A DNA stretch of 64,000 nt from the IMG/VR virus record IMGVR_UViG_3300046355_000046, positions 22,458 through 86,457 of that record; one strand, written 5' to 3'. The notes under the pieces are model-generated. The model ran no database searches. It was not told the DNA's origin and saw only the letters and a program-made list of their open reading frames with translations. Below, piece by piece: positions 1 through 64,000 of the stretch (position 1 is its first letter; each line of letters starts with the position of its first letter). The translations under genes were made by a program, and so were the position numbers. This DNA comes from a virus.

Positions 1-2
1 TA

Positions 3-335
3 TATATTATTTGCCCAACTGTTACAACTACTCCTACTGATACAACTATTGCGTATAGTTTTGCTGAAGTGGGTGGTGATGTAGATGCTTATATAGTTAA
101 GTTATTTAACTCAGCTGGTAATACTGAAATAGCATCATCTACCCCAATAGGAACAACAACTCGTACTGGAACTTTTACAGGATTAACTGCAAGTACTAGT
201 TATAAAATAAGAGTAGTTCCATCAGCTGGAGCTTTAACTAAAACAGATTGTTTGTTTGATAGTGTTAGCACAACCGCTCCTCCAGTATGTAGTATTCCTA
301 CAAATGTAGTAGCAACATTAGAACCTGAAACTTAA
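3..335 (+). CDS. 5'-truncated virion/tail protein with C-terminal FN3-like domain
   Basis: Frame is open from base 3 (YIICPTVTT...), so the GTG at 69 is internal. TFTGLTASTSYKIRV is an FN3-like signature. Confidence 0.7.
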   Translation, partial: YIICPTVTTTPTDTTIAYSFAEVGGDVDAYIVKLFNSAGNTEIASSTPIGTTTRTGTFTGLTASTSYKIRVVPSAGALTKTDCLFDSVSTTAPPVCSIPTNVVATLEPET

Positions 336-361
336 TTAATACATTTTAAATACTTAAAGAT

Positions 362-1018
362 ATGTCATGCGGTTGTAACGATACGGCTTTACCTTTAGCA
401 AACTGCAACGATGGTTGTGCAGATTGCCCACCATCAAATGCTATCAATCTTCCACCTTGTGTAGGAGGAGAGCCTTGTGATGAGATATTGTTTACAGATT
501 GTGTAAAGTTTAGTGGACCAAATCTTCCAGCTTTAGGTATTAATAACGGTGACCGTTTACTTACCGTATTAACTAAACTACATAAAGTAGTTAATAGTGT
601 AATTGATACAGCTGTTCCATTAGCTAGTTATACAGCTACTTCTACTACAACTACTCCTATGGTAGTAAGTTATTTAGGACTTGGTCCTGTATATACTTCT
701 ACAGCAGGAGCTACAAGTAGTAATGCTACAATTACTGTTGGTTCAACAACTGGTTTAGCTGTAGGTATGACATTAGAAGTAACAGCAGGTGTTGGTGCAT
801 TTGCAGCTAACAGCACTGTTCTTTCTGTACCTACAACAACAACATTTGTAGCATCAGCAGTACCAACCACTGCATTATCTGGTGGAGCTACTGTAATAAA
901 AGCTACAGGAACTACTCATCAAATCTTTAATATTTCAGTAGTACAAAATGCTCCACAAACATTTAAAGCGTTTGTTGGATCACCTATTAAAGTATCTGGA
1001 ACAGGAACTATTGTATAA
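362..1018 (+). CDS. Cys-rich tail fibre-like structural protein
   Basis: N-terminal Cys cluster and CVKFSGPNL..LGI..GD.L..VL.KL segment resembling crAss-like fibre anchor domains. Thr/Ala/Gly-rich beta C-terminus. Confidence 0.6.
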   Translation: MSCGCNDTALPLANCNDGCADCPPSNAINLPPCVGGEPCDEILFTDCVKFSGPNLPALGINNGDRLLTVLTKLHKVVNSVIDTAVPLASYTATSTTTTPMVVSYLGLGPVYTSTAGATSSNATITVGSTTGLAVGMTLEVTAGVGAFAANSTVLSVPTTTTFVASAVPTTALSGGATVIKATGTTHQIFNISVVQNAPQTFKAFVGSPIKVSGTGTIV

Positions 1019-1030
1019 ACCAACTAAATT

Positions 1031-1465
1031 ATGCCTGCTGAATTACCTTGTTCATCAACTAAAACGTTAGTTATCAATTATACATCTGCAAGTAATATAT
1101 TACCAGCAGGTGGATATACTATTCAATGGAGAGTTGTAGGAAGTTCTACTTGGAATACTGTAGCTAATAAAACTACTAATCCTATTAGTATTCCAAATGT
1201 ACCAACTTGTTATAGTATTGAAGGAAAGATATTAGCTGATTGCGGAACTGGTGAGTTAAATCAATTAGAAACATTTGGTGTAACTGGAATTAGTACAAGT
1301 TGTGCAACATATACGCTTCTAGATGATGGTGACTATACATATACACCATGTGATAGTTTTCAACCAGTATCTGTTTTTAATAATTCAGATGTACCACAAT
1401 CTGTTTGTGCAATTGAAGGAACAATAAGTGGTGGTCAATTTAGTTATTTAGGTAAATGCTTATAG
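1031..1465 (+). CDS. Structural/adhesin protein with shared FN3-like N-terminal domain
   Basis: PAGGYTIQW...EGKILADCG motif paralogous to the genes at 1475 and 2789. Confidence 0.6.
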   Translation: MPAELPCSSTKTLVINYTSASNILPAGGYTIQWRVVGSSTWNTVANKTTNPISIPNVPTCYSIEGKILADCGTGELNQLETFGVTGISTSCATYTLLDDGDYTYTPCDSFQPVSVFNNSDVPQSVCAIEGTISGGQFSYLGKCL

Positions 1466-1474
1466 TAATAATTA

Positions 1475-2593
1475 ATGGCTAACGAACTAACTATATCATT
1501 TACTGAAGCTTCTCCAGCTCCATCTGGCGGATATCTAGTTAGATATTGGGCAACTAATACTCCAGGTACTATTTTAACAACAACTGTTACAAGTAGTCCT
1601 GCTGTCATTAGTGGATTAAGTGCAACATCATATACTGGTACAATAGAATCACTTTGTAGTTTTGGTAATTCTACTAGAGTTTCTTTTACAGATCAAGTAT
1701 GTGAGTTAGCATTAGTTTTAAACACAACTAATCCTACAAACCAAGGTGGTACGAACGGTACTGCTACAGTAACATCGGTTACTGGCGGATCTGGAACATA
1801 CACATATAGCTGGAATACTAGTCCTGTACAGACAACACAAACAGCTACAGGCTTAAGTGCAGGAGTAAGTTATACTGTAACAGTTACTGATACTGTAACT
1901 ACTTGTACAAAAACTGAAAGTATTGAAGTGGGTCAAACATCATTTACATTTGATGCAGACTATATGGTGGTAACATATCAGTTTACTGATGGAAGGGATT
2001 TAGATACAAGAACAAGAATAGTATCTATAGAAGGCACTACTTATTCTGATCAAGATGAAGCTGGAACATATATTGGTTACGGCCAATATACAAGAACTCC
2101 GCAAACTGCTAGTTATATAGAAAGTGGTAATGTTTGTAATGTAGCTATTAAGCCATTAGCTATTTGGGGATCTGATAATCTTAACCAAGGTTATGAGTCT
2201 ACAATGATTGATTTTACTTTGATTCCAACTGGACAAAATGAGATAGTAATTGATTGTAGAGCATTTTGGTGGGGAGAGATTGGTACGCAAGCAGTTAATA
2301 TAGGATTTACTCTTTACAAAGGTGGATGCATGGTTAAGCAAGGTGCAGCAGGAAGTCCAGCTTATAGCTTTACTAACCCAACTGCAGTTGGAACATTTGC
2401 AGGATCATCTTCTAGTAAAGTGATTACAGCCTATAAAGATGGTGGAGGTCTAGCTGTAGGTTCTTCAGACTTAGAAATTCCAAGTGTATCTGCTAATTTA
2501 TCTAGAGGTCAAAGAATAGCAGTAATTAGTTATAATAGAAGTACTAATGTTGGAACCATTGATATTAATGATATAACCACACCAGCTGTATAA
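1475..2593 (+). CDS. Putative adhesin/tail appendage: FN3-like domain, SprB repeat and beta-rich C-terminal domain
   Basis: [11 protein letters not shown]-terminal domain. [20 protein letters not shown]...[15 protein letters not shown] is SprB-repeat-like. Confidence 0.65.
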
Positions 2594-2796
2594 TGAAACA
2601 TTTAACTAATATAATTGTCAGTAATTTAGGTGTAGACTACACTAAAGAAAACTTTATTGTTCAGAATGGTCATGATTTTATTATATATAAGAAGTTTGAA
2701 GAAGACTTTTTTATTGTAATGAAAGATAATAATGAACTAAGTGAAGTGCTAATATCTAATGAAGACGTAACAAACTGGATTAATAATCATGTCTAA
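2593..2796 (+). CDS. Small acidic hypothetical protein
   Basis: 67-aa ORF coupled to the upstream gene (TAATG overlap) and overlapping the next start. Confidence 0.6.
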   Translation: MKHLTNIIVSNLGVDYTKENFIVQNGHDFIIYKKFEEDFFIVMKDNNELSEVLISNEDVTNWINNHV

Positions 2797-3484
2797 TACA
2801 TTAACCATAACGTTTGCAGAAACATCTCCTGATCCTCAAGGAGGTTATAGAGTTACATACTGGCCTACAAGTACTCCAGCTAGTGCTATTGTGATTACAC
2901 CTAATCCAACTAGTTCTCCTGTAGTAATTACAGGACTTAATGGTACTTCATACAGTGGCACTGTTGAGGCTGCATGTGGTGGAGGAAACTATTCTACACC
3001 TGCTAGTTTTACAGGAACTGCCGGCTCTAGTGGAGCTGCTACTTTATCAGTTGGAACTTCATGTAGTAGTGGTTATGGTAATTATAATCTTACAGGAACA
3101 GTTGGAAATATTGTTAGAGTAAAGCTTGCAATCTCTGGTTTACTTACACCTACTAATACAGCTTGGTTAAGTGCTACTATGGGATCAACAAGTCCTAACT
3201 TTTCTGTTACTGGAACAAGTGGATGTTTTCAACCTGGTTCTAGTGCAGGTGTAACATTAGATCTTTACAAGAATATTACTATTCCAGTTGGTGGAGTAGT
3301 AAATATTAATACGTCAATCTTTACAAATAATTCAACATCTAGTATGATCTCAGCATCGCTAACTATTATGACAGTTAATGGAGGTGCAAATACTTCAACA
3401 GGTACAACTGCACTTAGTGGTGTATGTGCAGGAAACTCTAGTACTGGAGGATCTTGTCCTGGAGCATCATATACAGGTGATTAA
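2789..3484 (+). CDS. Putative adhesin/tail appendage with shared FN3-like N-terminal domain
   Basis: PQGGYRVTYW...SSPVVITGL..TSYSGTVEAACG closely resembles the N-terminus of the gene at 1475. Ser/Thr/Gly-rich C-terminus. Confidence 0.62.
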   Translation: MSNTLTITFAETSPDPQGGYRVTYWPTSTPASAIVITPNPTSSPVVITGLNGTSYSGTVEAACGGGNYSTPASFTGTAGSSGAATLSVGTSCSSGYGNYNLTGTVGNIVRVKLAISGLLTPTNTAWLSATMGSTSPNFSVTGTSGCFQPGSSAGVTLDLYKNITIPVGGVVNINTSIFTNNSTSSMISASLTIMTVNGGANTSTGTTALSGVCAGNSSTGGSCPGASYTGD

Positions 3485-3530
3485 GATATAAAAAAGTCAG
3501 TGGTTTTGTTGGTTTCCACCTGACAAACAA

Positions 3531-3565
3531 AGCCCTTGCTATTTCTATAGTAGGGGCTAATTTTT
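3531..3565 (+). terminator. Probable intrinsic terminator after the adhesin cluster
   Basis: AGCCCTTGCTAT-TTCT-ATAGTAGGGGCT 12-bp stem (two G-U pairs) followed by AATTTTT. Confidence 0.65.
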
Positions 3566-3651
3566 AAAATGTTGATATTTTGTGTATAAAAAGTGTTATA
3601 ATTAAATAACATCAACTAACTTTATACACCATATACCCAATCTAAACAACT

Positions 3652-4968
3652 ATGACGTTAATCAATCAGGTGTATGGTTCTCTCAGATGGAAGAAAACTG
3701 ATGAGTTCTGTGCTTCAAAATTAGGTATTTCATTACAAAAATACCAAGAGATCAAGAAACAAATTTTACAAACAAAAGATCTACTACAGAGTGAACTAGA
3801 TATTAGTCTTGTAGATTTAGTTGGTAAAAGAATGCTAGAACTGATAGATGATGAAAGCATCAAGAATCAGTACATTACAGACCTTGAAAACCATTTGGTG
3901 GATACTATTAACCAAACTAAAGAAAAGGTCGTAGAATGGAAGGAAAACCTTGAAGAAGGGGTGGCAGAAATAAAAGGTATAGCCTTTGCTGAACCTAAGA
4001 GTCCAGAAGAGATAATTAGGATATTAAAAATAGATACAGATAAGTGGAAACTTAGTTCCTACTGGAACAAACAACATAAAGACTATTGGCTAATCTCAGC
4101 CATGGTTACTCAGAAAGTCTTGGAACCCAAAGACTTATTACAAGAAACTTTACAGAATTTTAATCCGTCATATAAACCCGTTGCAGAGGTATTTGTCAAT
4201 GACAAATTTGATAACCCAACTGTGGGGATCTTGTCTATTCAAGATCTCCACTTTGGTAAGGAGGGTAATCTATCTGTAGTAGATGATTTTAAAGAAAGCA
4301 TTAAGAGTCTTGTATTAAGATCTTATTACTCTCATAAAGTAGAAAAGATCATATATGTGATAGGAGGGGATCTTCTTAACATGGATACCTTTGGTGGACT
4401 AACTACCAAGGGAACACCAGTAGACTCTGACCTTAGAGCTCAAGATGCCTATGATGAGGCTTTTGATGCTATGTTCTGGTCAATTAACTTTATTAAACAA
4501 TTTTGTAAAGAATTAGAAGTGGTCTACTTACCTGGTAACCATGATCGTTTATCTTCTTACCACTTGGTACACGCCTTGTCTAAATGCTTTACTCAAGAGA
4601 TTTCTATTACGTTTGATGCTACTTATGCAGAAAGAAAAGTTCTTACCTGGGGTGATAACTTCTTTGCGTTTGAACATGGTGATGTAACTAAGAAGATGAC
4701 AGCTTTAGTATATGCTACAGAGTTTCCACATCAGTGGGGTCAGACTACATTCCGTACATGTTATACGGGACACTTCCATACAAAGAAGATAACTGAGTTT
4801 GTTACAGATAATGAGGTACATGGTTTTACTATTAAGCATCTTCCTTCTTTATCTAAATCAGATTATTGGCATTACCACAACAAGTTTACAGGATCTAAGC
4901 GTCAAGCAGTTATGGAGATCCATGACTTAACTAAAGGTAAAGTATCTGAATTTACCCATAATGTTTAA
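3652..4968 (+). CDS. Calcineurin-like metallophosphoesterase with N-terminal HTH/coiled-coil extension
   Basis: All five motifs present: QDLHFG, GGDLL, PGNHD, EHGD, GHFH. Confidence 0.85.
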   Translation: MTLINQVYGSLRWKKTDEFCASKLGISLQKYQEIKKQILQTKDLLQSELDISLVDLVGKRMLELIDDESIKNQYITDLENHLVDTINQTKEKVVEWKENLEEGVAEIKGIAFAEPKSPEEIIRILKIDTDKWKLSSYWNKQHKDYWLISAMVTQKVLEPKDLLQETLQNFNPSYKPVAEVFVNDKFDNPTVGILSIQDLHFGKEGNLSVVDDFKESIKSLVLRSYYSHKVEKIIYVIGGDLLNMDTFGGLTTKGTPVDSDLRAQDAYDEAFDAMFWSINFIKQFCKELEVVYLPGNHDRLSSYHLVHALSKCFTQEISITFDATYAERKVLTWGDNFFAFEHGDVTKKMTALVYATEFPHQWGQTTFRTCYTGHFHTKKITEFVTDNEVHGFTIKHLPSLSKSDYWHYHNKFTGSKRQAVMEIHDLTKGKVSEFTHNV

Positions 4969-5023
4969 ACTATAAAAGTTTAAATAGGAAACTTCATGGA
5001 TTTTTCGTAAATTATTAATGTAG
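4966..5023 (+). promoter_or_regulatory. Phage-specific promoter/operator element, copy 1
   Basis: TAAAC-N7-GTTTA palindrome followed by a T-run and GTAAATTATTAATGTAG. Same 58-bp layout as 18741-18798. Confidence 0.7.
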
Positions 5024-5029
5024 ATCATT

Positions 5030-5620
5030 GTGGCAAAAGCATGTAAAAAACCGGATCTTAACGCTCCAAGATATAGACCAAAGAAACTAAACCTTACTAA
5101 TATAGACTTTTACAAAAAGTTTATTGCTAGTAATCCAAAGTACGCTTCTATGGATATAGCTACTTTTAAAAGTATTATTAATGCGTTTAATGGTGAGATT
5201 TGGCAGAAGGTTATAGATGAACGAGATGGTGTAGAGTTACCAGAGCAACTAGGTTATATTTTTATTGGGACATGTCCACGTAAAAAAAGTAATGTAGACT
5301 TTAGTAAAAGCAAGAAATACGGTACAGTTATTCAGCATCAAAACTGGGAATCTGACCAATATGCAGCTAAGATATTCTACACAAACTTTGAGACCAAGTA
5401 TAGATTCAAGCATAATGAGATGTGGAGTTTTACTGGTATTAGAGATTTTAAAAGGATGGTTGGTCAAACGTATCCTCAAGAGTGGAAGAAATATGTAATG
5501 GTAGATAATCTTGTAAGGGTTAGTAGACTTTTTAGAAAGGAAAAGTATAAAGATTTTAAAAAACAAGAAACTCAGTATATCATTAAAAACAATGAATATG
5601 ATGAGTTTAATTTAGATTAA
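5030..5620 (+). CDS. HU/IHF-like DNA-binding protein
   Basis: Basic protein with IWQKVIDERDGVELPEQLGYIFI HU-like segment. Position before the ring-protein genes matches crAss-like gene order. GTG start. Confidence 0.6.
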   Translation: MAKACKKPDLNAPRYRPKKLNLTNIDFYKKFIASNPKYASMDIATFKSIINAFNGEIWQKVIDERDGVELPEQLGYIFIGTCPRKKSNVDFSKSKKYGTVIQHQNWESDQYAAKIFYTNFETKYRFKHNEMWSFTGIRDFKRMVGQTYPQEWKKYVMVDNLVRVSRLFRKEKYKDFKKQETQYIIKNNEYDEFNLD

Positions 5621-5624
5621 GGCT

Positions 5625-6299
5625 ATGGCTAAAACTACTATAGGAGATGTAATCTCTAGAATGCGTACACAGATAAAGGCTGTTAGACAAGATGCTTTCT
5701 TGACTGACAGAGCTATCTATGCATTTATTCTAAAGCATTCTAAATGGTTAATGAAGCGTGAAGATGGTAAGAATAAACTTCTTGCTTATTCCGGTGTAGT
5801 TCAAACTATGGATTTTGTAGAACTTATAGAAGTAGATAAAGTAGAGGCGTGTTGCACAGGATTAACTTCTGACTGTACTATTAAACGTACAAAGGACAAG
5901 ATGCCAATCTTTATGCAAGGATATAATGGTCCACTTATTCGTTCTACTACATCTATTGATGGTTCAGAAGAACTTCAATCAACCAACCCTAGTACATTCT
6001 TATCTTTATCTAAATCTAAAAACTTTAAGTACAATAAGTCTAAATACTATTGGTACTTAAATGACTACTTATACTTTCCTAATATTGAATGGGATGCTGT
6101 ACGTATAGAAGGTATCTTTGAAGAAGACATTTCTGTATTTACATGTGCTGCTGATAGCTGTATTCAAAAGACAGATCAACCATTCAATGTACCAGATTAT
6201 TTATTTGGTGAGATTGAAACTAACGTATTTAAAGATCTAATGGGAATGATGCAGATTCCATCAGATACTTCTCAAGATAAACAGAATGTACTTCGATGA
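5625..6299 (+). CDS. Tail ring (tubular) protein
   Basis: Size, synteny and the YYWYLNDYLYF...VRIEGIFED segment typical of crAss-like ring proteins. Confidence 0.7.
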   Translation: MAKTTIGDVISRMRTQIKAVRQDAFLTDRAIYAFILKHSKWLMKREDGKNKLLAYSGVVQTMDFVELIEVDKVEACCTGLTSDCTIKRTKDKMPIFMQGYNGPLIRSTTSIDGSEELQSTNPSTFLSLSKSKNFKYNKSKYYWYLNDYLYFPNIEWDAVRIEGIFEEDISVFTCAADSCIQKTDQPFNVPDYLFGEIETNVFKDLMGMMQIPSDTSQDKQNVLR

Positions 6300-7168
6300 A
6301 AACTGAATTATCATATAGAACATTTGACCAACTTCTTGATGAGGTTGCTACAGACTTTGTTACCTACAGCAATGAAGGTATGATAGAGCCTGCTCAGCTT
6401 ATCAAGGTGGCACAAAGAGTTAACTATGACTTAGGTCTTAGAATCCACGGAACTAAAGAAAAAGTACTAGACATAGAAAAAAAGAAGACTAAGCTTCCTA
6501 GTGATTTTTATGTACTAAACTATGCACATCTTTGTGGACGCTACACTGTAACTCAATCTGTAATGTCAGGTCGTGAAACAGAAAACGTTATTTTAAAGAA
6601 TGATCTTTGTAGAAAGTGTGGACAACCTGATCCTCAATGTAGTTGTGAAAAGACATATACTGTAGAGTGCAAAACTGGAGAGAACATTCATGTACAAGTT
6701 GTAGAAAAGCGTAAGTATGAAACACGTACTTATGATACCTTTGAACGTATGCATATTGCTACTTCTACAGGAAAGATAGATGCTCTTAATGATAATGCAA
6801 GTGGCCGCACTGGATATATAAAAAATGGATTTATATACACAAATGTAGATGAAGGTCAATTGTTTATTTCTTACCAAGGTGCTCTTGAAGATGACGGTGG
6901 AAACTTATTAGTGCTAGATCATCCTGTGATTAATGAGTACTATGAGTATGCAATGAAACAACGCATTCTTGAAAACTTATATATTAATGGTGAGGAAGTT
7001 ACACAAAAGATGCAGCTTATTGAACAACGTTTAAAAGCAGCTCGTAATAATGCATTAAGTATTGTTAACACTCCAGACTTTGCAGAGATGTATAAGGTAT
7101 GGCAAATGAACCGTAAAGCTCAGTATAACCGATATTATGATATGTTTAAAAGCACTAATGGCTTTTAA
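6296..7168 (+). CDS. Tail ring (tubular) protein with Cys-rich insertion
   Basis: KLPSDF, YIKNGFIYTN..EG.LFISY, G..LVLD...EYYEY pattern of P22 gp4-like/crAss ring proteins. ATGA overlap with the upstream gene. Confidence 0.68.
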   Translation: MKTELSYRTFDQLLDEVATDFVTYSNEGMIEPAQLIKVAQRVNYDLGLRIHGTKEKVLDIEKKKTKLPSDFYVLNYAHLCGRYTVTQSVMSGRETENVILKNDLCRKCGQPDPQCSCEKTYTVECKTGENIHVQVVEKRKYETRTYDTFERMHIATSTGKIDALNDNASGRTGYIKNGFIYTNVDEGQLFISYQGALEDDGGNLLVLDHPVINEYYEYAMKQRILENLYINGEEVTQKMQLIEQRLKAARNNALSIVNTPDFAEMYKVWQMNRKAQYNRYYDMFKSTNGF

Positions 7169-7171
7169 TAT

Positions 7172-7531
7172 ATGAAATTAAGTACTACCATAAAAATACC
7201 AACGTATAGTTGTAAGCTCATAGTGGTAGTGGTGGAAAGTGTATCTGTAGCAGCAGAGAAACTTTACAAGAAGTACAAGATTAAAGATGATTTTGGAGGA
7301 GAGGCTGAAGGAGCTTTAGTAATACCAGATATAGATAATTACTATCTTTTACTAGGTGATCAGTTCTTAACTCATAATACAATTGCCCATGAACTTTATC
7401 ATGCTGTAGTTAGAATAACAGAAGATAGAGATATAACAGATGAAGAGGCACAAGCTTGGCTGGTTGGTCATCTTACTGGAGAAATATATAAATTTTTGGA
7501 CAAGAAGAAGTTAGTAATTAAACATGGCTGA
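7172..7531 (+). CDS. Small zincin-like (HExxH) metallopeptidase-fold protein
   Basis: IAHELYHA plus downstream DEEAQAW. Confidence 0.7.
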   Translation: MKLSTTIKIPTYSCKLIVVVVESVSVAAEKLYKKYKIKDDFGGEAEGALVIPDIDNYYLLLGDQFLTHNTIAHELYHAVVRITEDRDITDEEAQAWLVGHLTGEIYKFLDKKKLVIKHG

Positions 7532-10500
7532 AAATACACAGAACCCTACATCTACCACTAACCTTTTTAATAAGGGTATGGTTAAGGATTACAATGAAAC
7601 CTTCGTTGGTGAGGGATTGTGGACACATGCCCGTAATGCTGTAAACAACTCACATGATGGTCAGATAGGTGTTATAGGTAATGAACCATCTAACTTACAT
7701 TGTGTAACTCTTCCTTATACAATGATTGGTTGCATACATCTAACAGATGATATGTGGGCCATCTTTACCACTGATGACGTAAACTCTGAGATTGGTATCT
7801 TTGATGAGAGCCAATGCTCTTATACAAAAAAGGTTAATTCTCCTTGTTTAAACTTTAAGCGTTCTAATCTTATTACAGGAACTAGTCGTAGACGTTATGA
7901 CTGTGAGCGTCCTGTGTATTGGTCTGATGGATTAAATCCAGACAGATTCATGGACTTAGAAAATCCTCCTTTTAAATATACAGAATCTATTAGTAACGGA
8001 TGTGTAACTAAACTCTATACTACAGAACTTAACTGTGAAGAGATTCGTTTAACATCTCTTATTACACATCCTTGTATTATTCTAGAGAAAGGTAAAGCTA
8101 GTGGTACTCTTCCTAATGGATCATACCAAATAGCTATTGCTTATACTATTAATAAAGTTAAGGTATCTGACTACCTTGGTTTATCAGAAGTACAATCATT
8201 GTTTAGCCATCAAAATCTTAGTTCTTCTTTAGAAGTAAAGATTACTACAATAGATAAAGATTTTGAAGAGTTTGAGTTAGTTATACTAGCTCAGATTAAT
8301 GGTCAGACTATTGCACGTAGAGTTGGCTACTACTCTACTAATCAAGGAACTATTTATTTAGATGCTCTAAGTAACGACTTTGAGACTATACCTATTTCTC
8401 AGATTGTTGTTAGAACAGAACCTATTGAAAAATCTGATGCTATTTACACGGTAAATAATTACATGTTACGTGTAGGTACATACAGTAAGACTAAGTTTAA
8501 CTATCAACCGCAAGCTAATAGCATTCAAGCTAGATGGGTTGCCGTTGAGTATCCTGCTAACTATTATGTAAAAGGTGGTAATAACACTGGTTACATGAGA
8601 GATGAACAATATGCATTCTTTATTAGATGGGTATATAACACAGGAGAACGTTCTGAGTCATATCATATTCCTGGTAGAGTGGCTATGTCTACTGATACAG
8701 CTTTAGCTAATGGTACAGATGCATATGAAAATCAAGAAGGCATTCAGTTAGAGAAGTGGCAAGCAAGTAATACAGCTACTGTAGAGACAACTACTCCTTC
8801 TGTATTAGCAGATGGTGGACGTGTTGTAGCTAAAGGTAAAATGGGTTATTGGGAATCTACAGAATTATATCCTTCTAATAGAGTGGATATATGGGGCAAC
8901 CTTTGTGGTCAACCAATTAGACATCATAAGTTTCCTGATGTTACAATTACTGGTGGTGATGTAGTTAATCACTTTACTAATGATGGTAATAACATTGTTA
9001 TCCTAGGTGTAGAGTTTCATAATATTACTAAACCAGTTGATGTTAACGGAAATGTTATTACGTCAATTGTTGGGTACGAGGTATTACGTGGATCAAGAGA
9101 AGGACATAAGACTGTTATAAGTAAAGGATTGATTAATAACATGAGAGAATACTCTGTTCCTAATCAGACTAACATTACTGGTTTATATCAGAACTATCCA
9201 TTTAACGATTTAAGAGAAGATAGTTATTTAACTTCTCAAGAGCAATTAGGTGATAATGGTGGTCCTGATGCTAGTTCAAGTAAGTTAAATGGATACAAGA
9301 AAGATGTTCTATCATTCCATGGACCTGATGTAACTTTTAGCACACCTTATTTAAGTAGTAGTGAAGTAAAATTATATCAAGAGATTTATGGTGAATCTAA
9401 TGGTAGATTTGAAACTCCATATAAACATCCTAAGTTTAAACTTCCAACAAACTTTACAGATTTATTAACTAATGTTTTAGCAGCAGTTGCTACTATAGCA
9501 AAACTTGTTGGTGCATTAGCTGGTGCAGATACTAAAGTAGAATTTCAAGGAACAGATGATATTCCATTAACACAAAGTTTACTTGCTCCTCATAGAGCAG
9601 AAGCTATCTCAGGAGCAATCTTTGGTTTAGCTAATGGATGGATTGGTACAACTGGTATTGTTGGAGGTAATGAAGCAGCATCTGTTAAACGTACATTTGC
9701 TAATAGTGCAATTACTGTAGCTAATGCTGTTGTGTTAGGTGCTATGGCTACTATACAAATAGATGTTACTTCTGAACAATTCATGAAGTTAATCTTAGCT
9801 ATTATTCCTTATAAACAATATGCTGCACAATATGTAGCTCATGGTTACTATAATAAGTCTAGAACAACATTAGAAGGAAATAGAAGAAGAAAGATTGTTG
9901 AGTCTAGTTATGTAAACTCTGACATTCAGTCGTTTACTGCTAACTCACAAAACTACATGGTTAATAACTTTAACCGTGGAAAGTTTGTAATAATTAAGAC
10001 AAACGCTGATGTAAATAATCCAACTACTGTAGATAACAGTAGATTCTTGATTAGTGAAAAAGATGGTTCATTATATTCTACTTACCAAAGTACTGTATCT
10101 GGACATTATGGGGCGTTAAAGATATCTCTTCCGTCACAGTATGGTCAGTTAGATAGTTTAAAACAAATACCTATTTCTTTCTGTATAGAAGATGTAACTA
10201 CATCTAATACTACTAAGATAACATCTAATGTTTATTTTGGTGGTGATGTGTACATTAACAGATTTACAGAAAAGAATAGCATGTTGTTTTTTAACACATG
10301 GTTATATGGTGAGCCTAATGGTGCAGAGTTAGATTATACTATGTACTTTAGCATGCCTTATCCTAGATTCTGGATTAATAACACTAATCTATCTGGAGGA
10401 TTATTTAAACTAGCAAGTCAGTTTAGAGTGTTAGATCATAGAAAGTCTAGTACATTCCATATCAGTAGAGGATACTTTTATTTATTTAACTCTGGTGTAC

Positions 10501-12143
10501 GTGACTTCTTTGTAGAATCTGAAGTAAATGTAGCCTATAGAGATTGGGAAGATCGTCCAGAAAAACGTCACTATGATAATAACGGACTAACTGATTTAAG
10601 TACTTTATTTAGATCAGATGTAATTAAAGAACCTAACTACTATAAATATGATTACTCATTAAGTGTATCTAAGTTATTTAACTCACAGATCACTTGGGGT
10701 AATGTGCTTGATAGAGACTTTGATCCTAAGAAAGCACAGACTTGTTACAGCTATTATCCTAATAGAGTTATTTATTCTCTTCCACAACAAGATGAAAGTA
10801 AGAAAGATAACTGGAGAGTTTATCTAGCTAACAACTATAAAACATTTGGTAGCCGTGTTACATCAATTAAGTCTGTTAATAAAACAGGTGCTTTATTTAT
10901 GATGGCTTATCAGAGTCCTATGCAGTTTATGGGTGTAGAGGAACTTAAGTTAGATGGCACTGGTGCTAAGATTACTATTGGAGATGGTGCATTGTTTAGC
11001 GGTCCACAACAACTTCAAGCATTAGTAAATGCTGATGAATCATTTGAGTATGCATCATGTCAAAGTAAGTATGCTACATTAGGATGTACGCATGGTGTAT
11101 TCTGGGTAAGTCAGAACCAAGGAAAGATATTCCAGTATGCTGGACAGCTTAAAGAAATATCTAGAGAAGGAATGAAATGGTGGTTTGCTAAATACCTACC
11201 TTCTGAATTACTTACTAAGTATCCTAATTATCCATTGTACGATAACCCTGTAAAAGGTGTAGGGGTACAGATGACGTATGACAATACTAATGAGATAATC
11301 TATATCACTAAGAAAGACTATAAGCCTTTATTTAATGATATGGGTCACGATGCTGATGGTAAGTTTTATAGAACTATTAATGGTCTTAAGACATACTATG
11401 ACTTTAATAATCCATTAGCATTTGAGAATGCATCATGGACTATTAGTTATGATCCAAAGAATCAAACATGGTTATCATTTCATGACTGGAATCCAACGTT
11501 TGTGATTCCAGGAAAGGCTCATTTCATGAGTGTGGATACCAACTCTATATGGAAGCATAATGTACGTTGTGATTCTTATGCAAATTTCTATGGTAAAGAC
11601 TATCCATTTGAAGTGGAGTTTATCTCAGCTACAGGCCAGCAGGTTAACTCAGTAAGAAACATTGAATACTTACTAGAAGTATATAAGACGCATAATAACT
11701 GTGCAGATAAATTCCATGTACTAGATCAAAACTTTGATCAAGCTATTATTTCTAACTCTGAGCAAGTGTCTGGTTTACTTGAGTTAAACGTAAAGCCTAA
11801 AAACAATCCTGTTGCAGCTTTATCTTATCCTCAGATTCAACCTAACTCTATAAAGATATTATTCTCTAAAGAAGAAAATAAATATAGATTCAATCAGTTC
11901 TGGGATATAACAAAGGATCGTGGTGAGTTTAATACTCTTACTAACCAGTCTATGTTTATCACAAAAGCTAATGGTTACCAGTATGAGATTAATCCTCAGT
12001 ATGTTGATTACGGTAAAGCAGCTTTAGAGCGTAAGAAGTTTAGACATCACGTAAATAAAGTATGGTTAAGAAAATCAAAGAGTGGTGATCTAAAAATGTT
12101 GTTTAAGATATCTAATCAAAAGTTAACAGTATCACATAGATAA
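7524..12143 (+). CDS. Tail stabilisation / muzzle (nozzle) protein
   Basis: 1539 aa. F.KGM.KD N-terminus, YMRDE.YAF.I.W, FGGDVYINRF and WTISY...W.SFHDW motifs of crAss-like tail stabilisation proteins. Synteny. Confidence 0.8.
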   Translation: MAENTQNPTSTTNLFNKGMVKDYNETFVGEGLWTHARNAVNNSHDGQIGVIGNEPSNLHCVTLPYTMIGCIHLTDDMWAIFTTDDVNSEIGIFDESQCSYTKKVNSPCLNFKRSNLITGTSRRRYDCERPVYWSDGLNPDRFMDLENPPFKYTESISNGCVTKLYTTELNCEEIRLTSLITHPCIILEKGKASGTLPNGSYQIAIAYTINKVKVSDYLGLSEVQSLFSHQNLSSSLEVKITTIDKDFEEFELVILAQINGQTIARRVGYYSTNQGTIYLDALSNDFETIPISQIVVRTEPIEKSDAIYTVNNYMLRVGTYSKTKFNYQPQANSIQARWVAVEYPANYYVKGGNNTGYMRDEQYAFFIRWVYNTGERSESYHIPGRVAMSTDTALANGTDAYENQEGIQLEKWQASNTATVETTTPSVLADGGRVVAKGKMGYWESTELYPSNRVDIWGNLCGQPIRHHKFPDVTITGGDVVNHFTNDGNNIVILGVEFHNITKPVDVNGNVITSIVGYEVLRGSREGHKTVISKGLINNMREYSVPNQTNITGLYQNYPFNDLREDSYLTSQEQLGDNGGPDASSSKLNGYKKDVLSFHGPDVTFSTPYLSSSEVKLYQEIYGESNGRFETPYKHPKFKLPTNFTDLLTNVLAAVATIAKLVGALAGADTKVEFQGTDDIPLTQSLLAPHRAEAISGAIFGLANGWIGTTGIVGGNEAASVKRTFANSAITVANAVVLGAMATIQIDVTSEQFMKLILAIIPYKQYAAQYVAHGYYNKSRTTLEGNRRRKIVESSYVNSDIQSFTANSQNYMVNNFNRGKFVIIKTNADVNNPTTVDNSRFLISEKDGSLYSTYQSTVSGHYGALKISLPSQYGQLDSLKQIPISFCIEDVTTSNTTKITSNVYFGGDVYINRFTEKNSMLFFNTWLYGEPNGAELDYTMYFSMPYPRFWINNTNLSGGLFKLASQFRVLDHRKSSTFHISRGYFYLFNSGVRDFFVESEVNVAYRDWEDRPEKRHYDNNGLTDLSTLFRSDVIKEPNYYKYDYSLSVSKLFNSQITWGNVLDRDFDPKKAQTCYSYYPNRVIYSLPQQDESKKDNWRVYLANNYKTFGSRVTSIKSVNKTGALFMMAYQSPMQFMGVEELKLDGTGAKITIGDGALFSGPQQLQALVNADESFEYASCQSKYATLGCTHGVFWVSQNQGKIFQYAGQLKEISREGMKWWFAKYLPSELLTKYPNYPLYDNPVKGVGVQMTYDNTNEIIYITKKDYKPLFNDMGHDADGKFYRTINGLKTYYDFNNPLAFENASWTISYDPKNQTWLSFHDWNPTFVIPGKAHFMSVDTNSIWKHNVRCDSYANFYGKDYPFEVEFISATGQQVNSVRNIEYLLEVYKTHNNCADKFHVLDQNFDQAIISNSEQVSGLLELNVKPKNNPVAALSYPQIQPNSIKILFSKEENKYRFNQFWDITKDRGEFNTLTNQSMFITKANGYQYEINPQYVDYGKAALERKKFRHHVNKVWLRKSKSGDLKMLFKISNQKLTVSHR

Positions 12144-14632
12144 TGAACAAGCTATTACAATATATGATTGGTGCAGGTAATGTATCAGATAAGTTTCTTC
12201 CACAGCTTACTAAAGCTCAGAAAGGATTTACTGCATTACCTACTTTCCAAAAAGCTGGACAGGTTCAAACAAAAAAACCTATTGTAGATCCTAGAGTGTT
12301 TCCTCAAGAGACACTTGCTAATAGACAAAAGGTTTATAAAACTGTAAGACCAACAGATTATACTGATCTAAAAAATTATATCAGATACGTATTTAATAAT
12401 GAGAGAGATGAGTATGATGATGCTCGTAGTGAGGAAGCTTTTAAGATGTATTTAGGTTTACAACCTAAACCAGAATACTTTAGACCTTCTAAGTATAAAC
12501 CTACAATAAACGCTGATCCTAATGGTTTTTATTATAGTGCAGATCAACAGTTAGAGCAAGATATATTTGATAGCTTTAAAGATAAAGTAAAGCCAGGTCA
12601 AATCATGCCTACTGATGAATATTTTGTAAATAGTTATTTTCCTGGTAACCCAAATGCATTTTGGGAAGGAGATAAACAGATGGTTAAGTTTGGACCTAAT
12701 GATGAAAATCCATTTGTGGGTAGACCAATGGTTAGTCGTGCAAGAGCTTTAGGTAAGTTTGTGGTTAGTAGAGGTTCTGATAATCAAGGTGATTATTTAT
12801 CTTATGCTGATCAGTATGATTTTCCTAAAAAGCTTCAAGATAAAATGCAAGGACAACCATATAAAATCTATGGTAGAGTTTACTATCCAAAAGATAAAAA
12901 AGCTTATGGTGGCTTTTTTAAACAAGGAGGTGGACAAACTGTAACTAATCCTTTCTGGGAAGGCTCGTATGATTTTAAACCAATTAACCAAGGTACAGTT
13001 GATGAGATAAAATCTGAAATGGCTGGGTATATTCAGTCACCTTTGTATGCACAAAGACAGGCTATGCATCCAGAAAGATATATAGGTAATAATCTTAGTT
13101 ACTATGAAGACCCTAAATCATTCCAAAATTCTACAGCTTCTGCTAAAAGATCATATAGATTAATGGATCTTTATGATCAACCTACTCAGATTAAAAACAT
13201 TGGAAAGTTTAAGGATTACTATGATCCTAAGAAAAGAAAGACTGTGTTAAACAGTTCTAATTTAGAAAGTGTTGTAGCTCATGAGCTTGGTCACTCTTTA
13301 TTCAAAGGTGAAACTTTAAGTACAGTTTTAGATTCAGACTATGATAATAGTAAATATTGGGATGACTTAGCAGCTGGTAATAAAACTAAATTTGGTACTT
13401 CTTTAAATAAAGCAGAAGTTGATAAGTTTAAAAGTTTTGCTTATCCTATAGCTAATGAAGACGAGCACTATGATAATAGAGGGTATGGAGATTTTGCTAA
13501 TGAGTCTTATGCTGACTTAACAGGTATTAGACATTTGTTATATAAGAATGGAATTACTAAGAAGTTTGGTGATAATATTAACAGAACTATTTATGAAAAA
13601 GCTTTAAAGAATAAGCAGATTCAGAATGACCCTGTATTTAAAAGAATGCAGCAGAAGTATAGCCCTGGTAAAATCATTCTTCTAAATAACACTATTGCAC
13701 AAAATACTGATACTAAATCAGATCCAAACATGGCTGAATATGGTGGACCTATCTTAGATTCTCGTGGTCAATGGGCTCATCCTGGTAAAGTAACTCGTAT
13801 ACCTGGATCTAATATCACTATGCAAGGTGTTAACTATCCTGTATATGGTGTAGGCTCTAATGGTCAACAACAGATGATGCAGCCAGGGCAAGAATATAAC
13901 TTTGGTGGTGCATCTTATGTAGATGAGTATCCTATAATGCAGAATGGTGGTTTACTAAGCAGATCTGTTACTTGTTCTAATTGCGGATGGTCATGGAAAG
14001 CTATAGATGGAGGTCATGATCCTATGACATGTCATAAGTGTGGAGGTGCTGTTAAGATGCAGGGTGGGGGAACGGCTTATGTTGATTCTGTACTAAATGC
14101 TAACAAGAATCTTAATTGGGTGCAAAGACTATATCCAAAGAATACACCTTCTATGCAGATACCTGGAGTAAAAGGGCCTAGTACACATTATATGCAAAGC
14201 GGTGATGGTCGTGTATATCCAACAGTAGTACAAACGCCTAATGGTTCTTTAAAGTATTTAGGTAAAGATGCATTTGATTATGCAGACTCTACTAAGACTT
14301 ATATACAGTTTCCTTCTGATGCTGCAGCAACTTGGTTTGGTGAAAATTATAAAAAAGGAACTGGCGTGTTACCAAAGAATGCATCAGGCGGTCAACATGG
14401 TGGATTAGATAGATGGTTTGCAGAAAAGTGGGTAGATGTTAAAAGTGGTAAAGCATGTGGTAGACAAGAAGGAGAAAGTCGTAAAGGTTATCCAGCATGT
14501 CGTCCTTCTAAAAGAGTAAACTCTCAGACACCTAAGACATCATCTGAAATGAGTCCAGCAGAAAAAGCTAAATTTAAAGCTAGTAAAACTAGCAGTGAAC
14601 GTATATCATATAATCATAAAAGAAATAAATAG
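12143..14632 (+). CDS. Modular putative virion cargo polyprotein (zincin, Zn-ribbon and DUF5872-like modules separated by xxxGG motifs)
   Basis: AHELGH...NESYAD, CSNC...CHKC and GLDRWFAEKWVD...CRP modules. Repeated xxxGG motifs at module borders. Confidence 0.6.
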   Translation: MNKLLQYMIGAGNVSDKFLPQLTKAQKGFTALPTFQKAGQVQTKKPIVDPRVFPQETLANRQKVYKTVRPTDYTDLKNYIRYVFNNERDEYDDARSEEAFKMYLGLQPKPEYFRPSKYKPTINADPNGFYYSADQQLEQDIFDSFKDKVKPGQIMPTDEYFVNSYFPGNPNAFWEGDKQMVKFGPNDENPFVGRPMVSRARALGKFVVSRGSDNQGDYLSYADQYDFPKKLQDKMQGQPYKIYGRVYYPKDKKAYGGFFKQGGGQTVTNPFWEGSYDFKPINQGTVDEIKSEMAGYIQSPLYAQRQAMHPERYIGNNLSYYEDPKSFQNSTASAKRSYRLMDLYDQPTQIKNIGKFKDYYDPKKRKTVLNSSNLESVVAHELGHSLFKGETLSTVLDSDYDNSKYWDDLAAGNKTKFGTSLNKAEVDKFKSFAYPIANEDEHYDNRGYGDFANESYADLTGIRHLLYKNGITKKFGDNINRTIYEKALKNKQIQNDPVFKRMQQKYSPGKIILLNNTIAQNTDTKSDPNMAEYGGPILDSRGQWAHPGKVTRIPGSNITMQGVNYPVYGVGSNGQQQMMQPGQEYNFGGASYVDEYPIMQNGGLLSRSVTCSNCGWSWKAIDGGHDPMTCHKCGGAVKMQGGGTAYVDSVLNANKNLNWVQRLYPKNTPSMQIPGVKGPSTHYMQSGDGRVYPTVVQTPNGSLKYLGKDAFDYADSTKTYIQFPSDAAATWFGENYKKGTGVLPKNASGGQHGGLDRWFAEKWVDVKSGKACGRQEGESRKGYPACRPSKRVNSQTPKTSSEMSPAEKAKFKASKTSSERISYNHKRNK

Positions 14633-14640
14633 TATTTAAA

Positions 14641-15858
14641 ATGGCAAACAAACCTAATAATCCTGCCTTATGGTCTAGAGCTAAGTCTATGGCCAAATCT
14701 AAATTTGATGTATATCCTAGTGCCTATGCTAATGGATGGGCTGCTAAGTATTATAAAAGTAAAGGTGGTACTTGGCGTAAAGCTGAATACGGTATGGAAG
14801 TAATGGGTGATGGTGGTACACCAGATAACCCTGGCTTTAATGCTTTACCTCCAGCAGTACAACAAAAAATCATAGATAATATGGCTCAAGGTGGAGAGAA
14901 GATGCCACCAGAGATTGCTCGTGCACGTTTTGCCGCAGCTGGTAATCTTGATCAAATGAGTAACTATGGTTATGCTTATGGAGGATATATTCCAGAAATG
15001 ATGTATGGTGGATATGATTATATGGAAGAAGGTGGAGAACCTAACGGTGGAATGGCATTAGGTCAGATGTCAGCAGTTGCTGATAAAATGAGTAGACTAC
15101 GCCAATTTGTTTCTCCAGATCAAAACTTAGATCCATGGATTGCTTCTAAGCTTGCTGTAATTGATGATAGCGTAAATAGTATTTCTGATTATATGATGTA
15201 TAATCCTGAAGCTCAAGGAGGAGGTGGAGAAAAAATGGGAGAGCAGTATGAGCAAGAGGATATGGAAGAAATGATGGCTAATGGTGGATACGTTGTTACA
15301 AGAAGTAATGATCGTAAAGGTAAAACACATAAAGTAACTGGTCCTGATGGAACTGTTAAATACTTTGGTGATTCTAAGTTAGGTCAGCATCCTAAAGATC
15401 CAGAACGTAAAGCAGCTTTCTATGCTCGTCATAAAAAGAACTTAGAGAATAACCCTTTCTTTAGAGCGTTTGCTAGAAAGACGTGGAAAGAAGGCGGTTC
15501 TACATTTAGTGGTAATGCATTCTATCAAGGTGGTGGATTTATTCCAGAATATGATATGTCATTTCCAGCAGACTATGCTGTAGAGATGATGGAACAAGGC
15601 GGTATCCATTTAGATCCATCTAAGAGAGGTACGTTTAAAGCTCAGGCTACTCGTATGGGTATGGGAGTACAAGAAGCTGCTTCAGCAATACTTGGTGCAC
15701 CAGAAGGAAAGTATAGTCCAGCTATGAGGAAAAAAGCTAACTTTGCTCGTAACTTTGCTAAACAAGCAGGTGGTCCTGTAGAAGGTGAAGTAATGGATGT
15801 ATCTCCAGAAGAATTAGATATGCTTCGTCAACAAGGTTATCAATTTGAAATAATGTAA
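14641..15858 (+). CDS. Modular putative virion cargo polyprotein with about 10 xxxGG motifs
   Basis: KFDVYPSAYANGW, LDPWIASKL, YFG..KDPERKAAFYARH and GIHLDPSKRGTF..RKKANFARN modules between GG motifs. Confidence 0.6.
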   Translation: MANKPNNPALWSRAKSMAKSKFDVYPSAYANGWAAKYYKSKGGTWRKAEYGMEVMGDGGTPDNPGFNALPPAVQQKIIDNMAQGGEKMPPEIARARFAAAGNLDQMSNYGYAYGGYIPEMMYGGYDYMEEGGEPNGGMALGQMSAVADKMSRLRQFVSPDQNLDPWIASKLAVIDDSVNSISDYMMYNPEAQGGGGEKMGEQYEQEDMEEMMANGGYVVTRSNDRKGKTHKVTGPDGTVKYFGDSKLGQHPKDPERKAAFYARHKKNLENNPFFRAFARKTWKEGGSTFSGNAFYQGGGFIPEYDMSFPADYAVEMMEQGGIHLDPSKRGTFKAQATRMGMGVQEAASAILGAPEGKYSPAMRKKANFARNFAKQAGGPVEGEVMDVSPEELDMLRQQGYQFEIM

Positions 15859-15860
15859 TT

Positions 15861-18725
15861 ATGAAAATACGTATTGTAAAGAAGGAACTACCTAAAGCTC
15901 AAACAGGTAATACACAAGAATCTACTCAAAGATTTTGGCATTCTGAATGGGATGATCAAGGGTTTGATACAGATCCAGCTTCACCGTTATATCAGCCAAA
16001 TACGCAACAAGCTGCTAAAACAAAGAAACCTTTATTTAGTCAAGCTACTGTAAAGACTGCTAATAATATTTCGGACTGGGCAGATGTTGCTCTAATGACT
16101 GGTGCTGCAGTAGACTACTTTGGTCAGAACCAAAAGCTTAAAGATTATGAAAGAGCTTATAGACAAAACCAGTTTGATAATCAGGTAGTTAGTCCTATGT
16201 TTAGAGGTAATACTGAAATCAATACTGGTAGGTTCCGTGAGAATGTAACACGTAAACCTAATGAAGGTATGTTTCAAATGGGTGGAGAAGAGAACTTTGC
16301 TAATACAAGTAATATGATAAAGATTAGAATAACTGGTAAACCAGAAAACTTAGAGTTTGAATATGGTGGTCAAAATGGCTACGGTTTAGATCTTGGACAA
16401 CGTAGAGTACAAACTGAAATGCCAGCTGGTAAAGCTGATTCTGTTTCAAGTAGTATTGGAGCAGTACCACGCTATGCTGCTAATATAGAAGCAGAAGGTG
16501 GTGAAACCGTATATGGTGATATAGATGGAGATGGTGGTTTAGAACATATGACTATTAACGGTAAGCGTCACTCTCAAGGCGGTGTACCTCTTAATGTACC
16601 AGAAGGCAGTTTTATTTTCTCAGATACTAAGAAAATGAAAATCAAAGATCCTTCTATTCTAACTATGTTTGGTAAGTCTCCTAAAGCTGGTGGATATACT
16701 CCTGCAGAGATTGCTAAGAAGTATGACATTAATAAATACAAAGCTATTGTAGAAGATCCTGAAGCAGATGAAATATCAAAAGCTACAGCTCAATTGATGC
16801 TTACTAACTATCGTAAGAAGTTATCATCTTTAGCTCTTGTACAAGAAGAGATGAAAGGTTTTCCTCAAGGTATCCCATCTGTTGTAGAAGGAGCAAAAGA
16901 TCAAATGCTAATAGCTGCATATGGTGGTTATATTCCTGAGTATCAGTTAGCTGGTCAAGTAGTAGATCCATTAAACCCTTATCAGATCTTTCCTCAAGCT
17001 GCTGAGTTAGCTCAACAACAAGCATTGTTACAAGATTTAGATAGACGCCAAGCTGCTTCTAAACCTACACGTGTTCCTGATGCTAATGAGATCACTGATC
17101 AAACTTTATCACCTAAGTCATTAGCTGATGTTAATGATCCAGAGTTTGCTAAGTATAAACAACTATTAGAGAAGTATGATACTAAACTTGTAAAAGGTTC
17201 TTACAATATTAACTCTATGTCAGCAGCTGATGCTAAAGATTTTGCTCGTTTATCTGGCAAGTTTGGCTTTAGTAGAAAAGATCCAAAGGGTGGCAAGATG
17301 TATAATGTTATTCAAAGCTCAACACCTGGTTTAACTTTTAAAGGAAGTAAAGGTAAGAAAGCTGGTTTCTTTGGTGGATATAGCCCAGATATGTATGAAC
17401 GTAGATTGGTAGAAGATAGTTTAGGAGAAGATGCTGTAAAGAATATGAGTGAATTGGATATTCGTAAAGCATACTTTAAAGAACTAGGTGTAGATGTATC
17501 TAACTTAAGTGATGAGCAATTAAAAAATAAGAAGAGTCTTTATGCTAACAAGAACTTCTTTGAAAAACAATTCTATCCTAAGTTTGCTGATAAGTTTGTT
17601 GGTGATCAATACCGTACTCAGTTAGGTGATGACATGATGATTGGTGCTGAGCACTATGATAGTTACCGTACTAAACCTAAGATGGTTCCTGGTAGATCTC
17701 CTATTGGTTATAAATGTACTGGTGTAGATGATGCTGGTAATCCTATGATTATTGAGTCATCTTACATGGATGCTGAAGCTATGGCTGCTGATGGAGCCGT
17801 AGGATCAAGACAAGCTGCAGCTATGCAGTGTGCTGGTAGTATTACACCTAATCAGATTACTCCTGGTAAAACTACTCCTAGCAAAGCTGGATTCTTAACA
17901 CCTGATAAACTAGCATTGTTAACAGCTGGATTAAATCCACCTCAAGCGTATCTTCCTTCTGTAGCAGATTTACCATACAGACAAGGTGATTTGGCTTTAG
18001 AAGATTGGTTATCAAAAGCTCAGCAAAGACAGCAGACATATAATATTGCAGCTAATACTTTAGGTCAATATCAACCTGGAACTGCTATGGCTTCTAATCT
18101 TTCTTTCTTAGCAGGACAAACTGGTGAAGGAGTATCTCAAGACATTGCTCAAACAGATTCTCGTAACGTAGATAGAGCTAATCAGTTTATGGCTCAAGAG
18201 TTACAACGTAAGACAGCTAATGATGCATATAATGCTGCAGCAAGAGATAAGCGTTGGGAAGGTTTTGTAACAACTAAACAAAACTTAGACAATGCTCGTA
18301 GAAAATACTTAACTGGTATTACACAAGCAGCTAATAATGCATTTGCTAATAGAATGTATTTAGATATGGTTAATAAGGTTAATCCTATTTATAACGTTGA
18401 CCCTACAACTGGACTATCTTTCTTTAAAGAAGGATATGATGCTAGTAAGCTAGGAGCTCCAGGGTTTGCAACAGCTTCTTCTAATATAGGACCAATGGCA
18501 CAATTTCCTGCTTTAAAAAATCAGTATCTTCGTTTAGGAATGACTGAAGCTAACGCAGAGAAACAAGCCATTTCTCAATTATCTGGTGGAAGAACTACTT
18601 ATTCTGATACAGACAATGATGGTATTCCTAACACTACTAGAACTACAATGGCTCAACAAATGCCAGGTATGTATAGAAATGCATTTGGTTTTAATATAGG
18701 TGGAGTAGTTGGACCGTGGAGATAA
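15861..18725 (+). CDS. Putative virion cargo/ejection protein
   Basis: NIEAEGGETV..G.RHSQGGVP module, GG motifs and a Gln/Ala/Asn-rich helical C-terminus. Lies between the muzzle and RNAP genes. Confidence 0.6.
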   Translation: MKIRIVKKELPKAQTGNTQESTQRFWHSEWDDQGFDTDPASPLYQPNTQQAAKTKKPLFSQATVKTANNISDWADVALMTGAAVDYFGQNQKLKDYERAYRQNQFDNQVVSPMFRGNTEINTGRFRENVTRKPNEGMFQMGGEENFANTSNMIKIRITGKPENLEFEYGGQNGYGLDLGQRRVQTEMPAGKADSVSSSIGAVPRYAANIEAEGGETVYGDIDGDGGLEHMTINGKRHSQGGVPLNVPEGSFIFSDTKKMKIKDPSILTMFGKSPKAGGYTPAEIAKKYDINKYKAIVEDPEADEISKATAQLMLTNYRKKLSSLALVQEEMKGFPQGIPSVVEGAKDQMLIAAYGGYIPEYQLAGQVVDPLNPYQIFPQAAELAQQQALLQDLDRRQAASKPTRVPDANEITDQTLSPKSLADVNDPEFAKYKQLLEKYDTKLVKGSYNINSMSAADAKDFARLSGKFGFSRKDPKGGKMYNVIQSSTPGLTFKGSKGKKAGFFGGYSPDMYERRLVEDSLGEDAVKNMSELDIRKAYFKELGVDVSNLSDEQLKNKKSLYANKNFFEKQFYPKFADKFVGDQYRTQLGDDMMIGAEHYDSYRTKPKMVPGRSPIGYKCTGVDDAGNPMIIESSYMDAEAMAADGAVGSRQAAAMQCAGSITPNQITPGKTTPSKAGFLTPDKLALLTAGLNPPQAYLPSVADLPYRQGDLALEDWLSKAQQRQQTYNIAANTLGQYQPGTAMASNLSFLAGQTGEGVSQDIAQTDSRNVDRANQFMAQELQRKTANDAYNAAARDKRWEGFVTTKQNLDNARRKYLTGITQAANNAFANRMYLDMVNKVNPIYNVDPTTGLSFFKEGYDASKLGAPGFATASSNIGPMAQFPALKNQYLRLGMTEANAEKQAISQLSGGRTTYSDTDNDGIPNTTRTTMAQQMPGMYRNAFGFNIGGVVGPWR

Positions 18726-18740
18726 TCTTAATAATAATTG

Positions 18741-18798
18741 TAAACCTTAAAAGTTTAGTTCTAAACTTTAAAGATTTTTTTGTATATTTATAATGTAG
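18741..18798 (+). promoter_or_regulatory. Phage-specific promoter/operator element, copy 2
   Basis: TAAACCTTAAAAGTTTA ... GTATATTTATAATGTAG. Also contains the perfect inverted repeat AAAGTTTAG-TT-CTAAACTTT. Confidence 0.7.
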
Positions 18799-18801
18799 TA
18801 T

Positions 18802-21180
18802 ATGGCAACCTACTTACCTAACGTAACTGACGTAATACCAGAGCCGGCTCTGTTTACACCCAACTTCTCCTTTTTAGATACAATGCTAAGAAGGAGACAG
18901 GGACTATATGAGCAAGGTTTTGCTCAAGTAAATAGTGCCTATGGTTTTGTGAACAGAGGCGTGACTAATCCTTATAGCGTTCAAGTTAGAGATACCTTTC
19001 TTAAACAAGCTCAAGATAATCTTAAAAATTTATCTTCTTTAGATTTATCACAACAGCAGAATGTTAAAACAGCTGCTGGTGTATTTGAACCTTTTGTAAA
19101 AAACCGTAGTGTTCTTGGTGATATGGCATTAACTGCACACTGGGATTCACAAGAAGGTATTGCAGAATCATTTAGATTAAAAGATGGTGGTAAAGAGTAC
19201 AATGATGATAACATCAACTATGTACGTATGCAGAGACAAGCTTTTGCTAAAGATGATATCTCTACTGTAAATGACTACTATTCTAATAAAAGATCATTTA
19301 CTCCTTATTATGATTGGAATAAAGAAGTTCAAGATAAAATGAAGGACTTTAAACCTAGCTCTACTAAGGTTGAAAAAGCTAATGGTATGTACATGGTTAC
19401 TACCAAAGATGCTTCTTATACAAAAGAAGAGATTAATAAATACTTAAGTGCTACTCTTTCTGATAAGGCTAGACAACAGATGCGTATTGAAGCAGCTGTA
19501 AGATATCCTGATCTTAACTCTGTTGCTGGTTTATACATGAACCAAGCTGGAGAAGACTTACCTTTAATTGATAGCAGACTTGGTCAAGTTAATGCTGCTT
19601 TAAAAGGAGAGAAAGATGAAACTAAGCGTCAAGCTTTGCAACAAGAAAGAGACTTCTATACAGAAAGAGCTAAAGAAATACGTGGTAATATTCAGAGTAT
19701 ACAACAAGGAGATGTTTCATTTCTTAAAAAGAATGCTCAGAAGTTAGCAGAAAATATATACATTGGTCAAACCGTTGGTCGTTTGGCTAATGGATTTACT
19801 CATGCAGACATAGAACAAACTATTGGTTTTAACCAAGTTGCTATGATGTATGCTCGTATGGCTTTTGATAAAGAAGAAAACAGAAAGAATAGAGAAGCTA
19901 AAGAAGGTACAGTATTACCAATGTTACCAGTTCAGCAAGGAGAACAAGAAGTTAATACTACATATGCTAGTTTATCTAGTAAAGTAACTGCAGCTGAAAA
20001 AATAAAGAAATCAACATTTTCAGAACTTAAAGATTATATTGTTGCTACAGATAGAAGTCAAAAGTATGCAGGTAAGAATGGTGCTAGTTTAACACAAGAT
20101 GATGTTGATTCTTGGATAAATAGTCACCCTAATCATCCTAAAGCTCTTTCATTTGTTAACGCAGCTAGAGGAGTAGAAGCAGCCAATCAGTGGAAAGATA
20201 ATTGGAATAAAGATGCTGAAAAATTTGCTCAACAAGAAATGGGTAGCCAGTATGATCTTCTACAACAATATCGTCAACAAAAACAAAAAGTAGTTTCTAA
20301 TGGTGGTGGTACTAAAGTTGATTGGGATCCAGTAAAAAAGACGTATATTAAAACAATGCCTTCAGTAACTCCTAATGGGCAACCGATCAAAATGGATGTT
20401 GGTAAGTACTATTATGAGTCTTCTCCTACTGGAGGTTCTCGTGCCAGTAATGATTTAAGAATGTTAAATTATAACTCTGGTATAGTTGCAGGTAATCAGC
20501 TTGGTATTAATGGTGAAGCATTAGAAAAGAAATATACTGAGTTAAAAAATAAATTTAATAGTGAGCGTAATACTATTACTTCAGTAACTAAACAAGGTTT
20601 TACATTAAGTACAGGTGATAGTAGATATAAAAGTACTAAAGGATATCTTGAAGCTCTTACTGGTTTAGAAGGAAAAGTATCTGGTATTTCTTGGTTTCCT
20701 TCTGCTGATAATTATCAAATTGAGTTTAAATTAGATGATGCTAATGCTACTAAACCAGTAGATAGAAAAGTAGTAATTGAATCTTTAAAAGCTAGATTAG
20801 GTACTGAAGATATTAAATATAATGAAAGTACTGATATGTTTACAGTAGGTAAGATAGCTCCTACTATTGCTCCTAGACTAGATCCATTTGGTGGAATAAA
20901 TCCTTTACATAGAAGTATACTAGCTGGTCTTGAAGTATACAATGGTACACCTGGTTCTCAAAGAACTAGTGTAGATTTTAATATTTCAGGAAAAGCAGGA
21001 ATGCCTACATTTTTTATTAAAAAATTATACGGTAATACTCCAGAAAGTCACGCCTATATTTTACATGTTAACGGTAAACCAGTAGATTTTCCTTATGGAT
21101 CAACATTAGAAGCTTATTCTCGTGCTACTGTATTAGCTAATAACCCAGATGCATTAAGCATCATATCAAACGCAAAATAA
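18802..21180 (+). CDS. Putative virion cargo/ejection protein
   Basis: 792 aa, largely helical N-terminal half, immediately upstream of the virion RNAP. No catalytic motif recognised. Confidence 0.55.
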   Translation: MATYLPNVTDVIPEPALFTPNFSFLDTMLRRRQGLYEQGFAQVNSAYGFVNRGVTNPYSVQVRDTFLKQAQDNLKNLSSLDLSQQQNVKTAAGVFEPFVKNRSVLGDMALTAHWDSQEGIAESFRLKDGGKEYNDDNINYVRMQRQAFAKDDISTVNDYYSNKRSFTPYYDWNKEVQDKMKDFKPSSTKVEKANGMYMVTTKDASYTKEEINKYLSATLSDKARQQMRIEAAVRYPDLNSVAGLYMNQAGEDLPLIDSRLGQVNAALKGEKDETKRQALQQERDFYTERAKEIRGNIQSIQQGDVSFLKKNAQKLAENIYIGQTVGRLANGFTHADIEQTIGFNQVAMMYARMAFDKEENRKNREAKEGTVLPMLPVQQGEQEVNTTYASLSSKVTAAEKIKKSTFSELKDYIVATDRSQKYAGKNGASLTQDDVDSWINSHPNHPKALSFVNAARGVEAANQWKDNWNKDAEKFAQQEMGSQYDLLQQYRQQKQKVVSNGGGTKVDWDPVKKTYIKTMPSVTPNGQPIKMDVGKYYYESSPTGGSRASNDLRMLNYNSGIVAGNQLGINGEALEKKYTELKNKFNSERNTITSVTKQGFTLSTGDSRYKSTKGYLEALTGLEGKVSGISWFPSADNYQIEFKLDDANATKPVDRKVVIESLKARLGTEDIKYNESTDMFTVGKIAPTIAPRLDPFGGINPLHRSILAGLEVYNGTPGSQRTSVDFNISGKAGMPTFFIKKLYGNTPESHAYILHVNGKPVDFPYGSTLEAYSRATVLANNPDALSIISNAK

Positions 21181-21195
21181 TAACTCTGTACTTTT

Positions 21196-24100
21196 ATGGC
21201 TGAAAATCTTTTTGAACAAGACTACTTATCCAACCTACCTGAAAATGCAATTGAAGGTGTGCCTAGTACAGAAGAGATGCCAGTTTATGACACTCCTGTA
21301 GAGGCACCTAGTTCTATTGATCAACCTGAGCAACAGATTGCTACTGGTCAAGAACCTCCAAGATCTAAATATAAATCTTATGATGAAGCTCTTAATGCTA
21401 TTAATGTAGAAGCTAATAGGGTATTTCCTCTTGCTAATGAATCTTGGATAGATCCACGTGTTGTACCATCTGAAACTGCTAAAAAATATAGAGGTACAAA
21501 ATACGGTTATATTTATGGTATAGATAATGATAACTTTTATGGTGAACAAGAAGGTGGATTTGCGACATTTGGTAAAGGTATAGCTAGACTTGGTCTTGGT
21601 ATTCTTACTAAGACTGGTGAAGGTATTGGCTATATTGGTGGCTTGCTTGACTCAGACAACTGGGATGCAGATATAATTACTAAGGCTTCAGATAATGGCT
21701 TTTCAGAAATATTTAGAAATATTGATGATAAAGCTAAAAATGATTGGCTACCTACGTATCAAGAAGCTGCAGATAGAAATAAAGGTTTTTGGTCAAAAGC
21801 ATTTACAGATGGTGATTTCTGGATGACAGATGCTGTAGATGGTTTAGCATTCCTTGCATCAGCGTGGATTCCTGGTCTTGCGTTAAGTAAGTTACAGTTA
21901 GGAGCTAACTTAGCTAGACTTGCTTCTGGTATGCGTGTGGGTCTTGGAGCTGCAGAAGCTGCTATTGAAGGAGCTGGTGCTGCTGTAAACTATACTAAGA
22001 GTGCTGCTAACGCATTTAGTAAGTTAGATAAGTTTAATGCTTGGGCTTTAGCTACTTCTTCAGAATCTATGTATGAAGCTAAAGCTGTTAAAGATAAGGT
22101 GATGGACTCTTTATCTTATGATGAGTTTGGTAGAACAAGATATAAAGAAGACGGTACTCCTTATACAGATGAGGAGAAGAAACGTATATCAGGAGCTGCT
22201 GCTCAAAATACTTTCATAATGAATGCAGGTTTATTGGCTGCAACAAATGCTATTGAACTTAAATGGTTAGGTCAGGCATTTGGTAAAGCTCCTGGCGTAG
22301 CTGGTGCTGTAACAGGTGCTGCTCAGTTTGGAGAAAGCATGGGAGTAAGAACTGCTACATCAGGTATTGAGCGTTTCCTTAACTCTAAAAAAGGTGCGTT
22401 TATAAGTGGCATTGGTCAAGGTGTTCTTGCAGAAGGATATGTAGAAGAGAATGGTCAGTTAGCTATTCAGAGAATTAACGAGGCTTACGGAACAAGTGGA
22501 CGTATGGCTGACTTATCTAATACTAGTGAAGTATTTAAACAATACTTTAAACAAACTGGAGATGCTTTAATGGGTAAAGATACAGAAGCATCTATTAGTA
22601 TTGGTATAGGTGGTATCTTAGGAGGTATTGGTGCCGGTGTTGGTGGAGTGAGACAGTTTGGTCGTGATCAAGCTGCAACTCAAGCTGCAGTTGAAATGTA
22701 TAATGCAGCTCAAGAGAACTGGCTTAAGTTTGGTAACATCTATAAAACTAAGTTAGTAGATAGTACTGATGCTGAAGGCAATCCTGTAAAAGTAGAAAAG
22801 GTAGTTTATGATGATAACAATCAACCAGTTCTTGATGAAAAAAGAATTGCTGCTGTTACATCATCATTTAGAGCTGTTAACTCTGCATTAGAAGAGTCTA
22901 CTAAAGTAGATGATAAGTTTAAGAAAGATGCATTAAGAGATACAGCATTTGCACAGTTTGTTATAGCACATATTAATGCTGGTGTAGAAGGAACTATTGA
23001 TCAGAAGTTAGATGCTGTTAGAAAGTCTGATCCGGAACAAATTGCTAAATTAGGTTTTGTTTTAGGTGAAGACATTGATACTCAGATCAATAGATACAAA
23101 GGACTAGCTGCTTCTATCATTAAACAGAACAAGTTAATGAATGCTGATATCATGTATGATGGTACTCAGGATGACGTAGCTCGTAAAAATAAAATGGTTA
23201 ATATGGCAGCTGAACAAGCAGCTTATAAGACTATTCTAAATGACCTGTTAACAGAAGTAACTGAAGTTAAGAATGATTTACTATCTACTGAGAACTCTTC
23301 GTTATCAGATGGTATTGTAGAACAACTTAATGAATATCAGTATAGAATTAAATCTCAAGAAGAAGTTATTGCAGCTATGCAAAAGAAAGGGTTTGTCACA
23401 AACCTTGAAACTGTAGCTCAAGAAGTTCTTGATGGTTTAAAGAAAAGCTTTGACAAGCTTCAAAAAGATAATGAGACAACTATTGCTACTCTTGAAAAAG
23501 ATGACAATGGGTTCTATAAATATGAGAAAGAAGATCGTAATCAACCTGGTGTTTCTGATAATCTAAATAAGAAGATCAAACTTAAAGGTGAGTTACAAAA
23601 TCATATTAAAGGTATTGGTTTAGAGTGGGCTAAGTATGCAGATACTATTAACGGTAAGGAGAACTTCTTACAGTCTTTATCTGATGAGATGCTATCTGTA
23701 GTAGATAGTCAACTTAAAGCTGAGGCTGCTAAACCTAAACCTCCAGTTGCTATAGCTCCTACACAATCAAAACTTTCTGTTACATATAAGACAGAAGATG
23801 ATGTAGAGATTACTACAGAGTTTGTAACTGGTGATATTTATAATTTAACAGATACTAATAGCGGAGAGGTTACTAAGCTTGAGGTAATGGCTGTCAATGA
23901 AGAAGATAGTAGTGTTACCATTAAGATCAATGATGGTGATCCTGCTGTAATTGATGCAGAAGAGTTAGCTACTACTTTAGCTAATGAAGGCTGGACAAAA
24001 CAAGCTGTAAAGAAGACTCGTAAAAAAGCTGTTAAGAAAGACGTAGATGAAGATGGTCAAGAAGAAACAGAAGAGTTAGAAGATAATGAAACCGTTACAA

Positions 24101-27100
24101 CGTTTAGTAAAACTAACAAGCTTCCTAAGTTTGAAGAAGTAGGCTTTAATAAAACGTTTGGTCGTCAATACTTAGATGAAGAAGATACTGTTCCTAATGA
24201 AGAGAATGGTACTGATAGATTCTTTAAGTTTACTGCTAAGTTTAACTTAGCTAGAAGAGGCTATGCTCTTCAAGTAATTACTTCAGAGAATGATACGTTT
24301 GGTATCCGTGATACTGAGTTTAACGCTAATGATATTAAAGTTGTAGTTGTTAAGAAACAACCTCAAGCAGATGGTAGTGTTAAGTATGCATATGTAAATG
24401 TTGACAATGAGCTTATTCCTGAAGGAGAGCAAACTAAAGATAATATTATCTACCGTTCACTAGCTGGTATTGATAGCTGGACAGTTGAGCGTGTAAGAAG
24501 AGAATACACTGTAGACTCTGAAACTACAGATGAAGAGATCCAAGAAGCTATTGATGCTGAGAAAGCTTATCAAAAAACTTTATTGGATAACACTAAAGAT
24601 GGAGGTAACGTATACTTAGATGTAGTTACTGCTATGCCAGGTATTCAAAGAATTGAGTATACATCTGCAGTGGGAGAAGATGGTAAACGTCAACTATCTA
24701 AAGCAGAAGTAGAAGGTCGTGTTATTACTAACAACCCAGACTTTACTGATTTAAGAAGTGTAAGCAATCCAGACGTAAATATTGGTCTGAGAGTTTCTAC
24801 TGGTCGTGGTGTTGTAATGGCGGGTGTTCAAGCAGGTCGTGTGGTTATGCAAGAATATACCATGGAGAACGGTAAGAAGATCTATGGAGATAAAGTAATT
24901 CGTGTATTTAACCGTGACTTAACTGATATAGAGAAGGATAACCTTATCAAAGCATTTGTAAGACTATCTGAACTATATGTGCAGAAGTATGGATATAATG
25001 CTGCTTCTGGTAAAAAGAAAATAAAACCTTTATCTACAGCTGACCAAGCTGAGATGAGTATTATTGAAGATTACTTAAAGCATATCTTAAACTGGAGCCG
25101 TCCTGTAAAAGGAAAGGTTTCAGATAAATACTTCTGGGTACAGAGTGGTCTTCATAGAGGTAACCTTGTTATTCCTTTTACTAAAGAAGAGATTCTTAAG
25201 AATAGAGACAAGTTAGTTAGAGGTGTAACTCACCACGTTAATAATAAAGCTTTACAAGATAATGATAGCTTTACAACTATTAAGTTTGTAAAGGGTAAGG
25301 CTGTATTAGATAAATCATACGATACGTATGAAGAATACTTATTAGCTAAGAGAGAAGATGGTACAACACCTCCAGTTTATTCTTCATTACCATTATATGA
25401 TTCTAATACTCCTCAGCGTACTCAGGTTCAGATTATCTGGAAAGATCCATCTTTAGTTGAGCCAGAAGCTGAAGAAGAAGTAAAAGCATCTAAGAAGAAG
25501 CCTATTGCTAAGATCAAAGGTTCTTCTGAATTAATGGATGATAAGATTGATGAGTTCTTAAATGGTGAGCGTACTAAGATAGAAGTTAATGGTGTTACTG
25601 TCAGCTACGAAATGGAGGGTGGTGGTATTATTATTAAAGTTCAGAAAGAAAAAAACATTAAAAAGTCTAAACCTTTTGCATCACAAAAGGAAATAGCTGA
25701 TAATAGAAGTGAAATTCTTAAGAGCATTACTCAAGCAACTGGATACATATATGGTGCAAACCGTGGATTAAAACAACTTATTGCTCAAGTTACACAAAAA
25801 GCTGCCGAAGCTAAAGTTACTAAAGCACCAACTACTTCAGTAACTCCTCAAGTTGCTGATCGTGATACAGAGACAGATAATGATTTAAGATTTAAAAATA
25901 TAGTAAGATCTATATTTGAAATAAAGGAGGGTAATATGGTAAGACCAGATTACTTGAAACCTGAAAATATAGAAATGTATGAAGATTCTGATGTTGCAGG
26001 ATACATACTAAAGATAAATATAAATGATATAGATTATGTTGCCATAATGCCTGAGATGCAAGATCTTAGGTTTGATTCTATTGAAAGACTTCAACAGTTT
26101 GATAATTCTGGACTTAAAAAAGTTTCAGATGAAACAAAAAATAATATACTAAATGGTTACACTGATATATTTGATCTTGAACTTGTAGATATTGTAACAA
26201 AAAGATTTGGAAAAGAAAATGCAGATTTTGTTTTAGATTATCTTACTAAGAATAAAGATGCAAAACAAAAGTTAACTCTTTTAGAAAAGGGTGCAACAAC
26301 CTCTGTATCTGCTCAAGATGGTCCTTTCTTTAGTGTAGAAGAAGCTGTAGCAAATGCTGTACCTGAAAATGGTAAGTTATCTGCTGTAGTATCTCAAATG
26401 AATGTTAAGACTAAAGAAGTAGTTAAGTTAGCAGAAGCTACTATTGCTATTCCTTCTGGTAATATAAATGCAGCTAAAGCATTGTTAACCAAGGCTTTAA
26501 TTGCACAGCTGGATATTGATTCTGAAGAACCTCCTTTCCGTTTAGATATTGGAGAGATGGAAGCTACTGAAGACTTTGGTAAGCTTACTAAGTTCATGAA
26601 AGAAGTTTTACCTATGTTCCCTGTAAAGAAGGTAGGTCATTTAATTCATGGCAAAGGTTTAGGAGCATTCATGAGAGGAGCATTACACATCTATGAAAAT
26701 GCTACTATTGGTACTGGTTTCCACGAAGCCTTTGAAGCTGTATGGGCTTCATTCTTAACACAAGATGAGAAGCTTGATTTAGCTAATGAGTTTAAAGCTC
26801 GTGAAGGATCATTCTATAATAAGTTTACTAAAGAGACAAAGCCTTATTCAGAAGCTAGCATGTACGATGTACGTGAGATGTTAGCAGAAGAGTTTCGTGA
26901 TTATATTCTTTTAGATAGATCTACTGGTAATAAGATTGCTAACTTCTTTAAGAACTTATGGAAAGCTATCCAGGCTTTATTCAACATTACTCCTAAAGAA
27001 AAAGCTGAGATGAATAGTATCATTAATGATCTATTCAAGAAGATTGGAACTGGTGGGTTTAAAAATGCTAGATTTATTAAAGATCGTTTAGCTTCTGGTA

Positions 27101-30100
27101 TAGCTTACAAGGCTGTAGCAGACTTAACTCAAAAGGATACGGCTGATCTATTAGAAGGATTGAACTACTACTTCTTTACAGAGTTATTCAAACGAGGAAA
27201 TAATATAGATAGCATCTTAGGAAGTTTAGACAAGAAACAGTCTAATGCTTTATTAAATAATTTATGGAATAAATCTGTAGAGCAAGTATCTAATAACTTG
27301 TCTTTGATTAGTCCAAAGATTAACTCTACACTTAATGCTAACATAGATGAGTTCTACAGAGAATTCAAAAAGAACTTAGACCGTTATGGTGTAATCTTCT
27401 CTGAAATAGAAGAAGATGAGAACAACGTTACAGATACTTTAGGTATCAGAGACGCTATTACAATTGACCCTAGAAGCATGACGTCTACAAACGTTATGTT
27501 ATTACTTACTTCTTTACCACAGACTACTGTAACAAGAGGTAAAACTGTCCTTGTAAAGAACGATCTTAACCAACCACGTTTAGCTAATACAGATAGAGTA
27601 CATACAACCCTACTTAACGAACTTAGTAATGTAGTGAGTATTGTAGATAAAGACGGTGTTCGTAAAAATACTTTAGATCTAATGATGGAAAAATTAGATA
27701 AGAAGTACAAAACTGCAGACAATAACTACCGTGAAAACTATGGCTGGGTACGTAACTTAAAGCTACGTCTTAAATATGAGAACAACTTAGGAATTAAAAC
27801 ACCTGCTTCTACATTAAATAAAGAAGACGTTTTATTAAGAGTTTCATTTACTAAGAGTTTTAGCAATGCTAGATTCTCTCCAGAGAAACTTATTGTTTCT
27901 GATGAGGGATACATCTACAACACTAATCCGCTTATTAATGTAAATGAGGATAGAATCCGTAATGAGTGGGCTAATAACTTAAAGGTAGCTGTTCAGAACA
28001 AACAGACTAACTTAGTTAAGATTGATAGCTCTGGTCGTATGATGATCAATAGAAAGTCTGATGACTATATTGATCTAATGGATGAAGCTAAAGCTAGAAG
28101 TACATATGACTTGGCTACAGCTTTAAATGCACTAAGTATATTAGGTATTGAGTTTACTGCTACCTTAAATGAACTAGCACAGTTTGAGAACAGTATTCGT
28201 GAGCAAACTCTTCAGATTCTAGACGTAATGAAGTCAGGAGAAATAGATGATATTGCTGATCTATTTGGTAGAAACGTAGTAGGTGGTAGAATTAACACAC
28301 TTATTGCTATTGAATCTAAGTATAGCAGTGAAGATAATATCTTAAGTTACAATAATGCAGAAGGTCAGCAACAGTTTAGTGTTGGCCAACCGTCATTGTT
28401 AAGTAACATGATTAACATTTTGAATACAGTTAACTCACAAGAGGAGCTTATTCAGACTGCACCATGGTTAGGATTTATTGATGAGGAAGGTGAAGTAGTA
28501 TTCAATGCTTACCAAACTAACTCAGAGCTTTTAAGAAAAGGCGGACGTTTGTTTGATATCAACGGAAAGCGTAAGAATAATACAGAAATTAGCTATCATG
28601 TTATTTCTGGTTTAGGTATTACGGAAGTTGATGGTAATAACACAGCCAAACTTCAGTTCCCTGAGCGTGTAGCTAACAAGATTCACTTTTTGTTAAATAA
28701 TGTTGTGTTCTCTAACATCAACTCAGATAAGAGTACAGAATATGGTATTGGAATTCCTGGTAAGCTTATGGTAAGCAGAAGGGATATTCAGAAAATGATG
28801 ACTACAGAAGACAAGAGTATTGTGGACATGTACGTAAATCATTTATATGATGAGATGTATGCTGCTACTATACAAGCTGATAGTCCAGTAGATATTCAAT
28901 ACTACCGTGATGGTGTATTTAACTTAGGTCACTTCAGAGATATCATTGGTAAAGACATGATTGCTAAGTTCAATCAAGATGTCATTACTAACGAGATGGA
29001 CTTTGAAGAGTTTATTGAAGAGAATAGAGAGTTAATTGAAGATAAGATTACTACTTACATCAACAATAAGATTGAAGATACAGTTGCTTTCTTAAAAGAC
29101 TTAGACTTGTTCATCAAGCCTGATACCTTTAAGAGTGACTTATATATTACAGATGCTATTGATAATGATGGCTTAGATGAAATGTTAGGTATCAAAGATA
29201 CTCAAACATTAAACTACAGAACTGGAGGATATGATTCTGAGTTAAAGAGTCGTAGTGGATATACAGAAGATAATATCAGAACCATTGCTGCTATTCTTTC
29301 TTTAAACGAAGAATTACTTTTAACAGAGCAGCATAAGTTGATCTACGGTCACCCTGCCTTATATAAAGACTTACCTAAGCGTGCTAATGGTGCTACTTCT
29401 ACTAAAGAAGCTTTTGTAGAAGATAGTGATGTTGTTGCTTGGATGGATAATAACATGGTACGTAATGATGGCAAACTTCGTTCAGAAGAGACACATCAGA
29501 CTATCAAGAACATATCATTTAAAGACATGGATGTAGTAAGTGCATTCTATAATGATATTGCAGAAAGTACATATGCTGAAATGATTGCTTCTGGTATTAC
29601 TAAAGAAATAGCAGAGAAAAAGATTGGTGCAAGATTTAATGAGCAAGGTCAGATCTCTGGATTGATTTTAAACAAGAAGAAAGAGTTTACAGGTATGATT
29701 AAAGCATACATGAACTTAAATGAAGCTGATGCCATGGCTATGGGTTTACCAGACGTAATTAGAGATATTCTATTTATGAGTGGTAAGTTTACTAGTCAAC
29801 GTGAAGCTCAATGGGATTATGAGATTGCTTATGAGACTTTAGTTCGTTCTGGAGCTATGCCAAATGCTAAAGGTGAGACTATTAAAAAGTCAGATCCTCG
29901 TTATAAGTCTGCTAACAAAGCTCAAATAGAAGCTGCTAAAGAAACATTTGATAAAGGAAATCCAGGGTATGTATTTGAGGTATTAAAGCCACAGTACTTT
30001 GGATATGCTCAGACAGATAATGTAACTCATCCAGTATTCTTGAAGCATGCTTTACAACCTAAGTTCTATCGTCACGTAGAAGGTAATCAGTTTGAGAAGC

Positions 30101-33100
30101 TTTACATAGCTGCTCAGAAAGATAAAGTAGATGTAATTGGTTTTGAGTCAGGTGAAAAAGTGGGTAACGTAACTACTACGGATGGAAACTTCTTACCAAT
30201 CTATAATGAGGCTGGAGAGATTAATGTTGTAACATCAAACAAAGGATATGAGTTACCAACTGAATTGCCACGTCAGAGTCTATACAGTAGATTCTACGGA
30301 ATTCAAGTTGAGCAATCTAGTAAGCCTAAAAAGTTCGTTGTAAAAGGAACTCAAATTACTAAACAAGTAATGAGTAACTTCTATGAGAATGGTGCTCCTG
30401 TTAATCCAACTATTGGCGGTCTTATCCAAGAGTATAACGAGACTATTCGTGAGATGATGAGACTTGGTAAAGAAGAGCTTCTTAAAGAACTTGGTCTTGA
30501 GAAAAAAGGTGACTTCCAGTATGAAGCTAAAGATATCTCTAGATTAGTTAAGATCTTAAGAAGAGAAGCTGAGAGCAGAGACTTACCAGATAACATGATT
30601 AATGCTATCAACTACATTGTAAATGAAGATGATACACAATCATTAGAGTATGAGTTTGATACTTTAATCAACCGTGATAAGATAGATAATATTCTTAACT
30701 CAATTGTGGACAGCAGAATTATCTCTCAGAAAATGAGTGGTAAGTCTTCACCGCAAGTTGCTAGCACTACATATGAAGCTGCTCCAAGAAACTATGTTTA
30801 TCTTAAAGATGGTATTTACAAGACACTTACTAAGTCAGAACTTAAAGGATTAACAGAAGAAGAGAAAGCGTCTATTCGTATGCAGTCTTCAGATCTTAAG
30901 TTTTACCACTCTAAAGATGGTAAGATTCAAGGTGTAGAGATGTATATTACATGGCCCTTCACTGAGGTTACTCCAGAAGAGTTAGGATTAAAATTAGTAA
31001 ATGGTATTTACTTAATGCCGGAAGGTGGTATCAAAGGTATTGATAATGAGTTACTTAAGGCTATTGGTTTCCGTATTCCTACACAAGGTATGAACTCAAT
31101 TGAGAGTATTATCATTAAAGGATTTACTCCTATTACTAATGGTGATATGATTGTAGTTCCTTCTGAGATTGTTGGTAAAGCTGGATCTGACTTTGATATA
31201 GATAAGCTTAATATCTATTTAGGTAATTACTTTGTAGATATTCTTGGTAAGGATTACTCTGGTAAAGACTTTAGAGACTTCATGATTAATGACATGATCT
31301 CTTCTGGAGCTGATCAAATATATGCAGATAACGTAATGAACGTTATTACATCTGAGCAGTTCAAGCAGATTAATGAATCTACATATACAGATAGAGGTAA
31401 GATTGTTAAAGGAGCTAAGACTAGCTTAAGTGACATTAGTGCATCTAAAGAAACACAAGAAGACTTAGCATTTATTAAGGCTAGTCTTTCTAGATATAAT
31501 GCTTCTGTAAAAGGACAAAAGGTTATCCGTTATATCAAGCCTACACTTGGTACTAAAGAAAGCTTACAGAATAAGTTAATCAACATAATGTCTGAACTTA
31601 TTCTTAGACCAGAGAACTATGCTCAGCTTGTAGCTCCAAATACAACAGATACTCTTAAGGATCTTGCAGAAGAGATTAAAGGATGGAAAGTTGATGCTGG
31701 TACTAAACAACTAGAAGATGAGAAGTCTCCTACATACTTAAGAACATTTATTGGATCTAATAGTATCCGTGAGCGTTACTTAACAGCTAAAAGAATGGTA
31801 GGTATTGCAGCGGTACACTCTACGTTCCATGTAATGGCTCAAGTTAGTGGTCTTAAACTAAATAATAGATATAGTTCTAAGAGCATCTATTACTTAAACG
31901 CTAAAGGAGAAGATACTAAAACAGTAAACATCAAGCTTACTCACCACGGTAGAGATGAGAATGGTCTATACTCAATTGGGCATAGACTAGACAAAGCAGG
32001 TGCATTTATTAGTGAACTTATCTCACAAGCATTATCTGGTTTTGTGGACGGTGCTAAAGATCCATTTGTATTTGACTTAAACTTTTCATTAAATACAGCT
32101 AGTACTTGGTTCTATTTACAACATCATGGTGTACCAGTAGATGAGATAGCTTACTTCTTTAATCAACCTATCTTAGATAGCTTGTTCAAAGAAACATCTA
32201 AGAATAGATCTTCATTCAAAGTGATTAACGGTGAGAACCTTACTAGAAAAGAATTATTCTATAAAGTTATCGCACCTTACTATAACAAAGTAGTAGGTGG
32301 TGATTTAGAAGCTATGCTTGCTGGAGCAGCACAATCATCTAAGGCTCAAGAAGATGCGTTACAAAAACTTATCTTAGCTGAGCTTAATGAGATTAGAGAT
32401 AGCCTTGAAACATTTGATAGTAAAGAATTAATTAAAGCTATCAAAGATGGTAGTAATGCTGATGCAAGATTACAGATTGCTGTAATAATGGATTATGTAG
32501 AGTATGAAGCTCAGGCTAGATTGATGTCTAACTTCATGCAGGCTATTGGATATGATACTAATAAGACCAAAACTGTACAAGAAAACATGTTACAAATTGG
32601 TCGTTGGGAAAGATCTAAACAAGAGAACTTTGTTAATAATCCGGATTCTATTCTAGAAAGTACTTTCTTAGGAGAGATGAAAGATCAAAAAGAAGATATC
32701 TTTAGCATGTTTAGAAACTTCTTTATTACATTATCTCCTGAGATCCAAGAAGTGTTCCAGCCATTGTATGATAAGATAGATAATCCAGAGTTCTTTATTA
32801 TGAAGGATGATGCTATCAACTTAATTAATAGATACCAAAACTTTGTAATTGCTTACTTACTTCATACTACACCGTATATGAATACTGAAGGAAAGCAAGA
32901 AACATTAAATACTTTATATCAAGACTTGTTTACTGGAGAGAATTCTTTTGCTGGTACATTATACAAGTATAAGAATTCAGAAGATCCAAATATCTCTGAC
33001 AACTTGATTATCAAGGAGTTAGTACCGTTGATGACAGATGATGCTACTAAGACAGATAATATCATGTTGTTCAGAAATAAGATAGATACTTTCCAGATAA

Positions 33101-33924
33101 ATAATGTCATAGAAGCTTATAACAACTTAAGAAGTTATGGTGAGAAAACAGCTGATGATAAGCTAGTAAAATTTGCTGATGACCTAGCTAAATTTAGTAT
33201 ATTGCAGTCAGGTTTACAAAGTAGTTTCATTGACTATAAAAAGGTATTAAGTACTGAGATTTACTCTGAGCTTGTAAAAACAATCTTAGATAGATTTAAA
33301 TTAGACCCATCTATATCAGTAGATCAAGTATGGAAATCTTTCCATCAGAACAACTGGTATAATAGATCAATTGTAACTAAAGCACCAGCTTGGTTAAGAA
33401 TTAAGAGTGGTCAGTTGGCAATTAGTCCATTAAGTTCTGTTATTGTTAATGACTATTTGATCAAGTATGTACGTAATCCTAAGATCAGTAAAGAGGAATT
33501 AAAAAAGATGAAGAAAGATAAGACATTGGCTCAAGCTTTCCAACCTGTATTATTCCAAAAGACTGAACAAAAAGATAAGAAAGGAAAGATTATATACATG
33601 CCTATTGGTAAAGCTGGAAACAGAAACCGTATGCTTGAGATCTATAAAGATGATCAAGAGTCTATTTTACCAGGTAATGTAATGCAGATAGAAACACAAG
33701 ATGCCTTAACTGCAGCTGAAGGATATGTATCTGCTGAAGACTTGATGAGACAACCAGGGTTTATTAAAGCCATGGGTGAGTTAGCAGGTGAAAAGACTCA
33801 GAATAACGGTCTAAAAGCTCTAGCTGAGAATGCCTTAAAAAGCTTGAATGAAAGTAAGGAAGTAGATGATACTATCTCTAAAAAAGAGGATGAATCTGTT
33901 AAATGTAATAAAAAAGGTAAATAA
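21196..33924 (+). CDS. Giant virion-associated DNA-dependent RNA polymerase (crAss-like, double-psi-beta-barrel) with N-terminal membrane/ejection and zincin-like regions
   Basis: GSDFDIDK at 31183-31206, FRIPTQG at about 31070, FVDGAKDP at 32041, LKPQYFG/KHA/ESGEKVG motifs, HEAFE...EMLAEEF zincin-like segment. Confidence 0.9.
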   Translation: MAENLFEQDYLSNLPENAIEGVPSTEEMPVYDTPVEAPSSIDQPEQQIATGQEPPRSKYKSYDEALNAINVEANRVFPLANESWIDPRVVPSETAKKYRGTKYGYIYGIDNDNFYGEQEGGFATFGKGIARLGLGILTKTGEGIGYIGGLLDSDNWDADIITKASDNGFSEIFRNIDDKAKNDWLPTYQEAADRNKGFWSKAFTDGDFWMTDAVDGLAFLASAWIPGLALSKLQLGANLARLASGMRVGLGAAEAAIEGAGAAVNYTKSAANAFSKLDKFNAWALATSSESMYEAKAVKDKVMDSLSYDEFGRTRYKEDGTPYTDEEKKRISGAAAQNTFIMNAGLLAATNAIELKWLGQAFGKAPGVAGAVTGAAQFGESMGVRTATSGIERFLNSKKGAFISGIGQGVLAEGYVEENGQLAIQRINEAYGTSGRMADLSNTSEVFKQYFKQTGDALMGKDTEASISIGIGGILGGIGAGVGGVRQFGRDQAATQAAVEMYNAAQENWLKFGNIYKTKLVDSTDAEGNPVKVEKVVYDDNNQPVLDEKRIAAVTSSFRAVNSALEESTKVDDKFKKDALRDTAFAQFVIAHINAGVEGTIDQKLDAVRKSDPEQIAKLGFVLGEDIDTQINRYKGLAASIIKQNKLMNADIMYDGTQDDVARKNKMVNMAAEQAAYKTILNDLLTEVTEVKNDLLSTENSSLSDGIVEQLNEYQYRIKSQEEVIAAMQKKGFVTNLETVAQEVLDGLKKSFDKLQKDNETTIATLEKDDNGFYKYEKEDRNQPGVSDNLNKKIKLKGELQNHIKGIGLEWAKYADTINGKENFLQSLSDEMLSVVDSQLKAEAAKPKPPVAIAPTQSKLSVTYKTEDDVEITTEFVTGDIYNLTDTNSGEVTKLEVMAVNEEDSSVTIKINDGDPAVIDAEELATTLANEGWTKQAVKKTRKKAVKKDVDEDGQEETEELEDNETVTTFSKTNKLPKFEEVGFNKTFGRQYLDEEDTVPNEENGTDRFFKFTAKFNLARRGYALQVITSENDTFGIRDTEFNANDIKVVVVKKQPQADGSVKYAYVNVDNELIPEGEQTKDNIIYRSLAGIDSWTVERVRREYTVDSETTDEEIQEAIDAEKAYQKTLLDNTKDGGNVYLDVVTAMPGIQRIEYTSAVGEDGKRQLSKAEVEGRVITNNPDFTDLRSVSNPDVNIGLRVSTGRGVVMAGVQAGRVVMQEYTMENGKKIYGDKVIRVFNRDLTDIEKDNLIKAFVRLSELYVQKYGYNAASGKKKIKPLSTADQAEMSIIEDYLKHILNWSRPVKGKVSDKYFWVQSGLHRGNLVIPFTKEEILKNRDKLVRGVTHHVNNKALQDNDSFTTIKFVKGKAVLDKSYDTYEEYLLAKREDGTTPPVYSSLPLYDSNTPQRTQVQIIWKDPSLVEPEAEEEVKASKKKPIAKIKGSSELMDDKIDEFLNGERTKIEVNGVTVSYEMEGGGIIIKVQKEKNIKKSKPFASQKEIADNRSEILKSITQATGYIYGANRGLKQLIAQVTQKAAEAKVTKAPTTSVTPQVADRDTETDNDLRFKNIVRSIFEIKEGNMVRPDYLKPENIEMYEDSDVAGYILKININDIDYVAIMPEMQDLRFDSIERLQQFDNSGLKKVSDETKNNILNGYTDIFDLELVDIVTKRFGKENADFVLDYLTKNKDAKQKLTLLEKGATTSVSAQDGPFFSVEEAVANAVPENGKLSAVVSQMNVKTKEVVKLAEATIAIPSGNINAAKALLTKALIAQLDIDSEEPPFRLDIGEMEATEDFGKLTKFMKEVLPMFPVKKVGHLIHGKGLGAFMRGALHIYENATIGTGFHEAFEAVWASFLTQDEKLDLANEFKAREGSFYNKFTKETKPYSEASMYDVREMLAEEFRDYILLDRSTGNKIANFFKNLWKAIQALFNITPKEKAEMNSIINDLFKKIGTGGFKNARFIKDRLASGIAYKAVADLTQKDTADLLEGLNYYFFTELFKRGNNIDSILGSLDKKQSNALLNNLWNKSVEQVSNNLSLISPKINSTLNANIDEFYREFKKNLDRYGVIFSEIEEDENNVTDTLGIRDAITIDPRSMTSTNVMLLLTSLPQTTVTRGKTVLVKNDLNQPRLANTDRVHTTLLNELSNVVSIVDKDGVRKNTLDLMMEKLDKKYKTADNNYRENYGWVRNLKLRLKYENNLGIKTPASTLNKEDVLLRVSFTKSFSNARFSPEKLIVSDEGYIYNTNPLINVNEDRIRNEWANNLKVAVQNKQTNLVKIDSSGRMMINRKSDDYIDLMDEAKARSTYDLATALNALSILGIEFTATLNELAQFENSIREQTLQILDVMKSGEIDDIADLFGRNVVGGRINTLIAIESKYSSEDNILSYNNAEGQQQFSVGQPSLLSNMINILNTVNSQEELIQTAPWLGFIDEEGEVVFNAYQTNSELLRKGGRLFDINGKRKNNTEISYHVISGLGITEVDGNNTAKLQFPERVANKIHFLLNNVVFSNINSDKSTEYGIGIPGKLMVSRRDIQKMMTTEDKSIVDMYVNHLYDEMYAATIQADSPVDIQYYRDGVFNLGHFRDIIGKDMIAKFNQDVITNEMDFEEFIEENRELIEDKITTYINNKIEDTVAFLKDLDLFIKPDTFKSDLYITDAIDNDGLDEMLGIKDTQTLNYRTGGYDSELKSRSGYTEDNIRTIAAILSLNEELLLTEQHKLIYGHPALYKDLPKRANGATSTKEAFVEDSDVVAWMDNNMVRNDGKLRSEETHQTIKNISFKDMDVVSAFYNDIAESTYAEMIASGITKEIAEKKIGARFNEQGQISGLILNKKKEFTGMIKAYMNLNEADAMAMGLPDVIRDILFMSGKFTSQREAQWDYEIAYETLVRSGAMPNAKGETIKKSDPRYKSANKAQIEAAKETFDKGNPGYVFEVLKPQYFGYAQTDNVTHPVFLKHALQPKFYRHVEGNQFEKLYIAAQKDKVDVIGFESGEKVGNVTTTDGNFLPIYNEAGEINVVTSNKGYELPTELPRQSLYSRFYGIQVEQSSKPKKFVVKGTQITKQVMSNFYENGAPVNPTIGGLIQEYNETIREMMRLGKEELLKELGLEKKGDFQYEAKDISRLVKILRREAESRDLPDNMINAINYIVNEDDTQSLEYEFDTLINRDKIDNILNSIVDSRIISQKMSGKSSPQVASTTYEAAPRNYVYLKDGIYKTLTKSELKGLTEEEKASIRMQSSDLKFYHSKDGKIQGVEMYITWPFTEVTPEELGLKLVNGIYLMPEGGIKGIDNELLKAIGFRIPTQGMNSIESIIIKGFTPITNGDMIVVPSEIVGKAGSDFDIDKLNIYLGNYFVDILGKDYSGKDFRDFMINDMISSGADQIYADNVMNVITSEQFKQINESTYTDRGKIVKGAKTSLSDISASKETQEDLAFIKASLSRYNASVKGQKVIRYIKPTLGTKESLQNKLINIMSELILRPENYAQLVAPNTTDTLKDLAEEIKGWKVDAGTKQLEDEKSPTYLRTFIGSNSIRERYLTAKRMVGIAAVHSTFHVMAQVSGLKLNNRYSSKSIYYLNAKGEDTKTVNIKLTHHGRDENGLYSIGHRLDKAGAFISELISQALSGFVDGAKDPFVFDLNFSLNTASTWFYLQHHGVPVDEIAYFFNQPILDSLFKETSKNRSSFKVINGENLTRKELFYKVIAPYYNKVVGGDLEAMLAGAAQSSKAQEDALQKLILAELNEIRDSLETFDSKELIKAIKDGSNADARLQIAVIMDYVEYEAQARLMSNFMQAIGYDTNKTKTVQENMLQIGRWERSKQENFVNNPDSILESTFLGEMKDQKEDIFSMFRNFFITLSPEIQEVFQPLYDKIDNPEFFIMKDDAINLINRYQNFVIAYLLHTTPYMNTEGKQETLNTLYQDLFTGENSFAGTLYKYKNSEDPNISDNLIIKELVPLMTDDATKTDNIMLFRNKIDTFQINNVIEAYNNLRSYGEKTADDKLVKFADDLAKFSILQSGLQSSFIDYKKVLSTEIYSELVKTILDRFKLDPSISVDQVWKSFHQNNWYNRSIVTKAPAWLRIKSGQLAISPLSSVIVNDYLIKYVRNPKISKEELKKMKKDKTLAQAFQPVLFQKTEQKDKKGKIIYMPIGKAGNRNRMLEIYKDDQESILPGNVMQIETQDALTAAEGYVSAEDLMRQPGFIKAMGELAGEKTQNNGLKALAENALKSLNESKEVDDTISKKEDESVKCNKKGK

Positions 33925-33926
33925 CT

Positions 33927-36900
33927 ATGGGTTGTAGTATAATTCGTAATCCTGAGACTAAACAAATAGAAAGAGTATTAGCTCCTAATGGAAAAGAGTC
34001 TAGACTCTATGAAGATATTCTTTCTATTATAGGATCTAAAGCTAAAGAGGATGCTCTTAAGCTTTGGGCACAAGTGTATACCACTAAGTTTAAAGACTGG
34101 TTTGGTGATTGGGAAAGACTTGAGCGTATTAGACGTGAAGACCCGGGTATGGATGCCGGTACATTTGAGACTGTTAATGCGTTTGTATCTAAAGATATAG
34201 ATGAAAACGGTGAACCTAAAATCTTAAATGGTTTATTTACTGATAGAAATGGTAATGTAAGAATGTTCTATAATGCTTTAGAAACAAATGAAGCTCAGTT
34301 AAATGAAGACTATTTGTTTAATACTCCATTTACTACAGAGATTCGTGAGCTTGAAGAAGACTCAGAAGCTTTCTTTAGACGTAATCGTGAGCTTGCATCT
34401 ATTGGTAGCCCTCAACAATATTCAGAGTATCTTAATACTGTGTTTCCTGGTAGTAGGATAAAGAGTATTGTATATCATGGTACTTTCTTAAAAGACTTAA
34501 TTAAAGACGGATTCAAAGGATACGTTACTTACTTTAGTACTTCTAAGAAATACTCAGATCAATTCAGCTTTGGTAAAGATGAGAACATAATTAGAGCTGT
34601 TGTAAATATTCAAAATCCTTACACCGCTCCATCTGAGATTGCTGATGTACCAGAGGAAGTACATGATACAGATGCTTTTACTGCTCCTAGAGTAGTGAAA
34701 TCTAGAAACTCTGGATATGATTCAGTTGTTGGTAAAGATGCTGGTCAAGAAAAAGGTGACACTATTGCTGTGTTTGAACCACAACAGATTCTTGTACTAG
34801 GTTCTAAAGAAGACATTGAAGGTTTTAGAAGATTTGTATCTCCATCTTTAACTGCAAAAGATATTGAAGAAGGTACAAGACCAGAGGATGTTAAGAATAA
34901 GATTACCAAATTCTTAGAAAAGATTGGTGTAGCTATTCAGTCTGTAGATGTAATCAGAGATGCTCAAGGTAATATTGTAAAAGATGCAGCTGCTAAAGCT
35001 AGCATGTTAAATAAAATCATTCAGGTAGTAGATGGTTTAGAATCACTAGATACACTTCCTGAAGAAGCAGCTCACTTTTTTGTAGAGATGTTAGGCCCAG
35101 GTCATCCTTTGTACAAAGAGATGGTATCTAAAATTACAGGATATAAGGTATATGCACAAACTGTAGAACAGTATAAAAACAAAGCTGCATACCGTAATGC
35201 AGATGGTACTATTAATTTTGATAAGATTAAGAAAGAAGCTATTGGTCAAGTGATAGCTGAACATATTCTTAAGATGCAGACTGGCAATGAGACTCAAGAA
35301 CGTATGAACTTTTTGATGAATTGGTGGACTAAGCTTTGGGACTTTGTTAAAGAGATATTTAATAAGTCTGAAGACAATCCATTTGAGACAGCTGCAGAAA
35401 ATATCTTAGATGGTAATACTGAGTTCTTAGATACAGATATTCAGTTAGACGAAGAGTATTATCAGTTAGTAGATCCTACTCAAGGATTAAAGATGGATCA
35501 GACTAATATTGAATTAGATAATAGTATTGATCCAAGAACTGGTCAGAAGAGACACATTTATAAATACAAAGGTGAGAATGCTAAAGGGTCGGTTACTTCT
35601 ACATATGTAGATAGATGGCTTAAGAAGATATTTAGATCTGACCAAAGATCAGAAAAACAAAAGCTTATTGATTTAAATAAAGCTGAGTTTGGTGATGTAA
35701 TCCATAAGCAGATTCAGAATATTGTTAATAGCTGGACTTATGATGATGGTAGCAAGCGTGATGTACAAGGTCCTATAAATATCATTCTTCCAAACGCAGT
35801 GTACACAAGATTGAATACTTACATTCAATCAGTAATGGCTCAGTATGAACCAGGTACTCAGTTTATGTCTGAGGTTAAAGTGTTTGATCAGAAAGCTAAG
35901 ATTGGTGGAAGTATTGACTTAGTTGTTATCCAACCTAATGGTGTTGTAGACATCTATGACTGGAAATCACAAGAGGTGGGTAAGACACAAACTGACTTAA
36001 AGACTTACAAAGAAACTATGTATCGTATACAGCTAGAGAACTATCGTAAGATCTTACAGCTGCAGTATGGATTCCAGAAGTTTGGAAAACTTCGTGCTAT
36101 TCCTATGAGAACTAAGTTCACTATAAAGAATGGTCAGATTGATACTATTAAAGAATTAGAGGTTGGTAATATTGACCCTACTTTAATTCCTGATGATAAA
36201 AGCTATTTATTACCTGTTACTCTTCGTACAGAAAGTACCGGGGACAGTCAAATGGATAGTCTATTAGAGAAACTAAATGGTATCTATGACAAGATTGATA
36301 AAACAAGATACACTAAAGAAGAGCTTTATAAGAAACGTGAAGAGCTAGCTCAGCTTAGAGTTGCTATCAGAGATTTGCAGCTTAAGAATAAAGTAGATCG
36401 TTTAGTAGAGTTAGGTCTTTTGGAGTATAAGAAGTATGCTGAAATGCTTGATAATAAAACATTAAGCGGTAAAGAACTTCAGGATGCTATTAAGATCTTA
36501 CAAGTATTTAGTGAATCAGGTGTATTGCTTTATGACTTAAGAGAACAATACTTTAACGTAGCACAAAACAGTAAAAAGAAAGGTGCTATAGCTGAGTATG
36601 AAGATCTTAATAAAAGATTCTTGACTATGACGTCAAGAGTAACAAAGCTTATTGCTGACTTAGATATTTATAGAAAAGAACAAGTAGACAACTTGGCTAA
36701 GAAGAATGGTATATTTAATATCCTAGATGCTGAAGCACCTCTTAGTACATATAGAGGTTTACTTAGTGCGTTAAGTAATATACCACAAAGAAGCTTTAGA
36801 TTATTCTCTAAGATATTACGTGTAGTTCAGAATAACAGAGATGCTAAGTTTGATTCTACAGCAGCTAAAATGGTTCTTCTAAAAAAGAAGTTTTTAACAT

Positions 36901-39344
36901 GGGCTAGTGCTAGAGGGATATCTGCAGATAAAGCCATGGAAATGATTCTTCAGATAGATGAGAAAGGTAACTGGAATGGTAACTTCTTAAATAAATATAA
37001 GTCAGAGTTCAGAGAACAAAAGAACAAAGCCATATTATCTGGTAACAGTAAGTGGATTGTAGATAATATGAACTATGATAAAGAGAAGTATGAGGCTGCA
37101 GAAAAAAGAACTATAGAAAATTTCAGAAGTGTTGGTTATGCTTTAGATGAAGAAGCTAATGAGAAGATAGTACAAAAAAAGATTAAAGAGTGGGCTCTTA
37201 ATCATAAGGTTGTTAATGATAATGGAACTGTTAACATTAAAGCTTTGCTTAATCCTACTAATGGTTTTTTAATACCGGCTGATCAATGGCTTACAGATAA
37301 GTGGTTAAACCTACAAAAGCCTGAGAACCAAGCACTTAAAGATGTGTATGATTTCTTCCAATCATTAATTGATGAGGCAGAAGATTTAGGTATGTTAGAT
37401 AAAAATTCTAAAAACTTTATTCCGTCTGTATTTGCTTCTAAGATTGATCAGTTTGCTTTTGGGGATGTAAGAAATCTATTCTCTACTAAAGGGGTATTTG
37501 AAAATCTACAAGTAGATGCAGGTAATACATATACACCAGAGATTGATCCAACTGATGGTACTATCATTAATCGTATTCCTGTATACTTTACTTCAGATAT
37601 TGGCGTGAAGAATGAAGAAACAGGAGAAGTAGACTACTCTAAAAAGTCTAGAGACTTATTTAAAGTGTTTGCTGTATGGTCAGCTCATATGTATAACTAT
37701 GAAGCTATGCATGAGATTGAAGACTCTTCTCAAATGTTATTAGATGTTGAGCGTAATAAGCGTAGCTTGGTTACGGATCAGTTTGGTAATGTTAAAATAG
37801 AAAATGGTAAAGCTAAGTCTGCAGATAATAATGACAGAAATGCTAAAATCTTTGAAGAGTTTGTAAACTTCTATTTATATGACAGAGTTGGTGGTAAGTT
37901 TAACGATGCTAAACTTACAATACTAAATAAAGAATACTCATTATTAAAGACAGGACAAGCTGCTATGAGATTCTTTAGTCTTAAGACGTTAGCATTAAGT
38001 CCATTGTCTGGTACAGCACAGTTTGTTGGTGGTACAGGTAATGCTTTGTTCATGGCTCAGAAAGGTATTTACTTTACTAATAAGACATGGGCTAAAGCTA
38101 TGTACACTGCATCAGGAAGTAAGAAAGCTTGGGCCGCATTAAAGTTCATGAACGTACTTGGTGAAGGTAATACAAATGTTATGATAGAAGAGCTAAGCTT
38201 ATCTGCAACTAACAGAGTATTGACTACAGAAAATGCATACATCATGATGCGTATGGGTGATAAGGCTGTACAGTACCCAGTAGCTATTGCTATGATGATG
38301 GAGCATATGGTGCAAGACGGTAAGATTGTTAGTATACAGCAGTTTGTAAAAGCTAAGTATAACTACAATACAGAGTTTTATAACTTACCTAGTGCTGAGC
38401 GTAAAGCTTTGATGAAGAAGATAGACCAAGAAGTTGGTGAGCTTCAAGAAAAAGAAAGTGTTTACGTTAAAGGTGTAATGGATAAAGATGGTAATTTTAC
38501 TATACCAGGAATAGAAAAAGATAGTGAAACATTTTCAGACTTTAGAAATAAGATTAAGGGTGTTAACAAGCGTATTGTTGGTAACCAATCTAGAGATGAT
38601 ATTAACAATATTAGAACTACTCTATTAGGTCAAGCTTTTATGCAATTTAGATCATGGATGCCAGAGATGGTTGAAGAAAGACTTGAAGGACTTAAGTATG
38701 ATGATGAATTGCAGAACTGGACATATGGTAAGTTTCACTCATTCTTTGGTCATGTGTTTAGTAAAAAACTTCCTAAGCTTCTTAAAGCTATTATGACTGG
38801 GTTTGGAGATGACGCTGTACTATTAGCTAAAGAAAAGTATGAAGAACTTAAACGTGAAGCATATGAGAAAGGAGAAGACTTTACTATTACTGAAGGAGAA
38901 TTTGTAGATATTCATATTGGTAATCTACGCTCTATGGTAGCTGAACTTATGACACTTACTGCATTTGCTTCTGCTGTTCTATCTGTTGTATCTGGAGATG
39001 ATGGTAATAGAAGAAACAAAGGAATGAAACAGTATTTATCTAGAGCTCTTAAAAAGTACTACAATGAATTTGCATTTTACTACAACCCTATTGAACTAAC
39101 TAGATTAATGAGATCTCCTTTACCTGTTGTAAGCTTAGCTGAAGATATGGTTAGATTCTTAGGAGCTTTAAATAAAGAAGCTGCAGGTCAGTTAGTTGGA
39201 AATAAAGATTGGACAGAATCAGCAAAACCATTGAAGTACTTTACTAAGATGGTACCAGTAGCTAAAGAAGCTATGTTACTATTTGCCACCTATGACGATG
39301 ACTTCAGAAAAGATTGGGGTATAAAAATAGAACCAGGATACTAA
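33927..39344 (+). CDS. Large polyvalent virion protein (ADP-ribosyltransferase-like, degenerate zincin and PD-(D/E)XK nuclease domains)
   Basis: APNGK.S...FKDWFGDW. VYHGT...YFST...GYDSV...IAVFEPQQI. LPEEAAHF. GSIDLV...IYDWKS...YRIQL..Y. Confidence 0.72.
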   Translation: MGCSIIRNPETKQIERVLAPNGKESRLYEDILSIIGSKAKEDALKLWAQVYTTKFKDWFGDWERLERIRREDPGMDAGTFETVNAFVSKDIDENGEPKILNGLFTDRNGNVRMFYNALETNEAQLNEDYLFNTPFTTEIRELEEDSEAFFRRNRELASIGSPQQYSEYLNTVFPGSRIKSIVYHGTFLKDLIKDGFKGYVTYFSTSKKYSDQFSFGKDENIIRAVVNIQNPYTAPSEIADVPEEVHDTDAFTAPRVVKSRNSGYDSVVGKDAGQEKGDTIAVFEPQQILVLGSKEDIEGFRRFVSPSLTAKDIEEGTRPEDVKNKITKFLEKIGVAIQSVDVIRDAQGNIVKDAAAKASMLNKIIQVVDGLESLDTLPEEAAHFFVEMLGPGHPLYKEMVSKITGYKVYAQTVEQYKNKAAYRNADGTINFDKIKKEAIGQVIAEHILKMQTGNETQERMNFLMNWWTKLWDFVKEIFNKSEDNPFETAAENILDGNTEFLDTDIQLDEEYYQLVDPTQGLKMDQTNIELDNSIDPRTGQKRHIYKYKGENAKGSVTSTYVDRWLKKIFRSDQRSEKQKLIDLNKAEFGDVIHKQIQNIVNSWTYDDGSKRDVQGPINIILPNAVYTRLNTYIQSVMAQYEPGTQFMSEVKVFDQKAKIGGSIDLVVIQPNGVVDIYDWKSQEVGKTQTDLKTYKETMYRIQLENYRKILQLQYGFQKFGKLRAIPMRTKFTIKNGQIDTIKELEVGNIDPTLIPDDKSYLLPVTLRTESTGDSQMDSLLEKLNGIYDKIDKTRYTKEELYKKREELAQLRVAIRDLQLKNKVDRLVELGLLEYKKYAEMLDNKTLSGKELQDAIKILQVFSESGVLLYDLREQYFNVAQNSKKKGAIAEYEDLNKRFLTMTSRVTKLIADLDIYRKEQVDNLAKKNGIFNILDAEAPLSTYRGLLSALSNIPQRSFRLFSKILRVVQNNRDAKFDSTAAKMVLLKKKFLTWASARGISADKAMEMILQIDEKGNWNGNFLNKYKSEFREQKNKAILSGNSKWIVDNMNYDKEKYEAAEKRTIENFRSVGYALDEEANEKIVQKKIKEWALNHKVVNDNGTVNIKALLNPTNGFLIPADQWLTDKWLNLQKPENQALKDVYDFFQSLIDEAEDLGMLDKNSKNFIPSVFASKIDQFAFGDVRNLFSTKGVFENLQVDAGNTYTPEIDPTDGTIINRIPVYFTSDIGVKNEETGEVDYSKKSRDLFKVFAVWSAHMYNYEAMHEIEDSSQMLLDVERNKRSLVTDQFGNVKIENGKAKSADNNDRNAKIFEEFVNFYLYDRVGGKFNDAKLTILNKEYSLLKTGQAAMRFFSLKTLALSPLSGTAQFVGGTGNALFMAQKGIYFTNKTWAKAMYTASGSKKAWAALKFMNVLGEGNTNVMIEELSLSATNRVLTTENAYIMMRMGDKAVQYPVAIAMMMEHMVQDGKIVSIQQFVKAKYNYNTEFYNLPSAERKALMKKIDQEVGELQEKESVYVKGVMDKDGNFTIPGIEKDSETFSDFRNKIKGVNKRIVGNQSRDDINNIRTTLLGQAFMQFRSWMPEMVEERLEGLKYDDELQNWTYGKFHSFFGHVFSKKLPKLLKAIMTGFGDDAVLLAKEKYEELKREAYEKGEDFTITEGEFVDIHIGNLRSMVAELMTLTAFASAVLSVVSGDDGNRRNKGMKQYLSRALKKYYNEFAFYYNPIELTRLMRSPLPVVSLAEDMVRFLGALNKEAAGQLVGNKDWTESAKPLKYFTKMVPVAKEAMLLFATYDDDFRKDWGIKIEPGY

Positions 39345-39345
39345 T

Positions 39346-39379
39346 AAAAAAGGGGGACTAATTATCCCCCTTTAATTTT
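39346..39379. terminator. Bidirectional intrinsic terminator between the convergent structural and replication blocks
   Basis: AAAGGGGGA-CTAATTA-TCCCCCTTT stem-loop with an A-run on the left and a T-rich run on the right. Confidence 0.85.
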
Positions 39380-39561
39380 ATATTGATAGTCATAAGAGCT
39401 ATGACTATACCAAAACTTATAGATGCGTATTTGGTCAAGATAAAAGTTTTATCTGGTCTTATACCATCACACATGTTTAATACTTCACACTCTATACCAA
39501 ACAGACTTCTGTCTGCATTGAATAAAGAGAATGATACTGTTGGCATTTTGTTAATCTGCAT
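39358..39561 (-). CDS. Small hypothetical protein with hydrophobic C-terminus
   Basis: 67-aa ORF abutting the upstream gene. Its stop codon lies in the terminator loop. Confidence 0.55.
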   Translation of the reverse strand: MQINKMPTVSFSLFNADRSLFGIECEVLNMCDGIRPDKTFILTKYASISFGIVIALMTINIKLKGDN

Positions 39562-39562
39562 A

Positions 39563-40003
39563 TTATTTGGTTTTTGTTTCTACTGTAAATGGATGTCTAC
39601 CGATGTAGCAATCTTCTGGTAGGCCCATATGTTTTTTAAATCCGTTGAGTAAGCTATGAATATTGCTAGCTCCAACAGGGTTATGACTATGTACAGAACA
39701 TCCTTTTAAAGGTACGTTATTTTCCTGACAATACTCTACTAACCACTTAGCACAGTCTAGACCAGTCTTCTCAGTATACTCATCATAGTTTGGATGCTGA
39801 TAGCCTAGTGCTAACTTTTGTCTAAAGTAGTCATCAATATGTTCATCAGCTAAGTCATGATCAAATGATATAAGATCAGGCATACCATGAGTACTGATCC
39901 ATTCTACAAATTGTGCGTAGTTTCTAACTACAAACCAAGATTCGTACCCCGGAATAGTTTCCGTTGGGGTACGCTGGTCATCTAAATAGAGAGCTTTCTT
40001 CAT
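39563..40003 (-). CDS. Cyclic-phosphate-processing receiver-domain protein
   Basis: LYLDD.R.P, ISFDHDL, TG.DCAKWL and VHS.NPVG motifs. Confidence 0.8.
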   Translation of the reverse strand: MKKALYLDDQRTPTETIPGYESWFVVRNYAQFVEWISTHGMPDLISFDHDLADEHIDDYFRQKLALGYQHPNYDEYTEKTGLDCAKWLVEYCQENNVPLKGCSVHSHNPVGASNIHSLLNGFKKHMGLPEDCYIGRHPFTVETKTK

Positions 40004-40006
40004 ATT

Positions 40007-40309
40007 TTAGTCTTTAATAAATACACCGTTTACAGTTTTACCTGTACGGCTTTTAATCTCATTCCAAGCTGCTTCTAAACACTCTGCAGGTTCCATGCCT
40101 ACTTGTTTAGCTAAAATAATTAAGGTCACAAATGCATCTCCTATACCATCTTTAAGCTCTTCTTGCTTGTTCTTAGCTAAGGCTCCAGCAGTTTCACCTA
40201 CTTCTTCCATAACTTTAAGCATCTGCTTAGGTGCATTTTCTGGTTTTAAGATGTTCTTATCTTCTGCCCATCCAATTACGTTGTCAATAAGTGTGTTAAA
40301 GTTTTCCAT
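40007..40309 (-). CDS. MazG-like nucleotide pyrophosphohydrolase
   Basis: KVMEEVGET...DGIGDAFVTL...AWNEIK.R.GK..NG.F.K. Confidence 0.88.
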   Translation of the reverse strand: MENFNTLIDNVIGWAEDKNILKPENAPKQMLKVMEEVGETAGALAKNKQEELKDGIGDAFVTLIILAKQVGMEPAECLEAAWNEIKSRTGKTVNGVFIKD

Positions 40310-40313
40310 TGTT

Positions 40314-40736
40314 TTATTTTTGTTTAAGTAAATCTAATTCTGTTTTGAGTTCTATTAACTCTTGTTGCATAACTCTTTGGTTATCAACTAATTGTGTAAT
40401 GTTCTGTTGTAGTTCATCTATTCTTTTACCAGATGATTTTATAATTTTAGCGTACTCTGATAAATCAAAGGTAGATGTTTTAGTACATCCTACAGTTTCT
40501 CCATCACAAGTTGTCATAGTTATTACATTGATTCTAGTAGGTAGTTGTACACTTTCTAGATATCTATTATAATAAGGTTGGTCCATGTTAGCCATAGACT
40601 GTACCCAATCAGTCATTTCGATCTGAGTGAGTACAGTTGTTTGCATATTATCTACTAACCAAGCTTTTACTTCATCGTGTAGAAAGAACCTAGGTTTTTG
40701 ACCTACTCTTTCTTGTGTTAATATTTCATCTATCAT
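40314..40736 (-). CDS. Hypothetical protein with C-terminal coiled coil
   Basis: 140-aa ORF in operon context. Confidence 0.7.
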   Translation of the reverse strand: MIDEILTQERVGQKPRFFLHDEVKAWLVDNMQTTVLTQIEMTDWVQSMANMDQPYYNRYLESVQLPTRINVITMTTCDGETVGCTKTSTFDLSEYAKIIKSSGKRIDELQQNITQLVDNQRVMQQELIELKTELDLLKQK

Positions 40737-40747
40737 TGTGTTGGTTT

Positions 40748-42373
40748 TTATCCCTCACAGCTAGCACACTCCAAAATGTTTCTTGTAAATGATTGAGCAC
40801 TACTAATACTAAACTGATAGTAGAGAGTCTTTACTCCTTGCTCATGAGCAAATAGATACAGCTGGTTGATATCTTTAGCTGGAATGGTAGGGTGAATCAT
40901 TAGATTTAGAGACTGAGACTGATCAATAAACTTCTGTCTTGCAGCAGCTTGGATAATAATCTCTTTAGGACTAATCTCAATGAATGATTTAAATACAGCT
41001 TTTGTAGGGAAATCTAAATGCTGTACTGATCCATCTTTCTTAAGGATACTGTCCCAAGTCTCTGCATTATTAAGATTGTATTTTTCAAGCTCTTCTTCTA
41101 AGAAAGGATTCTTGTATACAGTCTTACTCTTAGCTAAGTCTTTAATAAAATAGTTAGACTTAATAGGCTCAATACCCATACTAACTTGACCGTGGATAAA
41201 TGAACTAGACTTAGTAGGTGCAATTGCAACTAAAGTTGTATTAGCATAACCTGGTCTAATAGATTTAATTCCTTTAGTCTCACATAACATCTTAGATGTA
41301 GCATCAGATCTTTCTTTGATAGTCTTAAAGACTTCTACATTTAACATCTTAGCTTGCATAGATTCAAACTCTACAAGCTTTGATTGTAAATATGTATGCC
41401 ATCCTAGAACACCTAGTCCAATTGCTCTGTGATTTTTTGCAAACCTGTGAGCTCTAGACATGCCCGGTAGTGTAGCAGCTTTAGTAATAAACTCATCAAT
41501 CACTGCATTAAGAAACAGAGTATAAGTTTCAATAGCATCTGTTTGTTTAATCTCATCCCAGTGCAATAAGTTTAGGGACCCTAGACAACATACAAAAGAG
41601 TTGTAACTGTCTGTAGGTAACTGAATCTCAGAGCATAAGTTACTTGCTGTGATGTCCATTCCTAGCTCTTTGTAAGGAGAGTTGTTATTAGAGTTATCTT
41701 TAAACATAATATATGGAAAACCAAACTCATTACGTCTCTGAATAATCTTAGCCCAGATTTTACGTTTCTCAGGGTCACCTGCCTTCATCTCTTCTATCCA
41801 AGCATCAGTTACTGTAATACCGTACTGAAGATTCTGAATAAGATTACCTTCTGTACCAATATCTAAGAACTCTAAAATGTCTGGATGTTCTACTGGAAGG
41901 TATGCTGCACATGCACCACGTCTTGCTTCAGACTGTTTGCAAACATCTACTACTGTATCATAGATACGAGCATAGTGTACAGGTCCATCTGCTGTACCTC
42001 CTGTAGAGATAGCAGTACCACGGGATCTAATGTTTCCTAAGTATACACTAGTACCTCCACCATACTTTGACATCATGCCAATTTCACGACCTGCATTAAG
42101 AATGCTGTCTAGATTGTCATCTACATTACTACCATAACAACTAATTGGTAAACCTTTCTGCTTACCAAAGTTAATCCATACTGGAGTAGATAAACTATAG
42201 AAGCCACGGCTCATATAGTCTTCAAACTTTTGTGCAAAGCCAGGAACATTAAGATACTTCTCAGCTATCCTAGCTATGTCTTTAATCCTTTGCTCAGGAG
42301 ACTCTGTAATATATCCTCTAGAAAGGAACTTGCGGCTTTCATCATTAAGCCAATAATAGTTAGAATAGGTCAT
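40748..42373 (-). CDS. nrdA: Class Ia ribonucleotide reductase alpha subunit (no ATP cone)
   Basis: PISC, KYGGG, SNLCSEI, APT.SSS, KTLYY and C-terminal CASC. Start reassigned to ATG 42373 (MTYSNYYWLN). Confidence 0.93.
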   Translation of the reverse strand: MTYSNYYWLNDESRKFLSRGYITESPEQRIKDIARIAEKYLNVPGFAQKFEDYMSRGFYSLSTPVWINFGKQKGLPISCYGSNVDDNLDSILNAGREIGMMSKYGGGTSVYLGNIRSRGTAISTGGTADGPVHYARIYDTVVDVCKQSEARRGACAAYLPVEHPDILEFLDIGTEGNLIQNLQYGITVTDAWIEEMKAGDPEKRKIWAKIIQRRNEFGFPYIMFKDNSNNNSPYKELGMDITASNLCSEIQLPTDSYNSFVCCLGSLNLLHWDEIKQTDAIETYTLFLNAVIDEFITKAATLPGMSRAHRFAKNHRAIGLGVLGWHTYLQSKLVEFESMQAKMLNVEVFKTIKERSDATSKMLCETKGIKSIRPGYANTTLVAIAPTKSSSFIHGQVSMGIEPIKSNYFIKDLAKSKTVYKNPFLEEELEKYNLNNAETWDSILKKDGSVQHLDFPTKAVFKSFIEISPKEIIIQAAARQKFIDQSQSLNLMIHPTIPAKDINQLYLFAHEQGVKTLYYQFSISSAQSFTRNILECASCEG

Positions 42374-43340
42374 CTTCTGTGATTGCTTTAGATTTTTTAT
42401 TATAATCAATTTGTTTCTTGTAAAAGAAGTCACCTTCTTTAGTAGCTAAGATCTCTACATCAAACCAATGAGTCTGCTCTAATAGACTAGAGTCAATAGT
42501 AAAGACAGGGTTCATACCAATCTTTGCTAAAGAGTTATTAAATCTATTCATAATGAAAGCTTTAATGTTTTCTTTAGGAAGAAACTCAAGCTCACCTTTC
42601 TCAAAGATCCAATCTAGAATATCACACTCTGCAGCAAATGCTTTTTGACATGCTGAGTAGATAAGATCTTTGAACTCCTGGTCAAACCATTCTGGATTTT
42701 CTGCTTGAATAATATTAATTATCTCAGCACCAAAGTTACCATGGATATCCTCTTCTTTAGAAGTAGCTTCTACAACGTTTGAGATTCCCTTAAATAAGTT
42801 TTTCTCTTTGTTAAAAGACATCATGATTAAGAACTGGCTGAACAAACTAACATGCTCAATGAATAGAGAGAATAAAAGCACACTCTTAGTATACATCTTA
42901 TTATCTCCACTACGGGTACCATCAAGATACTTTTTCAAGTATTGGATTCTACCTTCAATAGCCGGGATTTCAATTACTGTTCTGAACTCTTCTTCAAGAC
43001 CCAGAATTCTAAGTAGTCTAGCATAAGCATCTTTGTGTCTAACTTCAGACTCAGCAAAGGTCATACCTACATCACCTATCTCAGTGATTGGCATTCTTTT
43101 ATACAAGTCAGCCCAAAAGGTTTTAACATTAACTTCTATCTGAGCAATAGCTAACATTGTTCTTTTAATAACTTCTCTTTCCTCATCAGTCACTTTAACT
43201 CTAAAGTCATCAATGTCTGTAGTAAAGTTGTATTCTGTGTCAATCCAATAGGAGTGACGGATAGCATCTTTATATGCTAGTAACTGTGGATACTCATAAG
43301 GAAGAATGTTTACTCTGGCCTCAAAGATGTTTCTTTTCAT
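42360..43340 (-). CDS. nrdB: Class Ia ribonucleotide reductase beta subunit
   Basis: ESEVRH.DAY, IEHVSLFSQF, EEDIH and DFF C-terminal motifs. Confidence 0.93.
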   Translation of the reverse strand: MKRNIFEARVNILPYEYPQLLAYKDAIRHSYWIDTEYNFTTDIDDFRVKVTDEEREVIKRTMLAIAQIEVNVKTFWADLYKRMPITEIGDVGMTFAESEVRHKDAYARLLRILGLEEEFRTVIEIPAIEGRIQYLKKYLDGTRSGDNKMYTKSVLLFSLFIEHVSLFSQFLIMMSFNKEKNLFKGISNVVEATSKEEDIHGNFGAEIINIIQAENPEWFDQEFKDLIYSACQKAFAAECDILDWIFEKGELEFLPKENIKAFIMNRFNNSLAKIGMNPVFTIDSSLLEQTHWFDVEILATKEGDFFYKKQIDYNKKSKAITEDDLF

Positions 43341-43355
43341 TTTTCTATTAGTGTT

Positions 43356-43832
43356 TTATATTAAATCTTTATTCTCTTCTGTCTTATTAGCTTCTATTTC
43401 ATTAAGTTTTAACTTAACTAGTCTTTCACAAACTTCTCTCCAGTTATGTGCTTCAACTTGTACCATAGGTACTCTTAAGTTATTGGCTTTAGCTTGAGAA
43501 AACTCTTCTGGGTTATCATCTAGATGCCATATAAACTTAGTACCGTCTAAGTACTTATACTTATACTCCATGCAAGTAAAGCGTACATGATATCTAGGTA
43601 TACCTAATTTATCTACTACTGCCCATAGTTGTGCATTAGGATCTCCAGTAGTATTACTAGTAATCTTAGCCCAAAGCTCTTCAGAAAAAGCTTTAAAGTA
43701 TTTATGCTGATGGTTAGAATCGTAACGAGTAGTTACCACCCATACTTCTACACCTAACTTTATAAGTGTTTTGGCATACTCCTGAACGTCTTCACGCTCT
43801 AGTGTGCCATCAAAATCAAAACTTACTTTCAT
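43356..43832 (-). CDS. HAD-superfamily phosphatase-like protein
   Basis: SFDFDGTL (motif I), VVTTR (II), K (III) and HLDDN (IV). Confidence 0.8.
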   Translation of the reverse strand: MKVSFDFDGTLEREDVQEYAKTLIKLGVEVWVVTTRYDSNHQHKYFKAFSEELWAKITSNTTGDPNAQLWAVVDKLGIPRYHVRFTCMEYKYKYLDGTKFIWHLDDNPEEFSQAKANNLRVPMVQVEAHNWREVCERLVKLKLNEIEANKTEENKDLI

Positions 43833-43835
43833 ATT

Positions 43836-44105
43836 TTATTCTGTTTGGTTTTCCATGTATTTTTTAAACTCTGATGCTACTTTAGGATTAGCTTCTTCTA
43901 AATAGTATAATGTAGTTTCATACCTACCGTTTTCTATCTCACGGATAAATACTTCATTAACAAGACTGTCTTTAACTGTAATGGTGCTGTCTAACTGTTT
44001 TTGTAATATTCCTATTTGCTTAACCTGTTCTTTCAGATCAAACAGTGTATAGAACAGTAGACCAATAGTTGCAATACTAAGTACAGCACCAATATACTTT
44101 TTCAT
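43836..44105 (-). CDS. Small membrane-anchored hypothetical protein
   Basis: N-terminal hydrophobic helix followed by a coiled coil. Confidence 0.65.
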   Translation of the reverse strand: MKKYIGAVLSIATIGLLFYTLFDLKEQVKQIGILQKQLDSTITVKDSLVNEVFIREIENGRYETTLYYLEEANPKVASEFKKYMENQTE

Positions 44106-44106
44106 T

Positions 44107-44358
44107 TTAAATAGTTTTTAATCCACAATACAGATCAATCATAGCCATTTCTCTTTCTGCTATCTTTTTGTAATAGCTTTTCTTTTTTAAATACTTAATT
44201 CCCCAATCTATCCATTCTTGTCTTTGAGCTTCAGTCATGGTCCATTGAGTATACCAGGCATCTTTTCTACCAATGATGTCATCATAGCTAACCTGATGGC
44301 CGGCTATGATGAACATTTGGTTAATGATATCTTTTGCTATATTCTCATTTCGAGTCAT
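44107..44358 (-). CDS. Hypothetical protein (Trp-rich)
   Basis: 83-aa ORF in a tightly packed operon. Confidence 0.7.
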   Translation of the reverse strand: MTRNENIAKDIINQMFIIAGHQVSYDDIIGRKDAWYTQWTMTEAQRQEWIDWGIKYLKKKSYYKKIAEREMAMIDLYCGLKTI

Positions 44359-44572
44359 AGTATATCTGTCTTACTTTACTTCCTAACTCATTATCATTAG
44401 GTGTGTTAATAATTGTGGCTTCTGGTACAAGGATATGATTACGGTTAGTACCGTTAGTATAACAATTTGCACACAGCTGACCTAAACCTTCTACATACCC
44501 ATTTCTCATGTCTACATGAGTGGATACATCATATGCAGTTTCTACACCGCAGGATACACAAACATCTTTCAT
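44345..44572 (-). CDS. Small Zn-finger protein
   Basis: CVSC...YVEG.GQLCANC. Confidence 0.7.
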   Translation of the reverse strand: MKDVCVSCGVETAYDVSTHVDMRNGYVEGLGQLCANCYTNGTNRNHILVPEATIINTPNDNELGSKVRQIYYDSK

Positions 44573-44580
44573 AGTTGGTT

Positions 44581-44811
44581 TTATTTAGTAAAAAATTCTT
44601 TAATACGTTCTTTAAAAGTGAGGGTTACATTATGAAAATCTTTACCATTCCATCTTGTTACAGATCCTTTTCCTGACTTTTTAAATGTACAGATTCTACA
44701 CACTCGTACCTTTCCTAATGCTATTTTTAACTGAAACTTTCTAGTGTCAGTCTTAAACATGAATAGGGGATACCAACATGCACAATCTGTACAGTGTTTT
44801 CCTATTTTCAT
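44581..44811 (-). CDS. Small basic Zn-finger protein
   Basis: CTDC...CRIC pairs. Confidence 0.6.
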   Translation of the reverse strand: MKIGKHCTDCACWYPLFMFKTDTRKFQLKIALGKVRVCRICTFKKSGKGSVTRWNGKDFHNVTLTFKERIKEFFTK

Positions 44812-44854
44812 AGGGTATTTTTTAAGGAGTGCCGGTTATATAATATACTTAAAA

Positions 44855-45547
44855 TTATTGAACTTCTAGTACATTTCCAAAAGAAGTTAGACCAAGATCA
44901 AACCTTCCATCTCTGACACAAGCAGCGTTAGAAAATACAGTTCGTGTATGACCAAAAGTAGCTACTCCTTGGTTATATACTCCATCCATATTATGGATAT
45001 GACCAAAGCACATAAGTTTAAGAGTAGTGCTTAAAGCAAGACAACGCTTAAGTAGTGCTTGATCACCACAGAACTCTAGTTGACCATATCTATCAAAGGA
45101 TAGATCTCGTACTCCTTTAGGTGGACCATGTACTATAAGTACATCAGTATCATCTGGAACAGCCTGCCATACATCATGCATTTTATCACGAGCTTTCATA
45201 AAAGCCCACTGACCAAACGTTGGTGTAAGAGGAGATCCGTAGAACTTAACTCCTTTTATAACAGTCTCTGAATTCTCTAGGTATATAATACCACGGTCTT
45301 CAAAGTTTTTCTTAGTGATTCTATTCCTTTCTATAGAGGTGTCATGGTTACCCGCTACATATATTTTGTAGTTAACAGGTACACGCTCATACCAATTTAA
45401 GAAGTTAATTACTTCTTGTTCATTTCTAACTACATCGTAGTAGTTAGAGCAATCACCACTATGAACTACTACATCAATCCCTTCCCAAGTTGTATCTGGG
45501 AATTGATTGTGGTATCCATGGGTGTCTGAAATGTGTAGTATTTTCAT
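44855..45547 (-). CDS. Metallophosphoesterase (MPPED/239FB-like)
   Basis: ISDTHG, HSGD, AGNHD, HGPP and FGHIH. Start reassigned to ATG 45547 (MKILHISD). Confidence 0.88.
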   Translation of the reverse strand: MKILHISDTHGYHNQFPDTTWEGIDVVVHSGDCSNYYDVVRNEQEVINFLNWYERVPVNYKIYVAGNHDTSIERNRITKKNFEDRGIIYLENSETVIKGVKFYGSPLTPTFGQWAFMKARDKMHDVWQAVPDDTDVLIVHGPPKGVRDLSFDRYGQLEFCGDQALLKRCLALSTTLKLMCFGHIHNMDGVYNQGVATFGHTRTVFSNAACVRDGRFDLGLTSFGNVLEVQ

Positions 45548-45548
45548 A

Positions 45549-46403
45549 TTAAAATATGTATCTGATGTTAGCTGGATTAAAAAACTCTGCATATAAAGCT
45601 GTAAACTCACCAACCATTTGTTTTTTAAGTTGCCACTGATATCTGATATTATCAGGAGCATATTGAGAGTCTTTAGACTCTTGTATGTCTGGACGCCATA
45701 ATAGATCCCGTACCGGTTGTTCATTACGTTCATGTTGATGTACATTGTGTGTAAGGAATATACATTCACACTTAACATCTATGTTACTATCTTTAAGTTG
45801 CTGAAACAACTTACGGTACTCTTCTATCCAACCGTCCGTATATATAATAGGACTAAAGTTAATATGTACTTCCATATATTGTTGTAATATGGGAATACTA
45901 GATATACGATCAGCTATAGCATCTGTACCTGGTTCTAATATATCGGAATATATCTGAGGCATTAGACTTACACGTATACGATGCCTATCTTTATTTAGTA
46001 CATACTTCCACATTGGTTGAAACATAGTAGGATATTTTGTAGCAAAGGTAGACTTAGCCATATGATGATTATTAAACCAGTAAAATACTTCTTGCCAATC
46101 ATAATGTTTAGTCATTAGAGCTACATCTGTACTACAACCTATATCTATTGTGTAATATTTTTCATCACACTGATTAGGTGTCTTAGGCCAAGACTGTTTG
46201 CTTAGCCATCCGTCCATAGATTTTAGAATATCACCGGTATTTTCATTAACATATACTTTATCATGATTGTATCTGCCTACATAACAGTATGAGCTCATAC
46301 AACCACCTAAGCACCCGTAGATGAAGTTCGGACTAACTGCGTCCGAACTTCTTCCGTTATCACGGGTAATTAGGGTTTTTGTTTTTTGATGAATAATTTT
46401 CAT
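45549..46403 (-). CDS. Spore photoproduct lyase family radical SAM protein
   Basis: GCLGGCMSSYCYV, DIGCSTD, FATKY, RIRVSLMP and EVHINFSPII. Start reassigned to ATG 46403. Confidence 0.8.
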   Translation of the reverse strand: MKIIHQKTKTLITRDNGRSSDAVSPNFIYGCLGGCMSSYCYVGRYNHDKVYVNENTGDILKSMDGWLSKQSWPKTPNQCDEKYYTIDIGCSTDVALMTKHYDWQEVFYWFNNHHMAKSTFATKYPTMFQPMWKYVLNKDRHRIRVSLMPQIYSDILEPGTDAIADRISSIPILQQYMEVHINFSPIIYTDGWIEEYRKLFQQLKDSNIDVKCECIFLTHNVHQHERNEQPVRDLLWRPDIQESKDSQYAPDNIRYQWQLKKQMVGEFTALYAEFFNPANIRYIF

Positions 46404-46404
46404 A

Positions 46405-46806
46405 CTAATAAGTTGGTACTGCCATAGTCTCAAGATCATAAGACTTAAGTAATATATTCAGCTGAGTAGTTAATCCCTGCTTCTTTATATCATCCATATC
46501 TTCTATCTGTAGACTAAGTCTAAAGTAATGTTCCATTGCTACTGTAGCAACTTGGAATAAATCAGTCATATCTTGACCATCATACACACCATCTTGGTGA
46601 CCATCTTTTTTAATTTTAGTTAAGAAGTCATCTACTGGTTTCTGAAGTTCTTGGTATAACTGATTGGTTAACAGCTTAATACGCTGTTTAAGTAAAGTTT
46701 TATCTGGAAGAATATTCTCTTCTAAAAAGTTAGTCATCATTCCACAAAAGGCATAATAGACAATAAGATTATACATCTTATGATTTCTTGGTAAAACCTT
46801 TCCCAT
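46405..46806 (-). CDS. Hypothetical protein
   Basis: 133-aa ORF coupled to its neighbours. Confidence 0.7.
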   Translation of the reverse strand: MGKVLPRNHKMYNLIVYYAFCGMMTNFLEENILPDKTLLKQRIKLLTNQLYQELQKPVDDFLTKIKKDGHQDGVYDGQDMTDLFQVATVAMEHYFRLSLQIEDMDDIKKQGLTTQLNILLKSYDLETMAVPTY

Positions 46807-47513
46807 TATATGATCTTGTGAAACTGTAATACTTGTTTAACTTTTTTAACTAAATCTTCAACAGAACCATCATTTATAATAGTATGGTCAAAGTTCCAGT
46901 TGTCTAAACTAACTTCAGATGGATGATTATTGATTGGTTTTACACCTGGACGTTCTACACGAATAATGATACCATTAGCTTGTTGAATAGCTTGTGCTTC
47001 ATTAGGAAAACGTGTATCTGTAATAATCCACTTTGGGTATGTAGTTCTATCTGTGTCCATATCATACATACCTTCATAGTCAGACATAAGAGCATTAACC
47101 CATACATTCTCATGTAGGTTATCTCTAAGGCCATCTGTACCTAATTTCTGTAAGAAATCTCTTACTGTCATAGGTATATTCTTTTGTGTATAGTAAGAAC
47201 CCTTTTCTGTATAACGTGGTGTGCTTTCTAATATATTCCACTCAGAACCTAAATTAGTTTTTTTAAACTCTTGGTCTTCAAACTTATGTTTAGGTATACC
47301 TGTAAGCATAGATGCTACTTCTTTAAGTTTACCTGCCCACTTCTTTATTTCCCAACCAGATTGTTCATCTAGCCACCACTCATGCATTGTTGGAAAGTCT
47401 ATAACATCCTGTAAAGTAACAGTATCTTTAGTAGGACTAGCAACTAAATACTGTATAACTGTACCTACCAAATCTTTTCCACACCCAGAATAACCTGAAA
47501 TTGCTATAATCAT
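46806..47513 (-). CDS. Deoxynucleoside monophosphate kinase
   Basis: IAISGYSGCGKD P-loop, R..LQ.LGTD..R, ITDTRFPNE, H.SE..LD. Confidence 0.88.
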   Translation of the reverse strand: MIIAISGYSGCGKDLVGTVIQYLVASPTKDTVTLQDVIDFPTMHEWWLDEQSGWEIKKWAGKLKEVASMLTGIPKHKFEDQEFKKTNLGSEWNILESTPRYTEKGSYYTQKNIPMTVRDFLQKLGTDGLRDNLHENVWVNALMSDYEGMYDMDTDRTTYPKWIITDTRFPNEAQAIQQANGIIIRVERPGVKPINNHPSEVSLDNWNFDHTIINDGSVEDLVKKVKQVLQFHKII

Positions 47514-47524
47514 TGTTATGTTTT

Positions 47525-47866
47525 TTAATCGTTAAAATAAAAGTCTGGGTGTCTTTCTTCTTCCAGAGCTTTGATTAAGTTATTGTGTCCTTCTAAAGCT
47601 TCATCATAGGTACAGTATCTACGTTGATACTGATCATGTGGACCTTCAAAGATCATAGACTCAAACAGTACAGGATCAGAAAGTTTATCTGATGTACCAA
47701 AGTTTAAACCATGATCAAAGTGTAAGAACACTGTAGAGATTCTTTGATCACCAATAAATGTATTACCTACATGTTTAGTAGGACCATTTAAATCTCCTAT
47801 CTTAGGATACTCACCATCAGGTAGAACTTCTACACTATGGTCTTCGTTTAGTTTATACCATTTCAT
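47525..47866 (-). CDS. Conserved phage hypothetical protein
   Basis: ISTVFL..DH...P.LFE.MIF....RY.T..EA..GH pattern recalled from diverse phages. Confidence 0.7.
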   Translation of the reverse strand: MKWYKLNEDHSVEVLPDGEYPKIGDLNGPTKHVGNTFIGDQRISTVFLHFDHGLNFGTSDKLSDPVLFESMIFEGPHDQYQRRYCTYDEALEGHNNLIKALEEERHPDFYFND

Positions 47867-47867
47867 A

Positions 47868-48680
47868 TTAAATAAAGTTTACTCCAAAATCAGACATTAC
47901 TTCTTCATACTGTTCAGTAACTTCTTCAGGTTCTAGTGTTACTGGTACAGATTGATTATTAACAAGATTACCAAACTCATTAACAAAGAAACTATGTATT
48001 CTTTGGTGATCAGATAGATAACTCATTGGGTGAGAGTCTTTAAGAGCTAGTGTAATATGATTATACATATCCCATGCACTATCTTGATTACCGCTATAAA
48101 AATGACTTGGTTTGTCAATCTCACGTTTTACTATACCCACTTGAGTAAGTGTCAAGATCTCATCTTCAGCAAATAGTCTGCCTAGAATACTACCTTTCTG
48201 TCTTGTAGTAAGAGTAATATCTTTAAGCATCTCTTTGTCTTTAATAAGATCATCGTAGTATGTAGAAGCATTAGCTATTTGCTCTTGCATAGAAGTAGTT
48301 AGATCAGATAGAGCTGATCCACTGTGTCTTCTTCTATAAGAACCTAAGTTTCCTGATACTACACCATTCATACAGATGAACACCTGTGCACCAATAGCAC
48401 ACTTAAAAGCCATAGTTTTATTATAACTGTTTGACCATACAAACATAAGTCCCATATCAGGATCATTTCCTGACTTTAGGTGATAAATCCCTTGTGCTAC
48501 ATCTCCAGAGATTGTAGTTTTATATAATTCATTTGTAATCATAAAACCGGCTGATGATAATCTAGCTCTAGCTTCATCTATAACTGTTCCGTGTGAGATA
48601 ACTGTGTAAGACTTACCATGGTTAGGTAGTTTACATCCTCTTAAATAATCTTCAGACGCAAATATTGTTTTAACTGGCAT
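47868..48680 (-). CDS. DUF932/DUF945-like protein
   Basis: Y..ISH, NSYNK, G..VFIC.NG, RRH and AW..YN..T..LK motifs. Confidence 0.78.
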   Translation of the reverse strand: MPVKTIFASEDYLRGCKLPNHGKSYTVISHGTVIDEARARLSSAGFMITNELYKTTISGDVAQGIYHLKSGNDPDMGLMFVWSNSYNKTMAFKCAIGAQVFICMNGVVSGNLGSYRRRHSGSALSDLTTSMQEQIANASTYYDDLIKDKEMLKDITLTTRQKGSILGRLFAEDEILTLTQVGIVKREIDKPSHFYSGNQDSAWDMYNHITLALKDSHPMSYLSDHQRIHSFFVNEFGNLVNNQSVPVTLEPEEVTEQYEEVMSDFGVNFI

Positions 48681-48691
48681 AGTTGTGTTAA

Positions 48692-50632
48692 TTAAAATAA
48701 TGATAATTGTGTAAATGATAAACTCTTTTCTTTTTCTATCTGATGTATCTCTTTGTAGATCTGATCTAGATAGTAGCTTGTGTTAATACCATAAGACTCA
48801 AAAGGTCTTGTTTCGTTTATTTCGTTTAGAGTAGTTTGTAACCACTGTCCAGATTCTACCTGGATTAGTCTACCGTCTGTATGACACTTGACTAGTTTAC
48901 CACCTCTATTAGAAACATAATACCTAACAATTTTCTGTAGTCTAGTTGTTACTAGCTCACCTTCTTTAAGATCTCTTAGCTCAAAGTACCATCCACCTTT
49001 AGACTTTATACCAGCACAGTAATCAAATATACTTTGATTGGTTGCTAGAAACTCTTCCGGCTTTATACCTTTTGTAAAATAAGCATAGATGGCTTTAGGG
49101 ATAATTAAGAAGCTTTTATTCTTATGGAATACTGCTACTTTCTTTTTATCTAGATCTTCCCACTCAAATGCACCTTTGCATTTTACTTTACCAGACTTAG
49201 ATACTGCAATGTAATTGTTTACATCTCTGATGATCATCTTAGAATACTCATCATGTTCTAGTTCTAGCATAGTTAGTTTGCACCACTGCTCACATACTTC
49301 GTGATACTTTTCTACATATTGTGTAGGAATCAAAGTCTCAAGACCATCTGTGTTTTGCATAAGAGGAATAGACTCTGGGATAGCTAAAGATAACATCTCA
49401 TAAAGCATAGATAGTAATAGCTGTCCGTTGATAGTAATCTGCATAGTCATACGTGGATCATACAGGAAACTATTCTCATCACCTGTCAAACCATATGTAG
49501 AGTTCAAGATAATCTTGTACACATAGTTCTTAGGATCAGACTTAGGAATCTTCTTACGCTCTTCAAAGAACCACTCATACAGTTCACAGAATTCATCTTT
49601 AGGTAGATGACTAGGGTGAAATCCATTTCTAATAGCTAGATTAGGATAGAATGAAGTTACGTCAGAAGTCATAATAGTATAACCTGGCTTTGCTTCATAA
49701 ACACCTGCATCTCTAGCCCCGTGAATACCACCAAGCCCATAGTCAGTTTTCATACCCTTGTGATTTACAGTGTACTTAAATCCGTTCTTAGTGGATATGA
49801 TTACCTGTGTACGCAGATAGTCAAACATTCTTTGAAATGACTCAGTCTGAAAGCTAACATAAGGAAGTATACACTGGCCCAAATAGATTTCTCTATGGTG
49901 AGTTCTAAGTGTTTTAATATGTCCCTTATCCCAACCTAACTTCTGTGATAGAAAGTGTAAGAATAACTCTTTAGATATTCTTGGCTCTGATGCAGAATAG
50001 AGATCAATACCATATTCCTTAGTAAGAGTCTGTCTCAGGATAATCTGTTCCTTAGAATGATTAAGTACTTGCTTAGTACTAAGTACGTCATTAACACAAT
50101 ACTCAGTAATCATTTTAAGTTGCTCATCTGTTTCTACAGGAGCCGTGTGATGATGAGGCATCTCTTCTACATTCTGCCAGTCCATAGAGTATTGTATCCA
50201 CTTAAGACTACTCATCTTAGCACGGTTATCCCAGTGATTCATCTTAAACAGATCTATCTGTCTAATCTTAATCTTAGCCGGAGAGTACTCAAGAAAGCTG
50301 TTTTGATCTTTAAGAGAGATAGTCTTCTGTGCAAAAGCATAGATATCTTTAATGACATCTTCCGTACTAAGTTTTAGTAACTGACGTTGCTTATCTAGAA
50401 TATGCTGAGTAATCTGAGCATCAAAAGCTAAACCATTATAGCTGATATGCCATTGGTTCTTGTCTTTGCACTCATTTAGAAACTCTATGAATTGTGGTAG
50501 ATCATTACGATCATTATATATTACAAAGGTTTTTCTGATGTTCTCATCTTTGTAATGTTGGAACACACCTATAAAACAATTAACCAGTGTTTCATAGTCC
50601 ATCACCCAATGGGTAGGCTTTTTTTCTTCCAT
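48692..50632 (-). CDS. Family B DNA polymerase with 3'-5' exonuclease
   Basis: DYE (ExoI), YNG..FD (ExoII), YC.ND (ExoIII), DVTSFYPN, KIILNSTYG and NTDG. Confidence 0.93.
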   Translation of the reverse strand: MEEKKPTHWVMDYETLVNCFIGVFQHYKDENIRKTFVIYNDRNDLPQFIEFLNECKDKNQWHISYNGLAFDAQITQHILDKQRQLLKLSTEDVIKDIYAFAQKTISLKDQNSFLEYSPAKIKIRQIDLFKMNHWDNRAKMSSLKWIQYSMDWQNVEEMPHHHTAPVETDEQLKMITEYCVNDVLSTKQVLNHSKEQIILRQTLTKEYGIDLYSASEPRISKELFLHFLSQKLGWDKGHIKTLRTHHREIYLGQCILPYVSFQTESFQRMFDYLRTQVIISTKNGFKYTVNHKGMKTDYGLGGIHGARDAGVYEAKPGYTIMTSDVTSFYPNLAIRNGFHPSHLPKDEFCELYEWFFEERKKIPKSDPKNYVYKIILNSTYGLTGDENSFLYDPRMTMQITINGQLLLSMLYEMLSLAIPESIPLMQNTDGLETLIPTQYVEKYHEVCEQWCKLTMLELEHDEYSKMIIRDVNNYIAVSKSGKVKCKGAFEWEDLDKKKVAVFHKNKSFLIIPKAIYAYFTKGIKPEEFLATNQSIFDYCAGIKSKGGWYFELRDLKEGELVTTRLQKIVRYYVSNRGGKLVKCHTDGRLIQVESGQWLQTTLNEINETRPFESYGINTSYYLDQIYKEIHQIEKEKSLSFTQLSLF

Positions 50633-50673
50633 AATTCTTTATTCAGTTAAGCTGTTTCCCCCTTTTTGCCGCC

Positions 50674-50697
50674 AAAAAAAGGCAGAAGTTCTGCCTT
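50674..50697 (-). terminator. Intrinsic terminator upstream of the DNA polymerase gene
   Basis: Minus strand AAGGCAGA-ACT-TCTGCCTT followed by a T-run. Confidence 0.75.
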
Positions 50698-50723
50698 AAT
50701 TTGTAAAATGGACAAGATAAAAA

Positions 50724-51131
50724 TTAAATACTAGTCAAGATATTAGATTGCTTTGGCTGCTCTACTTTCTTTTCTAAGTATTGAGTGTAGTCAAATGAGT
50801 CTGCATTTACAGCAAATATGTTTAAGAAGTCAATAATCTCTTGAGGATGCTCGATGTAGTATTCATAGAATGTTTCTAACATCTTTCTTTCTTCCTTGTA
50901 GTCTTTTCCATTGTTTCTTTTACCGATCTTCATGTACTGAACATCACCTTCATCAGATAACTTTGGTAACATATGAAATGACTCTTTCTTTTCTTTACCG
51001 ATAATAGCTAACACTTTTGTGCTAACATCAAAGATGCACTCGTTGTACGGGCACTCTGGTGTAATTGGTAATAGCTTAAACGTCTTATCATTACCCCAGC
51101 TACTGGTAACTAACATCATTGAATTTTTCAT
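50724..51131 (-). CDS. Hypothetical protein
   Basis: 135-aa ORF with its own promoter and terminator. Confidence 0.75.
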   Translation of the reverse strand: MKNSMMLVTSSWGNDKTFKLLPITPECPYNECIFDVSTKVLAIIGKEKKESFHMLPKLSDEGDVQYMKIGKRNNGKDYKEERKMLETFYEYYIEHPQEIIDFLNIFAVNADSFDYTQYLEKKVEQPKQSNILTSI

Positions 51132-51149
51132 GGTTTTTTATTATTTATA

Positions 51150-51182
51150 CAAAATTAAGTACCTTTTTTTAATATTTCCAAA
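51150..51182 (-). promoter_or_regulatory. Bacteroidota primary-sigma promoter
   Basis: Minus strand TTTG-N21-TAATTTTG, ending 18 bp upstream of ATG 51131. Confidence 0.7.
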
Positions 51183-51715
51183 TCTTCTACTGGAATTTTT
51201 AAGTTTTCTTTTTCCATATCACATGCATCACACAGCTCACCAGTATCTTCTAGTAGTTTGACATCAACATCTAAGAGTTTAGCATACGTGCTAAAGTATT
51301 TCTCAGGATATAAAAATGTCTCAATATACTTATACTCAGTAGACTTGTCACCATAGTAATTCTTGATTGCTCGTTTTAGTACATTAGATAGTTTAGAATA
51401 CTTACCTAAGATAAAGTTGAACCAATCATTTTTGTATATATGGAAATCAAACACATAAAGCTTATACCCCTGTATAGAAATCATTTCTAAGAATAAAGGA
51501 TTGCTTAAGAGCATCTGTTGCTCAAAAGCTTTAAAGCCTTCAGACTCATTATCAGGAAAACTGCAAACTAGTTTTACATCTTCTGGACTTACCAATCCTT
51601 CTACGGAAAGGTAAGTACCAGATGGTGTAAAGTTGCTAGTACGCTTTATACCCAAAGCAGGAAACAGAAATGATCTAGATTTCTGAAAATATTTTGTGTA
51701 TAAGCTGTCTATCAT
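51155..51715 (-). CDS. Conserved crAss-like hypothetical protein
   Basis: KS..FL.P.LG and F..GKYSKLS...K..I motifs. Lies downstream of the PD-(D/E)XK nuclease gene. Confidence 0.7.
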   Translation of the reverse strand: MIDSLYTKYFQKSRSFLFPALGIKRTSNFTPSGTYLSVEGLVSPEDVKLVCSFPDNESEGFKAFEQQMLLSNPLFLEMISIQGYKLYVFDFHIYKNDWFNFILGKYSKLSNVLKRAIKNYYGDKSTEYKYIETFLYPEKYFSTYAKLLDVDVKLLEDTGELCDACDMEKENLKIPVEDLEILKKGT

Positions 51716-51727
51716 TTTATAATTTGA

Positions 51728-52756
51728 TTACAAAACTACGCTACCTACTGCAAAATCATGAGGTAAGTCGTACCTTTTATTAACATAATGCCAGTTAGCT
51801 GAAGCCAATACTTTATCCATTCTTGTTAACCAGCTTTGTAAAGTTGGTTCTGTTACATAAAACGGATATGTTTGGAAAGCTTTGTCAATAACTACAAAAT
51901 GAAACTTAAGTTCGTATCCAGATTCTATAAGTTGTTGATACTTAATAGCTACCATAGTGCAGTAGATTACTGCTTGAAGCCAATAAGACCAAAACTCAAT
52001 AGTTTCTTTAAAGTCTTTTAAGTCTTTGCTAGTAGTTTTAATATCATTTATAAAGATAATCTTTTTATCATGATCTATTACTAGATTGTCTATAATTCCT
52101 TTCAGTCCAAATGGTGCATTTTTGTATTCTACAGATAAAGCAAGTTCATTATAAACTTCTTTATTGTCAAAATCAGTTAAGTTACAACCAATTAAATCAC
52201 AGATAGACTTGTTAGTCTTAATAAGATCTACTGCTCCTTTACAGAAATCATAAGTCTGTTGGTCAATAAGAATCTTATCACCCTTAGTCTTTAAGAAATC
52301 CCAATAGCTTATAGCTTCCGGAACAATAATCTTGTCTAAACGCTGCTGATCGGTCTTTAGACTTTGGTGATAGTTCATATCTATCATTACATCTAGCACT
52401 GCTTGATCAAACTCTTTAAGTTCTGTTCTAGCATCACCGTTCTTAGCAATCTCTACATGATGAGCAAATACTCTGTCTATAACTGCTTTAACTGAATCAC
52501 CAGGAAGTTTAGCAGGACTAATGATAAACATATCATTAAACTTATTTTCTTCTAAAAGAAGTGCATGTACAATCTTACCTTGTACTAAATGAGCGTCAGT
52601 ACGCTCTTCTTTCATACCTAGAACATATAGCTGATAAAACACAGCTGGGTTCCACATAAGTTTATTTAAACTACTATAGCTAAAATAGAATTTCTTCTCA
52701 TAAAAGCTTTTCTCTAACATATCTGCAGATTCCTGCATGATCTCTTCTAATTCCAT
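51728..52756 (-). CDS. PD-(D/E)XK exonuclease (RecE/Cas4-like recombination nuclease)
   Basis: SYSSL, G...H..LLE, KGIID...DIKTT and Y.LQA.IY. Start reassigned to ATG 52756. Confidence 0.85.
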   Translation of the reverse strand: MELEEIMQESADMLEKSFYEKKFYFSYSSLNKLMWNPAVFYQLYVLGMKEERTDAHLVQGKIVHALLLEENKFNDMFIISPAKLPGDSVKAVIDRVFAHHVEIAKNGDARTELKEFDQAVLDVMIDMNYHQSLKTDQQRLDKIIVPEAISYWDFLKTKGDKILIDQQTYDFCKGAVDLIKTNKSICDLIGCNLTDFDNKEVYNELALSVEYKNAPFGLKGIIDNLVIDHDKKIIFINDIKTTSKDLKDFKETIEFWSYWLQAVIYCTMVAIKYQQLIESGYELKFHFVVIDKAFQTYPFYVTEPTLQSWLTRMDKVLASANWHYVNKRYDLPHDFAVGSVVL

Positions 52757-52773
52757 ACTTAAATTTTTTAATA

Positions 52774-52941
52774 CTAATTGTCTTGCCACTCACCAAGCTC
52801 TACAAGCTTAGCTCTAATGCGTCTCTGTGTAGTAGGATCTACTGACATAGCTTCTTCATACTCTAGAAACTTAACTAGTTCATCATACTTACCTTGTAAG
52901 TCTGCGTTACTGGTAGGACATACTGGTTTTTCTGGGTCCAT
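52774..52941 (-). CDS. 55-aa hypothetical protein (not in the ORF track)
   Basis: MDPEKPVCPTSNADLQGKYDELVKFLEYEEAMSVDPTTQRRIRAKLVELGEWQDN fills the gap between its neighbours. Confidence 0.7.
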   Translation of the reverse strand: MDPEKPVCPTSNADLQGKYDELVKFLEYEEAMSVDPTTQRRIRAKLVELGEWQDN

Positions 52942-52945
52942 ATTA

Positions 52946-53101
52946 TTATTTATCTAGTTGTTCTGATACCTCTTCTGGTAGGTAACCTAATAGGTTTTTC
53001 TTTGGTAAATGTTCTAACAGCTCATAGATAGCTGTCACATCATCCATCTCAAAGTCTTTTCTCATCTGTTCAATAACAGCTTCTACAATTGGATCTTCCA
53101 T
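52946..53101 (-). CDS. 51-aa acidic hypothetical protein
   Basis: Start reassigned to ATG 53101 (MEDPIVEAV), just after the HNH gene stop. Confidence 0.65.
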   Translation of the reverse strand: MEDPIVEAVIEQMRKDFEMDDVTAIYELLEHLPKKNLLGYLPEEVSEQLDK

Positions 53102-53102
53102 T

Positions 53103-53492
53103 TTACTTTTGTTTTTCAAGTTGTGTTTTTTCATTATGGCACACCTCGCAGAGCACCTGTAGATTGTCTTGTTCACAGAACAACCTATCTACAAATCCAG
53201 GAAGATCTGCTGCACAGTTTAAACTACCTGCACCAACTATATGGTCCACATTAATTTTCTTTTCAGGAAACCATTTTTTACAAGAGTTACACTGGTATTC
53301 AAACTTCTGTCTCTTCAACGGACCTTTGTATGGTCTACGAGATTCCATTTTACACTGTGTAATTGGTTTCCACCATCTTGATTTTTGACGTAACGTACTT
53401 CTAATGAAACTCCAAAATGCAGATTCAGTCATTGTACCTGCATTCCTAGTTTTAGGAGATGCAGTACGTCTAGTTGTTTTCTTCTTGATCAT
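53103..53492 (-). CDS. HNH endonuclease with Zn finger
   Basis: C..C...VDHI...NLQVLC..CH..KT. Confidence 0.85.
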   Translation of the reverse strand: MIKKKTTRRTASPKTRNAGTMTESAFWSFIRSTLRQKSRWWKPITQCKMESRRPYKGPLKRQKFEYQCNSCKKWFPEKKINVDHIVGAGSLNCAADLPGFVDRLFCEQDNLQVLCEVCHNEKTQLEKQK

Positions 53493-54474
53493 TTAATATT
53501 CTTTTATTAAGTATAGGTACTAAACGTACATATACCTCTTTAGGACCATAGTCCTTAATAGAATCAGATGGATCTTTACTCATTGGTAGAGCAGCATATT
53601 CTACTTCAGGATATAGTTCTTTATATCTTTCCATAGCTTTTATACCAGGCTCGTCAAAATCAAATAGTATAATCACTTTCTTATACTTCTTGATGTATTG
53701 ATCCATAAGTTCTTTACGGATGATTGTATTCTCAGAGTCAGGTGCAATGATATCTAGAGTAGATATCTTTAGACTCTTTAAAGACATAACGTCTTTTAGT
53801 GAAGACGTAATAACTAAGTAAGGTGCATTTTTAATTTGTTCAATACCTTGGATATAGTCTTGAACTTTAATGAATTTCTTATCTAGTGTTTTAGGCTGAT
53901 AGATTTTGTACAGAGTACCATCATTTTTAAAGTAACCGTATAAGTAGTTACCTGTAATGGTTAGCTCAATGGGGCCATCATCAGTATCTTTATGCATAGT
54001 ATAACTGCTAAGTGGCCTTACGTTATACTCATCTAAAAGACGTGAGCCAATATTGAACTGTGTCCAAAAGTATTGGTCCTGAGTAGTCCAAGATCTGAAA
54101 ACAAACTGACTAACTTTATACTTAGACGCTTGTTTAAATTTCTGTACATCGTACCCACCGTTATTGTGGAGTACAAAATCATTATAATTCTCTACTACAA
54201 GGTTACATGCTTTGTGATAAGATAGTCCTGTTATTTCTTTAACTAGATCTATGGCTGATCCACCGTTACCGGAAGAGAAATCTTTATACTTATACGTGTC
54301 TTTTGTAGGGTCGTAGTAAATGCACATACTAGGTGTGCGTTCTTTAGAATTAAAAAGACTTTTAATCTTTATATCATGCCCACTAAGCTTATCTCTAAGC
54401 TTACAGAAATGTTCAAATATCCATGATGCTGGGACATCCTTGATGTCATGCACCATATTCTTTATCTTAAACAT
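53470..54474 (-). CDS. DnaG-type primase (crAss-like)
   Basis: Degenerate Zn-binding domain (SLFNSKERTPS..YKDFSSG.GG) and TOPRIM motifs ITSSLKD, DFD..G and KDPSD. Confidence 0.85.
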   Translation of the reverse strand: MFKIKNMVHDIKDVPASWIFEHFCKLRDKLSGHDIKIKSLFNSKERTPSMCIYYDPTKDTYKYKDFSSGNGGSAIDLVKEITGLSYHKACNLVVENYNDFVLHNNGGYDVQKFKQASKYKVSQFVFRSWTTQDQYFWTQFNIGSRLLDEYNVRPLSSYTMHKDTDDGPIELTITGNYLYGYFKNDGTLYKIYQPKTLDKKFIKVQDYIQGIEQIKNAPYLVITSSLKDVMSLKSLKISTLDIIAPDSENTIIRKELMDQYIKKYKKVIILFDFDEPGIKAMERYKELYPEVEYAALPMSKDPSDSIKDYGPKEVYVRLVPILNKRILNDQEENN

Positions 54475-54486
54475 GATGTAGATTTA

Positions 54487-54525
54487 AAATGAAGAAGGGG
54501 GAGCAATACCTCTCCCCCACTCTTC
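54487..54525 (-). terminator. Probable terminator between the SSB-like and primase genes
   Basis: Minus strand GGGGGAG-AGGTATTG-CTCCCCC then TTCTTCATTTT. Confidence 0.7.
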
Positions 54526-54536
54526 TGGGCAGCTAA

Positions 54537-55148
54537 TTACATATCAAAATCACTGTTAACTGGCTCAAAGCTAGTTACCGGCTTATTTTGTAAAGCCTTG
54601 TAGTGATACTGGTTATTTTTGTCAAACTTATCAAGCTTAGCTTCTTCTGTAGAAACAAACTTGTACTTAGGTAAAGATAACTTAATGATAGTCTTACCAT
54701 TGTATTCTTCTTCTGTACCCTTTAAGAACCAATATAGATTGTGTCCTTTCAAAATGTAGATTGCTTTCTCAACCCAGTCTTCAATACTAGATGCAGAAAT
54801 ATTATCTACTTGATCACGTAATCCAAGCTCTGATGCAATAACTGCTAGCTTAAACATGAGTTCATTCTTAGTTACATTACTGTCGTTGAACTGATCAGTC
54901 CAGATAGTTCCAGATACACGACTAGATTGTCCTGTAAACTTAGCTCCTTCTGGGTTATTCTTATCAATAGCCCAACCTTCAAAGCCCTCAGATGCTGGGC
55001 CTTCTAATACTAACTCTAAGGTTTTCTTGTCACCTTTGTTAGATGTTCTTACTTGCCCACTGTAAATGTGTGCATAAACTACTCCTGCTTGTAGAGATTT
55101 AGCTGTACCTCCACCTGTTTTTACTTCTTGTCCTTTTGTACTAAACAT
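54537..55148 (-). CDS. Putative single-stranded DNA-binding protein
   Basis: Follows the AAA ATPase gene. OB-like GVVYAHIYS start and acidic/aromatic tail (SDFDM). Confidence 0.6.
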   Translation of the reverse strand: MFSTKGQEVKTGGGTAKSLQAGVVYAHIYSGQVRTSNKGDKKTLELVLEGPASEGFEGWAIDKNNPEGAKFTGQSSRVSGTIWTDQFNDSNVTKNELMFKLAVIASELGLRDQVDNISASSIEDWVEKAIYILKGHNLYWFLKGTEEEYNGKTIIKLSLPKYKFVSTEEAKLDKFDKNNQYHYKALQNKPVTSFEPVNSDFDM

Positions 55149-55191
55149 GTTGTGTTAAATTTAAACTTATGTGAATAAAAAAATTAAAATA

Positions 55192-55875
55192 CTAGTTCTC
55201 GTAATCTATAATACTTTGTCTTACTAAAGCTAAGTCGTTAGCTATTTCAAACTCATCAAACATTCCTCTTGGGGCTTTACATGTATTCTCACCATTATTA
55301 GATGTTTCAAATACATATCTGATGACTCCGTCTTTGTCTTTCTTAACTTTACCAAACAAAACTATAGAAAATAATCCTTCTAAGGTAAGCTTTTCATCAA
55401 CCATTTTACCAATAGTCTTAGCTTTAAATTTCTTTTTACCTTCCATATCTGTAGATTCTTCAGCATGGGTTAAGATAAAAACTAATAGATCATCTCTTAA
55501 ATCTTTAGGCATACGTGCAATACGTGCTAGGTTGGCACCGATCTGGGTAAACTTCTCGTAACCCTTTTCGTCTACTCTTTCAAAGAACTCAAATGAGCTC
55601 ATATACTGAAAGTCATCAATAACTAAGTTCTTGATTTCTTTACGTTTTTCTGAAACATACTTAACGCATGCTTCTATCTGTTGTGATGAGCTAGCAGAGT
55701 ATAGATTACCTGTAGGGTTTTCTTTACTCCATAGTACATACTTCTTTCTCCAACCTTTAAATGGTAGAGCTTTATTAGCAACGTTAATAATAAACGTTTC
55801 TGCTGGATCTAGACTTTCAATAGATGTTGATTTACCAGAACCAGACTCTGCAATAATTAAAATACCTTGTGCCAT
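55192..55875 (-). CDS. AAA_24/Sak4-like ATPase
   Basis: AESGSGKSTS Walker A, LVIDDFQY Walker B, KTIGKMVD, CKAPRGMF. Confidence 0.85.
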   Translation of the reverse strand: MAQGILIIAESGSGKSTSIESLDPAETFIINVANKALPFKGWRKKYVLWSKENPTGNLYSASSSQQIEACVKYVSEKRKEIKNLVIDDFQYMSSFEFFERVDEKGYEKFTQIGANLARIARMPKDLRDDLLVFILTHAEESTDMEGKKKFKAKTIGKMVDEKLTLEGLFSIVLFGKVKKDKDGVIRYVFETSNNGENTCKAPRGMFDEFEIANDLALVRQSIIDYEN

Positions 55876-55878
55876 GTG

Positions 55879-56457
55879 TTATTTTGTAGATTTGATTAAT
55901 TCATTTAGCCATGTTTTAGAACTTACTGGCTTACCTGTTTGGATAGCATAGTAATCTCTAATAGTCATTTCACTATAAGGAGCGTCTTCCATTGTAGCAG
56001 GGGCTTTGTAAGCTTGCATTGGAGGCTTAGGTAAAGAAGATGGTAATAGTTCTTCTTCTTGTAGACCAAAGCTTGCTGTTTTCTTAATAGCTACTGATGT
56101 AGGATTGACGACCCTTAGCTCTTCTAGAGGAACTAGGTAAGAACCCTTTTCATTAAGCTCATACTCTTCTTCAAAAGCTGAACTAAATGGTACTCTGTAA
56201 ACCTTACGTTCTGTATCTGCAGGACTTAGATCTCTAGTAATCAGCTCAAAGAAGAAACCTTTATCTTTTCTAAACTCTGAAGAAAAGATACCAACTACCA
56301 TTCTACCATGCTTGTCATAGAACGGCATCTTCATGTTGAAATCTGTACGTGAGATACCTAAGTCATCAATAAGATCTTGATGAAAATCTCTGATGGTTTC
56401 AAGCTTAAGCTTCTTAAGTTCTTTCACATCTGTTACTTGTGGTGTGTTACTTGTCAT
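55879..56457 (-). CDS. Hypothetical protein with C-terminal MTIRDYYAI motif
   Basis: 192-aa ORF in the replication operon. Confidence 0.72.
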   Translation of the reverse strand: MTSNTPQVTDVKELKKLKLETIRDFHQDLIDDLGISRTDFNMKMPFYDKHGRMVVGIFSSEFRKDKGFFFELITRDLSPADTERKVYRVPFSSAFEEEYELNEKGSYLVPLEELRVVNPTSVAIKKTASFGLQEEELLPSSLPKPPMQAYKAPATMEDAPYSEMTIRDYYAIQTGKPVSSKTWLNELIKSTK

Positions 56458-56472
56458 ACTGTGTGTTTTTGT

Positions 56473-57528
56473 TTATAATTCCTGGCCAACATCAGCCGAA
56501 GGTGCTTGTCTGTTATTTCTAGGTCCTCTAGGTGCCCATGTTTGAGGCTGTTGTTGTATCATTGGTGGAGGACCTGACTCAATCATACGTTGTCTTTTAA
56601 AGTCAGTCTGTAAGAAAATGATATTCTCATCTGTAGCACCATTACGTAGCTTTAACAAATGCAAGAATACGTTTTCTTTATCTGCTCTATAGTGTTCTGG
56701 TCCATAGTCTTCTATGTTCAGTGTAAACGGTCTACTAATAGCAAAGACTAAGTCTGAGCCTTGCATAAGAGCGTCACCACCAAATATATCTGATGAACTA
56801 GGATAATTAGCAATGGTACCTGGAGTTCTGCGTGATACATCTTCCATGGTACGGTTAAGCTGTGTTAGAATAATTACAATAACAGGCAGGTCACGCTTTA
56901 CATCAATAAGCATATCTGCTATATTGTATAAAGTCTGTAACTTTTCTCTCTCATCTGCGGCTTTTTTAACAAGCCAGCTATGGTCAATAGTTACAATCAT
57001 AGGTTTACCACCTAACTCATTGAAATAGTGATGAATAGCTTTCTTCATGTCTGCAGAAGTAAGAGGCTTTTTGATACGTATCCTTTGTATACCTAGCTTT
57101 TCTAATTCCTCTGCTTCTTTAAGATAGTTTTCCATTTGCTGATAAGCAAAGTCATCAAGCTGTTTCTTAGAAGATAACACTACGTTATAGTCCATAGCAA
57201 CTTGAGCAGCATATTCTCTAGCTGCATAGGATTCATCACCCATCTCAAATTGAAACTCCAAGATAGAAAAGTCTTGGTCAGGATTAAGTCTTTTAGACTC
57301 TCTAAGGATATGACTAATGAACATAGTCTTACCTGCAGCGGGACGAGCACCTATTGTAACTAGACTGCCCCACTCTATACCACCAATGGTTGCATTATTA
57401 ATAGCATCCCAAGGTGTTCTTAAGGACTTGATACGTCCTTTACGTCTATCATTAATGTATTTTAGACCTTTGCGTAATCCTTCAGCGTGCGTAATAGCAC
57501 CAAAGGGTCTTTCTGTATTCTGATCCAT
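56473..57528 (-). CDS. dnaB: DnaB-family replicative helicase (C-terminal RecA domain only)
   Basis: GARPAAGKT, F.FEM, TIDH, LTQLNR and KLRNG. Confidence 0.88.
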   Translation of the reverse strand: MDQNTERPFGAITHAEGLRKGLKYINDRRKGRIKSLRTPWDAINNATIGGIEWGSLVTIGARPAAGKTMFISHILRESKRLNPDQDFSILEFQFEMGDESYAAREYAAQVAMDYNVVLSSKKQLDDFAYQQMENYLKEAEELEKLGIQRIRIKKPLTSADMKKAIHHYFNELGGKPMIVTIDHSWLVKKAADEREKLQTLYNIADMLIDVKRDLPVIVIILTQLNRTMEDVSRRTPGTIANYPSSSDIFGGDALMQGSDLVFAISRPFTLNIEDYGPEHYRADKENVFLHLLKLRNGATDENIIFLQTDFKRQRMIESGPPPMIQQQPQTWAPRGPRNNRQAPSADVGQEL

Positions 57529-57540
57529 AAGGAGTTGGTA

Positions 57541-57765
57541 TTATAAACTAGGAAATGATTTACTTAGAACGTCTTTTACAATTGTATTAGCTTCACCATA
57601 TGCTTGCAACGATCCTCTTAAGGAAGCTACATTTTCAGCTTTAGCTACAATAGTTTCTAGTAAATCATAGTTAATAATACGTAGATCAGGTCTTGAAGGA
57701 TCTAGTGTAGGAAGAGAATCAAATATCTCTTTAATAACTTCTGGATTGTGGGGTTTGTTACTCAT
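57541..57765 (-). CDS. 74-aa hypothetical protein
   Basis: Start reassigned to ATG 57765 (MSNKPHNPE), downstream of the promoter. Confidence 0.65.
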   Translation of the reverse strand: MSNKPHNPEVIKEIFDSLPTLDPSRPDLRIINYDLLETIVAKAENVASLRGSLQAYGEANTIVKDVLSKSFPSL

Positions 57766-57786
57766 GTTGGGTTGTTTTATGTAGTT

Positions 57787-57817
57787 CAAATATAGGATAA
57801 GTTCTGTAAAAAACAAA
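57787..57817 (-). promoter_or_regulatory. Bacteroidota primary-sigma promoter
   Basis: Minus strand TTTG-N19-TATATTTG, upstream of the helicase operon. Confidence 0.72.
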
Positions 57818-57824
57818 ATTTTTC

Positions 57825-58451
57825 TTAGACTTTATCAGCAAACCAGTCTGCATTTTGCTGTTTATAATCATCTAATGCAGGTTTTAAAATGTCTGGGTTA
57901 TCTAATAGAAACTGACAGTGGTCTGCAAGCTCTGACTTAGTAGTCTTACTTACGTTATCTGTCTTTTGTATAAAATAACTACTGTTCATCATAAACTGAT
58001 AACCTTTCTTTTCTTTCTCAAAGATGTAGTAGTCAGTTGCCAGATGAACTAATGTCCAGTTAAACTGTGGGTAAGTCTTAAAGAATACAATAAACTTCTT
58101 TTTCAGTTCTTCTACTGATTGTCTAGCCATGGAACCTGATGGTAATGACTTAGCAGGGAAGAGTTCTCTATAGTAAGATATCTTTTCTAGAAACTTATCT
58201 CCTAGTACTTCTGTGGCTACCTTCTTTTTAGCTTTGATGAGGAAGGTTTCAAACTCATCTAGAATGATTAATGCTTTTTGTGTCAACTGACCCTGATCGT
58301 TAATATATCCCTTAGCTCTGCAAATGTTAGCTTCTGCTTCTGGATTAATAATTCCAGTAGGCTTTATTCTACTTCTGCAGCAATCAAGAAAGTAAATCTG
58401 GTTCGGGCTAGTGTTGTACTTGATTAGTGTAGTCCATAATTGGTGGCTCAT
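57825..58451 (-). CDS. Putative replication initiator / helicase-associated protein
   Basis: wHTH-like N-terminus and FP...PSG..AR / AT..Y / YFI.K region. Lies upstream of dnaB. Confidence 0.5.
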   Translation of the reverse strand: MSHQLWTTLIKYNTSPNQIYFLDCCRSRIKPTGIINPEAEANICRAKGYINDQGQLTQKALIILDEFETFLIKAKKKVATEVLGDKFLEKISYYRELFPAKSLPSGSMARQSVEELKKKFIVFFKTYPQFNWTLVHLATDYYIFEKEKKGYQFMMNSSYFIQKTDNVSKTTKSELADHCQFLLDNPDILKPALDDYKQQNADWFADKV

Positions 58452-58881
58452 GTTGTTCTTTGATATATTTGAGGATGGTGAAATACTTTAAACGAAATGG
58501 TTCATTAGTTTCTACTAAGTCTCTAAATGTGTTTACATTATGAATGACTGTAGTATGGTCTCTATTTCCTAAAAATTGACCAATGGTAGTTAAACTATAC
58601 TTCATAGTTCTAGCTAAATGACAGAATATAGAACGTAATTCTACAATATCTCTCTGCCTTAGTCTAGATTCTAAAGGTATAGCACCGTTATACTTAAATG
58701 GTAAGAAAGGTTCAAAGACCTTCTTTAAAGATTCTAAACTCATTATAGGAATATACGTATCTGATTGCACATTAGATCTACTAATTACAATTGGATAGTA
58801 TCCTAGTTTCTCATAAAAATGGTCTTTAAACTCTGTAATCAGCTTTTTTTCAAGCTTTTCTGCATAATTAGTTCCTTCCAT
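58408..58881 (-). CDS. DnaA C-terminal (domain IV) HTH protein
   Basis: R.R.IV..R.I..HL......SL..IG..LG.RDHTTVIH DnaA signature, with no AAA+ domain. Confidence 0.85.
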   Translation of the reverse strand: MEGTNYAEKLEKKLITEFKDHFYEKLGYYPIVISRSNVQSDTYIPIMSLESLKKVFEPFLPFKYNGAIPLESRLRQRDIVELRSIFCHLARTMKYSLTTIGQFLGNRDHTTVIHNVNTFRDLVETNEPFRLKYFTILKYIKEQHEPPIMDYTNQVQH

Positions 58882-58902
58882 AAGTTCTTCTGGTTTAATT
58901 CA

Positions 58903-58978
58903 CAAATCTAGGTTAATTCCTGAATATTTTGTATATTATAATGTAGGGATTATAGAATTTCTACACTTTAAATGTTTA
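58903..58978. promoter_or_regulatory. Divergent control region: leftward host-type -7 box, rightward phage-specific element (copy 3)
   Basis: Minus strand TAGATTTG at 58903-58910. Plus strand TTTTGTATATTATAATGTAG at 58927-58946 and TACAC-N7-GTTTA at 58962-58978. Confidence 0.65.
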
Positions 58979-58998
58979 TATATAAATAATTTATACCC

Positions 58999-59265
58999 AT
59001 GGCAAACACTTTTTATGCCCAAAAAGATGCTCTAGGATACCCAGTACCGGGTACTTTGATGAGTGTTGAAACTCCTTCTGCAGTTCCAGCTAATACTTTA
59101 GTTATTCCTGCAGCTGATACATTAACAAGTCCTGCTAATATTCGTAAGAATGGGATGAGATACTTTGTACGTAAAGATAAGAAAGGAAATATTATTCCTA
59201 ACTCATTGATTACTAGTATAAAGAAGCCATCTGGATTAGTTTATGAGTTTCAACCTGTACGATAA
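58999..59265 (+). CDS. Small protein with two internal repeats, possibly structural
   Basis: FYAQKDALGYPVPGTL and YFVRKDKKGNIIPNSL. Confidence 0.65.
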   Translation: MANTFYAQKDALGYPVPGTLMSVETPSAVPANTLVIPAADTLTSPANIRKNGMRYFVRKDKKGNIIPNSLITSIKKPSGLVYEFQPVR

Positions 59266-59549
59266 TGACTAGAGATAATCCATCTATAGCTACTCTTAAG
59301 GTGTGGATATTCCCATCCTTAGTATCACTTATTAGTTTACTTATTTGGAATGATGTAAACGAGATTAAAGCTGATGTTAAGTTACTAATGGCTCAGTCTA
59401 ATATAGATAAAACCCGTATTGATAACTTAGAAAGACAGATTTATAAGTCTAACGCTTTGGCCTTTCCTGGTGTACCAGTTAAAGATCAAGAGCCAAAACC
59501 AAATGAATATGCGGTTTTGGTAGATAACAGAACAAAATTTATAAGATGA
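59265..59549 (+). CDS. Single-TM coiled-coil protein (holin/antiholin candidate)
   Basis: WIFPSLVSLISLLIW TM segment, within the lysis cluster. Confidence 0.55.
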   Translation: MTRDNPSIATLKVWIFPSLVSLISLLIWNDVNEIKADVKLLMAQSNIDKTRIDNLERQIYKSNALAFPGVPVKDQEPKPNEYAVLVDNRTKFIR

Positions 59550-59788
59550 CATTTAAAGAATGGGTCATAGACTTATTTAAGGATGAACGTAAGTCCATCT
59601 CAATTAAACCCGTGATAGCTTTCATGGGTGCTCTTTTCTTATGTATTACCCTTACGGCTAACTCATTTAGCCATGGTGACATTAAACCTTCAGATGCTTT
59701 AGTAGAAGGAGTTATGTATATGACCATTGCAGCTATGCTTGGTGATACAGGAGATAAGTTCTCATTTAAAAAGAAAACCGATGAATAA
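59546..59788 (+). CDS. Holin-like protein (2 TM)
   Basis: Two hydrophobic helices and a charged C-terminus, upstream of the endolysin. Confidence 0.6.
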   Translation: MTFKEWVIDLFKDERKSISIKPVIAFMGALFLCITLTANSFSHGDIKPSDALVEGVMYMTIAAMLGDTGDKFSFKKKTDE

Positions 59789-60407
59789 AGTATATCTCTT
59801 TATTATAGGCGTACTAGTAGTCTTTGTTCTTTTACAGAACAAGGGTTGTGTAGGAGGAGGTAGTCATTCTACTTCAGATACACTAATAGTACATGATACT
59901 ACGTGGTCAGTTCACGATAGTTTAATTTATTCTAAACCTTTACCGGCTAAGACTATTCATGATAGTTTATTTATTGCAGGTAAAACTGAGTATCTAGCAG
60001 ATACTAATTATGCTGCTCTAAAGATACAGTTTGATAATCTAGTTAAGATGTACACTGCTTTAGCAATATATGTAGACAGTGTAAAACTAGATACTCTTGG
60101 TTACGTCTCTGTTACAGATTCTGTAAGAGAAAATAAAATTATAGGTAGAGCGTGGAAGTATAACTACAAGGTACCATTTGTTACTAAGACAGTAACAATT
60201 ACTAACCAGGCTCCGTCTAAAACTCAGTTGTATGTAGGTGGTGGCGTTAATACTACACAAACATTAGGGCTACATTCTGCAGAAGCAGGACTCATCCTAA
60301 AGACCAAAGGTGATAAGATCTACGGACTTAAAGCCGGATCAGATATTAACGGAAATATTTCTTATGGCTTCCAGACATACTGGAAGATTGGTAAAAAAAA
60401 TAAATAG
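59781..60407 (+). CDS. Membrane-anchored lysis accessory protein (spanin-like candidate)
   Basis: Start reassigned to ATG 59781. N-terminal TM followed by GC, HDT repeats and an amphipathic beta-strand C-terminus. Confidence 0.5.
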   Translation: MNKVYLFIIGVLVVFVLLQNKGCVGGGSHSTSDTLIVHDTTWSVHDSLIYSKPLPAKTIHDSLFIAGKTEYLADTNYAALKIQFDNLVKMYTALAIYVDSVKLDTLGYVSVTDSVRENKIIGRAWKYNYKVPFVTKTVTITNQAPSKTQLYVGGGVNTTQTLGLHSAEAGLILKTKGDKIYGLKAGSDINGNISYGFQTYWKIGKKNK

Positions 60408-60408
60408 T

Positions 60409-60537
60409 ATGAAGAAGATTATTGAATTAGTTAAGAAGTTCTTATTTGGTAGCACTGTACAGAAAGTTGTAGCAGCTGCAGAAATCAAAAAAGAAGTTAA
60501 GAAAGTAGCTAAAACTGCTACTAAGAAGAAGAAGTAA
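60409..60537 (+). CDS. 42-aa Lys-rich protein
   Basis: MKKIIELVKKFLFG...KKVAKTATKKKK lies between the spanin-like and endolysin genes. Confidence 0.6.
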   Translation: MKKIIELVKKFLFGSTVQKVVAAAEIKKEVKKVAKTATKKKK

Positions 60538-60550
60538 AACATTAACATAT

Positions 60551-61150
60551 ATGAACTTAGAAAAACTCAAAGGACACGTTCCGGATACTGTGATTGCACA
60601 AATTCCTAACGTAATGCAAAACTTTGGTGTTAATACACCATTACGATTAGCTCACTTTTTAGCTCAGTGTGGTCATGAGTCTGGCGGATTTAGATTAACT
60701 CAAGAAAACCTTAACTATTCAGCTAAGGGTCTTATGGGTATTTTTAAGAAATACTTTCCTACACAAGCTTTAGCTGATGCTTATGCTCGTAAACCAGAAA
60801 AGATTGCTAACCGTGTATACGGAAATCGTATGGGTAACGGGGCTGAAGCTACAGGAGAGGGGTTCAAGTTCCGTGGAAGAGGTTATATCCAGCTCACAGG
60901 TAAAAGCAATTATGCTGCATTTGATTTAGCTGTAGAAGATGATATCCTAGCTAATCCAGATTTAGTATCTACTAAACATGCATTAGCGTCTGCTGCTTGG
61001 TTCTGGAAAAAGAATGGTCTTAATCTTATTGCTGATACTGGATCTAGTGCTGAGGTAGTAACTAAAATCACTAAACGTGTTAATGGTGGTACTATCGGTT
61101 TGCCAGATCGTATTAAGCACTTTAAAGAGTATCACGCATTACTTGCATAA
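60551..61150 (+). CDS. Glycoside hydrolase family 19 endolysin
   Basis: AHFLAQCGHESGG..ENLNYS, FRGRGYIQLTGKSNY, SAAWFW, TKRVNGG..GL.DR. Confidence 0.93.
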   Translation: MNLEKLKGHVPDTVIAQIPNVMQNFGVNTPLRLAHFLAQCGHESGGFRLTQENLNYSAKGLMGIFKKYFPTQALADAYARKPEKIANRVYGNRMGNGAEATGEGFKFRGRGYIQLTGKSNYAAFDLAVEDDILANPDLVSTKHALASAAWFWKKNGLNLIADTGSSAEVVTKITKRVNGGTIGLPDRIKHFKEYHALLA

Positions 61151-61162
61151 AACTAAAACACT

Positions 61163-61288
61163 ATGGCTAAACCTAAAGTAGGTGAATCTAAAAAGATCAC
61201 TTTTGGTAAAAGAAAAACAGGACGTTTACGTAAAAGCAACGGACCTAAAGACAAACATGTTAAAAAATACAGAGGGCAGGGAAAATAA
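61163..61288 (+). CDS. 41-aa basic protein ending KKYRGQGK (not in the ORF track)
   Basis: MAKPKVGESKKITFGKRKTGRLRKSNGPKDKHVKKYRGQGK. The YRGQG C-terminus is recalled from small basic proteins of many aquatic phages. Confidence 0.8.
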   Translation: MAKPKVGESKKITFGKRKTGRLRKSNGPKDKHVKKYRGQGK

Positions 61289-61315
61289 AACTAAGCTCTC
61301 ACTAAATATTATACT

Positions 61316-61960
61316 ATGAGAGCATATGTAATCACCTATAGTCAAAAAGTTATTGATCTTATAGGTAAGATCTTTTTGGGTTTAGCATTTACATGGATCA
61401 TTTGTGCATTCTTGTTTCAAGGATACATGGTCTATTTGCATTTTGCTGGTAAAGAAGAGACTACAAGAAAGATAACTAACTGGTTTACTTGGACTTTTGA
61501 TGGTAATTTTAAAAACCATCCAGGTAATATCTGGTATGAGGAATCTAAGAAGATAGATATATCTGCTGTAACGAATAAAGTGGTAGTAGGTAGTCTTGCT
61601 GGTAACCGTAATCTAGAGTTTGGCGTCAAGAATATTCTAGAAGAAGTAATTCAAGAAAAAGAGTATGAGTTAGACAAGTCAGCTAATCTAAAGCTTTCTG
61701 TAGAAATCATATATCTAGATGTGTTAAAGACACAATCTAGTTTTTCTGTATTACATAATAACAAAGAATCAGTAGTAATACGCTTACGTGGTCAGCTATA
61801 TAAAGATGGTAAGCTTGAAAAGAAAATCATTGTAGAGGAATCTGCAGATGAGGTCTCTATGTCAGCTATTCTTGTAGACGAAGGGGGTAAATTTAACCAG
61901 CAAAACTTAAGTTCAGCTTTAAAAAAAGCATCTAACTCATTAGTAAACAAACTGTTATAA
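61316..61960 (+). CDS. Membrane-anchored periplasmic/surface protein
   Basis: N-terminal TM (IFLGLAFTWIICAFLF) and an alpha/beta domain ending in SALKKA..SLV.KL. Coupled to the next gene. Confidence 0.65.
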   Translation: MRAYVITYSQKVIDLIGKIFLGLAFTWIICAFLFQGYMVYLHFAGKEETTRKITNWFTWTFDGNFKNHPGNIWYEESKKIDISAVTNKVVVGSLAGNRNLEFGVKNILEEVIQEKEYELDKSANLKLSVEIIYLDVLKTQSSFSVLHNNKESVVIRLRGQLYKDGKLEKKIIVEESADEVSMSAILVDEGGKFNQQNLSSALKKASNSLVNKLL

Positions 61961-64000
61961 TGAAAAAAGTATTATTTTTTATTACAATTTTGTTGGTATC
62001 TGCTGTACAATTACTTGGCCAGCAAAAGTTTAAAGCTGCTACATCTATTGGTGGAGCTTCTCTTAATAGAGGAGATACCTTTGATTATATCATTTATGGT
62101 AATGGTATGAACAATGCTACTACTCGTCAGTTGTTATTTGACGTACAATATGATAAAGACAACTTTGAAATTGTATCTGTAAATCATACTGGTACTGGTG
62201 GTAATGGTGGTATTCTTCCTCAAAACTCTACTATTAACTTATCTTGGTATAACTATCCAGGATATAACTTTGTAACAGTAAGCTCAGGGTCTAGTGCTAA
62301 TAATACAAGTAATGGTACTACTAACTACCAGTGGGCTCAGTACAACTATAGTGCATCAAATCCTTATGCTATTTTAAGAACAACACTTACTTGGTCTACT
62401 AATTCAGCTATGCCTTATAGTGGCTATAGTGATTTTATAAAGATTAAGTTTAGACTTAAAGCCGCATCTACTGCTTATACATTTAACCCAATTAAGTTAA
62501 ACTTTGTTGCTGGTTGGAATGCATCAGGTACTTATGATAATACAATCATGGAAGCACCATTATCTACTGCAGTTACAATGAACCAAAACTTTGGTAAATA
62601 CGTAAGTGCTAAAGTAGATTTAAATTCTAATCTGTACAACCTTTCTGCTCTTAAAGTATCATTTAGAGATACTCTTACTAATACAGGAATATTATTCCCT
62701 GTTACATCTACAGGAGAAGTTGACATCAATCAAGCTTCTTTAGCAGATAATAAAGTATATGAAGTTTCAGTGATGCATGATATGGATCAGTTATATAACA
62801 TCTATAATAACGCCATCACCATATCTGATTTTACTACAGCTCAAGGTGAATTTACATCAATGGGTCTTGATGGATCTAATGGACAAAGTATTAAAACTGG
62901 ACAGTCATTATATGCTGCAGACATTAACCGTAATAAAAAAATAGATGGCGGTGATTTACCTCAATTACTTGCACAAGTTGCAGGTATAGATACGTTAATG
63001 ACGCTTCCTAATGGTTATGTATCAGGAACTGCAGGTTACATGAGTTTACCAACATGGAAAGCTTCTGATGCTACAACACTTGCCGGTCAAGTAGAATGGG
63101 CATATGTTACACCAGGATCAAGTTCTAGTACTCTTCGTATAGATATGAGAGAGTTCCCTAGCGGTACAGTAGCAAGCACTATTAAAAGTGTACAGCTATT
63201 TGATATTTATACAGGACCTATAGAATATGTTTCTGAAGATGGAACTTGGGCTCAATACACTGTACCGTCTACACTTGCTAAAGTAAAAGATGGCACTTCT
63301 GTATATGTGTCTTCTATACGTAACATTAACAATCAGAATGTAGATTATTCTTTAAGAGCTGAATTTGAGTTTAATACTTCAGTTAATGCATCTTGGAGCT
63401 CTATCACTGCAGCTAACTGGAAAAACATTACATACCCTAAGACGTATTTTAAAACACTTACTCCTGGTACTAATGCTATTTTAGATCTTAAGTATTTATT
63501 ATGGGGTGATGTAAATAGATCACATTCTTCTCAAGTAGTTACAAGTACTGGAGGTACATCTATAGTACAGACTAATGCCGTTAATAGTTTAGCCACAAAC
63601 TCTGCATTTAGATTAATGGCTATGCAGTTACAGTCTACTGGAACTTCTATGAATCTAACTACTGATGTTAGTTCTATAGATGTAAATCTAAATAATTTAA
63701 CTGTTACGTCTAACACAATTGAAATACCTGTAAGTATAGACTCTAAAGGTGCAAGTGTTAGCGGTCTTCAGTTTGAATTTACTTTTGATCCTACTAAAAT
63801 TAAGTTTGAAGAACTCTTAGCTAATGTACCAAACACTTGGTATATATTTGCTAGCTCTAAAGATGGACGTGTAAAGTTTGGAGGTTTAGATAAGAATAAC
63901 TCTGAAGTTATAAAAGGAACATCTACACCATTTAAACTTAAGTTTAGCACAATAGGTGAAGGTGTAAATATTGTTACATCTGTAAAAGTATCACCTCTTA
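61960..64000 (+). CDS. 3'-truncated secreted protein with cohesin-like and dockerin-like domains (not in the ORF track)
   Basis: Open frame from ATG 61960 to the window end. Signal peptide MKKVLFFITILLVSAVQLLG, Ca-loop DINRNKKIDGGD, WGDVN, and cohesin-like IEIPVSI...VSGLQFEFTFDP.K.KF. Confidence 0.75.
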   Translation, partial: MKKVLFFITILLVSAVQLLGQQKFKAATSIGGASLNRGDTFDYIIYGNGMNNATTRQLLFDVQYDKDNFEIVSVNHTGTGGNGGILPQNSTINLSWYNYPGYNFVTVSSGSSANNTSNGTTNYQWAQYNYSASNPYAILRTTLTWSTNSAMPYSGYSDFIKIKFRLKAASTAYTFNPIKLNFVAGWNASGTYDNTIMEAPLSTAVTMNQNFGKYVSAKVDLNSNLYNLSALKVSFRDTLTNTGILFPVTSTGEVDINQASLADNKVYEVSVMHDMDQLYNIYNNAITISDFTTAQGEFTSMGLDGSNGQSIKTGQSLYAADINRNKKIDGGDLPQLLAQVAGIDTLMTLPNGYVSGTAGYMSLPTWKASDATTLAGQVEWAYVTPGSSSSTLRIDMREFPSGTVASTIKSVQLFDIYTGPIEYVSEDGTWAQYTVPSTLAKVKDGTSVYVSSIRNINNQNVDYSLRAEFEFNTSVNASWSSITAANWKNITYPKTYFKTLTPGTNAILDLKYLLWGDVNRSHSSQVVTSTGGTSIVQTNAVNSLATNSAFRLMAMQLQSTGTSMNLTTDVSSIDVNLNNLTVTSNTIEIPVSIDSKGASVSGLQFEFTFDPTKIKFEELLANVPNTWYIFASSKDGRVKFGGLDKNNSEVIKGTSTPFKLKFSTIGEGVNIVTSVKVSPL

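Follow-up and report, generated by a model that had tools for sequence, protein, structure and literature searches.

Short cleavage codes are known from several systems. The internal proteins of T4 and the inner-body proteins of phiKZ are cut at a short consensus by a prohead protease (gp21 and gp175, respectively). The T4 gp21-family proteases are serine enzymes, and their sites end in Glu. Other sites end in a glycine pair: adenovirus protease sites have the form (M/I/L)XGG-X, pS273R cuts African swine fever virus polyproteins at GG-X, and C39 peptidases cut double-glycine bacteriocin leaders.

The closest known concept to the proteins described here is that of the polyvalent proteins (Iyer et al. 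2017), which are injected multi-domain phage proteins with embedded zincins predicted to release the other domains (PMC5512222). A member of this class combines 2 to 15 unrelated domains in a single polypeptide encoded by a phage or conjugative element, and the domains are extensively shuffled. The words "glycine", "linker", and "crAss" are all absent from the text of that paper. In crAss001, the cargo genes are flanked by the muzzle gene and the RNAP-related genes, and no processing of the cargo was reported (PMC10172136). A 2026 paper on phage N4 states that the structure and function of the cargo proteins in crAss-like viruses have yet to be resolved (PMC13434306).

The window analyzed here is a 64,000-nucleotide stretch of a crAss-like phage. 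Three consecutive genes sit at the cargo position, between a muzzle-like gene and a giant ORF of 4242 amino acids, which is taken as a putative virion RNA polymerase by its size and position only. An earlier note on this DNA had assigned the three genes to the cargo region. The window ORF list contains the cargo ORFs as that note gave them, all on the plus strand. CrAss_Ring_1/2 genes precede the muzzle-like gene (domain search of the window). The genes of the locus are:

7172-7531, plus strand: candidate small metallopeptidase, a 119-amino-acid ORF with an invariant HExxH, between the ring-1 and muzzle-like genes
7524-12143, plus strand: muzzle/stabilisation-like virion protein, 1539 amino acids (phrog_37948, E 1.5e-67), with one motif; adjoins gene 1 upstream
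12143-14632, plus strand: gene 1, 829 amino acids, a mosaic cargo-position protein
14641-15858, plus strand: gene 2, 405 amino acids, a beads-on-a-string protein
15861-18725, plus strand: gene 3, 954 amino acids, in the position of the C1 cargo protein
18802-21180, plus strand: C2-position protein, 792 amino acids, with no motif; directly 3' of gene 3

The cargo genes have the same gene position as C1 (gp45) and C2 (gp46) of crAss001 (PMC10172136). The two cargo genes of that phage have few motifs; in the clade studied here, whose relatives are 120-127 kb and come from IMG/VR metagenomes, there are three motif-rich genes and the 792-amino-acid one. One module of gp45 (KGKF...ATFAQNARNW type) is common to gene 2, and gp45 contains three motif copies. 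By BLASTP, gene 3 shows no significant similarity to gp45 (best E 1.2), and its best match to the Dulem virus 41 equivalent has an E value of 0.25. Homology of gene 3 to either counterpart was rejected because no similarity is detectable, and therefore only positional equivalence to C1 is claimed. By their gene position, the products of genes 1 to 3 are putative virion components. The record annotation of phi14:2 lists the proteins at the equivalent positions as virion proteins by MS/MS.

The three genes share a short motif. The strict form is defined as [MFYW]xxGG, and the relaxed count also allows Ala at the first position. The strict motif occurs 17 times in the 2,188 amino acids of the three genes (four copies in gene 1, ten in gene 2, and three in gene 3) and 8 times in the remaining 17,502 amino acids of the window, which gives densities of 7.8 and 0.46 per 1000 amino acids, respectively. 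The relaxed count is 21. As the earlier note had supposed, the motif is enriched over background in the three genes. The whole-genome enrichment is 8.7 fold in the phage's own contig (Fisher p 2.6e-9), 11.1 fold in genome G001 (p 6.7e-10), and 12.0 fold in genome G003 (p 2e-13). Outside the three genes, the observed and composition-expected counts are 22 and 18, 23 and 24, and 20 and 22 in the same order. Every GG site listed in the note is present at its coordinate, but five of its entries (KAQKG 12212, FQKAG 12245, KAEYG 14779, KAQTG 15894, and YQLAG 16941) are degenerate look-alikes without the glycine pair. The extended form GG[YF]IPE does recur in two different genes, with three copies and none elsewhere in the window.

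The motif is not confined to this phage. The mosaic family comprises 3,351 representatives at 50% identity, without annotation. A set of 150 distant mosaic relatives (125-2293 amino acids, 42-80% identity) matches the query in varying orders and positions and contains more than 1,400 motif copies, at a density that reaches 11.3 per 1000 amino acids. Among relatives, the first residue of the motif and its two glycines never change, while the two residues in between and the length of the linker vary. In a set of 2,286 GG sites, the first position is occupied by M in 29%, Y in 18%, K in 12%, F in 7%, and W in 6%. Leu, Ile, and Val fall outside the six commonest residues, each under 4%, which argues for a specific pocket rather than general hydrophobicity.

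The motif could be without function, either a by-product of a composition rich in Gly, Met, and Tyr or a GGTGG DNA microhomology that records recombination joints. The three proteins are indeed richer in Gly than their neighbors (9-12% against 6-7%), and GGT GGA or GGT GGT is a short shared DNA word. Against this, shuffles within each protein that keep its composition give P<0.0005 for gene 2, with 0.017 for gene 1 and only 0.06 for gene 3. The first position is encoded by ATG, TAT, TTT, or TGG and is conserved as a class all the same, it stays invariant across relatives while adjacent linker residues change, and the copies persist throughout the 150 relatives. This reading is close to refuted. 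Since the codons differ between motif copies, the constraint is on the protein and not on the DNA, and a DNA-level repeat or recombination signal was ruled out on the same ground. Internal translation starts at Met were also ruled out, as Y, F, or W occupies the same position in about one third of sites. Selection on the protein maintains the motif, and a module that moves takes its motif along. The motif is real, widespread, and undescribed.

The three proteins are almost certainly chains of small, independently folding modules joined at the motif. The modules are 30-270 amino acids in length and include a zincin, a Zn ribbon, a DUF5872 domain, and several basic helical or beta mini-domains. 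The linkers are disordered, often acidic and Met-rich, and each ends in [M/Y/F/W]-x-x-G-G. The strict motifs of gene 1 are FKQGG (12917), an NFGG-type site (13895), MQNGG (13937), and MQGGG (14057), with AYGG and MAEYGG as variants. Those of gene 3 are FQMGG (16272), FEYGG (16356), and FNIGG (18690), with AAYGGYIPE at 16914 in addition. Three modules of gene 1 can be delimited:

12935-13747, plus strand: zincin-like module (amino acids 265-535), bounded by FKQGGG and MAEYGG
13937-14071, plus strand: Zn-ribbon module (CxxC...CxxC), flanked by the motifs MQNGG and MQGGG
14306-14590, plus strand: DUF5872 domain at the C-terminus (amino acids 722-816; E 5.5e-13)

Gene 1 was aligned with relatives of 789, 799, and 1360 amino acids. 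The Zn ribbon is an insertion relative to L003 and L005, lies elsewhere in L006, where it is again flanked by motifs, and recurs with its flanking motifs in L063 and L076. The DUF5872 domain begins right after QHGG, which is where the start codon lies in a stand-alone homologue from cyanophage P-SCSP2. Indels among four relatives consist of exactly one module and its motif. In gene 2 of L006, for example, a 74-amino-acid insert is a module plus motif. In L040, genes 1 and 2 are fused, with EYGG at the joint.

The same borders were found in the wider family. Across the 150 relatives, 29-30% of homology-block ends fall within -6 to +3 residues of a motif site, compared with 11.7% (sd 0.4%) for random sites. 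Four gene-2 modules, cut by coordinate from the window translation, have the full motif directly upstream in 36 of 36, 100 of 105, 96 of 98, and 59 of 80 copies in other proteins, so that the motif stands just upstream in 74-100% of foreign contexts. Some modules also occur as stand-alone proteins. About two thirds of these have a leader of 5-35 amino acids ending in xxGG just before the module, and about one third lack any GG. One stand-alone-module gene with such a leader, in cr10_1, adjoins genes for a zincin "peptidase" and the portal.

Gene 2 was also modeled with AlphaFold2 (pTM 0.26). The better-predicted islands are amino acids 1-45, 139-182, 216-283, 325-372, and 386-398, with most blocks at about 60-82 pLDDT. 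Between the islands, 12 of the 13 GG runs lie in predicted disordered segments with pLDDT below 50. The claim of the earlier note that the motifs fall at module borders is supported by the indels, the pLDDT profile, and the block ends in the 150 relatives. Comparison of homologous loci, as suggested there, places the gain, loss, and movement of modules exactly at the motif, and for this reason the description of the genes as an expandable payload fits the architecture.

Five helices in the gene 2 model end at M81, M212, W282, E318, and Q375, each 2-4 residues before GG. As these ends are at or next to the first motif position, the motif could be a mere helix stop and hinge. In such an uncleaved structural junction, the helix would end on a bulky residue, Gly-Gly would break it, and the chain would stay intact. 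A flexible string of domains could then pack densely, thread the portal and tail with little unfolding, and recombine without disturbing the folds. This is nearly as likely as a processing site. It is consistent with the predicted disorder of every junction, with the failure of protease searches to find a recognized family, and with L006, which has motifs without the gene-1 zincin. In crAss001, gp45 is modeled across the tail barrel and portal, and the authors propose partial unfolding of the cargo during ejection (PMC10172136). A generic helix cap, however, would accept Leu, Ile, or Val, which the first position disfavors. The motifs YAYGG, MMYGG, and MEEGG (amino acids 110-132) lie in runs without a predicted helix, and stand-alone single-module proteins retain the motif-ended leader although nothing needs linking. 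Cyanophage relatives join the same modules without the motif, as in S-BM3. The motif is lineage-specific, and the modules themselves do not require it.

The preferred reading, to which we assign a probability of roughly 0.4, is that the motif is a putative processing site for phage HExxH peptidases. It would be a signal read by phage-encoded metallopeptidases, for which the candidates are the gene-1 zincin, a family of related zincins embedded in many relatives, and perhaps the 119-amino-acid HExxH protein. The chains would be cut into many small proteins, either within the capsid or once ejected, in the manner of a viral polyprotein or as predicted for the polyvalent proteins. Counted for this reading are the enrichment and conservation of the motif, the indels of module plus motif, the block ends, the AlphaFold2 disorder, the leaders of stand-alone proteins, and the embedded zincins. 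The S-BM3 modules without motif, the start of the DUF5872 homologue at the GG border, and the L040 fusion joint are counted for it as well. Counted against it are the lack of a match to any known protease family, the motifs of L006 without HExxH, the unmatched fold of the 119-amino-acid protein, the helix ends at the motif in the gene 2 model, the uncut AFGG of crAss001 gp45, and the third of stand-alone modules without GG.

A zincin is recognized here by HExxH and a third ligand on the following helix, within a zincin fold. The gene-1 module has HELGH at amino acids 380-384 (nucleotides 13280-13294), with NESYAD downstream. Its Pfam match to Zn_peptidase_2 is sub-threshold (E 0.09), and the atlas leads (LPD23, LPD1, Zn_peptidase_2, and M78/ArdC-type clusters) all score below 0.9, with LPD23 and LPD1 at 0.81-0.87, below the reliable range. 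The HExxH is kept in L003, L004, and L005 and absent from L006 (genome G003), which keeps 22 motifs with no HExxH in its three cargo genes. Among about 25 diverse loci with a motif-rich gene first after the muzzle gene, many have HExxH modules in that gene. The g070 protein of phi14:2, a virion protein by MS/MS (record annotation), has two HExxH modules. The cr10_1 zincin aligns with a motif-flanked zincin embedded in the L037 mosaic protein (pairwise E 2e-5). Between the gene-1 zincin and the cr10_1 peptidase, no homology is detectable.

The 119-amino-acid protein matches phrog_1365 and has 247 homologues. Its HExxH (H73, E74, H77) and a downstream Glu (E91/E92) are invariant. Its AlphaFold2 model (pLDDT 94.7) has a sheet followed by two helices bearing the HExxH and the downstream Glu. 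With this model, Foldseek found no match up to an E value of 0.001, and the best hits in VIA (Z 5.4) were unrelated RsfS-like proteins. PDB sequence searches with gene 1 and the 119-amino-acid protein returned nothing meaningful. The 119-amino-acid protein is also present in a phage group without motif-rich proteins nearby, and the public phage records with motif-flanked modules lack it.

Profile searches for known proteases covered four genomes (G000, G001, G002, and G003, three of them 92-98% complete). Clan CE proteases (adenain PF00770 and Ulp1 PF02902) had no match at E up to 1, although a very divergent member is possible, and the C39 peptidase (PF03412), M23 peptidase, and MPTase-PolyVal (PF18818) were not found in the four genomes. 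The prohead protease families S77/S78 (T4-type and HK97-type; PF03420 and PF04586) likewise had no match there, and the Pfam scan showed no LPD domains. The head module of G001 runs terminase, a 100-amino-acid ORF (outside the scan), portal, a 428-amino-acid acidic protein, and major capsid protein. No recognized protease was found among its scanned ORFs. Processing of the capsid protein or portal at the motif was rejected, as the G001 head proteins have no motif at the N-terminus.

On the processing reading, the T4 and phiKZ internal proteins share with the proteins here the theme of packaged, injected proteins with a short cut-site code and paralogous or variable payloads, but their sites end in Glu rather than Gly-Gly, and a gp21-type protease was not found here. 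The adenovirus, African swine fever virus, and bacteriocin sites are like the motif in having a hydrophobic residue at a fixed distance before Gly-Gly, often at a helix end, with several sites per polyprotein. In the motif, however, this residue is one position further from the glycines and aliphatics are disfavored, and the known systems use clan CE or C39 peptidases, neither of which was found in the genomes here.

The earlier note had proposed that the motif is a capsid-loading signal, a protease site, or both. The other cargo-position proteins have motif counts at background level, with none in the 792-amino-acid protein, three in the 4242-amino-acid protein, and none in an 1805-amino-acid protein, which makes a general loading signal unlikely. 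A related possibility is a short binding element, or sticker, that would dock the linkers to the capsid interior, portal, tail lumen, or other cargo, or drive cohesive packing, and so serve in loading or retention. An aromatic residue or Met with Gly-Gly in a disordered segment does resemble the cohesive motifs of other disordered proteins, and many copies per chain would give avidity. In crAss001, gp45 binds the tail barrel through residues 214-245 and the portal through residues 425-552, short segments that lie between GG sites (PMC10172136). A sticker would need neither the strict position at module borders nor the strict GG, and the background counts in the other cargo-position proteins speak against it too. 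We regard it as improbable.

The resolved pieces of gp45 also bear on cleavage, as they lie between GG sites (PMC10172136). The cryo-EM model of residues 425-552 is continuous through AFGG (427-428), and this non-canonical site is therefore uncut. The SDS-PAGE and MS supplements of that study contain no gel band assignable to gp45.

Like the polyvalent proteins, genes 1 to 3 encode multi-domain proteins of a mobile element that are predicted to travel with the DNA, with shuffled domains and embedded candidate zincin-like peptidases. Modules are gained, lost, and relocated among relatives, and the 150 relatives have them in varied orders. The modules here are much smaller (30-100 amino acids) and mostly basic mini-domains, and the fixed junction motif has no counterpart described in PMC5512222. 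The earlier note knew of no description of such a system; injected multi-domain proteins with zincins had been published, while the motif had not.

A fuller proposal, which we hold to be doubtful, is a polyprotein system in a tailed dsDNA phage. Dedicated HExxH peptidases would read the [M/Y/F/W]xxGG code and release roughly twenty small proteins from three genes in the capsid or the infected cell. Modules with their own junctions would be freely plugged in or removed, and the same code would be in use by thousands of uncultured phages from aquatic and gut habitats, some of them related to the most abundant viruses of the human gut. At stake is the form of delivery, as a few long proteins or as many small ones. 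Cleavage, if real, would represent a new processing specificity, probably with a new small peptidase family, and would explain diversification of the payload by module exchange. The junction code is also a guide for dividing thousands of mosaic proteins that lack annotation into functional units, and Pfam already lists several of these units as domains of unknown function (DUF5872, DUF5754, DUF3597, and DUF7210).

The last of the delimited modules lies at the end of gene 2:

15775-15855, plus strand: C-terminal module of gene 2, about 27 amino acids, ending in ...GYQFEIM

Many mosaic relatives that differ in module content end in this same module, and its copy in L040 has a weak match to DUF7210.

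The source of the window is a crAss-like phage. Its contig is 86.5 kb in length with an estimated completeness of 66% (CheckV), and its IMG/VR relatives are 120-127 kb. Two relatives were read from end to end: G001, which is 98% complete and has about 90% protein identity, and G003, which is 92% complete. Compared with the 127.6-kb G001, the contig is without the head module (terminase, portal, scaffold-like protein, and major capsid protein), is missing about 30 kb of early genes, and shows gene replacements in the tail-fibre region. An ORF of 438 aa at 3652-4968 (+), matched to phrog_704 'DNA repair exonuclease' (E 4.9e-49), lies within the tail gene block, an unexpected location for such a gene. 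The genes discussed here, and those preceding them, are as follows.

5625-7168, CrAss_Ring_2 and CrAss_Ring_1 genes
7172-7531 (+), 119-aa ORF with HExxH, with an 8-nt overlap into the muzzle-like gene start
7524-12143, muzzle/stabilisation-like virion protein of 1539 aa, after the ring genes
12143-14632 (+), gene 1, 829 aa
14641-15858 (+), gene 2, 405 aa
15861-18725 (+), gene 3, 954 aa

Genes 1-3 are followed by a 792-aa gene and by giant ORFs of 4242 and 1805 aa, the larger being a putative virion RNA polymerase from its size and position. The equivalent gene position in crAss001 codes for the virion cargo proteins gp45 and gp46 (PMC10172136).

The motif [MFYW]xxGG has four copies in gene 1, 10 in gene 2, and three in gene 3 (7.8 per 1000 aa). 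The remaining 17,502 aa of the window contain eight copies (0.46 per 1000 aa). Within-protein shuffles gave P<0.0005 in gene 2 and 0.017 in gene 1; at 0.06, the enrichment of gene 3 alone is weak. Across three genomes, the motif enrichment of genes 1-3 ranges from 8.7-fold to 12-fold, with Fisher p between 2.6e-9 and 2e-13, which bears out the enrichment proposed in an earlier note; in all other proteins of these genomes the motif number is at the level predicted by composition. The Gly-Gly sites listed in that note are real, and five further listed sites are mere look-alikes that have no Gly-Gly pair. The extended form GG[YF]IPE does recur in two different genes, as the note had it, with three copies there and none elsewhere in the window. 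The note had also read the motif as a capsid-loading signal and/or protease site. A general loading signal is unlikely, because the 792-, 4242-, and 1805-aa proteins occupy other cargo positions and carry the motif at background level only.

Among 2,286 GG sites, the first motif position is M in 29%, Y in 18%, K in 12%, F in 7%, and W in 6%. The K share is attributed mostly to a KSKGG-type site within the DUF5872 module. Leu, Ile, and Val are absent from the six commonest residues and are therefore each under 4%. At the same sites, A, Q, E, or K is preferred after the first residue, and GG is followed by E, Y, or I and then by P, I, or T. In close and distant relatives alike, the first residue is invariant, as are both glycines; variation is seen at the two middle residues and in acidic linker length. 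Codons differ among motif copies, which places the constraint at the protein level.

The mosaic module architecture with a junction motif is solid, and four independent lines of evidence show that the motif marks module borders. When four relatives were compared, gene 2 of locus L006 (from G003) was found to contain a 74-aa insert that starts after ...YMQQGG and includes its own MAYGG. Gene 1 has a Zn ribbon inserted relative to loci L003 and L005, and the insertion amounts to exactly one module and one motif. The same Zn ribbon lies at a different place in L006, with two motifs around it there too, and L005 has an additional small CxxC insert with a motif on either side. Modules are thus gained, lost, or moved at GG motifs in homologous loci, as had been suspected.

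An AlphaFold2 model of gene 2, built with 25 sequences, has a pTM of 0.26 and better-predicted islands at aa 1-45, 139-182, 216-283, 325-372, and 386-398, where most 10-residue blocks are about 60-82 pLDDT. Consistent with the claim that motifs lie at borders of independent modules, 12 of the 13 GG runs fall in between-island segments with pLDDT below 50. The sole exception is KSKGG, which lies within the DUF5872-type module and lacks the bulky first residue.

An exhaustive profile search with gene 2 (E up to 0.001) returned 3,351 representatives. The best 150 are 125 to 2293 aa in length, match the query in differing orders and positions, and contain 1,465 motifs in 129,767 aa (11.3 per 1000 aa). 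In an all-against-all BLASTP of these 150, 29-30% of distinct internal alignment ends fall -6 to +3 residues from a motif site, against 11.7% (sd 0.4%) for random sites, a difference to which the shared motif itself contributes by helping alignments extend to it. Alignment starts peak at the first motif residue and ends peak right after GG. Four gene 2 modules were cut from the window by coordinate and searched in the best 150 relatives and about 60 other loci. Of the copies found, 36/36, 100/105, 96/98, and 59/80 have the full motif directly upstream.

The modules themselves do not include the motif. Cyanophage P-SCSP2 has a stand-alone protein of DUF5872 type whose start coincides exactly with the QHGG position of gene 1, and in cyanophage S-BM3 related modules are joined by Lys/Gly-rich linkers from which the motif is absent. 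About one third of stand-alone single-module proteins are without any GG. The remaining two thirds or so have a leader of 5-35 aa with xxGG at its end, directly ahead of the module. An example comes from cr10_1, a gut crAss-like phage, in a 75-aa gene whose neighbours are a zincin 'peptidase' adjoining the portal gene and, on the other side, an acidic scaffold-like gene.

The DUF5872 domain is located at the end of gene 1, 14306-14590 (+), and a second match, to its N-terminal half, at the start of gene 2, 14653-14790 (+). Genes 1 and 2 are fused in frame in the related locus L040, with EYGG at the joint. The last 27 or so residues of gene 2 (...GYQFEIM), 15775-15855 (+), are a recurrent C-terminus of many mosaic relatives whose other modules differ, and may be an anchoring or recognition element. 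One relative has a weak DUF7210 match.

As to function, we infer and favour a processing signal, because the residue preference resembles a binding pocket, the information is mostly on one side of the glycines, stand-alone modules keep leaders, and zincins recur within, or adjoining, motif-carrying proteins. Four genomes, among them the contig, G001, and G003, gave no adenain, Ulp1, C39, HK97-type, T4-type, M23, or MPTase-PolyVal peptidase match, and no recognised protease was seen in the head module of G001. HExxH occurs in just two proteins of these genomes, a gene 1 module (HELGH, with motifs on both flanks) and the 119-aa ORF. The lack of a recognised protease, the absence of the gene 1 zincin from G003, and five gene 2 sites at which a helix of the AlphaFold2 model simply stops at or next to the first motif residue make an uncleaved hinge a serious rival to the processing signal.

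The 119-aa ORF has 247 unannotated homologues in which H73, E74, H77, and E91/E92 are invariant. Its AlphaFold2 model, a confident one (pLDDT 94.7), places the two invariant Glu on the helix after HExxH and has no convincing structural relative. The family was not found in the public phage records that contain motif-flanked modules. It is also present at 41-45% identity in a group of IMG/VR phages (L080-L102) whose own conserved gene order differs (ORFs of about 93, 115, 97, 404, 156, 146, 219, and 487 aa), where both the muzzle-like gene and motif-rich proteins are absent. Where the 119-aa ORF is followed by the muzzle-like gene, the next gene has 3-16 motifs in about 25 diverse cases, many of which hold HExxH too. 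Among the embedded zincins, one type with HE-x-SH-x-x-D recurs and can be aligned to the stand-alone cr10_1 peptidase (E 2e-5). In the cultured crAss-like Cellulophaga phage phi14:2, the first gene after the muzzle gene is g070 (L105, 10360-12141 (-)), listed as a virion protein by MS/MS in the record annotation. Two HExxH modules lie in g070; ahead of each stand GG and a short stretch of similar sequence, a pattern suggestive of tandem module duplication.

Of published concepts, the closest to genes 1-3 is that of polyvalent proteins (Iyer et al., PMC5512222), which are injected, multi-domain proteins with embedded zincins predicted to release domains. That paper makes no mention of a junction motif, glycine, linkers, or crAss-like phages, and the Pfam peptidase model of polyvalent proteins has no match in the genomes here. 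Full-text literature searches for Crassvirales with polyprotein, or crAss-like cargo with proteolysis, found nothing relevant, and database relatives are all annotated 'hypothetical protein'. In crAss001, gp45 (L023, 11988-14516) contains one copy of the small basic module of gene 2. Its cryo-EM-resolved pieces, 214-245 (tail barrel) and 425-552 (portal), are both between GG sites (210/265 and 428/563). The second model continues across AFGG; this non-canonical site is thus intact.

The mosaic relative protein P0053 has a cell-wall-active YkuD L,D-transpeptidase domain (precomputed PF03734). In L037:14921-20185, a related locus in which a Pfam scan gave no family, one stretch resembles a lytic transglycosylase, judged by eye only. 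Cell-wall-active modules in mosaic proteins of relatives would be in keeping with a periplasmic role during ejection.

Follow-up and report, generated by a model that had tools for sequence, protein, structure and literature searches.

Two adjacent genes of a marine crAss-like phage raise the question of why short pieces of their products resemble small proteins of unrelated viruses, and why one such protein, of the Pfam family DUF5872, appears split and permuted, with its second half ending one gene and its first half opening the next. The genes lie in a 64,000-nt window, the whole stretch of DNA analysed here, on an 86-kb contig that is ~66% complete and from which head genes are apparently missing. 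All features described below are on the plus strand.

Two mosaic genes in the cargo position

The gene upstream of the pair (7524–12143) encodes a 1539-aa virion structural protein (PHROG 37948/15100, 'virion structural protein', E 1.5e-67) at the muzzle-gene position, and it is this gene that defines the block downstream of it as the cargo genes. Its tblastn matches are structural proteins of the Cellulophaga phages phi4:1 and phi17:2, the Flavobacterium FPSV phages, the epsilon crAss-like csAssE-Sib and the Leptolyngbya phage Lbo-JY46. The ORF list then gives the two cargo-position genes, p829 (829 aa, 12143–14632) and p405 (405 aa, 14641–15858), followed by genes of 954, 792, 4242 and 1805 aa. 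According to the available part of the crAss001 study, the muzzle gene of that phage is followed by cargo 1 and cargo 2, ahead of the giant RNAP-like genes (Bayfield et al. 2023, PMC10172136); p829 and p405, which follow the muzzle-like gene and precede giant RNAP-like genes here, thus occupy the same genomic slot as crAss001 C1 (gp45) and C2 (gp46). A phmmer search of p829 against PDB chains detected no similarity to these, returning nothing relevant and no crAss001 cargo protein, and strings of modules joined by Gly-Gly are not described for the crAss001 cargo in that part of the study (PMC10172136). A PDB sequence search with the 1539-aa protein returned nothing, and megablast found no GenBank phage that matches the region. 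Upstream of the window the contig encodes tail fibres, and a scan of nine ORFs there revealed no protease.

Both cargo-position proteins are mosaics of autonomous mini-modules of 45–80 aa, strung together by junctions that are short and acidic or made of Gly-Gly, the favoured context being [M/Y/F]-[Q/K]-x-G-G. Across 1418 GG sites, Met is enriched 7-fold at position -3 and Gln 4.7-fold at -2. p405 has 13 Gly-Gly runs where 5.3 are expected, and the enrichment is limited to three cargo-position genes (z of 4.3, 2.0 and 2.1; 0.3 or less in the neighbours). The mosaic of p829 was traced through 57 related loci, and relatives of p405 differ by insertions and deletions of whole cassettes (alignment A5); insertions, losses and swaps fall exactly at the Gly-Gly junctions.

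Upstream of its DUF5872 part, p829 carries a module with an HExxH motif (VVAHELGHSL; aa 265–535, 12935–13747), which has a weak Pfam match to Zn_peptidase_2 (E 0.09) and was detected by BLAST only in the three closest relatives (L006–L008). This module shows no significant similarity to the 'peptidase' of cr10_1 (HEISH motif), which itself has no peptidase Pfam match. A zinc-ribbon-like module follows (CSNCG...CHKCGG; aa 604–643, 13952–14071; weak zinc-ribbon Pfam matches), and then module A5 (aa 644–752, 14072–14398), ending in PSDAAATWFGENYKKGTG.

DUF5872 on the two sides of a stop codon

The C-terminus of p829 (aa 753–829, 14399–14629) reads GGLDRWFAEKWVDV..C..YPACRPSKRV..TPKT..EM.., and p405 begins with MANKPNNPALWSRAK..KFDVYPSAYANGW..YKSKGGTW, both as quoted in the sequence-only reading, which had assigned them to the second and first halves of DUF5872-type proteins. 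Pfam, PHROG and tblastn bear this assignment out. DUF5872 (PF19197, curated cut-off 27.5 bits) matches p829 at aa 722–816 over profile positions 20–110 of 116 (E 7.6e-15, 56 bits), and the C-terminus passes the cut-off at 50–56 bits. This C-part has a net charge of +11 and invariant residues that include two Cys and one His (35 invariant columns in alignment A2). It is 67% identical over 79 aa (E 7e-29) to the stand-alone gene 22 of Prochlorococcus phage P-SCSP2, it has at least 931 stand-alone relatives of 80–100 aa, and it matches 1172 clusters of a representative library. The N-part is the first module of p405 (aa 1–59, core 3–47; 14641–14817); there DUF5872 aligns to aa 5–50 over profile positions 1–45 (E 8e-5) at 19–23.6 bits, just below the cut-off, and PHROG 27331 matches with E 4.5e-8. 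Its tblastn matches include S-BM3, Sf-CH8/5, P-TIM68, C72C1 and CRP-207, with T4-like cyanophages at E 1e-11, and at least 6671 longer proteins contain it. The N-part has a net charge of +9 and is predicted to form a two-helix hairpin (pLDDT 71–88 in the homologue P0320).

The Pfam envelope in p829 reaches into module A5 (profile 20–45), which could suggest that p829 has an N-part of its own. This was ruled out: the PSDAAATWFGENYKKGTG tail is a mimic that scores 5.3 bits with a dedicated N-part HMM, and module A5 is missing from many relatives that bear the C-part, in many of which the zinc-ribbon module immediately precedes the C-part. p829 therefore holds the C-part only. The LRDWF...C...C segment at the N-terminus of T4-GC_119 proteins was also considered as a relative of the C-part, and was supported by neither HMM nor Pfam.

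Between the two parts lie a TAG stop and an 8-nt spacer (14630–14640), so that the gene boundary falls exactly between C-part and N-part. The same boundary recurs in 12 related loci; 31 cluster representatives and locus L020 have an in-frame linker in its place. The order is C then N in all 17 related crAss-like loci; among 150 diverse representatives, 31 are fused C-then-N, none has N-then-C in one chain, and in 88 the C-part forms the extreme C-terminus. Since 17 loci and 31 diverse fused proteins share this order, it is old and lineage-wide, and not a local event. Co-occurrence in the assessable related loci is strict (17 with both parts, 38 with neither, none with a single part), and T4-like cyanophages have the N-part without the C-part. 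Among marine viral contigs, 74 of 80 carry the two parts as separate adjacent genes, N then C. Where checked, these stand-alone pairs sit in head-assembly gene blocks: the arrangement is portal-scaffold-[N,C]-capsid in T7-like podoviruses, and elsewhere the pairs adjoin terminase or portal.

Pfam describes DUF5872 as a viral family of unknown function whose profile is one chain with N before C, in contrast to the two proteins found here, with the C-part in p829 and the N-part in p405. On these sequence comparisons, DUF5872 is best described as a two-part unit whose split is the normal state in marine phages. The earlier view of a protein 'split and permuted' in this phage thus holds for the reversal, which is real and lineage-wide, and fails for the split, which is not local. 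That the two halves might fold together found no support: AlphaFold of a natural C-then-N fusion (pLDDT 54, pTM 0.31) gave no confident contact between the halves and no sign of one compact domain. Alignments A3 and A4, which mix single-part and fused rows, were excluded from folding, as MAFFT had placed the N-part over the C-part.

Module families shared with other viruses

Further along p405, module B4 (MALGQ...LDPWIASKL...DYMMY; aa 138–192, 15052–15216) had been likened to a module of T4-like phages, and its HMM indeed matches the C-terminus of gene 170 of Synechococcus phage S-WAM2 (Kyanoviridae; E 1e-14) and several T4-like-type multi-module proteins (E 1e-9 to 1e-13). It is acidic and is predicted to form a helical hairpin (helices 137–156 and 165–187).

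Module B6 (KTHKV...FYARH; aa 217–286, 15289–15498) has a net charge of +10 and sits between two GG junctions wherever it occurs. It scores 11.5–12.5 bits with Pfam DUF5754 (PF19058), under the cut-off of 27.4 bits, with all 49 profile positions aligned, and 13 of 23 relatives give weak matches to the same family (best E 0.03). The profile of the module (alignment A1) matched P0141, which carries PF19058, with an hhalign probability of 96.6% (E 4.9e-10, 60 columns). Moreover, the slot of B6 is occupied by a true DUF5754 in P0208 of a sister phage (36.8 bits), and likewise in P0220 and P0236, and stand-alone forms of the B6 family exist (P0133, P0135). The likeness to DUF5754 noted earlier is thus confirmed, and by sequence B6 is a remote DUF5754 relative, a diverged subfamily that is here set between GG junctions in a cargo protein. 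DUF5754 is reportedly also named in a paper on polinton-like viruses.

Module B8 (IHLDPSKRGTFKAQA...ANFARNFAKQ; aa 322–378, 15604–15774), with a net charge of +7 and three predicted helices, shares 60–78% identity with small gut Crassvirales genes; the cr10_1 version, a 75-aa gene between the 'peptidase' and MCP, opens with a 20-aa leader whose last residues are GG. The acidic tail B9 (PVEGEVMDVSPEELDMLRQQGYQFEIM; 15775–15855) forms the C-terminus of all aligned cargo-2 relatives and is conserved regardless of the middle cassettes (alignment A5).

Every module family has members outside these two proteins, in as many as three forms. These include free-standing small genes in marine phages and gut Crassvirales, and segments of multi-module proteins in T4-like cyanomyoviruses. 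Homologues beyond the crAss-like phages were found in the T7-like cyanopodovirus P-SCSP2, the roseophages CRP-2, CRP-7 and CRP-207, the pelagiphage HTVC203P, phage C72C1 and T4-like cyanomyoviruses, and the homology stops at the GG junctions rather than spanning them; DUF5872 proteins and DUF5754 proteins are also annotated in giant algal viruses. The sequence-only reading had proposed a shared pool of small basic modules plugged into whichever linker system a virus uses. The sharing stands, and four modules are strongly basic (pI 10.1–10.7), but the MALGQ module is acidic. The second half of the proposal fits as well, the N-part being framed by GG in crAss-like phages and by L/I-x-E in T4-like-type proteins, where 19 of 20 copies directly follow L/I-x-E (background 1.3% per residue); these copies are mutually related and hence are not independent events. 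L/I-X-E is the specificity of the T4 protease gp21, and the internal proteins of T4, which are basic, undergo processing and leave with ejection (PMC9026906).

The ends of free-standing genes coincide with these junctions. Stand-alone C-parts start with MSL(K/R)RWF, matching GG|L.RWF in cargo proteins; the start of p405, MANKPNNP, corresponds to GG|NVPTNP in L020 and L045; and where p829 ends, the fused forms have ...GG. Several stand-alone relatives have a short leader ending in GG (P0006, P0012, P0016 and cr10_1 gp_19788).

Cleaved or intact cargo

We consider it rather probable, from the sequence comparisons, that the modules are internal virion mini-proteins drawn from families spread across phages and giant viruses, and that they are released by a protease at the GG junctions. 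The modules would travel with the DNA, and a maturation protease would probably cut at the GG junctions to free them from their precursors; the freed basic mini-proteins may then associate with nucleic acid or play an early part in the infected cell. If cleavage takes place at GG, a gene boundary and a GG junction become interchangeable and the order of the DUF5872 parts becomes irrelevant. There are known parallels to this reading. T4 IPI-III and Alt, the gp21-processed prohead core, and the inner-body and ejection proteins of phiKZ and SPN3US are small and basic, lie in the head, accompany the DNA and are released by a protease, and the homologous N-parts of T4-like-type proteins directly follow L/I-x-E. 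The junction motif here differs from that of T4 in being x-x-G-G. Clan CE proteases such as adenovirus adenain and ASFV pS273R recognise a hydrophobic residue shortly before Gly-Gly, between core or internal virion proteins; unlike in the adenain consensus, the hydrophobic residue here is one position further upstream. Peptidase_C48, the one clan CE family searched, had no match in the 86-kb contig, which is ~66% complete and apparently lacks head genes. The P-SCSP1u structure paper contains none of four proteomics-related terms looked for.

Several observations speak against cleavage: the HExxH module of p829 is confined to the closest relatives, Gly-Gly may be a mere flexible linker, and crAss001 gp45 is, in the available part of its description, modelled as an intact chain across portal and tail (PMC10172136). 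A serious though rather unlikely alternative is accordingly that of uncleaved cargo, beads on a string in which Gly-Gly pairs are hinges for unfolding and threading through the tail, and in which the C-part of cargo 1 and the N-part of cargo 2 clasp the proteins head-to-tail, thereby ordering packaging or ejection. It agrees with the crAss001 model, in which, as far as the available text goes, cargo is ejected partly unfolded, intact and from N to C (PMC10172136), and with the linkers of p405, which AlphaFold predicts as disordered (pLDDT 41.6 for the whole protein). A clasp would suit the strict co-occurrence of the two parts, the placement of the C-part as the very end of the chain in 88 of 150 representatives, and the tight adjacency, often with overlap, of N/C gene pairs elsewhere, which suggests a heterodimer. 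However, a plain hinge has no need of the upstream context of GG (Met/Tyr/Phe at -3, Gln/Lys at -2), and stand-alone relatives bear leaders ending in GG; a clasp between chains is unneeded in the 31 representatives that are fused in-frame, and the natural fusion showed no confident contact between its halves. Fold searches returned helical hairpins of a generic kind (best Z 3.2 and 6.3) and matches to uncharacterised viral proteins that were driven by sequence; none of these points to DNA binding or allows a function to be assigned.

A local break and circular permutation, in this phage, of what had been one intact DUF5872 gene is improbable. The Pfam profile, with the N-part at 1–45 and the C-part after it, implies that single-chain N-then-C proteins must exist, and the order is indeed reversed across a stop codon in the window; yet 74 of 80 marine viral contigs encode the parts separately, T4-like cyanophages have an N-part and no C-part, the C-then-N order is common to 17 related loci and 31 fused proteins from diverse representatives, and AlphaFold gives no sign of one fold for both parts. 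The modules are also short and compositionally biased, and some of their Pfam scores are below threshold, as chance resemblance between low-complexity Lys/Gly-rich sequences would have it. This last explanation is already refuted by the scores: the identity to P-SCSP2 gene 22, the 35 invariant columns of the C-part, HMM E-values of 1e-14 to 1e-30 and the hhalign match of B6 are far from what it allows.

Release at GG junctions, the reading that we prefer, can be taken a step further, to a proposal that we put forward tentatively, as possible rather than probable. In marine crAss-like phages, packaged polyproteins would be substrates of a dedicated protease that cuts after [M/Y/F]-x-x-G-G, freeing a cocktail of basic mini-proteins; the N-part and C-part of DUF5872, DUF5754, DUF6321, B4 and B8 would serve T7-like and T4-like phages alike as internal head proteins, and DUF5872 and DUF5754 would do so in giant algal viruses too. 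These families would have been re-framed for at least two unrelated maturation-protease specificities. If true, they would together form a pan-viral set of genome-associated internal proteins, overlooked because each piece is a tiny 'DUF'.

Several orphan DUF families would gain a context in widely differing viruses, as proteins of the head module or the virion interior, and DUF5872 would be recognised as a two-gene pair instead of one domain. In a large uncultured crAss-like branch, cargo proteins would be strings of cassettes in which a gene boundary and a GG junction can stand for each other, and polyprotein processing in phages would become directly testable by mass spectrometry of virions. 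The locus would exemplify how one set of modules is adapted to two protease motifs, and would inform how phages load proteins and deliver them into their hosts.

DUF5872 in the cargo-protein slot

The source of the window, an 86.5-kb IMG/VR viral contig, carries a plus-strand gene block that opens with a 1539-aa structural protein (7524−12143), followed by p829 (12143−14632) and p405 (14641−15858), the products of cargo genes 1 and 2 (829 and 405 aa), and then, in order, by p954, a 792-aa protein and two giants of 4242 and 1805 aa. PHROG "virion structural protein" families match the 1539-aa protein, as do, in tblastn, structural proteins of Cellulophaga phi4:1/phi17:2 and Flavobacterium FPSV phages, the epsilon crAss-like phage csAssE-Sib and Leptolyngbya phage Lbo-JY46. 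Since this order agrees with that of crAss001 (muzzle gp44, cargo gp45 and gp46, RNA-polymerase-associated giants; PMC10172136), p829 and p405 sit where a crAss-like phage has its cargo proteins. PDB sequence searches found no direct likeness to crAss001 proteins for the 1539-aa protein or p829.

The sequence-only reading, all of whose quoted strings are present, held that DUF5872 (PF19197) is split and permuted across these two genes. The Pfam profile matches p829 at aa 722−816 (profile positions 20−110 of 116, up to 56 bits; cut-off 27.5 bits) and p405 at aa 5−50 (positions 1−45, up to 23.6 bits, under the cut-off). The p829 end corresponds to PHROG 23735 (81 positions) and the p405 start to PHROG 27331 (a 50-position family, E 4.5e-8). 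The Pfam envelope on p829 extends upstream across a Gly-Gly (GG) junction into PSDAAATWFGENYKKGTG; as a candidate N-part this segment was rejected, scoring only 5.3 bits with an HMM built from true N-parts, and many relatives have a Zn-ribbon module immediately upstream of the C-part instead. Hence p829 holds only the second half (C-part) and p405 only the first (N-part), so the halves do lie in separate genes.

Both parts occur in 17 of 57 IMG/VR relatives of p405, with C upstream of N every time; 38 have neither, and the two "N only" cases are both cut by a contig end. Twelve loci have the window-type boundary (C-part, stop, a few bases, MANKPNNP). Other p405-related loci have the C-part inside cargo 1, and in L020 a single 1256-aa ORF holds both parts, still C then N. 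A second survey covered the 150 best cluster representatives with a C-part. In 88 of these a long protein ends with the C-part; in 31 the C-part is followed by N within one chain (gap mostly 8−29 aa), in 24 it is internal without an N-part in the same chain, and in 7 it is a short stand-alone protein; none of the 150 has N then C in one chain. The fused linkers read "...GG-E-x-N-x-x-D-MANKPNNP" or "...GG...[M]K[S/E]GG-NVPTNP". With C upstream in 17 of 17 loci and 31 fused chains against none, the claimed permutation is real, yet it is a fixed trait of this crAss-like lineage rather than a local event, and the window's gene boundary represents one variant of a conserved C−N junction.

Nor is the split peculiar to this phage. 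Among GenBank phages, tblastn matches to the two parts separate cleanly: the C-part matches Prochlorococcus podovirus P-SCSP2 (67% identity, E 7e-29), roseophages CRP-2/7/207, pelagiphage HTVC203P and phage C72C1, and the N-part matches T4-like cyanophages S-BM3, Sf-CH5/8 and P-TIM68, plus C72C1 and CRP-207. C72C1, CRP-207 and P-SCSP2 have N-part then C-part, each as its own small gene. Scanning IMG/VR with a C-part alignment gave at least 600 stretches; in 74 of the best 80 loci a separate-frame N-part ORF lies upstream of the C-part ORF (adjacent in 70 of the 74), many pairs having ATGA-type or short overlaps. Four of the remaining six are cut by contig ends, and the other two, both crAss-like, are the only ones with C before N. 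DUF5872 is thus made of two parts, encoded as a gene pair in most phages, and their order is lineage-specific.

In about 50 of the 74 marine pairs (e.g. L068:2835−3237, L075 and L093; loci range L065−L142) the N-part gene ends in a Lys-rich stretch (...AAG AAG TAG C...) that the C-part ORF, read in the +1 frame, overlaps; the other 23 have ATGA-type overlaps. The +1-frame pairs would yield a product either from a GTG start within the overlap or by shifting +1 at the stop codon, in the second case as a fused N−C protein resembling the Pfam model.

The pair lies within the head module in five diverse loci: between scaffold and major head protein, downstream of the portal (L067, L085), between large terminase and portal (L141), before the large terminase (L082), and further along from the portal (L065). 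In P-SCSP2 it is in the scaffold-to-capsid position too. Stand-alone C-part proteins number at least 931 (42−135 aa, 65−90% identity), and the C-part matches 1172 clusters of a library clustered at 50% identity; its clusters in the Atlas are viral, mostly Uroviricota.

Module boundaries

Enrichment of GG runs is limited to the three cargo-position genes: p405 has 13 against 5.3 expected (z 4.3), p829 10 against 6.0 (z 2.0) and p954 11 against 6.6 (z 2.1), with z of 0.3 or less in neighbouring genes. Across 1418 GG sites in 121 diverse proteins, position −3 is 7-fold enriched in Met and hydrophobic in 51% (background 28%), and position −2 is enriched 4.7-fold in Gln and also in Lys. In the alignment of cargo-2 relatives (A5), entire cassettes are gained, lost or swapped precisely at GG. 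The stand-alone C-part start MSL(K/R)RWF corresponds to GG/L.RWF of cargo proteins, the p405 start to GG/NVPTNP in L020 and L045, and the p829 end runs on as ...GG in fused forms; natural protein ends fall where relatives have GG junctions. A near-identical AYGGYIPE(M/Y) junction occurs in p405 and p954 (14980−15010 and 16923−16945), and a third copy of this type, QGGGFIPEY, at 15529−15552.

In multi-module proteins of the T4-like cyanomyovirus kind, [LI]xE stands directly before the N-part in 19 of 20 copies, which are related and not 19 independent events (background 1.3% per residue); the forms are IDE/KN, IEE/KN, LDE/KN and LEE/NN. The T4 prohead protease gp21 cleaves at L/I-X-E and processes basic internal proteins that are ejected along with the DNA (PMC9026906). 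One and the same module boundary carries different junction motifs in different virus groups.

Modules shared with other viruses

The KTHKV...FYARH module of p405 (B6, aa 217−286), found in cargo 1 or cargo 2, has GG at either edge in 23 contexts; it also occurs free-standing (P0133, 68 aa; P0135). Its top Pfam match is consistently DUF5754, below threshold. Its profile retrieves a Pfam-annotated DUF5754 protein (hhalign probability 96.6%), and its slot in sister proteins P0208, P0220 and P0236 holds true DUF5754 (36.8 bits), which bears out the proposed DUF5754 likeness. The proposed kinship of the MALGQ module (B4, aa 138−192) with T4-like phage proteins was likewise recovered: its HMM matches the C-terminus of gene 170 of S-WAM2 (Kyanoviridae; E 1e-14) and multi-module proteins P0143-5, P0147, P0163 and P0212 (1e-9 to 1e-13). 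S-WAM2 and L147, the locus of a P0143 relative, share cytidyltransferase, structural-protein and primase neighbours. B8 (aa 322−378) is 60−78% identical to small gut Crassvirales genes; the cr10_1 version is a gene of 75 aa (gp_19788, L143:5971−6198) flanked by the major capsid protein and by a "peptidase" that comes after the portal, and it has a 20-aa leader ending in GG. N-terminal leaders of 16−20 aa ending ...Y-x-x-G-G directly before the module occur in gp_19788, P0006, P0012 and P0016 (B8 or C-part relatives), and they resemble cleavable targeting peptides.

The T4-GC_119 proteins of S-BM3 and P-TIM68, products of a cyanomyovirus core gene (L144:2021−3034 and L146:2608−3888), adjoin terminase genes and are module strings with the N-part and DUF6321 (PF19846); their mini-modules also include an LRDWF..C..C segment and, in S-BM3, a PCWKGY..VPNCVP segment. 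In T7-like P-SCSP2, DUF6321 is a separate small gene (gene 23, L002:3300−3554). The giant virus CpV-BQ1 has annotated DUF5872 and DUF5754 proteins (PMC12085832), and the CeV-01B DUF5872 protein matches our N-part model. Module homologues thus do exist outside crAss-like phages.

Extra cassettes in cargo-2 relatives (e.g. P0166, P0251, P0249), namely DUF3597 (PF12200), YkuD (PF03734), PF26571 or DUF6321, indicate that the payload set differs widely among them. One further cassette, Gln-rich and helical (GG-EQEQIMQLIQ...QQ...MAYGG; A5 columns 150−235) and lacking in p405, separates modules B2 and B4 in most A5 relatives (L010, L013, L016, L017 and others). All aligned cargo-2 relatives terminate in the acidic tail PVEGEVMDVSPEELDMLRQQGYQFEIM (15775−15855 in the window), whatever their middle cassettes; it may be a signal for packaging or docking.

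Processed modules or an uncut chain

The description of the modules as small and basic holds for the C-part (net charge +11, pI 10.1), N-part (+9, 10.3), B6 (+10, 10.2) and B8 (+7, 10.7), and fails for B4 (−3, 4.3); the acidic spacer (p405 aa 197−216) and C-terminal tail B9 are each −6, pI 4.1. Two Cys and one His of the C-part are invariant. We propose that the modules act inside the virion or are ejected from it, and that a maturation protease would free them at GG. We give cleavage at GG roughly an even chance, or slightly less; association of the basic modules with nucleic acid is somewhat less likely than not. The main rival is an uncut flexible chain, in which C-part and N-part would clasp cargo 1 to cargo 2. 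The AlphaFold model of p405 (pLDDT 41.6) has disordered linkers between helical hairpins (N-part, B4), three strands and two helices (B6) and a small helical bundle (B8). For the natural C-then-N fusion P0320, modelled from 24 fused relatives (pLDDT 54, pTM 0.31), confidence is moderate for the N-part (71−88) and poor for the C-part, and no confident packing of the two is seen. Fold searches with the predicted structures were uninformative.

As for the protease that release at GG would call for, none was found in the contig, whose head module is missing, nor was any C48 match. Of the relatives of p829, only the three closest share its HExxH module (VVAHELGHSL, intact; 12935−13747). The cr10_1 "peptidase" by the portal (L143:4667−5962) has HEISH with a loosely similar lead-in (LN..LE..HE..H); its BLASTP similarity to the p829 module is not significant.

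The Pfam families of these modules are already known, as families of unknown function; our literature search met DUF5872 and DUF5754 in gene-table mentions only, and on polyprotein-like cargo in Crassvirales it turned up nothing relevant. Among known systems the processed internal head proteins of T4 and phiKZ come closest; the one proposed here would differ from them in its junction motif and cassette architecture. Both proteins of the cargo slot, p829 and p405, are modular mosaics, and their module families also occur in phages unrelated to this one and, in the case of DUF5872 and DUF5754, in giant algal viruses.
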